A DNA stretch of 63,670 bases, the filler included, from Hyphochytrium catenoides (Eukaryota; Protista; Hyphochytriomycota), in the NCBI GenBank assembly GCA_900088475.1. It is 8 parts of 8 records of this genome, joined end to end, with 100 filler letters (N's around TTAATTAATTAA, not from the genome) between each part and the next. Parts side by side here need not be neighbours in the genome. Positions count along the whole stretch, not along the records: positions 40,069 to 52,807 come from FLMG01002031.1; 7 more parts are not named here. One strand, written 5' to 3'. The position numbers were made by a program, and so were the translations under genes. The notes beneath the pieces were generated by a model, which saw nothing but the letters and a program-made list of their open reading frames with translations, was not told where the DNA came from and did not search any database. Shown one piece after another: positions 1-63,670 of this stretch. The number at the start of each line of letters is the position of its first letter. Position 1 is the first letter of the stretch.

Positions 1-25415: not shown

Positions 25416-25945
25416 ATGGCTTCTTCTTCTTCTCTCTTCCCTGTGGAAGTGTGTGGCTATGTGCTGGCTGCCTACCTTTTCGTTATTCTTCTTTTCTACC
25501 TTCTCGAGCCGTGGAAGAGACTGCCAGGTGAGAGAGGCCGCCAGGGAGAGGAGAGTCCAAAAGAGAGAAGGAAACAGAGAGACAGGACTCAGTGAAAGAT
25601 GGTTAATGCATACAGAAGAGAGAGAGAGAGAGGGAGAGAGAGAGAGCAAGAGAAGGAGAATGAAAGTCCAATGGCCAAGAGAGGCGAATGAAGGGAAAGG
25701 AGAGAGAGAGAGTGGGAAGGGGAGATAGATAGATAAAGATACCCATCTCTGATGCCACGTCTTTCGGGCCGATTGGCTTCTCTCTTCTGCACTCTTTCTT
25801 AATGTTCTCTCTCTATCTCCTTCCGACGGCTCATCTCTCTCTTCCCTTTGTCACTTCCTCTCCCTTACAACCCAACTGCTCCTCCCTCAGATGCCGAACC
25901 ACCCGAAGGTAGAAAGCCTCTTCTGTCTCCCCTTCCCTTAACCAC

Positions 25946-26007
<62 letters not shown>

Positions 26008-26302
26008 GGCTCAGCTCTCTCTCTCTTCCTCTTTTGATTTCCTTTCACTTGTCCGTCTTGGGTTGATTCTCTCCACTCTCTCTCTGTCCTCTCTTCTTCT
26101 CTGGCACTGGTCTCACCTCGTCCATCGTCTCGCCTCTTCTCTCTCCTTTTCTTCTCTCATTCTCTCTTTTGGAACCGCTCTTTCTCTCCCTTCTGCTTGC
26201 AATGTCGCTGTCTGTCTGGCCCTCTCTCTCTGTGTCTCTCTCCTCCCTTCCTTTTTCTATCTCGCGTTATCCCACTTCTCTCTTCTCGTCGCCTCGGTCT
26301 CC

Positions 26303-26337
<35 letters not shown>

Positions 26338-29182
26338 TCTCTCTCTTTCTTTCTCTCTCTCTCTTCCTCGCCTGCTTCTTTCTTTATTTCCAGATCTCAA
26401 GAGAGAGATCCATCGACTGTTTCCCTCTCCCTCTCCTTCTCTCTCTTCCTCTCTCTGCTCATCTCTTCCCTCCAAGACTGTTGTCCACCCCGCGCCTTCT
26501 CTTCCCTCTGAAGAAGAGCTGAACCCTTTCCTCGCCACGACTTGGGAGCTTTCTCGATATGAGAAGTTGAAGGTCAAAAGGCCTCTCTCTCTCTCTCTNN
26601 NNNNNNNNNNNNNNNNNNNNNNNNNNNNNNCTCTCTCTCTCTCTCTCTGCTCTTTCTCTCTCTCTTGTCTTCTTTTCTCTCTTTCTTCTCGTCTCTCCCC
26701 TCTTGGTCTGCACAATCTCCCTCTCTCTGAATCTCATTGCCCTCTTCATTTGTTTATTCCCTATATTAAAACTCGAAGGGCGGATTTCTATCTCTTCTCT
26801 GCTCTGTTTCTGTCTCTCTCTCTCTCACTTTGTCTCTCGCTGTCCCTGTCTTTCTTGCTTATCTCTAATCCGGGCTCTCTTCCTCTTTGTCTGCTTTCTT
26901 TCTCTGTCTCTCTCTCTTTGTCCCTCTCTCTTTCTCTCTTTCTCCTTTTCTCTCAATCTTACTTCCTCTCTTTCTGCCTCCTCTCTCATTGCCTCTTTCC
27001 TCTCTCCTCTCCTCTCTTTCTCGTTTTCTGTCAATCATTCTTTCTCTCTTTCTCTCTCCTCCTTTCTGTTCCCTCTCTCTTTTTCTCATTGTCTCTCATT
27101 GTCTCTCTCCCTCCCTGCAGATGTCGATTATGATCCCCACCCTTCTCCCTCTGAGGATCTTAGGCATAGTCATCACCTACATTGTCTTCATGTTCTCTCT
27201 CAAGCTCTTTCTTTCTCTCTCTCTCTCTTCTTCTCTCTCTTCTCCCTCTTCTCTCTCTCCCTGGAAGAAGAGACTGCTCTGTCACCCTTTTCGGGTTTTA
27301 CTCCTTTGCATGGGATTCTATAGGATCAGAGTCACCGGAAAGGTAAGAGAGAAACTTCAAGCATTCGAGGGGAGAGAAAAGACAGAGACAGAGAGGAGAG
27401 AGAGAGAGCAACGGAAAGAAGACACAAACGGAGGGTCAAGGCCAGGAAGACACGGAGAACCGGGAGTGCGAGACAGACAATGAGAGAGAGAGAAAGGGAT
27501 GGTCCATCTGCTCGCTCTTCTCCCTCTTCTCTCTCTTCTCTCTCTTGTGTCTCGAACATCCCACGTCTGACTCTCCTCAGGTTCTTAAGTTCCGATCATG
27601 TTTCTTCTTCCCTCTCCTCTCTCTTTCTCTGTTTTCCTCTATCTATTCTCATAAACTCTTCCGTCTCTCTTCTTCTCTTTCTCTCTCTGCCCATTTCTCT
27701 CTTTCGTATTCTCTCATACCGTACTGACCTTCTTCCCCTTTTTGTCTCTCTATCTCTGTTGCCTAACCCTCTACTTCCTTTCCCTTCACTTTCTCTGGTG
27801 TTCATTCCCTTATGCCGTCTCTCCTCTCTGTTCTCTCTCTCTCTCTCTCTCTCTCTCTCCCCCCANNTCCACATCTCTCTCTCTCTCTCTCTCTCCCTCT
27901 CTCTCTCCCTCTCCACATCTCTCTCTCTCTCTCTCCCTCTCCACATCTCTCTCTCTTTTACCTTCCTCCAGCCGAGCTCTCCCCGCTCCGCTCGCATTTT
28001 AGTAGCCAATCACAGTTCCCCAGTGGACGCGCTCCTCATCGCTTCCTGCACTCCAGCGTCCTTCCTCGCCGAGGCAGACAATCTCAAAAAGTGAGCCTCT
28101 CTTCCCTCCCCTTTCCCTTCTCTCTCTCTCCCCTCCCTGTCTCTCTCTCTCTCTCTCTCCCACTCCCTCTGCCTCTCTCTTCTTTCCTCTCCCTCCCTCT
28201 CTCTCTTTCTTTCTTTCTCTCTCTCTCTTTCTTTCTCTCTTCTCTCTCTCTTTTCTCTCTCTCTCTTTCTTTCTCTCTTCTCTTACAGATGCACTCTGTT
28301 TTCTCTGTTTCCTCTGGCTCGCCTTTTCTCGCTCTAAACTCCTTCAATGGCTTGTCAGTTTGGCAGGTTCTCTCCGGACCTCCTCTCTCTCGGCTTCCAT
28401 GTCTCCCTCTCTCTGTGTCACTTGTTGCGTATCTAATCCTGGATCTCTCTCTCTCTCCTCCTTCCTCTTTCCTTACTCTCTCTCCTCTTTCTCTCCCTCT
28501 CTTTCTCTCTCCCTCTCTCTCTCTCTCCCTCTCTCTCTCTCTCCCTCCCTCACTCCCTGTCTGTCTCTCTCTTCGTCTCTCCCCTCTCTCTCGCTCTCTC
28601 TCTGTCTCTGTCTTACACTCTCTCTCTGTCTCTTCCTCTCTCTTTCCTCTTCACTCCCTTTCACTCCTTAGTATTCCTTATTTCCACTACTTTGTCCGTG
28701 CATCTCATCTTCTTCTCTTCTACCGAGCCAAACCTGAAGGCAGACAAGCCATTGCAGATGAAATTGTCAAGAGAGCGACNNNNNNNNNNNNNNNNNNNNN
28801 NNNNNNNNNNNNNNNNNNNNNNNNNNNNNNNTCTCTCTCTCTCTCTCGGTGAGTCAGTCCTCTCAGACTTCTTTCCCTCTCTCGTCTAATAGGCTCCGTT
28901 CCCTTTCTTTCTCCTGTTAGATGACCGCCCTCCTCTACTTATCTTTCCTGAAGGGACCACCTCAAATGGACAAGCTATACTGAGGTGACGCATGCTATTC
29001 TCTCTCTTTCTCTTTCTCTCTCTCTCTCTCTCCTGTCTCTCTCTCTCACTCTCTCTCTGTTCTCACTCTCTCCCTTTCTCTCTCTCTCTCTCCTGTTCCC
29101 AATGAGGCTTTCTTTCTTGCCCTCCCTCTCTTTCCCTGCCGTTCTCAACCTAACTCTTTCTCCTCTCTACCCTTCACTACGA

Positions 29183-29231
<49 letters not shown>

Positions 29232-29400
29232 ACAAGGTTCAAGGCAGGAGCGTTTCTTCCTCTCCGTCCTGTTCAGCCGGTGATCCTTCGCTTCCCTCAC
29301 CGACATTTTCATCCGTGCTGGGTGCAGCAAGGTCAGAGAGAGAGAGAGAGAAAGAGGTAGAGAGAGAGAGCGAGAGCGAGAGAGAGCGAGAGCGAGCGAG

Positions 29401-29442
<42 letters not shown>

Positions 29443-30051
29443 GTGTCAGGTGGTGGGTGGGGCGAGTGCCGCCAGAGAGAGAAAGAATCATAATGAGAAA
29501 GAGAAAAACAGAGAAAGAATGAGTGAGAGAGAAGAACGAAAGAAGGGAAAGAGACGAAAGCAGTTACTGGCTCTTCCTTCTTCCTCTCTCTTCTTTGCTC
29601 ATGCTCACGCCAGCGGTCTCACTCTCTCATCTATCCTCATGCTCTTCTTCTCTTTCTTATTCCTCCTTGCTCTCTCTCTCTCACTCCCTTTTTTTCTCTC
29701 TCTCTCTCTTTCTTTCCCTCCTTTCTGTGTCTCTCTCTCTTTTTCTTTTTCTCTTCTGTCCAGGACCATCCCTGTCGATGGTCGTCCTCCGACTGCTTTG
29801 TCAGTTTATAAACTATGCGGAAGTAGAGTTTCTCTCTCCGGTGGAACCCTTGGGAAGAGTGGGAGGAGAGACACAGAAGAGAGGAGAGAAGAGAGAGAAA
29901 GAAAAGAAGAAAGAAGGAGAAGAGGAGCAGCCAGAGGCTTTTGGAGAGAGAGTGAGGAAAATCATGGGCTCTGCGCTAGGTGACCGTTCTCTCTCTCTCT
30001 CTCTCTCTCTCTNNNNNNNNNNNNNNNNNNNNNNNNNNNNNNNNNNNNNNN

Positions 30052-30087
<36 letters not shown>

Positions 30088-30408
30088 GCTGCTCGCCCTG
30101 CCTCTTGTTGTTGCTTTGACCCGTTTGTCCTTTCCTCTTTCTGCTTTCCTCCCTTCTTTCTTTCCCTCTCTGTGTCTGTCTCTCACCTTCTCTTTTCTCT
30201 CTCTATCCCTCTGGCTTTTCCTCTTTCTCTCCTCACTGTCTTCTTCTTGTCCTCTCTGTCTCCGCTCTCTCTTTTCCTTTCTTCTATGTCTCTTCCCCAC
30301 ACTACACTTAGCGTCCTTTCGCTCTCCTCCCCTCTCTGTCTGTCTCTCTCTCTGTCTCTCTCTGTCTGTCTCTCTCTCTGGTCTCTCTGTCTCTCTGTTT
30401 CTCTCTCC

Positions 30409-30451
<43 letters not shown>

Positions 30452-32389
30452 CTCTCCCCTCCTGCAGGTGTCCCTATGGTGGCCCACTCTTCAGATGCGG
30501 TTGTCCTGCTAAAAGTGGCGGCTTCTCTCTCTCTCTCTCCTTCCTCTCTGGACTTCGCCTCTCTCTCCTCTCTCTCCGCGCACTGGGGACTGGACCTCAG
30601 GGAAGTGGTATGAGCCCCAACCCATTTTCAATTTTTCCATAACAAATTTAGATAAAAGCTCTTCATTCCATTGGCAGGATTTCCTTTAAATAGAGACCTC
30701 TCATTGGCTGTTCGTCTCTACTATCCTCCTGACCAATCAGGCGTCTTCGTTTATTGTTTTTATGTGGCTCATATCTCTTCCTTTCTAGAAAAGAAATGCT
30801 GAAAATCCTTTACATTTTCCATCAGGTCACGCGGCAGTTGGCCAAGTTTGCCCAGTGGGACAGCGACAAGGATGGAAAGGTAAGAAAGAAAGAGAGAGGA
30901 GAAAGGATAGGAAAGATAGGGAGAGAGAGAAGGGAGAGAGAGAAGGATGGAAGACGGAGAAAGGCCAAAGAGGAGACAGAGAGTTAGACGTAAGAGATAG
31001 AGAGGAGAGAGAAGAGAGAGTAAAGAGTTAATGAGTTAAAACGCGAAGAAAGTAGAAGAAGAACAAAACAAGCGGGAGAGAGAGAGAGAAGAAGAGAGAA
31101 GAGAGCCAGGGCGAGAGAGTAGGGGACGTGAACTGCAACTGCAAATAAGATTCTCTCTCACTCTCTCTCCTTTATCGTCCGTCTCTTCTCTCTCACGCTA
31201 ATCATTCTTTCTTTCTTCCCCGTCCTTGCTTTAGGTTACAGGAGAAGAGTTTTCCTCTCTCCTTTTGGCCGAGTTCGGGCCGATTATCGGAAAAGAGACT
31301 GCGTTCGTCTCATCAGTCTTTGAGAAATATCGAGAGAAAGAGAGTCCTTTTCTGCACTTTAGGTTAGCCTCTTTCACCCTCTCTCACCCCTCTCTCTCTC
31401 TGTGTCTCTGCTTTGCTTCTCTTTCTTCTTCTGTTTCACAGAAATCTTATTCCTTTTTTCTCTCCTTGCAGTTTCCAGTTCCCTTTAAGCCAAACCTCTA
31501 CCCTTCGGCATCAAACATGCCCTCCCTCTCACACAATCTCTCTCTCTTTCTTTCTTTTTCCTTTTCTCTTTCCCTCTTTCTCTCCCTCTCCTTGTTCGTC
31601 TCTAACTCTCTCTCTCTCCTAGGAGTTATCTTCCTGCTTGGCTGGAAGTGTCTCAACGAGTTCGGGACACGAGAGAGGTGGTGACCGCTCTCTATCGCTA
31701 TTTAGAGCCGGATGCCCAAGGTAGAAAGACTCTTCTTCCTGCTCTCTCCGACACCGGAGTGACAGCCGTAAAATCTCTCTCTGTCTCTCTCTTTCTCTCC
31801 TCTGCACTTTTCCATTTGGTCTCTCTTTCCTTTCTGCGAAACCTTTTACTTTCCTCATAGAGCCTTTTCTTCAACATTCTCTCTCTCTTTTTCTCCGTTA
31901 GTCTTTCCATCAACTCACGTCCCAGACATCTTCCTCCACTTTTATCATCTCTCTCTCTCTCCCTCTCACTTTCTTTCTCTCTCCTTCTCTCTCTGTTTCT
32001 TCCTGTCTCTCTCTTTCTTCCTTTGCCGTCCTTCATCTTGACTGACAGGTTTTCTATCCGTGGAGTCACTCTCTCGAGCGCTCAGGAGCGCACTTCCTAG
32101 TGCCTCATCTATAGCTCTAACATGTGCGCTCGAAACTTTGGACGCTGATCGTGACGGCAAGGTTTCCTTTGAAGCTCTACTGGAGGCTCTGGGCAGAGGG
32201 AAGGAGAGAAGAGAGAGAGAGAAAGAGAGAGAGAAAGAGAGAGAAAAAGAGAGGGAGAAAGAAAAACAAGGTGATATGACCCTGGTAGAAGAGACAGAAA
32301 TAGAATCAGAGAGAGAGAGAGAGACAGAAGGCGATGACAAGGGCAAGCTATTGTTAGAAAAGCTCCTCCTTTGGAGCTCATTTCTTTAG
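25416..32389 (+). CDS. Lysophospholipid acyltransferase (LPCAT/LPEAT-like, PlsC domain) with C-terminal EF-hands; approximate exons 25416-25527, 25891-25908, 26394-26571, 27121-27342, 27972-28090, 28672-28848, 28921-28984, 29237-29331, 29764-29979, 30468-30607, 30826-30879, 31235-31362, 31624-31719, 32049-32389
   Basis: Motifs: NPF, GFYRIRVTG, catalytic VANHSSPVD (HX4D), LLIFPEGTTSNG, FKAGAF..LRPVQPV, LCQFINYAEVEFL and AFGERVRKIMG. EF-hand loops are DSDKDGKVTGEE and DADRDGKVSFEA, and there is an N-terminal TM segment. Confidence 0.88.
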
Positions 32390-32823
32390 AAATACTATAA
32401 TGAGGACTCTCTCTCTCGTTCTCTCTCTTTCTCTTGCTCTTCTCTTTGCTACTAAGAGCATCCTGCTATCAATTGATTGTCTCCTCCGCTGTCTGTCTTT
32501 CTTTCATTTCTCTCGGTGTCCCTGTCTCTTCCTCTGTCTTTCTCGTTTCTCCAAAACAGCTCAGCTCTCTTCCTTTCTTTCTCTTCCTTTTCCAAGTATC
32601 TTTCTTTGCTCTTCCTTTGCTTTACCTTCGATCTTTCTCTCTTTTTCTCTCTGTCTGTCCCTTCCTTCCTCTCTTTTTGTGCGTCTCTCCTTTAATAAGC
32701 ACATCCCCTGTCTCTCTTTCTAAATGTAGCGGTCATCTTCCTCTTCGTCATCTTCGTTCCCCACAAAGCCCGCTGTGAGGGAAGAGAGGGAGGGAGTCGG
32801 TCAGTCAAACCGGGGAGAACGAG

Positions 32824-32859
<36 letters not shown>

Positions 32860-33269
32860 AGACGACCAGACAGAGCGAAGGAGGAAAGAAAGAGAGAGAG
32901 ACAAAAGATGACAAGGCTTTCAGCGAGAGGAAGATAAGAGGAATGCGAAAAGGCGAAAAGTCGAGAGGCCAAGAGAGAGAGAGAGAGAGGGAGAGAGAGA
33001 GAAGGGCCAAAGAAGGACAAAGGAGAGGAAGTAAAGAGGCAGTGAGAGGAGAGGGCAAGAGAGAGAGAGAGAGATTATGAGGGTCATAGGAACTGAAGAT
33101 AAAGTTACTGCAGGAAGAGGAAAAGGTAGAAAGAGGAAGCGTGAAATTTGTTAAGAAGAAAGAGAAAGAGAGAGAAGGAATGGAAGAGAGTAAGGGTGAA
33201 ATGCAATGAAGATTGCGAGGCATAGGAGAGAAAAAGGAACGAGAGAGAGAGAGAGACAGAGTTAGATAC

Positions 33270-33495
33270 GTGGTTTCTCACCATGTCTGGGCCTGTAGCA
33301 GAGGAAATAGACGAGAGAGAGAGAGAGAACGACAAGAGCGAGAGAGGCAGCGACAATAGTGCCGATCAGCCAGGCCGGGAGAGAAGAGGAGGAAGAAGAG
33401 GACCGGGTGGGAGAGGGAGAGGGAGAGAGAGGAACGGCAGGCGTAGGGGCCGGACATTTCTTTGGATTTAGATCCTTGTTGCACTGATAGTTCTC

Positions 33496-33538
<43 letters not shown>

Positions 33539-34493
33539 ACGAGATCGAGATCGAGATCGAGAGCGCGCGAGTGAGGGAAAATAAGAGAGAGGGAAGGAAG
33601 GAGAGAGATTTTGTGGGAGAGAGAGAGGGAGAGAGAGAGGCAGAGAGAGACGGGGAGAGAGAGTGATTTAGCGTGAAAATGAGAGTGAGTGAGAAGAACA
33701 GAGAGAAGAGAGAGGTCTTTCACATTGGCCTGGGGATCAACGAAAAGAACAAGGAGATAACCAGGGGAGAGAAGGCTGGGGCTAAATCAGAAAGGAAGGA
33801 GGAAACACGGGACTGTATCGGGGAGAGCGAAGACCCAAAGAGAGACTCGAGGTAAAAAGAGAAAGAGAGTTTCGAGCCACTAAGACGAGCTAAAGAGAGA
33901 AGAGCGCGTAGCAGACATTTCCCCTCGCTGTGGGTGTATATCAGTAGAGAGGAGAGAGACAGAGAACGAGGGAGACAGAGGATCTGATAAGAAGGAAGAG
34001 AGAGTAAGAGAGAGTAAGAGAGAGAGAGAGTAAGAGAGAGACAGAGACGAGACAGAGACGAGACAGAGAGAGAGAGAGAGGGTAGAGAAAGAGAGAGGGG
34101 AGAGAAAGAGAGAGGGGAGAGAAAGAGACGAGAGAGAGAGAGAGGGGAGAGAAAGAGAGAGGGGAGAGAAAGAGAGAGACTACTCACCTTTGATAGCTTG
34201 AGAGATATTCATCCTGCAGTCTGAGCAGGTGAAGCCCACGCCACAGAGACAGAGCTTTAGAGGAGAGCCGCCCACCGCCACACACTGTCCACGACCGTGG
34301 CAGTCAGCCTGAGAGCAACAGGGCATCCCTAGGGAGAGAAAGAGAGAGAGAGAGAGAGAGAAGAACAGCGAGGGAGGGAGCGAAAGAGGCAGTTGGGGGT
34401 AGCAAGTGAAGAGCAACAGTCAGAACCAGAAGCTGAAATCAACAGAAAGTGTATTCTTCTCCAGCCTGACTTCTCAGAACCGCCTTTATTCCT

Positions 34494-34533
<40 letters not shown>

Positions 34534-35634
34534 GTGTCTGCTCTCTCTTTCGTGTCTGCTCTCTCTTTCGTGTCTGCTCTCTCTTTCGTGTCTGCTCTCT
34601 CTTTCTTCTCACTGCTACCTTTATGTTTATCTAGCCATGTCGCATCTCCTTCTTCCGTTTCAAGTTTCCTTACCTTACCTTCTCTTTCTCTATCTCTTTC
34701 TTCCCTGTCACAACCGTTTCTAAGAGTCCTCCCATTCCCTTCCTTCCTTAATTGCGCTCTCTCTCTCTCTCTCTTTTCTTTTTTTTGCTCTCTCTCACCT
34801 CCCGTCCGTCCAAAGCCGGTAATATCCGCCCTCTCCTTGGACAGGAGAAAGGTCTCTCTCTCTCTCTCTCTCTGTCTGTCTGTCTCTTCTCTCTCTTACC
34901 TCCTGTCCTTCCAAAGCCGGTGATGTCTGCCCTCTCCTTGGGCAGGAGACAGGGGAGTCCCCAGGAGATCTCGACCTCGGTGCGGTCGCAGTGGCTGCAC
35001 CCGAAGCCCGGGTAACATAAACACTGGCCATAGACACAGATCCCGCCGTTGGAGGCGCCGCAGTCCCCGTCACTGGCGCAGGCGCCGCCCCCCCAGGGGA
35101 CCGAGCAGAGATCCACCACTTGAGAGAGATTGCGATAGGATGGCCTGGGTGTTGAGAGAGAGAGAGAGAGAGAGAAAGGGGGAAGAGAGAGGAAGAGAGA
35201 AAAAAGAGAGAGTGAAAAGAGGGAGGCAGGGAGTGAGAGGGGTGAAAGGGAAAGAGAGAGAAAAGGAGAGAGGAGAAGACAAAAAGAAGAGAGAGAGAGA
35301 GAGAGAGGGGAAGAGAGGGAGAGTGAGAGGGATGAGAGGGAGATGGAGATTGTGCGAACAGCGAAGTGACACGAGAGAGAATGAGAGAGATTTAGAGACG
35401 GCAATGTAAAGTGGAAAGAGAGAGAGACTAGGAGAGAAGAGGCAAGAACGAGGAGAAGGATTGCTAACAAAGGCCATGGTGTTATTCTGATGGCAGGGAG
35501 GAGGAGAAGAAGAAAGAGGGAGAGAGAGGGATAATGCTCCGCTCCTCAAGAAAAAAGGGCGTCATCATAAAGTAGAAGGCGGAAGAGACAGAAAGAGAGA
35601 CAAAAGAGAAACCGAGACCGAATAGCGCTGATGG

Positions 35635-35672
<38 letters not shown>

Positions 35673-36368
35673 AGAGAAGCAAACGCTGCAGCCAAGGAAA
35701 AAATAAAGAGACAAGGCCAGGAGGACAGAGGAAGAGAGCAGCCCACGGGGACAGAGAGGGAGAAAGAAGGAGAGAGAAAGAGAGAGAGAGAGAGAGAAAG
35801 ATAGATAGATAGAGAGCGAGAGGGAAGGAGAAGAGAGAGAGAGAGAAAAGATTGAAAGCCGTAAGCAATTGTCGGAACATGGTCAACCTGTATCCAGAAT
35901 GTGAGCCATCGGCCTCCATCCTGCTGAGGACGTTGCAGTATTGGCAGACATATTTCTCTTGATAGGCCGAACAGTCACACTTATTCTGAATACATCTGCC
36001 AGGCCCTGTGGTGTCGACACAGGGAGACTTTGGAGAGAGAGGANNNNNNNNNNNNNNNNNNNNNNNNNNNNNNNNNNGAGAGAGAGAGAGAGAAGAGAGA
36101 CAGAGAAGAAGAAGAGAGTGAGCGTGAGAGAGAGACGAAGAGAGTAACTGAGAGAGAAAGGAGAGAGAGAGGAGAAGAAGAGAGTGAGTGTGAGAGAGGA
36201 GAGAGAGAGATAAAGAAGGAGAAGGGCCAAGGTCCAAGGTAGAAGATAAGAGAGAGTAATCTCTATACAGAGCATCGATCGAGAGCAGGACACCAAACGG
36301 GAGAGAGAGGGAGAAAGTCTTCAGAGAGAAAGAAGAGAGAGAAAGAAAGAGAGAGATGAGAAAGNNNN

Positions 36369-36421
<53 letters not shown>

Positions 36422-37493
36422 GCTGACCTCCAGCATAGTAGTTAGGCGGTAGAGGGTTGCACTGCAAGTCTCCAAAATGCTGTGAATCGCAAGTGCCGCC
36501 GCCGTAGGGACCCAGCACCTCGGAGTGGGAGAAAGAGAGAAGGGAGAAGATTATAAGGAGAGAGAGAGAGAGAAGAAGGGAGAGAGAAGGTCCCATCCTT
36601 CCCCTTTCTGTTATGGCCTTTCTGTCGAGTGTTCTCCCTCCTTCCGCGTCTCTCCTGACTTTTCTCTCTGCGTACATAAATAGGTGTTACTGCTGTGAGA
36701 AGGAAGACAGAGATAGAGAGAGAATGAAAGAGAGAGAGAGCGAGAGAGAGAGAGAGGGAGGGAGAGAAGCGCGATTGAAAGGCGGGAATCCAGGGAACCA
36801 GAAGAGAGATAAGAGAGAGAAATAGCCAAGAGAAAGAGGAAGGGGTGAGCTTTTAGGGGAGATGATGACGCAAAAGAGGAGAGATATATGAAGAGAGAGA
36901 GGAAGAGAGAGAGAAAGAGAGCGCGGGGTCGGCCAAGGTTGGCAGCAGTGGTCGCCCCAGACAGAGTGCGCAGATGATTGGAAACAGCAGATTAGGCTGC
37001 GCAAAGAGAGAGATCAGCGAGAGGGAAAGAGGGAGAGAGAGACAGTGCGCCCATTAGAGAAAAAGGGAGAGAGCAAGAGCGGCGGAAGGCTCTCAATCCC
37101 CAGCTGAAGAGGAAGCCGAACCTTGTTGAGAGGAGAGACGTGCAGATTAGGCGCGACAGAGAGAGAGAGAGGCCCAGCGGGAAAGAGAGGCACAGACATG
37201 CGCATGAACGAGAGAGAAAAAGAGTACGATTGAGCACGAGGAGGAGGAAGAGGCGCCTATATAATGGCGTAAAGAGAGAAGTTGAGGAAGAGGGAGAGAG
37301 AGAATTTGATGGGGGAAAGAAAGAGAGAGAGAAAGAGAAAGAAGAGAGAGAGAGAGAAAAAGAGAGAAGAGAGAGAGAGAGAAACAGAGAGAGAGAGAGA
37401 GAGAGAGAGGGAGCGAGAGAGAGAGAGAGAAAGAGAGAGAGAACTTTACGATCTGTTCCAAAAGAGCAGCAGGGCGAGCAGTTTCTGTATCAT
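33270..37493 (-). CDS. Cys-rich EGF/tenascin-like repeat single-pass membrane protein (core exons ~36521-36428, ~36040-35888, ~35119-34900, ~34328-34188, ~33494-33270; start and stop uncertain)
   Basis: Three GGxxC...dC...G.C....C.C..gf.C..C units (e.g. GGGACASDGDCGASNGGICVYGQCLCYPGFGCSHC), a Pro/Ser stalk, and TM WLIGTIVAASLALVVLSLSLVYFLC followed by RPRH. A possible signal exon MIQKLLALLLFWNRS lies at 37493-37450. Some exon phases could not be reconciled. Confidence 0.62.
34523..34600. repeat. 18-bp minisatellite (CTCTCTCTTTCGTGTCTG) x4, intronic
   Basis: Directly visible tandem units. Confidence 0.9.
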
Positions 37494-37753
37494 CTTGCGT
37501 GTCGCTTCGCAAATATTACTAAGCCATTTTGTTTGACTATAAATCAGAGGTTTAGATGACTTACGAAGGTGTATTACTACGACCAATCTCATAAGGCCAT
37601 CATCTCCAAGAACTTATCTGATAACTCAAAAGGGTTGAATCAGAACCATCAGGGTTGAGATTATTGGTTAAGAAGCATGTCTGGTTATCAAGGTTTAGCT
37701 TTTTCAATGTTCGTTGTTTTGGCGCGAAATGGTTTGTCAGATGATCGCCTTTC

Positions 37754-37801
<48 letters not shown>

Positions 37802-37841
37802 CCTCCCTCTCTCTCGCTCTCTCTGTGCCTCTCTCTCTCTC

Positions 37842-37872
<31 letters not shown>

Positions 37873-38210
37873 GCCTCTCTCTCTCTGTCTCTCTCTCCGT
37901 CTCTCTCTCTCTGTCTCTCTCTCTGTCTCTCTCTCTCTCTCCCTCTCTCTCTCACGGTCTTCGCGGAGATCCATTCCAATACTGTTCCTATTTTGAGTCT
38001 TTCTCTCTTTCAGCTTCTTGGCTTGTTCCTATCCGAGTCTTTGCTCGCTGATGGCGGTGGCTCATTCGATGTCCAGCCCTGTCATCGCCTAATCTCCGTG
38101 AAGAAGCGCGCCAGTACTCTTTCCTCTCTCTGTCCGTTTCTCTCCCGCCTTCCCCTTCTTCTTTCTATTGTCTCTGTCTCTCTTTCTCTCTCTCCAGTCT
38201 TTCTCACATT

Positions 38211-39689
38211 ATGCAAGGCTTCTTCAGCGCTAACCGCGGGGCTTCCAGAGGAGGTGCAGCTGGAGGCACAAAGCCTGAGAGACAGCTGCCATGGGTCGAG
38301 AAATTGTAAGTCCTCTATCATCTCTCTTTCTCTCTTTCTCTCTCTTCCTCTCTCTTTTGGTCCCTCTCTCCTCGCTCTCTCTTTCTCTCTTTCGCTTTCT
38401 CTCTCTTTCGCTTTCTCTCTCTTCGCTTTCTCTCTCTCTTTCGCTTTCTCTCTCTCTTTCGCTTTCTCTCTCTCTTTCCTTTCTCTCCCTCTTTCGCTTT
38501 TACTCTCTCTTTCGCTTTCTCTATCTCTTTAGCTTTCTCTCTCTCTCTTCCCCCTATGACTCTGTGTCGTACCATCTCTCTCTCTCTCTCACGTCCACCG
38601 CGTGCTTTCTCTTTCCCGGTCCGTCTACGGCTATCTTAGTCTTGTATATCTCCGTCTCTTTCTTCTGTTCTCTCCCTTGGCTTTAGCGCTGTCACTAACC
38701 TCTGCCCCGTGTATGCCTTTCGTCTTCCTTTCTCCTTCCCCCGTCCCCTTTTTCTCTCTTTCTCTCTCTTTCGTCTCTCTCTCTCTGTCTCGCTGTCGTT
38801 TGTCTCTTTCTCTCTGTCGTTTGTCTCTTTCTCTCTGTCTCTGTCTCTCTCTCTACGTTTCCATCAGTCGGCCAAAGAGAGTGGATGACATTGCTCATCA
38901 GGATGAAGTGCGACACACATTAAGGAAGGCCATTCAGACAGGAAACGTATGGGCTGAAGCTTTTCTCTCTCTCTCTCCTCTCCCTCTCTTTTCTCTCTCT
39001 CTCTCTCTCTGTCTCTGTCTCTCTCTCTCTGTCTTTCTTCTCTCCCCATCATAATAATTGCTGGTATTCTGGCCGCAAAGGCAAATTGACGAGCCTAGTT
39101 CTCTCTCTTTTTTCGGGCTCATTTATCGCTCTTTCTTTCTCTCTCTTTCTTCTCTCTCTCTGTCTCTCACTGTCTCTCTCTGCCCTTCTCTCTTTCTCCG
39201 TGGCACGACAGCTCCCGCATCTCCTGTTCTATGGCCCTCCCGGGACAGGGAAGACAACAACGATCCTCGCCGTGGCCAGAGAGCTTTTTGGGTAAGATAG
39301 AAGAAGGAGAAGAAGAAGAAAAGAGAGAGAGAGAGACAGAGAGAGAGAGAGAAAGAGAAGCCTGCTTGCAGTCGGTACTCAACGTCACTTAGAGGTTATT
39401 GATGTCCGGGCGCTTTGTCGTTTGTCATTTCTTCCCTTCTGTCCCTCTCTTCCTTTCTCTCTCTTTCTGTACCTCTCTATGGCAGTTGTCCGTCACAAGC
39501 TCTCTCTCTCTTTTTTTACTTCTCGTTTCTCTCTCGCTCTTGTTCTTCTTTGCTTGATCCTACTCGGTCTTACCATCTCTCTTGCTCTCGCCTCTTTCTC
39601 CCTCTCTCTCTCTCCCCTGTCTCTTCAGCCCCGAGCTAATGAAGGAGCGGGTGCTGGAGCTCAACGCTTCGGATGAAAGAGGAATCAAA
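38211..39689 (+). CDS. RFC4: Replication factor C small subunit (human RFC4 / yeast Rfc2 type), 5' part only; exons 38211-38305, 38868-38946, 39212-39291, 39629-39689
   Basis: [53 protein letters not shown]. The gene is cut off by the scaffold end. Confidence 0.9.
38385..38525. repeat. Degenerate TTCGCTTT(CT)n tandem repeat, about 7 units, in RFC intron 1
   Basis: Repeated TTCGCTTTCTCTCTCT units. Confidence 0.8.
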
Positions 39690-40372
39690 GTACATGTTTC
39701 TNNNNNNNNNNNNNNNNNNNNNNNNNNNNNNNNNNNNNNNNNNNNNNNNNTCTCTCTCTCTCTCTCTCTTTCTCTTTCTCTCTTTCTTTCTCTCCCTCTC
39801 TCTGTCTTTATCTCTCTCTCTCACACACTCTCTCTCTCACACACTCTCTCTCTCTTCTTCTCGTCTCTCCTACTGTTCCTCTCTCTTTCGCGTACCCCAT
39901 CTCTTCCCTCTCCTCTTCGTTCTCCTCTCCTCTCTCTCTTTTCTCTTTGACTCTTCCCACACTTTCGCNNNNNNNNNNNNNNNNNNNNNNNNNNNNNNNN
40001 NNNNNNNNNNNNTTAATTAATTAANNNNNNNNNNNNNNNNNNNNNNNNNNNNNNNNNNNNNNNNNNNNCTTGCCATGACTCCTTCTCTCTCTCCTCTTTC
40101 TCCTCTCTCTCTCGCGCGTCTCTTGGTCTGTTTTGGTCTCTCTCCTCTCTTTCTCTCTTTTTGTGTCTCTTCTTATCCTTTTCTCTCTTCCTCTGTCTTT
40201 TCCATAATTTCTCTCTCGCTGTACCTCTGTCTATTCTGTTCGTCATACATTCTCTCTTTCTTACTCTCTCTCTCTCGCTCTCTTTCTCTCTCTCCTCTCT
40301 GTCGCTCTCCCTCACTCTCCCGCGCTCTCCCGCGCTCTCACACACAAACGCTCTCTCTCTCTCACTACTCAC

Positions 40373-40427
<55 letters not shown>

Positions 40428-40633
40428 CCTGTGTGGTTAGAGCCAAGCGTGTGTTTGAAATATATTAGATAGGGGAAATGGGAGTGTGTGAGTGCGGTGC
40501 TGTGTGTGAGGTCGGGGTATGCTGGTCTTGATGTCTTTGGGAGCTGGCAGGAGACAACCTCGACTTGACCGCATTCTGGAAGCTTTTCTCTCTCTCTCTT
40601 CTCTCTCTCTCTCTCTCTCTCACTCCCTCTCCT

Positions 40634-40691
<58 letters not shown>

Positions 40692-41039
40692 TCTAGTCAG
40701 TGTCTCTTTCTTTCCTCCTCCTCAAAGAGTTGTGCTTGCGCTCCTCTCACCCTTCTAACTCGCCATCGCGTCAGAGAGAAGAGGCAAATCCAGGAGAGGG
40801 GCTGATGATCACCATCGCATCTTAATAGCTGTTTGTCTCTCTCTCTCGCTGGTCCGCTGACTCAGCGGCCGCCTTGTTGCTTCCTCTCGCCACGCCCTCA
40901 GTCTCTCTCTTTCCCTCCACCTTCCGGGTTCTGAGCTGGCGTCTTCCCTCTACTGCAGCGCCGATCATGGCCTGAGAAAGTACATCAAGGCCATCATCAC
41001 GACGTCTCTCTATCATTGAAGTGAGCTTAACAGAGCAAA

Positions 41040-41367
41040 ATGAGGGCTTTTCTCTCTCTTGGTATCCTCTTGCCCCTCCTCCTTTCTTCTCTGAGTTGGG
41101 GTCCGTCTTCTTGTGAGGCAGCAGAGCATAAGAGAGAGCAGAAGGGAGAGAAAGACTCCTCTCTCTCTTCTTCCACTAGACAGGAGAGCACGGAGACGAA
41201 GGTGCAAGCCTACAGCGAGTTCTTTGAGGCAGCGGACAGCGATAAGGATGGATACATCAGAGGCGATGAGCTGGGCAAGGTAGGCAGGCGTCTTCTCTTT
41301 TAAGTTCCTTTCTCTCTTCTCTCTTCTCTCTTCTCTCTCTCTCTCTCTCGCTCTCTCTGTGTTTGTT

Positions 41368-41398
<31 letters not shown>

Positions 41399-41831
41399 TT
41401 CTCTCTTTCTATCTCTCCGTCCTCTCCATTGCTCTCTTTATCTCTTCCTGTCTTCTCTTTCTACGCTACTCCGTATCTCTTCTCCTCTTCCCTTTGTCTG
41501 TCCATCTCTCTCTCTTGCACTTTGATCGATGTCTCACACACACTTTATCGCGTCCTCTCTCTTTATTTCTACCTATCACCCCATCCCTCTCTTTCTCTCT
41601 ATTTTTCTCTCTATTTTTCTCTCTGTCTGTCTCTCTCTTTCTCTCTCCCTTCCTCTCATCGCACGCTGCAGATCCTGGCCAAGGTCGGAGGTCATGACTA
41701 TGACGAGGAAGGAGAGATCGCTCAGGGCGTGGAAGCGGCTCTGGCCAACCTGGACGAGAATCTAGACCGAGCTGTCTCCATATCAGACCTCAAAAGCTAT
41801 TGGAACAAGATTGGTAAGCCTCTCTCTTTCC

Positions 41832-41903
<72 letters not shown>

Positions 41904-42073
41904 GTCTGTCTCTCACTGTTGCCTCTCTCTCTGTCTCTCTCCCTTTTGTACCGCTTGTCGTTAATACTCTTCGTCGGATCGTTCTGCGTGGCACTTCTCT
42001 CGACACTTGTCCATTGCTTTCCCTCAACTTAATTTGCTCTTGTCTTCATGATCCTCTCTCTCTCCCTCTTCTC

Positions 42074-42104
<31 letters not shown>

Positions 42105-44735
42105 TCATCACTTTCTCCTTCTTTCTGGGTCGTTCTCTGATCTCTTTGCATCCCTCTGTCTTCTCTGCCTCTGCCTTTTACCTATTCCTTGCACCATCTC
42201 TCTCTCTCCCTTTTCCCCGTATCGCAGGCTCCGTCTTGACGGTAGAGAACGCTGCTCTCTGGGTAGAGCACGGCCTTCAGCTGCCGACTGTGGCCAAAGT
42301 CTTCCGCTCCCGCGGGATCACGGGTTATGACTTCCCTGTTCTTCTCTCTCGTCCTGAGAGCTTCAAGGAGCTGAAGATTTCCAAAGAGAAGCAGAGGAGA
42401 CTCTATAGGTCCATACATCTCAAGCTCCTGGGCGTGGATAGAGGTGAGAGCCTGAGAGCATGAAAGGAAGAGAGAAACGGAGAGAGAGGAACACACGGGC
42501 GGAGAAGAGAACGGGAAATGCGTCATACACGGCCGGTACATGGCAAGTGGAAGAGCTTTCAAGCAGAGAGGGAGCAGATCGTGGAAGACCAGAGGCAGAA
42601 GAGGCAGATCAAAGTGAGAGAGAGAGGCCAGACCAGCGAGCAGGATTTTGTGAGAGAAGGATTGAGCGAGAGAGACACGGAAAGTTGTTAGGAGGGAGAG
42701 AAGTGGATGGACGAGAAACAGAGGAGTCTCTGTGAACTCTTGATGGTTAAGAGTAACGCCTTGTGTACATGTTTGTTCTCCCTCTGATGGTGCAGATCCC
42801 GGCCCGCCTGAGGACTTTCGCTTTGACTCCAAGAGCTGCACGTCTATTCTTCTCACTTGGAAGTCACCTGCAGACTCTGGAGGCTATCCTATACATAAAT
42901 ACCTGCTGCAGGTGTGAATCGGAGAGAGTTCTCTTCTCCCGGTTGTCTTCTTCTTACTTTGCCTCCTCTCTCAACGTGGGTACGAAGCTACCTTGCTTCT
43001 TCTAGCTTGGCATTCTTTCTGGTTGATTGTCGTGGTCTGTCACTCTCTCCTCTCCCCCTCTCTCTCGCTCTGTCACTCTCTCAGAAGTCTCTTCTGTTAC
43101 CTGTTTCTAAACTGTCCTGTCACTCTCTCCGACCAGCGTCAAACTGAAAGCACTTCACGAGAAGCGTGGGTCACAGTCAGTGAGGACGCGGATACTTCCC
43201 ATTTAGATACAGGTGGGTCAGCGATAGGAGACAGCAACCTGCAGGAGAGGGCGAGAGCGAGAAAGAGAGGCGGGAGACAGGAAGGAAGGAAGCAGAAGAG
43301 AGATTACAGCTGCGAGAGAGCGAAGAGAGAGAAAGGAGAATAAGAATGGGGAAGAACGAGGAGTTGAAGCCTCCAGCCAGCCAGAGACCACTTGAGTGCT
43401 GATCTCACTCTCCTTGTCTCTCTGCTCTCTCTCTCTTTCTGTCTCTCATTGTTACCTTGGCCTCCCGGTCCATCTATCCTGACAGGTCTGCAGCCCGATC
43501 TGTCATATCGCTACCGCGTGCAGGCTTGGACCATAGCAGGACATAGCGCGTTCATAATCTTGGAGAACTGCCTACCAAAGGAGTGTCCCTTCCATCGCCG
43601 GTCTCTCTTCTCCCTCTTCTCTTCCCCGCTCTCTGTTGCCCTTGCACTCATCCTCGCTGCCGTGCTCTTCCTGTTTGGTCCTCCACTTCGAGCTTCTCGC
43701 TCCGGGAGAGAGAAGAGAGAGAAAGAGAGAACTCTTTACGGAAAGAACTCACATAGGACTAGTCAGCCAGTTCTCTCCACCTCTGTAAAGAAGCTTCATG
43801 GCTTACCTCGCGAGAGCTTCGGTTCTAATCACCCTCTCAGTCCCAAAATGCGAGGAGTTGTGGACGACGCTCTAGCAGGAGAGAGAGGACGGCTCCTGAG
43901 TCCCAGCAATTCCGCCCGCCTAGGTCTTTCTTCCGGCTCCGGAGGCGCTTCTACTAGCTTTGCATCAGTGCCTGAGTATGATGCCTGTGAGATCTGTCAC
44001 AAGCGGTTCAAACTCCATCGTATCAAGCATCATTGCAGCGTCTGTACCGCTGTTTTCTGTTCTAAACATGGCTATACGGCCCATCCAGGCTTCACAGACT
44101 GTGGAATACCTGGGAAATGCCTGTGTCAAAGGTGCAGAAGCCTCTCAGTCACTCAGCAGAAGACGCCCGGAACGGCTCACCCTAAGTCAAGCAGTGCTAC
44201 AAAGGAAGAGAGCGCCAACGGTCAGAGCGCTCTGAAAGAGAAAGAGAGCCGAAGCAGCAGCTTGGAGGAAGAGACAGGCAGTAGCCGTATCTCTTCTGTC
44301 CCTCCGCCATCTGTTACCTCGTCTTCCTCCAACCACACGGGGACGAGAGAGAGAGAAGAGGGTGGGACTCCTCCAACATCTTCGCGAATGGACGGCACGT
44401 CAGAAGCAAGTGCCTCCCCAAGGCCCTCCTTTGGCGGGGAAAGTGAATTGAAAGGAGAGAAATCGCTCCTTTCCACTCTCTCAAAGCCCAAGAGAAAATC
44501 TCGGAGAGAAGACCGAAAGACCATGCGCTCTATGGTTCGTCACGTCATCACAAATAGGAGGCTTAGGTACTTTAAGGAGAGAGTGAGTTCTTCGGAGGGC
44601 TTCAGCTCCTCGTCAGAGCCGAGCACGCCGCAAGAGAGGGAAAGAGACAAGAGTCGGGAGACGGGCAGGGCATCTCCGGTAGTCGAAGCGGCCAGAGCGT
44701 TCTTCCCTCTGTCTCCATCAAAGCCTTCGAGCTGA
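41040..44735 (+). CDS. STIM-like type I membrane protein: signal peptide, EF-hand pair, SAM, FN3, TM, FYVE-like Zn finger, Ser-rich/basic tail; exons 41040-41279, 41672-41813, 42228-42443, 42796-42911, 43137-43212, 43486-44735
   Basis: All five introns are GT-AG with matching phases (0,1,1,0,1). EF1 is DSDKDGYIRGDE and EF2 is DENLDRAVSISD. SAM is LTVENAALWVEHGLQLP..AKVFRSRGITGYDFPVL. FN3 is PGPP...ILLTWKSPADSGGYPIHKY...GLQPDLSYRYRVQAW. TM is LSVALALILAAVLFLFG. The Zn finger is CEICHKRF..RIKHHCSVC.AVFCSKH...CLCQRC. Confidence 0.85.
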
Positions 44736-45467
44736 TATCTCTCTCTTTACTTCTTACAGCTCAGCCATCTCTCTCTATCTCTATCTCTGGCTTGGGCTCT
44801 GTTGTGTCTTGAGGACTTTCACTCCTTTCTTCTAATGTCTTAGCCTTCCTGGCCAATGAGGAAGGTCATTTATTTATTTTTGCTCGGTATACGTGCTTAA
44901 GAATAGACCTTGAGGAGTATGTATGGTGAAGCAGGAAGGGATAAGAGGGGAGAGAGGGAAACGCAGGGAAAGAGACAGAGAGAGGGAAAGCGAAAGAACG
45001 AGAGAGAGAGAGAAGGAGAGAAACCTTCCTAGTAGTGCTATCAAGGGAATAAACGTTTTCGCACCCATTGAGAAGTTTACTTGCGGGCCTGCTTATCGTC
45101 TCCCTTTGTCTCTCTTTCCTTCACCTTCTTGAAGAAGAGTCAGACTCTTCTCCAGACGGCAGCCTCTCCCCGCTTTTTATCATTGCGGAAAAAGGAATAA
45201 AGATAAGATCAGGATAAGGCAAGCTCTTGAGCTTTGGCCTATGTTCTGAATGAGCAAGCAAAGTGAGAGAGAGAAAGAGGGAAGGAAAGAGAGCTTGCAT
45301 GGAGTAAGATGCAGGAGAGGCCAGAAGAAGAAGAACATATCAACGCTTACGTCTTCTGACTAACGGGGATGGACGGGAACCAGAACAAATAGCGAGATAA
45401 TAGGAAATAAATTGACGATTAGCTAGTAAGACTCTCCTCTTGTCTGTCTCTCTCTCTCTTTAACTAT

Positions 45468-46661
45468 TTACTTCTTGGCAGCACCACCAGTGGTTCCCAT
45501 GCCAAAGACAGTCTTGAAGGTGTCATAGATCCACCACTGCAGACCAGTGAGGGTACCAATCATAATGATACGAGTGCTCAGACCCTTGGTTAGCAAATTG
45601 CCAACGCCAACCTCGTTGGTGATCTGGCCCAAGCTCTTGCCCTTGTTGCTGGCCTTGCCCATCTGGGAGACAAGAGAGTCTGCTGGGTGAGAGACAATAG
45701 CGCAGATAACGCCTGCCAGGTAACCAGAGGCGAAGGTAATGCCCAGCTGCGTAGGCTTGCCATAGGTCTCCTTAGGGGCAGTGAAGACATTGGTGTAGAA
45801 CATCTCGACACACTTCTCGAAGAAGAAGAACTTTGCCATGGTGTAAGGGATCTGGCGGGACCAGAGAGGAACCAGGGAGCCGAAGGGGAAGCGGGTCTCA
45901 GCAGCGTTTGCCTTCATCTGCGCAAGAGCAGGGCCGAACTCAACAGGGAAAGTGCCCTTAGGGGAAGTCTGGACCTTGACCTTGATCATCTCAAGCGGGC
46001 AGAGAGCGATATCAGCGAAGAACTCAGCGGAAGCGGAACCTGCGAGAAAGAGAGCGTTAGATCAGTTCCTCAAATGAAGGAGACAAGGGGGACGGCAACA
46101 GGGAAGCGTTCTTACCAGCAAGGTAGATGATGCCACGGTACTTGTATGAGTTCTCCTCGCCAGCTACGTTCGAGTAGAGATCCTTGAAGATCTCATAGAG
46201 ACCGAACTTGAAGAAGCCCTGAGCAGAGTATCCAACAGCGGTAGGGAACCAACCCTTCCAGATGGCAGATGATCCTTCCTCAGCCGTGATAAGCTGCAGC
46301 AATAGAGGACAAGAGACAGAGATTAGACTCTTGCTTTTGCTGTTCTCTCTCTCTCTCTCTCTCTTACCTTGAGGCCCTGCATGGTTCCTGTGTATTTCTT
46401 AGGGTCAACTTGCATGTTGCACTTGACGACATCGAGAGGAGTGATCATGGTGTGGGTCAGACCGCAGCTCAGGATACCGGCAATCATGCACTTTCCATAG
46501 TAGGAGTTGGTGTGAGGCACAGGGTGAGCATAGCGAGCATCCCACTGCTTCGAAGAGGTTGCGACGATCCTCTGGCTAAGCGGGCTCTCTTTCTTGTTGG
46601 AGAGCTGTGGCAGGAGAGAGGGAGCCATGAGGCTCTTGAAGCCGACGCTTTGGAAGTTCAT
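45468..46661 (-). CDS. Mitochondrial phosphate carrier (SLC25A3/MIR1 family); exons 46661-46368, 46293-46116, 46039-45468
   Basis: SCGLTH...TPLDVVKCNMQ, GYSAQGFFKFGLYE, EFFADIALCPLE, RQIPYTMAKF, SHPAD, MIGTLTGLQWWIYD. Confidence 0.95.
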
Positions 46662-49600
46662 TGTGCCTCTGTAAAGGGCGAGAAAAGTGTGAAAGACGGA
46701 GCTTCAAAAGCTCTAAATATACGAGGGTAAATGTGTTTATGGTAGAGACGGCTGTGGAGGCGCGGCGCTGTGGAGCTCGCTAGTCAAAAGAGAGGGAGAG
46801 GGAGGAAGGAAAGAGTAGATGGATGGCGCGAGAGAGAAAGCCCGTGGAGGCGTGACCGGTGTTTGTGGCGTGGTGGGCCTGCGAGACAGAGTGAGAGAGA
46901 GAGAGGGAAAGAGAGACATAAGAGAGGGAAAAAAAAGAGAGACAGAGAGACGGAGAGACGGAGCGAGAAAGAGAGAAAGAGAGAGAGAGAAAAAGAGAGT
47001 GAGAGAGGGTGATGGGAGGGTGAGAGACAGACACAGAGAGAGACACAGAGAGAGACAGACAGAAAAAGATAGAGAGAGACAGAGGCCAAGAGAGAGAGAG
47101 AGAGAGAAATAGTCATAGGGAAACAGAGAGAGAAAGAAAGATTGATCAGATTGGCAGTCAGTGGAAGCCCCTCATTTTCCCCTCTCCTGTCACTCTACCC
47201 AATCGTCAACCAGTATCCGGCAGTTCTGTGGGGAATGAATCTTCTGCATTGTTATCTTTAGATATACCACCTCTTGGCCCCCGCACTAACATGTACTTAG
47301 TCTTTCTGGGTAACGTGACCTATAGATATTCCTACCCCCGCGGCCAGGAGGATACAATGCCTTCCGAATATAGGCCGTAGTCTTGATGGTAGACGCTAAC
47401 GGTCAGTATGTTGACGTTATTTTCCAGTGGCAGTCGAGGTTTGGCTCATGGTACAATAGGGCTGTCGGTATTACTACTGACGGACTCTTCGCGCTTAAGA
47501 AGGATGTGAGACTCGCAGGAAAGCATACTACTAGTGGCACCAAGCAAAATACAGAAAGAGTGGCGTAGTAATATCTAGATCATAATGTGTAGCCTGTATT
47601 GTCTGATAATAGTAGTTGTGAGTGAGACACACAACGGTGGTACAACAAGGAACAACAGCACTCTCGCAAATGGATTCCCCAGGAGAGAGCCAGAGCTTCA
47701 TTTTGTCATTTGTTGAGCATATTACAAATAAGTTTCAATGTGATTCTCTTTATCCTGATTAACCATTCAAGAAATCCGAAATGGTTGCATGTCAACTCAA
47801 CGGCTCTTTTGGACGCCAACAAGCCGCTAACGCCACTCTACTAGGAGATAAATCTTTGTGCAGATCGTCTGAAGATTGAGAGGTGGAGATTATTGGATTA
47901 TTGACGATTAGCGGCGCTGACGGATTTCCGACGACTACGTAGATCCTTGCTCAACCTCTGCCAATGCTCTAGGGACTAGACTCAGGTCAGCAAACTTCTA
48001 GGAGGGTGTTATAAAGCAGTGCACGTGAGTTCGCTTCCAAATCCCCCGTGACGGAGAGTGACGCTAAGTTAGGCTAGGAAAGGTATCAGCGGAATAAATG
48101 AATCCCTTGCAGATGGTGGCAAGAGCTTAAGCAATATAAATCGTCTAGATAAGGGAGGGGTTGGATTTCTATCATGGAGTGGTAGGAGCTCAACAGACAG
48201 CCAAGCGCTGGCGCTCTTAGTTGAAAAGTTACGCTTTCCCTTCTGCCCGATGGGGTTACCAACTCCTACGTCGATGTTCGGGTCCCCAACGAGTATCCAA
48301 GATAGGGTAAGCACGCAATGTACTAAGTGCTGACTTTGTTGGCGGCATTGAGATCATCTACGAACACTACAGACGAGAGGAACAACGAGAAAGGAACGAA
48401 CGAACGCTCGAAATGAAGTTCTTACTGCTTGATTTGTGCGTTGGCAAGGATCCCCTTCTTCTTGGCCTAATTGAGGAGGGGACGTTCGCTCATGACGCTT
48501 CTAGGTCATACCTTTAATTACCAGTCTTCCTCTCTTTCTCTTTCTGTTCTATCTCTCTCTTGTTCTCGCCCTCTTTCTGGCTATCCCTCTCTCTGTCCAT
48601 GTGCTTTCTTCCAGCTATCCTCCTCTTTCTCTCTTCCAGCTAACCTCCGGGCGAGTAGCCGATCTTACCATTTTTGCCGAATGGGTCCAGCGGTTGCGGC
48701 AAGCTGCTCGTCTTGAAATCCTGCAGCTGAGGGTCAAGGACAAAAGCCTTTGCCTCTTTCTTCTCAGTGTCTCTTTCCAGTCTTCTACTTCTCTCTCTCC
48801 GTCTCTCCGTTCTCTTATTTCTCCCTCTTACCTACTTGCTGTCCTTTTCATGAGAACAGCTCGCGGACAGAGAGAAGAGAAAATGGGTACGTTCTAACGT
48901 CAGGAGAGCCGTGGTGGCTCTAGCTCAGGATAGCAAAGCGCTACTGCTGTTTTATAAATAATAATGGGATGGGACATCGCCACAATAGAGGAAGGAGCAT
49001 ACGGCGTCCAACTCGGTAGGAGACACAATCGAGATTATTGATGTTGTTGAAGGCAAAGAACCTCTCCCTCCTTCAGAAGGAGAGAAGAGCGAGAGACGAA
49101 GAAAGAGAAGAGAGCATACTGAAGAAGACAGAGAGTGAGCAAACGTTGGACGCGAATAAAGGTTGGGACGACGAGAGAAGAGGTGATGCAGGTTTAGCCC
49201 GAGGACATTGGTGAGTGAGTGAGAGCCATCATTCGCCCAAATTCAGCCTGATATGCCACTTGCTCCTCCTCCTGCCCAGCTGTTCGTCGTAGAGCCAACC
49301 ACCGAAAGCAAAGGTTAACGGAGGTAGATAAGTAGGAAATGGTGTGGGCATTAAAGACCCGCCATGATGATGATGAAGACGATGCGACTTAAAGAGAGGC
49401 GAAGAGACGCCCCCGTGAACGGGAGAGGACAGATAATCTTCTATTATGATGATGATGCATAAAATAGAACGGAAGGAAGAAGCGTTCACCAAGAAGAAGG
49501 TAAGAGGCGCGGCGGCGGAGGAATAGTAAATGATCACGCTTCGCTTGTGAGTGGCTGCGACATTTGGAAGGCGTGTCTTCCTGCTAACGCTAGAGACGAC

Positions 49601-52600
49601 AGCAGTGAGTGCTTGGCGAGGGATCTGCGGCAGTATTACCTCTGTGGCCTCTTCCTAGACTTCCTCCAACAACGCCGACAAAGGTACCTCCCTGTAACTC
49701 TTCCGGGAAGTGCAAAGACTGCACTGATAAAATGCTGGAAGATGGTGATGCGGAAAGATCTGTATCAGTCTTTCAAGTTTCCTCAGTAAAGGTACAAGGA
49801 GGCACATATATGTCGGTGTACTTATGGTGTTGGAGACATCTACTAAGAGCAGAGACCGACTACGCCTGCAGCAGAACACTCCTCCTCCGTCATTAAGCAC
49901 TCGATGTTGTCGTCTTTCTCTAGAGTCGCCAGCAAGATCGCCTTCCAGATGTCTCAGCTACTCACAACCGAAGCCTCCCTATATTTCTTTATATCCCGGA
50001 CGGCCTTCATCATTCCTGGGGGAGCAAAGAAGGCTTCGCATGATCGATCCGCATAGAGATCTATCCCGTGCATACAAGTACCATCCATGTCTTGCTTATG
50101 CACACGGCTACCATCTACTATGCCTTTTCAGACGAACCTTCCACACTACTGTGCAGGCCCCTTTTGCTTAGCCAAGTCACCTGGCATACACGTAAAAATG
50201 TCGCCGCCAGCACTCCCCTCCTCCTCCTCAGGCCCTAACGACGGAAGCTCGCAGATATTGACATGCACCTCCTCCTCCGTAAAATGCATCACTTTTACTC
50301 CCTCCTTCCTCAGTTAGTGCTTGATGATGATGACCAAGCGGAAGCAACAAACAGAATATATTATAGCACACCCGCTAGGCAATATTATCATCTTCATAGC
50401 CTCTTTCTTAGCAAGAATCAACTTCTTTCGTGCCTGTTATCGTCAGTCAGCACATTACTCGCGGCTACATAGGTCCTGGCTATTTAAAGTAGGGTCAAGG
50501 AGAAAGACAGTATCATCTCCAAAATATCTGCATCGTCACGCTTGATTCCCAGTCAGAAGCAGCAAGGCCGAGGAGGGTCGACGTCGAGGTCATGATGATG
50601 ACCCACTCCATGATGTGACGGCAGATAAGGAAGGAGCGAAGACCGCCCAACAGAAACGATCGAAGGTAGGGATGAAGATAATATATATATTATTGCTGAC
50701 GACGCCTTTTCTGCGCTATTTTTGATAGATAAAGAGGGGACCCGGATGATCTGACAACAAATGATTCACTGGCAACAAACAGACATGGGCTGGCAAGCGT
50801 GTGGTTGGCGAGCTCAGCAACAATAAGGGACCACCTGCTTCTTCCACGCCAGAAGTGCCAGCGCGTACGTATCGCTTAGGGTGCTCTGCTGTGCTGTGCC
50901 AAAGTAACAACACAGCCCTATTAAGCCATTTTAGCAAAGAGCCTAGTACCAAGACACGGATAACAGAGTAAGTTCTGTGAGTGTGAGTGAACATGGCGTA
51001 CTGTCTCTCCCTTCCTTTCCCTGGCTCTCCGTCACTGATGATTACTAAGGAGGCTACAACTGGTAATGCCGATGATGATGAATAGTCGCCTTCCGGTTCA
51101 GCGATGGAAAATCTTCTATAAAAAGTTACTCTCTCCGACCGTCGCCTCCTTCCCAGTGCCCTTCGCAACTCTACATTTTCGGTGCGTATAAAGTGACGTC
51201 TCATATATTTTAGTCAGTGACGCAAGAGCTGCATATGAGGTATTAATGATCATGCCTCTCTCCCCATCATGGTTATGGCCATCAACGGGAACAGGATGCT
51301 TCGTGGTTGAGTGCTTATGAGGCAGCAACTGGAGGCTCCAGAGGGCAACAGAATAGTTGTTTAGCATAGCCAAAAGGCACATATCACTAAGGAGAGTTAG
51401 GGAACGTCTCGCGTTCTACCTGAAAGGTTGTTATCCTCTTCCTCCTCCTCCGACTTCCTGGTACCATCCCATTTCGTCCTCTCCGTAGTGTCTCCCTTCT
51501 TCTGCCTTTTGACACTCTTTAGTCTAGGCTTTTGGCCTCCTCGTACAATGAATGGAACACTACCCTGCTCGAAGGCCCGATATTATCTCCTCGTCATATC
51601 ATCTTCTCCTCTCTCCTCTACTTGCCCAGCCCCACGATCTTATTGTTCTTATCTTCCTCAGTTTCTCTCTTTGGTGCACGACCTCTTGCCCGCCACCCGC
51701 ATTCATTTCAATGCCCAGATCCCCTGCCATCTCGGCCTCATCGTCTCTCTGTCCTACGTCTTTGCCTGGGCGGGATAACCTCCTGTTTGCCTGGGCGGTT
51801 ATATCCTCCTATATAGTTCTATCCTCCACTGCTCATAACAGAAGAAGGATGTCTTACTCTTCCCTTAGTCTTGCCCCGTCTCTGTCAGCCTTTGTGCCTG
51901 CTGGAACCATGCTCATCTCTTCTCTGCACCAACAAGTACTAGTTCTATCACCTGCGTCACAGGGCCTCGTTCTCACTCCTTCTCTCCTACGAGTCATCAT
52001 TCTTCCCGGTGTATTAACCTCCTCATCACTATCTCCTCCAACGTCCTTCTCTGAGTATCTGTCTCACCGTCTCCCTCGCCTACCACGCTCTTCCCCCTGT
52101 TGTTAGCTATCGACTCACGGGTAGAGGCTCTACCCTAAGTACTGCAGGCGCCAGGCTCTATCCTACATACAGTTCTTAGCCTATTGGTCATCCTCCTCTA
52201 AGGCGTCTTAGGGTTAGGGTTACCTGCCCCTCCCACTACCGTTTTACAGTGATACGCCTCTCTCGCGCACGTACTACAGTGTAAATCCTATGCCTTAGGT
52301 TTCTGTACAACAACTACAGGCACCGTGGTAGTCTGTTCGATAGGCAGAGTGTCTCATTCGATAGTGGGGTATACAGACCATACCAACTAAACTACAAGGT
52401 AATTGCTATGGGAATTATCGAGTTGCATCGACGACGCACTGAATGTTTGTTCTTATATCACTTTCATTTTGGTCATAGGGGCCACCCTAGGGGGAACACG
52501 ATCGGATGCATGTGCTAATTCATTGCGAAGGACAGCCTCCTCATTGGTTCTGTGCTGTATAATTCAGCGCCGTCGCCTAGGTTACAACACAGTCCACGAT

Positions 52601-53050
52601 GGAGGAATAAGATTAGACTGCAGACCACACTTTACAACACAGTCGGAAAAAAGAAAGCTCACTTGCGGCTGCTGCTGCTTCTTCTCTCTCTGTATCTGTC
52701 TCGTTCTAACTCTGTAAATATCTATTTCTCTATCCATTCTCTTTTTCTCTCTTTTTCTCTCCTCCTCAGCTCGCACTTGCCTCTCTGATCTGACTCTTTC
52801 CTTTCTTNNNNNNNNNNNNNNNNNNNNNNNNNNNNNNNNNNNNNNNNNNNNTTAATTAATTAANNNNNNNNNNNNNNNNNNNNNNNNNNNNNNNNNNNNN
52901 NNNNNNNGTCCCAGACTCGCGCACTATGCTTTCTCTGCCTGGTAGGGAGGATCGTAACTATCCAAGTCCGTACTTTTCTCCTCTATCACTCCTGCGAAGA
53001 CTACTACCTTTCTCACACTGATTATATGCTTTCCTTCATGGATCTTATAG

Positions 53051-55780
53051 GGGGTTACTTTCCACTTACGTCAGCCTCAGCTCTCTCCTCTGAACAATGG
53101 ATCGCCCGTATCGCTGTGGTCGGTGTGACAGTGATGGCCATGTTATCGGGCTTTGGTTCCGTTAACTGTCCCTATACCTACATGACCTACTTCCTTAGGT
53201 ATGAAAGTCTTGCAGACATGCAGGAAGGAGCTGGAGAGCCATTATAACTGGCCAGGCAGCCCCTACCCGTAACGGGGAGCTACCAATCTAATCTTGCTCT
53301 CGTCAGACTGCTTACATGGGAGTCCTTCCACTGCTTCACATCCCCTTTCCAAGTACTTCACCCTATTGTTGAACGCTACTTTTCTTCCGCTCTTCATTCC
53401 TACTATCTTTCTTCCTTGTTGGCTTTCTTCCTTGCGTATGTTTTCGAATGTTTTGACATCGTGTCTCTCGTAGAACAATCACACCAACAGACGTAGCAGC
53501 TATTGAGGCTCGCCTGCGGCACACTCTACTGATGATTTCGTCTAAGAAAAAGCGTCTGGTGCTTGAACAGCTCAGCCGATCGCGAAAGGTTCACATTGCC
53601 ATATCTCTTGTTTCTCTCTTTGATATTCTCTGTCACCTTACCTTTCTTTCGCTGTCGGTGCATCTGCTATTGCGTACCTTACTTCAAAAAGGGAAGAAGA
53701 AGCTTGTCACACGGCTCATCGACTTCAGGATTCAGCCGGATCCTGTCCTATCTGGGCCTCGCCCGAGACGAAGGTTGAGTGATGGCTTTTCATACCCATG
53801 GATATCTGCTACATTCTACCATATACAGTTGGGAATCTCCCGTCTCAACCTCTTCAGCCTGTGCTTCACTTGCTGCTGCCGGTGATGTTTGTCTCAGACA
53901 CCTCTAATATCTCTTCAGACTCAGAATACAAGCTGCTGCAGCAGGAAGTTTTAGCTCTTGAGAATCTAAGTCGCGAGATTTTTCTTGAGCTTCTCGAAAT
54001 GAAGCAATTCCTGGTAAGCGTTACGATGCAATCCCTGCAGGAGAAAACGACAGCTATGCGCACATGTGATGAAGCTCTTGTTGTACGGAAGAGAGAAATA
54101 ATAGACCAGGACCAAAGCCCAAGCTCAATTCTGTACAAAGGGTGTCTGCTCCTTATTTACCACGATGGTTACTGACGACTTTATGCTTCAAAGCTTCGAG
54201 AGCAACAGTCCCGCTCTGTCAAGGGCCGCTTCTTCAATCTGTTAGGCTACCTACTGGTCGGCTATTGCGTTTTCAAAATGGTTATGGTACGATGCTCTCT
54301 GGATGCGCTGTCCTTCCCTTGTAGGGTCATTTTGGTACCTATTAGCTTTGCTGAGGTTTCATCTTTTGTGGACGTTGCTTGCTTGCCTTAGGCCGCCCAT
54401 TCTTCCTTCTTCATGTCCTCATGACCTTCTTACAGCTGCCTTTCGTCGTAGCTTCTCTGTTTATCCACGTTCATCATCATTCTGATGATGCTCTTCAATG
54501 TTCGTTCATTTCAACGACTCGACAGTCCACTGTCAACATCATATTCCGGCGGGACCCCAAGCAGGACGCAGTGACGATGACCATAGAACGGCTTTTGTAC
54601 CTAGTCCCCCATCTTGAGGTAGGTTCTTCACTGACTCCTATCGGGCCACTTTTCAGTTCTTGTTGCGTGTTCAGGCTATATCCTAGTTCTCTAGTCTAGG
54701 CTACGTATGCAGCACTTATTTCTGTTGCCGGTTGGATGTATCAAAAGGCGAAAGCGGCCCTTAACTTAGCTCAACCGGAGTCGCCCTGTGGTTGGCCTTT
54801 TTATGGAACTAAAGCTGATGACTCCTCTAGCTCTTGCCATAATCGTGGCACTTCGCAATTCTAGAATATTCTTTCGCCCTAGATATTCGCTGACCGCAAG
54901 ATCTTCCTCATCTAGAACTCGTTTGACATTCCCCTGGTGTCGCATTGGATATCGCTCGCGCTCGTGGGCATCCTCGTCTTCTCTCAGACTAGGGGCTTCC
55001 TTCTCAATGTCCTTAAGGTAGAACCGTTCTCTGTTGACGCCATACATTATTCTCCCTTATCAAGCATTCTGGTTCCTTTCTTTCCGTTTGACCGCACTTT
55101 TCCTCTCGTGGTCGCCCTTAGCTGTTAAAATCCCTGATCTATTCCTTTTCTCACTCACTGCGGTGTGCTCTCTTCCTGTTTTTGCTGTCCGACCGTAGCT
55201 CTTTTATTCCTACTCTAGTACACTCTCTTCTACTAGCATTGGGCTGTTTTTAGCGCAGATAATGGGAATGTACTTTGTCTCAAGCATTCTTCTCATGAGA
55301 ATGAACGTCCCGGAACAGTACAGGTAGGTATTTAGGGGAACTGGGACAGTGGGAGACAGAGTGTGTGGATGTAAGAGGAATAAAGAAACAGTTAAATGAG
55401 TGGACCGGACCAAGGGCTAATGTCGCTGTTGCGTTCAAAAAAAGAGCGATCGAACTAGCTATTGAGTTCTCCCAGAAGCGAAACTTGGGATAGACGGACC
55501 AGCAGAGGCGGAGAAGTACTATAAAGGACGTACGCACAGAGACACATAGAGGGAAGGGTTAAGGAGATGTAGACCAAAGGTCAAACGATTAACACATTGG
55601 TCTGTTCGCAGGGTTACGCTCACATCTGCGTTGGGAGACATTGACTTCAATTTCTATCACCGGTGGTTTGACGTGGTCTACCTCTTCAGTGCCTTAGTTA
55701 CCGTGATTGCCATATTTATGCAAAGTCGAACCAAGGCATCCAGAACAGTAGAGTACCAGGTTCATGACAAATACCCATAG
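53051..55780 (+). CDS. GPR89: GPR89/GTG1-like Golgi pH regulator membrane protein, 5'-truncated by the scaffold edge, about 9 exons
   Basis: RIAVVGVTVMAMLSGFGSVNCPYTYMTYF, EVLALENLSREIFLE, KGRFFNLLGY...YCVFK, DAVT, LAQIMGMYFVSSILLMRMNVPEQYR, FNFYHRWFDVVYLFSA. The stop codon TAG ends at 55780. Confidence 0.92.
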
Positions 55781-56360
55781 GTGACCCGTCGAACTGCTGA
55801 CAAAGAATGGAAAAAGGGGAAGGAACCTCCTTTCTCCATGCCAAGTCAACTTGCTTGTGAGCACTCGAGATAAGGTTGGATGTTAAATCCTAAAGGACTA
55901 AGCACCAGGGCTTCGAGGAGCCTCTGTTNNNNNNNNNNNNNNNNNNNNNNNNNNNNNNNNNNNNNNNNNNNNTTAATTAATTAANNNNNNNNNNNNNNNN
56001 NNNNNNNNNNNNNNNNNNNNNNNNNNNNGAGAGAGAGAGAGAAAGAAAGAAAGACAGAGAAAGAGAGAAAGAAAGAAAGAAAGTGAGAGAAAAACAAAGA
56101 AGGTGAGAGAGAGAGAGAAAGAGAGAGAACAAATTTAGAGAATACAGAGAGAGAGAGAAAGAGAGAGAAAAGCCAACGAAGTGTCGAGAGTGATGTAAGA
56201 CACGTGGCTTGAGAGGGAGGACGCGGGTAGTAGAAGATCCGCAGTGCCGCCGAGGAAAAGCAACACCCACTTCTGTCTTGCTCTAGTCTTCCCCATACAT
56301 TCTCTCTCTCTCTCTCTCTGAATCTTTGTTAGTCCTCCGTCAATATCTAGCTTCTTTCTT

Positions 56361-56397
<37 letters not shown>

Positions 56398-56555
56398 CGC
56401 TCGCTCGCTCGCTCTTTCTCGCTCTCTTTCTCTCTCTCTCGGCGTGTCTCCCGCGTTTTGTGTCTCGCTTCTCTCCTCTTTTCTCCCTCTCTCCTTTCTT
56501 TTTCTTACTCTCTGCTTGTCTCTCCCTCTCTCTCTTTCCCCCTTTCTCTGTGTAC

Positions 56556-56700
56556 CTTGGGATGCATGAAAGGCGCGTCTGTCTCTAACATTAGACGGTC
56601 GCGAGGGAGACTGGGCAGCAGCTCTCGCAGGTGCCTCCCTCTCCTCTCCATACAGACCGTTCCCGCCACACTGATATACCAGCCTTCCGCCATATAGCGC

Positions 56701-56764
<64 letters not shown>

Positions 56765-57345
56765 CGAGAGAGAGAGGGAGAGAGAGGGATGAGGAGAGAG
56801 GGAGAGAGAAGGAGAAGGAGCGGGGAGAAGAAAGAAAGAGAAACAGACAGGGCGGGGGACTAGTAATAGAGGAGGAATGGAAGAGAAAGAAAGAGGTAGA
56901 GAAGAGGGCAAGATGTGGAAGAGAGAGAACAGACAGACAAAAGCAGAGAGAGAGAGAGGGGACTAGGCGGAGAAGAAGGAGAGAGAAAGAGAGCAAGTGA
57001 ACTGGCCGTCCCTATGCCTCGTTGTTTTACCGCAGCAGCATTAGAAAAGCCAAGAGCCGAAGATTCTCACAATGGAGAAAGAGCTTACGGACTATTTCTC
57101 TCTCTCTCTTTATCTCTCTCTCTTTATTCTCCTTTTTCTTTGTCTCTCTCTCCTTTCTTACCATCATTTCTCTTCTGCTGCCCGTGAAGCAGTGAACAAC
57201 AATAGGAGGAAGTTCTCCTTTGGCTTGGAAAGGATGCAGCACCTCCATCAGAGCATCGTGAGCCTCTCTCTCGTGGAGAAAGAGAGGAAGTTGTAGCCGC
57301 ACAGCCAGCTCGACCTTTGTTTGGGAGAGGGAAGAGAGAGAGAGA

Positions 57346-57384
<39 letters not shown>

Positions 57385-57758
57385 AAGAGGGAGAAAAAGA
57401 GAGAGTACAGATAATCTTTGGTGAATACCAAAAAGGAGACAAGAAAAGAGATGACAGAGAGAGAGAGAGAAAGCGAGAGAAAGAAAGAAAGGAAAGTGGA
57501 GAGAGAAGACAAACGGAGAGACCGATAGGCTCTGTGGACCCGAATGAGAACGCCAAGAGAGAGACAGAGAAGGTAAAGAGAGAGAAAGAGAGACAAGAAG
57601 GGAAAGAGAGTAGGAGACACTTTGGAGGTTGTCGGACAGTAACCTGTTTTTTGAAGACCTGGATCTGGGTGTCAGGAGGAGAGAAATTTCGATTGAAGTC
57701 GAGGCTGGAAGCGCGAGAGAGAGAGTGATAAGAGAGCGTGTAGAGAGAGAGAGAGAGC

Positions 57759-57796
<38 letters not shown>

Positions 57797-58058
57797 AATG
57801 TTCCAGGCGTAAGAGGGACTGAACGGTTGGGAGAATGTAGAGACAGGAAAATGAGAACACAAAAAGACAGGGAGGAAAAGAGAGAGAAGGAGAGAAACTC
57901 GGCGAAAACGGCACGGTGACAGGAAGGAAGAGGGCCCAAGAAGGAGAAAAAACAAGAGAGAGAGACAGAGAACATAGAGAGAGAGAGAAGAAGAGTACTC
58001 AGAGAACATTTAGAAGAGGCGAGAAGGAGACTGACCCACACTCTCCGACTGCTACGAT
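56556..58058 (-). CDS. TatD-family DNase, partial; exons 58058-58036, 57704-57644, 57314-57162, 56699-56556
   Basis: IVAVGECGLDFNRNFS, LPLFLHEREAH, VVHCFTG, RLMLETDAPF. Confidence 0.92.
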
Positions 58059-58478
58059 NNNNNNNNNNNNNNNNNNNNNNNNNNNNNNNNNNNNNNNNNN
58101 NNTTAATTAATTAANNNNNNNNNNNNNNNNNNNNNNNNNNNNNNNNNNNNNNNNNNNNGAGAGAGAGAGAGAGAGAGAGAGTGCGGTTGCTATCGTGCGC
58201 GTTGCTGTAACGGTCAGCGACACGATAAATGTTGACGGACTAAGATAAAGAGCAGAATCCCAGCCTCTCATTGGCCAGCACAAATAGTGATGAGCAGCGA
58301 TTGGCTGGGCAAACTGATGATTCTCTCTGATTGGCTGGTCTGTGAATGGCTGGTCATGTCCTGTCGCTCGAGTCAGAGCCTTGGCCTGTTTCATGACCTC
58401 TCGCTCCTCCTGATGGCGGCGCGGCTGGTGCTGCCGCCGCGGCCGGAGTGAGCATCTCTGGACAGGTCACAGGCCTGG

Positions 58479-58542
<64 letters not shown>

Positions 58543-59902
58543 AAGTGCGGAAATGTGTGAGAAAAGGGTTGAAAGAGACAGACACATTCGCACAGAGAGG
58601 GAGAGCGAGAGGGAGGGCGAGAGGGAGAGCGAGAGCGGCAGAGAGCGCGAGGGAGAGCGGGAGAGAGAGCGAGAGAGAGCGAGAGAGAGAGAGCGACAGA
58701 GAGAGAGAGCGACAGAGAGAGAGAGCGAGGGAGAGAGATGCGAAGACGCCAACATTAATGGAGATCATAGCTTTAGAAAGGGAAAAAATCTATTTCCTTC
58801 TTCCTGCAGCTAAGCTCGTCACATCGTGAAAGAGCCATTATCGGGCGAGACCAGGGTGAGACGGAGGACAAAACTGTGGATGGAGAGAGGGATGGACTGT
58901 CTAGTGCTGTCTGTACTTCGATTCCTTAGGGCTGGTGGTGGGAGTGCATGCGAGGAAAGTGAACAAGGAAGTCATTAAGTTACCCTTATAAATGAAAGAC
59001 ATTGAAGAACTGTCGTGATGGAGCACTCTTTTCTTGCGGCACTTTGAACAGAAGAGCGCGGCCTGCCTTATCTTCTGGCGGACGACAAATCAAAAGCTGA
59101 CCCATGTTCCCGCCAAGGTGTCAGGAAAGGCTGGACAAAACAAAAAAAAGTAGCACAGAAGGGACGTATCGTGGCGCTGGGTTATGATCTTCTCTGAAAA
59201 GAGAGAGAGAGAGAAAGAGAGAGAGAGACGGACTTTGCTTGCTCACTGTGGGAAAGAAGGTAGACAAGCGCGGCCCCCGGGTAGATAAAAATAGAGAATG
59301 ATGTTGCTTAGAGAGGAGGCAGTAAGTGTAGCGCTGGATGACTGGAAAGCCAGGTTACCATTGGTAGAAGGTTGCTACCTTTGTCAGCAATCATGGGTCG
59401 GATGCCTCAACAAAGGCGGATATGCCAGCTGGAGTAACAAATGAGAAGATAGGCCCTGCTGCCCGTCCCACCTAGGATGCAGGAGCACAAGTGTACTGAG
59501 CTATTCATCGGCTGCAATTAAGAGGAGAGTGACCATCGATAGCTCTCTTAATTGTTCATCACGCTGTATGTAAGCTCCTAGTAGAAGTGGGAACGGGAAA
59601 GATGGAGGAGAAGAAGGGAAGACAAGGAACAGAGAGAAAGGGAAAGAAAAGAGAGAGAAGAGAAAGAGAAAGAGAGAGAGAGAGAAAGANNNNNNNNNNN
59701 NNNNNNNNNNNNNNNNNNNNNNNNNNNNNNNNNTTAATTAATTAANNNNNNNNNNNNNNNNNNNNNNNNNNNNNNNNNNNNNNNNNNNNTAAAGCAGAAG
59801 GCGCACACGAAGCGAGAATGCAGTTAGGGCCTCAGGTGTCCAAAGAATCATAAAGGCCGGTCAACGAAGGGTTGTTTGTCAAAAAGGAATGCGCTGACTC
59901 AC

Positions 59903-62475
59903 TTGGACTCGACCTCTGCCTTCTCCTGTTCAGCTTTCTGTCGCGCGAGGTTGGCGAGCTTCTCCTGCTCCGCCACATCCTTCACAGTTGCATGGGCCAC
60001 CGCCTTAGGAGGTCCATGACCTCCTCCTGTCTCCAGTCCTTTCGTGCCCCAGGACAGATCGTGAAGGTTGCAATAGCTGTAGATGCCCAGAATATTGACG
60101 TACGTCGGCAGCATCCAGAAGTACTGAAGAGTAGTTGCCTGTGGGAGGTGGTGGCGGCAGAAAGTTTTAGGTGTTAGCAGACGTCATTAACTTTCTATTG
60201 GAAAAGGAGCTCCAAACTTGAGATGGATCCCGAACGTGATAATATCATGTTCACGTTATTTCTTAGCGTGCGCAGACTCACCAGGATAGGCATTATTTCT
60301 CCATGTATAAGAGCTGACAGGTAAATCAGGCCCAGAGACGCGATCGCTCCAAAAATAATGAAGGAAGTGGGGACATCATCGCAGGTGACGGTCCCACTGG
60401 TGCTCAGCTTATCAGAGCTGAGCTCTCCGATGGTAATGAGCCCGGTGAGGCCCAGAAGAGAGAGTATAGTGACAGAGTACATTACCAGCCCCATAAAAAC
60501 ACTCATGGCTAGGTACATGACACCGATCTAGACAGAACGACAAAGACTTTTAGCCGGTTGTTCCCAGACAGTGAAGGATAATAGATGGATTCGAATATAG
60601 ATGGACGAGAGAAGCCATAGATCTACTGCCCTAAAGCACTTGAGGATCGAGGATAGAAGCGACTTCTATCACGAAGCGACGGGTGCAAAGCAATGATTCA
60701 CGAAACTTCTGCATCACGGCAACTTTCGCATGGTGGCGGCAAAATGGATTAAAAGGAGACTCACCGACTTCTCTGGCTTATTGCCTAATCCAAAGATAAT
60801 TTGCGTCATAATGATGCCCGCATAGAGCACGAGGATGATTGAGAGAGGCACTGTGTAGTTTGCCAGTGCCAACTTGAGGACGTAGTAAAATGTCAGGAAT
60901 AAGTTGCCTACCAGTAGCCAGTTCAGGAACATCTGCAACAAGAAGATAATCAGGCACTTTGTTTGCTTAGCGAGAAGGCGACAACTAGCGGAACGAGAGT
61001 AGTCACGCCGTAAGGTGAAAGGAGAACTTCAACAAACACTTGAGGGGATGCCGATCGTAAGAGATTCATAGGTCACGAGCTGATATGGGAATGTAGGAAT
61101 GAGAAGCTGATATGGGAATGTAGAACAGGAAGAACAGGAAGTCTTCGGCCACCGTCCGACCTGCAGAGACAGGTAGAGGAACTGGAAAGTAACAACGAAG
61201 CGGCGAGGTATTGAGTGGCCACTTCGTCCCCAGAGCTTGTAAGAGTGAAGGATGGCATACAGTCCAGCGAAGAATGAGCCATTTAGCCAGCGGCGACGCT
61301 GTTTGATGAGATCGATCAGGGTCGGAGGGACGTCAGTCCGAGCAACGGCATCCTTGACGTAATGCATGGTCCAGTTGCATCGCTCTCTGGGAACAGAGGC
61401 AAGAAGCATTTCAGCAACGAAAGTAAGCAAGGATAGCCCTGAGATCGGGTCAAGGGGCGATGGGTGATTTTTGGCAAGTACAAACCCTCTATTAAAAACG
61501 GGGCAGAAGGGAGAGGGTTCTGTCGTTTGGGGCGAAAGAGAGAAGCAGAAAGGACACGACACTAAAAAAGAGCTTAAGCCTGAGTAAGCACTCATGCTCA
61601 CGTGAGGTAGAGGGCATATTTAGTGGCTAAAAAATTCAGCTATAACTCTCACCTAGAGATAAGCTCAAAGCAAAGAATGCGATCCTCTGCCAGGTACATG
61701 TTGCCCTTGAAGGCTCCAAGCTCCTTCATTGGTGTGGTAAGACTCTTGAAGTACTCCACCAAGGGACCTTTCCCATTCTCGGGCCTGATGGCCCGGTAGC
61801 GATATCCAGAGAAGGCGCCGGGAAGAACAGAAATAAAGCCGAAGACCGACTCGAGTGCCTTGTCCATGCAGTTACTGATCTTGTACTCAAAGTGTTGAGA
61901 CGAAATTACCAGGCTGGTAAGGTCCCTTGCAGAGAAGTCCACAGCAATCTCACCGCAAACACCTTGGGAGCATTAGAGTTAGCCAACTATGTCAGGATCT
62001 CCTCTGTCTGGACCCCGACCCCTCAGTTTACTTGTCTTTCAACGCAGACCATTGATTCCCGTCCCATCACTCCTCTTCTTCTGCAAACAGGTACCAAACG
62101 GCCCGACTCCCTCTATCTCATTTTACACTTACCCGCAATTTGAGGATTCCTTTCCATGCTTCGAATGAGCCTAAAAATTGCTGTGTCCGAAGGGACAGTG
62201 CCCACATCCACCAGGATGGTAAACTTGGGCTGCAGCTGCTCGGCGAAAGCGTTAAAGAACCAGAGGTGCGAGTCCAGCTTGCCAGCATTGTGCTCTTTCA
62301 GAGCGTACATAAACTGCAGAGGTGGGTAGAAACGCGATACTTGATAGTTCTTTTCCTCACTCGCCAGTAGCTGCAAGGTTGTCTCAAACAAATGACACGT
62401 CACGTCAACCCCTAACCGTGTTACTTCCATGATCTCCTGATCGAAGGCTCCAACGCTCCGGAGGTAGTCAAGGGT
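59903..62475 (-). CDS. Chitin synthase (division 1/oomycete-like GT2), partial at both ends, about 6 exons
   Basis: [76 protein letters not shown] (61301-61287), TM segments and [11 protein letters not shown]. Confidence 0.95.
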
Positions 62476-62872
62476 NNNNNNNNNNNNNNNNNNNNNNNNN
62501 NNNNNNNNNNNNNNNNNNNTTAATTAATTAANNNNNNNNNNNNNNNNNNNNNNNNNNNNNNNNNNNNNNNNNNNNAGCTCACTTATGTATATATAAATAT
62601 AGAGAGAGAGAGACACAGAGAGAGATCTCAAAGTTATACGAAGCTCGTTGTCAGCACTTCCTCTCTTCTTTCTATATGATCTAGTCCAGAGATAGTGAAG
62701 AATACTGAAGGAGAAGAGAGACGAGAAGAAAATTCGTGCTTTCTCACCTTCCGTGCGGCTGCCCTTCTCTCTCTCTCATACTTTTTTTAGCTTTTTTCTT
62801 CTTCTTCTCTTCTCTTCCGCTCTTCTCTCTCTTCCTCTATACGTTTCTCTTTTCTGTCTGTGTATTTTCTCT

Positions 62873-62937
<65 letters not shown>

Positions 62938-63131
62938 CGCTGTCTTTATCTATCTCACTTTTTCTTCTTCTCTTCATCAACAACTTTTGATTCCTCTTGG
63001 TTTCAAATGAAAACTACTCGATTCTAAAATAATGCAGTATGTATGGCAGGAGATTCCTGATCCCAAGCCTATTGTGAAATGGAAAGAAGAGACAAAACAA
63101 GAGCGAGAAAGAGAGAGGCTGTGTGTGAGAA

Positions 63132-63165
<34 letters not shown>

Positions 63166-63245
63166 TGTGTGTTAGCAAAAAAGAGAGAGAGAGAGAGTGT
63201 GTGTTAGCAAAAAAGAGAGAGAGAGAGTGTGTGTGAGAAAGAGAC

Positions 63246-63307
<62 letters not shown>

Positions 63308-63670
63308 GGGAGAGAAGGATACATCTCATCTCACTGTGACCAGCAAGATAGCAGCAGCAGACAGGAGGAGGCAGAGATAGCAGCAATAGAGCCAACCACA
63401 GGAGGAGATAGAAGAGAGAAAAACGAGGGAAAGAGCGGCCACTGCTCCTTCTCCCTCATTCTCTCTCTCTCTCTCTCTCTCTCTTGGCCCGCGGCCGAGG
63501 GAAGGACAGCGGAGAAGGTGGAACACGGAGAAGAGGAAAGTAGAGAGAGAGAAAAACCGGAAGAGACACAGAGGGAAACAGAGAGAGAGAGAGAGACTAT
63601 GGAGGGAAGCAAAGAAGAGGAGGAAGGAGCTGCCTCGGTGGCGGCAGCAGAGAGAAAGGCAGCGCTGGAC

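What the first reader, a model, noticed from the sequence alone, without database searches (positions are those of the whole stretch)
41040..44735. STIM-like luminal EF-SAM Ca2+ sensor fused to FN3 and a cytosolic FYVE-like finger
Seen: a six-exon model, fragmented in the ORF track, with the order signal peptide, canonical EF-hand, degenerate EF-hand, SAM, FN3, TM, Zn finger, basic tail. Knowledge: luminal EF-SAM followed by one TM is the hallmark of STIM ER Ca2+ sensors. The segment VSISDLKSYWNKIGSVLTVENAALWVEHGLQLPTVAKVFRSRGITGYDFPVL parallels STIM1 ISVEDLWKAW...WTVDEVVQWL...[21 protein letters not shown] (recalled). Unlike STIM, there is an added luminal FN3, and I see no obvious coiled-coil/SOAR region for gating Orai. 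Inference: a store- or lumen-Ca2+ sensor in a protist whose output is membrane tethering or lipid binding rather than classical Orai gating. Whether this architecture is already catalogued is unknown to me.
Basis: partly seen in the sequence, partly recalled or inferred. Interest (0 to 1): 0.88.

Follow-up and report, generated by a model that had tools for sequence, protein, structure and literature searches.

The report
STIM-like calcium sensor with FYVE finger
This protist gene encodes a single-pass membrane protein whose outer (lumen-facing) part is a true relative of the calcium-sensing module of animal STIM proteins, but whose cytosolic part carries a lipid-binding-type zinc finger instead of STIM's channel-opening region; it belongs to a widespread, so far uncharacterised family, which matters because STIM-type sensors were thought to be confined to animals and their closest unicellular kin.

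Summary
Six GT-AG exons (41040-44735, + strand) give a clean 679-aa ORF. The order is signal peptide, canonical EF-hand, second EF-hand, SAM, FN3, one TM, FYVE-type finger, Ser-rich tail with a basic cluster.

No RNA run could be listed. Splicing is supported by comparison: every junction lies in gap-free alignment with relatives read from short (1.9-3.7 kb) contigs, and two further relatives are single genomic ORFs.

An exhaustive search found 105 related clusters. 38 carry all three modules. One is from the stramenopile Phaeothamnion, and a 70-member Atlas cluster is from oomycetes.

The STIM claim passes its tests. An EF2+SAM profile hits STIM2, C. elegans STIM and STIM1 first in the PDB (E 3e-7 to 3e-6). 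A confident model of the closest relative has C. elegans STIM EF-SAM as its best match among 48,161 chains (Z 15.9).

It is not a STIM member in the full sense. An FN3 separates SAM from TM, and no coiled-coil/SOAR region is present. The finger matches only FYVE domains but lacks most PI3P-binding residues and has four extra invariant His/Cys.

Most likely mechanism (inferred): Ca2+ loss clusters the sensor, and the clustered fingers bind a membrane or partner. Orai gating is unlikely, because oomycetes are reported to lack Orai.

The parts
41040..41279 (+). Exon 1: start codon, signal-peptide-like segment (aa 1-22, nt 41040-41105), acidic/Ser-rich spacer, EF-hand 1 with canonical loop DSDKDGYIRGDE (aa 66-77, nt 41235-41270)
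   Evidence: Pfam EF-hand hits at residues 60-79 are sub-threshold because the hand is cut by the intron. Loop positions 1, 6 and 12 are invariant and position 5 nearly so in the family alignment A1.
41672..41813 (+). Exon 2: linker helix and EF-hand 2 (loop DENLDRAVSISD, aa 108-119, nt 41753-41788), followed by the exit helix ...DLKSYWNKIG. This part aligns with STIM's second ('hidden') EF-hand.
   Evidence: The EF2+SAM family profile aligns in one stretch with STIM1/2 residues 59-149.
42228..42443 (+). Exon 3: SAM domain (aa 128-199)
   Evidence: Exon 3 alone has STIM2 EF-SAM 2l5y as its best PDB sequence hit, at a weak E of 0.12. The family SAM profile that includes this exon has the three STIMs as its top hits. 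SAM_2 passes Pfam's cut-off in relatives P0018 and P0014.
42796..42911 (+). Exon 4: N-terminal part of the FN3 domain (aa 200-238)
   Evidence: Pfam fn3 E 6e-4 on this piece alone. fn3 passes the cut-off in P0001. The FN3 part of the model gives Z 13-15 against solved FN3 domains.
43137..43212 (+). Exon 5: middle part of FN3 (aa 239-263)
   Evidence: The alignment across both junctions with P0001, P0088, P0044 and P0016 is gap-free.
43486..43571 (+). Exon 6, first part: C-terminal FN3 strands (YRYRVQAWTIAGHS...)
   Evidence: The Y, W, N/T, G and S positions are conserved in the family.
43626..43685 (+). Single transmembrane segment (aa about 311-330, PLSVALALILAAVLFLFGPP), followed by a basic juxtamembrane stretch RASRSGREKREKER
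   Evidence: Kyte-Doolittle scan and flank charges: 7 K/R after against 2 before.
43986..44135 (+). FYVE-type zinc finger (aa 431-480): CEIC-x9-RIKHHCSVC-x4-CSKH-x4-H-x5-C-x5-CLCQRC
   Evidence: Vps27 FYVE 1vfy E 7e-7. The family finger profile hits only FYVE domains in the PDB. The fold model's top hits are FYVE domains, at moderate confidence. The Pfam FYVE score is below the cut-off. Twelve invariant C/H/F/G columns in 55 family fingers.
44136..44735 (+). Ser/Thr/Pro/Glu-rich low-complexity tail with a basic cluster KPKRKSRREDRKTMRSMVRHVITNRRLRYFKER (aa 597-629, nt 44484-44582) and the stop codon at 44733-44735. The tail is not conserved in relatives, most of which end just after the finger.

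Best explanation
The locus encodes a type-I single-pass membrane protein of a conserved protist family. 

Anatomy (shown). The N-terminal part faces a lumen or the outside. It consists of a STIM-type EF-SAM module, that is an EF-hand pair packed against a SAM domain, which is homologous to the Ca2+-sensing module of animal STIM1/2. One FN3 domain follows. The cytosolic part is mostly disordered and carries a FYVE-type zinc finger.

Proposed mechanism (inferred by analogy with STIM).
1. When Ca2+ is bound, the EF-SAM is compact and the protein is dispersed.
2. When Ca2+ falls in the compartment the EF-SAM faces, most likely the ER or another Ca2+ store, the EF-SAM destabilises and self-associates.
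3. This clusters the cytosolic fingers.
4. The clustered fingers gain enough avidity to hold on to a target membrane (a phosphoinositide-bearing organelle or the plasma membrane) or to a protein partner.

The output would then be Ca2+-dependent tethering or recruitment. It would not be Orai gating through a SOAR/CAD domain, which the protein lacks.

Status of each step. Gene model, domain order, family membership and EF-SAM homology to STIM are shown. Topology rests on sequence rules. Ca2+ binding, the Ca2+-dependent switch, the compartment and the finger's ligand are inferred.
For: Gene model: clean six-exon ORF with canonical splice sites.

Family:
- 105 related clusters found in 1.84 billion representatives.
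- 38 carry EF-SAM, FN3 and TM/finger together; 75 carry FN3 plus finger.
- Family HMMs match the spliced product at E 1.4e-40 for EF-SAM and 1.8e-27 for the finger.
- All exon junctions fall in gap-free conserved alignment.
- Relatives P0013 and P0052 are single uninterrupted genomic ORFs.

STIM homology:
- EF2+SAM profile: STIM2 2.6e-7, C. elegans STIM 5e-7, STIM1 2.8e-6, in one stretch covering hidden EF-hand plus SAM. The next hits, at 3e-5 or weaker, are generic EF-hand proteins that match the EF-hand 2 part only.
- SAM-only profile: the three STIMs at 5e-5 to 9e-5, against 0.017 or worse for other SAMs.
- AF2 model of P0001 residues 25-280: pLDDT 92, pTM 0.85.
- Best of 48,161 PDB chains is C. 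elegans STIM EF-SAM 6pw7: Z 15.9, rmsd 2.4 A, 148 of 161 residues.
- In Foldseek against the PDB it is the only non-FN3 hit in the top 50: E 4e-7, TM 0.72 by target.
- Among the 30 best Swiss-Prot model hits, the well-superposed matches (rmsd about 3.5 A, TM by query about 0.47) to the EF-SAM part are all STIMs.

Ca2+ ligands: EF1 loop positions 1, 6 and 12 are invariant and position 5 nearly so. The Asp residues at positions 1 and 12 of EF2 are nearly invariant.

Topology.

Finger: FYVE domains are the only PDB sequence matches, and FYVE domains lead the fold matches.

No SOAR or coiled-coil Pfam hit in the window's cytosolic part at E up to 1, nor in six relatives at E up to 0.1. The window's cytosolic part is 19% Ser and has Pro/Gly every few residues.

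Background from my own knowledge, not tested here: the STIM1 EF-SAM unfolds and oligomerises on Ca2+ loss; STIM1's polybasic tail binds plasma-membrane lipid only after oligomerisation; single FYVE domains bind membranes weakly and usually need dimerisation.
Against: - No experiment or RNA-seq supports expression or splicing of this particular gene.
- The structure was predicted for the closest relative, P0001 (45% identical to the window's exon 3 in the SAM alignment), not for the window's own protein.
- AF2 was trained on the PDB, which includes STIM EF-SAM, so the packing could be partly recalled.
- The second EF-hand looks more canonical than STIM's hidden one, so Ca2+ stoichiometry and affinity may differ.
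- An FN3 domain is typical of cell-surface proteins. No ER-retention signal is visible, so the compartment is open.
- The finger lacks WxxD. It has RIKHHCS in place of R(R/K)HHCR and CLC in place of RVC, and it is below Pfam's FYVE cut-off. PI3P binding is therefore doubtful.
- The basic tail is not conserved in relatives.
Confidence: 0.6

Rival explanations
1. It is a plasma-membrane (or endosome/vacuole) receptor. EF-SAM plus FN3 face the outside or an acidic store and sense external or vacuolar Ca2+, or mediate adhesion. The FYVE-type finger would serve endosomal sorting or signalling of the receptor, not inter-organelle tethering.
For: FN3 domains are typical of extracellular parts of receptors; all FN3 fold matches are such proteins. 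No KDEL/KKXX-type retention signal is present at the C-terminus. The family is common in oomycetes, where external Ca2+ controls zoospore behaviour and encystment (PMC4820453). From my own knowledge, FYVE domains normally work on endosomal membranes.
Against: The only known proteins with this EF-SAM module, the STIMs, act mainly from the ER lumen. Many relatives come from sequences that look marine, where external Ca2+ is high and constant; this is an inference from the diatom-like members. Nothing here measures localisation.
Confidence: 0.2
2. It is the functional counterpart of STIM in lineages that have Orai but no recognisable STIM. Store depletion would cluster it at ER-plasma-membrane junctions, where it activates Orai or another Ca2+ entry channel through a cytosolic region unrelated to SOAR.
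For: STIM-type EF-SAM followed by a TM. [quoted passage not shown] Family members look diatom-like, and AlphaFold DB cluster hits include entries that I recall, unverified, as prasinophyte proteins. In the diatom-like subfamily a conserved cytosolic segment lies between TM and finger.
Against: No SOAR/CAD or coiled coil. The family is abundant in oomycetes, for which no STIM or Orai homologue was found in nine genomes (PMC4820453), so its function cannot depend on Orai in general. The window's own genome could not be searched for Orai.
Confidence: 0.1
3. The EF-hand pair and SAM are a structural or adhesive module with no Ca2+ switch. The resemblance to STIM would reflect shared ancestry of the fold only, and the protein would be a constitutive scaffold.
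For: Ca2+ binding and switching are untested. The second EF-hand differs from STIM's. Sequence identity to STIM EF-SAM is only 13-19% in the structural alignments.
Against: The Ca2+-ligand positions of EF1 are conserved across 28 divergent sequences: positions 1, 6 and 12 are invariant and position 5 nearly so. The EF2 Asp residues at positions 1 and 12 are nearly invariant. This argues for selection on metal binding.
Confidence: 0.07
4. The six-exon model is an artefact. Exons 1-3 (EF-SAM) and exons 4-6 (FN3-TM-finger) would belong to two adjacent genes or to a pseudogene.
For: No RNA evidence for this locus. Neither this protein nor a close copy is in the protein libraries.
Against: The ORF is clean across five canonical introns. 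Continuous family-HMM and pairwise alignments cross every junction. The same order occurs in 38 independent clusters, including uninterrupted genomic ORFs.
Confidence: 0.03

Closest known systems
STIM1/STIM2 (stromal interaction molecules; EF-SAM structures 2k60, 2l5y, 6pw7)
   Same: Both have a signal peptide, a canonical EF-hand, a second EF-hand and a SAM forming one compact EF-SAM unit, and then a single TM, in type-I topology. Sequence homology holds across the hidden EF-hand plus SAM (E 3e-7 to 3e-6). The fold match is Z 15.9. In this window's protein, though not in most relatives, there is also a basic cluster near the C-terminus, reminiscent of STIM's polybasic tail.
   Different: An FN3 domain sits between SAM and TM. 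There is no CC1 and no SOAR/CAD Orai-activating region. A FYVE-type zinc finger is present instead. The second EF-hand keeps acidic residues at loop positions 1, 3, 5 and 12 and may bind Ca2+. The family occurs in oomycetes, which are reported to lack Orai. The literature I read places STIM's origin at or near the base of animals (PMC7016017) and notes that it is present in animals and choanoflagellates but not detected in diatoms, green algae, early plants (PMC11085791) or oomycetes (PMC4820453).
FYVE zinc fingers (Vps27, Hrs, EEA1, RUFY1, ALFY/WDFY3)
   Same: The eight-ligand CxxC...HHCxxC...CxxH/C...CxxC pattern is present. These are the only PDB sequence hits for the finger profile (E 5.6e-7 to 5e-3) and the leading fold hits. 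As in Vps27, the sixth ligand is His.
   Different: The score is below Pfam's FYVE cut-off. There is no WxxD. The basic motif is R-x-(R/K)-HHC-x-(R) in the family and RIKHHCSV here, in place of R(R/K)HHCR. CxC replaces RVC. Four extra invariant residues (His, His, Cys, Cys) suggest a third zinc site. PI3P binding is therefore uncertain.
Protrudin/ZFYVE27 and other membrane-anchored contact-site tethers (cited from my own knowledge, not tested here)
   Same: An organelle-anchored membrane protein with a cytosolic FYVE domain that can reach a second membrane. This is the kind of output proposed here.
   Different: Protrudin has no luminal Ca2+ sensor and is not related in sequence outside the finger. 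No comparison was run.
Uncharacterised database entries of the same family
   Same: These entries share the architecture: CAM9753437.1 from Phaeothamnion confervicola; AlphaFold DB cluster representatives A0A7S3VAB9, A0A484E9J9, K8F6C2 and A0A830HDT3, labelled 'EF-hand domain-containing protein' or left unnamed, and A0A6S8T827, labelled 'FYVE-type domain-containing protein'; and an ESM Atlas cluster of 70 oomycete proteins carrying fn3 and SAM, automatically named 'Calmodulin'.
   Different: None is annotated as STIM-like. The window's protein is at most about 36-45% identical to any of them. It has a compact FN3 without the long insert seen in most relatives, and a long extra tail.

Membership tests
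STIM family | Signal peptide and type-I single-pass topology with the sensor outside the cytosol | tested here: met
   Hydrophobic N-terminal segment at residues 1-22 with small residues before the likely cleavage site. One TM at about 311-330. K/R count is 2 before and 7 after. This rests on sequence rules only; no dedicated predictor or experiment was used.
STIM family | Canonical EF-hand followed by a second, pairing ('hidden') EF-hand | tested here: met
   EF1 loop is DSDKDGYIRGDE. The EF2 region aligns with STIM residues about 59-80 within one contiguous profile match. EF2 here keeps more ligand-like residues than STIM's.
STIM family | SAM domain specifically related to the STIM SAM and packed on the EF-hand pair (EF-SAM fold) | tested here: met
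   With the SAM-only profile the three STIMs are the top hits, about 200-fold or more better in E-value than other SAMs. The model of relative P0001 gives Z 15.9 and rmsd 2.4 A over 148 residues against 6pw7. The result is transferred to the window's protein through E 1.4e-40 against the family HMM.
STIM family | TM follows directly after the SAM | tested here: not met
   A complete FN3 domain (about 95 aa here, longer in most relatives) lies between SAM and TM.
STIM family | Cytosolic coiled-coil CC1 plus the SOAR/CAD Orai-activating domain | tested here: not met
   No SOAR or other helical-domain Pfam hit in exon 6 at E up to 1, nor in six relatives at E up to 0.1. The cytosolic part is Ser/Pro/Gly-rich. 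Its longest Pro/Gly-free stretch outside the finger is 36 aa, which is the basic cluster. No dedicated coiled-coil predictor was run.
STIM family | C-terminal polybasic lipid-binding tail | tested here: inconclusive
   The window's protein has a basic cluster at aa 597-629, but it lies 50 aa from the end and is absent from most relatives.
STIM family | Ca2+-dependent unfolding/oligomerisation and activation of Orai | not testable with these tools
   Needs biochemistry and cell biology. Only this piece of the genome is available, so Orai could not be looked for.
FYVE zinc finger (PF01363) | Eight zinc ligands in the FYVE spacing and overall FYVE fold | tested here: met
   C431, C434, C447, C450, C455, H458, C477 and C480 are invariant or nearly so in 55 family fingers. 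Only FYVE domains are hit in the PDB by sequence, and FYVE domains come first by fold (model pLDDT only 72).
FYVE zinc finger (PF01363) | Score above Pfam's gathering threshold | tested here: not met
   19.3 bits against a cut-off of 27.8 for the window. Relatives score 13.8-21.8 bits.
FYVE zinc finger (PF01363) | PI3P-binding motifs WxxD, R(R/K)HHCR and RVC | tested here: not met
   There is no Trp before the first CxxC. RIKHHCS stands in place of R(R/K)HHCR, and CLC in place of RVC. The family consensus keeps more basic residues (KRxRHHCxRC) than the window's copy.
Fibronectin type III domain | Seven-strand beta sandwich with the conserved W, Y and Y-x-Y/W core | tested here: met
   fn3 is above the Pfam cut-off in P0001: 27.5 bits against 25. 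Z 13-15 and rmsd 1.4-2.4 A to solved FN3 domains. The window's pieces align without gaps to P0001.

The most novel reading that the evidence does not exclude
The EF-SAM Ca2+-sensing module did not arise at the base of animals. It would belong to an older, widely distributed eukaryotic family of store or lumen Ca2+ sensors, found in stramenopiles including oomycetes, possibly green algae, and the unidentified host of this window. The ancestral output of that family would be FYVE-type membrane tethering. STIM would then be a derived branch that lost the FN3 and the finger and gained the Orai-gating coiled coils. In Orai-bearing algae that lack STIM, this family could be the missing store sensor.
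Probability: 0.2. Interest if true: 0.9.

Novelty: new variant of a known kind. Interest (0 to 1): 0.74.

Why it matters
The papers I could read treat STIM as an innovation of animals and their closest unicellular relatives (PMC7016017; PMC3194816). They note that diatoms, green algae and early plants have Orai channels without any known store sensor (PMC11085791), and that oomycetes have neither STIM nor Orai (PMC4820453).

The family found here carries a real STIM-type EF-SAM in front of a TM and is spread over many protist lineages. This matters in three ways:
- It gives a concrete candidate for Ca2+ sensing inside stores, or outside the cell, in these organisms.
- It shows that the EF-SAM module is older or more mobile than thought.
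- It offers a natural experiment in which the same sensor is wired to a different output, a FYVE-type finger in place of a channel activator.

The idea is directly testable with standard tools: Ca2+-dependent oligomerisation of the recombinant luminal part, localisation before and after store depletion, lipid overlay or liposome binding of the finger, and knockouts in a tractable diatom or oomycete.

Tried and rejected
- Word-indexed protein search, exon 6: found nothing. Low-complexity Ser-rich words swamped the candidate list.
- Word-indexed protein search, full-length family alignment: returned only P0001, P0029 and two unrelated FN3 proteins. These two blanks say nothing about the family; the exhaustive HMMER search found it.
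- Whole EF-SAM profile against the PDB: swamped by multi-EF-hand proteins such as secretagogin, calbindin and calmodulin, and uninformative about STIM. Cutting the profile to SAM only or EF2+SAM solved this.
- RNA-seq check of junctions: no run could be listed.
The closest relative was modelled instead.
- The third zinc site could not be checked on coordinates, because models are not exported.
- Host identification through the neighbouring phosphate carrier: gave only a hint, with an amoebozoan at 82% identity and fungi at 75-79%. I rejected my first guess of a coccidian.
- The P. infestans 'STIM-1 homolog' mentioned by Zheng and Mackrill is XP_002902235.1, 1208 aa. I could not tell whether it belongs to this family.
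- Collins and Meyer 2011 (PMC3175768) is not held.
- Literature searches for EF-SAM with FYVE, for STIM with EF-SAM and Toxoplasma, and for FYVE, oomycete, EF-hand and fibronectin type III found no description of this architecture. A search for STIM-like, Orai and algae matched no paper on the term 'STIM-like' among the 15 listed.

Full report
**1. Is the thing there?**

I read 40950-44800 and rebuilt the exon model in a script. The exons are 41040-41279, 41672-41813, 42228-42443, 42796-42911, 43137-43212 and 43486-44735 on the + strand. All five introns begin GT and end AG and are 225-414 nt long. They are full of (TC)n arrays, which explains why the ORF track is fragmented. The joined CDS is 2040 nt and encodes 679 aa, with a single stop at 44733-44735. 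An in-frame TGA lies just upstream of the ATG.

The layout is as described:
- a hydrophobic N-terminal segment at residues 1-22;
- EF-hand 1 with the canonical loop DSDKDGYIRGDE (66-77);
- EF-hand 2 with loop DENLDRAVSISD (108-119);
- SAM (about 128-199);
- FN3 (about 200-292);
- one TM (about 311-330), with 2 K/R before it and 7 after;
- a Cys/His finger (431-480);
- a Ser-rich tail with a basic cluster (597-629).

Pfam on the separate exon pieces gives only sub-threshold EF-hand, SAM_2, fn3 and FYVE hits. That is expected when domains are cut by introns.

**2. Is the splicing right?**

No RNA run could be listed for this stretch, so there is no direct evidence. The comparative evidence is good.

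- An exhaustive HMMER search with exon 6 found 105 related cluster representatives. None was a self or near-identical protein; the best was P0001 at 36% identity, E 2.7e-19.
- Local phmmer with the three parts of the spliced product shows that 38 of the 105 carry EF-SAM (E < 1e-10), FN3 and TM/finger together, and 75 carry FN3 plus finger. Many of the rest are N-terminally cut contigs.
- In a MAFFT alignment with eight full-length relatives, each of the five junctions falls inside conserved, gap-free alignment.
- Family HMMs match the spliced product continuously over residues 56-197 (E 1.4e-40) and 420-489 (E 1.8e-27).
- P0001, P0018 and P0006 come from short JGI/IMG contigs, and P0016, P0014 and P0057 from Logan assemblies; all six are 1.9-2.9 kb. 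P0082 is an NCBI protein on a 3.7-kb contig.
- P0013 and P0052 are single uninterrupted ORFs on genomic contigs.

A two-gene artefact is therefore very unlikely.

**3. Is the EF-SAM STIM-like?**

Sequence evidence:
- Exon 3 alone has STIM2 EF-SAM (2l5y) as its best PDB sequence hit, but only at E 0.12.
- I aligned the EF-SAM parts of 28 relatives (A1). The whole profile was swamped by multi-EF-hand proteins.
- A SAM-only profile that includes the window's exon 3 (A2) hits STIM1 2k60 (5.1e-5), C. elegans STIM 6pw7 (8.5e-5) and STIM2 2l5y (9.4e-5). The next SAMs, Shank2, Caskin and SAMD5, are at 0.017 or worse and need a gap that the STIM alignments do not need.
- A profile of EF-hand 2 plus SAM (A6) hits STIM2 (2.6e-7), C. 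elegans STIM (5e-7) and STIM1 (2.8e-6). Each is one contiguous stretch covering STIM residues about 59-149, that is the 'hidden' EF-hand, its exit helix and the SAM. The next hits, at 3e-5 or weaker, are generic EF-hand proteins that match the EF2 part only.

Structure evidence:
- The luminal part of the closest relative (P0001 residues 25-280, alignment A3 of 26 sequences) was predicted with pLDDT 92 and pTM 0.85.
- VIA-align against 48,161 PDB representatives puts C. elegans STIM EF-SAM first: Z 15.9, rmsd 2.4 A, 148 of 161 residues, model residues 1-161. Every other row shown is an FN3 match.
- Foldseek against the PDB lists the same chain as the only non-FN3 hit in the top 50: E 4e-7, TM 0.72 by target.
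- Against Swiss-Prot models, the well-superposed matches to residues 1-157 (rmsd about 3.5 A, TM by query about 0.47) are C. elegans STIM, mouse STIM1 and STIM2, and Drosophila Stim.

Caveats. The model is of a relative, not of the window's protein. AF2 has seen STIM EF-SAM in training.

Conservation of metal ligands. In EF1, loop positions 1, 6 and 12 are invariant and position 5 is nearly so. In EF2, the Asp residues at positions 1 and 12 are nearly invariant. This argues for selection on metal binding.

**4. What is not STIM-like?**

- A full FN3 lies between SAM and TM. fn3 is above the Pfam cut-off in P0001, and the fold match to solved FN3 domains is Z 13-15.
- Most relatives have a long low-complexity insert inside the FN3. 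The window's protein, P0001, P0088, P0044 and P0016 do not.
- The cytosolic part has no SOAR or other helical-domain hit. It is 19% Ser with frequent Pro and Gly.

The protein therefore fails two defining features of STIM: TM directly after SAM, and CC1-SOAR. It should not be filed as a STIM. It is a different architecture built on a homologous sensor.

**5. The finger**

- Exon 6 hits the Vps27 FYVE domain at E 7e-7.
- A profile of 55 family fingers (A5) hits only FYVE domains in the PDB: Vps27, ALFY, Hrs, EEA1, RUFY1 and LM5-1, at 5.6e-7 to 5e-3.
- A moderate-confidence model (pLDDT 72) has FYVE domains as its first seven fold hits, all with E above 0.001.
- All Pfam FYVE scores are below the cut-off.
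- The PI3P-binding motifs are mostly missing: there is no WxxD, RIKHHCS replaces R(R/K)HHCR, and CLC replaces RVC.
- Besides the eight canonical ligands, four more residues are invariant in all 55 sequences. These are the first His of HHC, a His five residues after the CxxH, and two further Cys. The second His of HHC varies. I read this as a possible third zinc site that would reshape the usual PI3P pocket. I could not check it on coordinates.

**6. Distribution and what is known**

- The only named relative is CAM9753437.1 from Phaeothamnion confervicola, a stramenopile alga.
- The ESM Atlas holds one matching cluster of 70 proteins, all Oomycota, carrying fn3 and SAM_2 and automatically named 'Calmodulin'.
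- AlphaFold DB cluster representatives with the same luminal fold (TM by query 0.75-0.84) are labelled only 'EF-hand domain-containing protein' or are unnamed. From memory, and unverified, two of these accessions belong to prasinophyte green algae and one to a downy mildew.

So the architecture is already in databases, but it is unannotated.

In the literature I could search, I found no description of it. What the papers I read say:
- PMC3194816 found no STIM or Orai homologue in apicomplexan and other protozoan parasites, but notes both in the choanoflagellate Monosiga.
- PMC4820453 found no STIM or Orai in nine oomycete genomes. It dismissed one P. infestans BLAST hit (XP_002902235.1, 1208 aa) as sharing only a SAM.

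**7. Host**

The library searches returned no self or near-identical hit for either gene of this piece. The convergent neighbour on the minus strand (about 45468-46661) is a mitochondrial phosphate carrier. Its best named relatives are the amoebozoan Dermamoeba algensis (82%) and fungi (75-79%). This hints at an amorphean host more than at a stramenopile, but it does not settle the question.

**8. Mechanism**

Shown:
- a type-I membrane protein by sequence rules;
- a STIM-homologous EF-SAM with conserved Ca2+ ligands;
- an FN3;
- a cytosolic FYVE-type finger;
- family-wide conservation of that order.

Inferred, by analogy with what is established for STIM1 and for FYVE domains (my own knowledge): loss of Ca2+ destabilises EF-SAM and drives self-association. 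Clustering multiplies the weak affinity of single fingers, much as oligomerisation enables STIM1's polybasic tail to hold the plasma membrane and as dimerisation enables FYVE domains to hold PI3P membranes. The protein would then tether or recruit to a target membrane or partner. The compartment sensed (ER, acidic store or outside) and the finger's ligand are open.

Orai gating is unlikely as the general function. There is no SOAR, and the family thrives in oomycetes, which are reported to lack Orai. It remains possible in diatoms and green algae.

**9. Verdict**

The feature is a new variant of a known kind: a STIM-type sensor wired to a different output. It belongs to a broad family that is present in databases but, as far as I could find, undescribed. 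A Ca2+-signalling or protist cell-biology specialist would find it notable, because it moves the EF-SAM module well outside the lineage where it is thought to have arisen. It also supplies a testable candidate store sensor for organisms that have none.

Noticed in passing
window 45468-46661, minus strand: A convergent neighbouring gene encodes a mitochondrial phosphate carrier (SLC25A3-like, Mito_carr). It has at least three exons, seen as ORF pieces 45468-45989, 46057-46302 and 46323-46661. The best named relatives of the last exon are Dermamoeba algensis (Amoebozoa, 82% identity) and fungi (75-79%); the top unnamed environmental sequences reach 84%. This hints that the host is not a stramenopile.
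   Followed up: partly
window 40251-40424, 40587-40687, 41311-41417, 41820-41941, 42054-42104, 46883-47107: Long, imperfect (TC)n and (GA)n dinucleotide arrays of 26-113 copies fill the upstream region, introns 1 and 2 of the STIM-like gene, and the region beyond the phosphate carrier. They create the many spurious Ser/Leu- and Arg/Glu-rich ORFs in the six-frame list.
   Followed up: partly
window 43986-44135 (aa 431-480) and alignment A5: Besides the eight canonical FYVE zinc ligands, four further residues are invariant in all 55 family fingers: the first His of HHC, the His of ...TAH, the Cys of ...DC and the Cys of ...GKC. The second His of HHC varies. This suggests a third His2Cys2 zinc site that is not present in classical FYVE domains.
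   Followed up: partly
relatives P0018, P0082, P0006, P0003 and others, between FN3 strands: Most family members carry a low-complexity insert of 40-150 residues inside the FN3 domain. The window's protein, P0001, P0088, P0044 and P0016 have a compact FN3.
   Followed up: no
diatom-like relatives P0002, P0005, P0008, P0012, P0013 (consensus): A subfamily has a conserved cytosolic segment between TM and finger (…RFKRAS…LPFPxxWxGxN…G…IP…D…A…GL.GY…) and a longer, interrupted hydrophobic region that might be two membrane passes. Neither feature is present in the window's protein.
   Followed up: no
window aa 292 and 297 (nt about 43569-43586) and relatives: One or two Cys residues lie just before the TM on the luminal side (ENCLPKEC here; ...KKKC... 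or ...KGC... in relatives). They could form an intermolecular disulfide.
   Followed up: no
whole piece 40069-52807: Neither gene of the piece has a self or near-identical hit in the protein libraries searched, and no sequencing run could be listed. The source genome seems absent from the collections used here.
   Followed up: partly
PMC4820453, supplementary table: A 2016 survey of oomycete Ca2+ signalling recorded a weak human STIM1 BLAST hit in Phytophthora infestans: XP_002902235.1, 1208 aa, 33% identity over 11% of the query, E 6e-4. It was dismissed as sharing only a SAM domain. It may or may not belong to the family described here.
   Followed up: no
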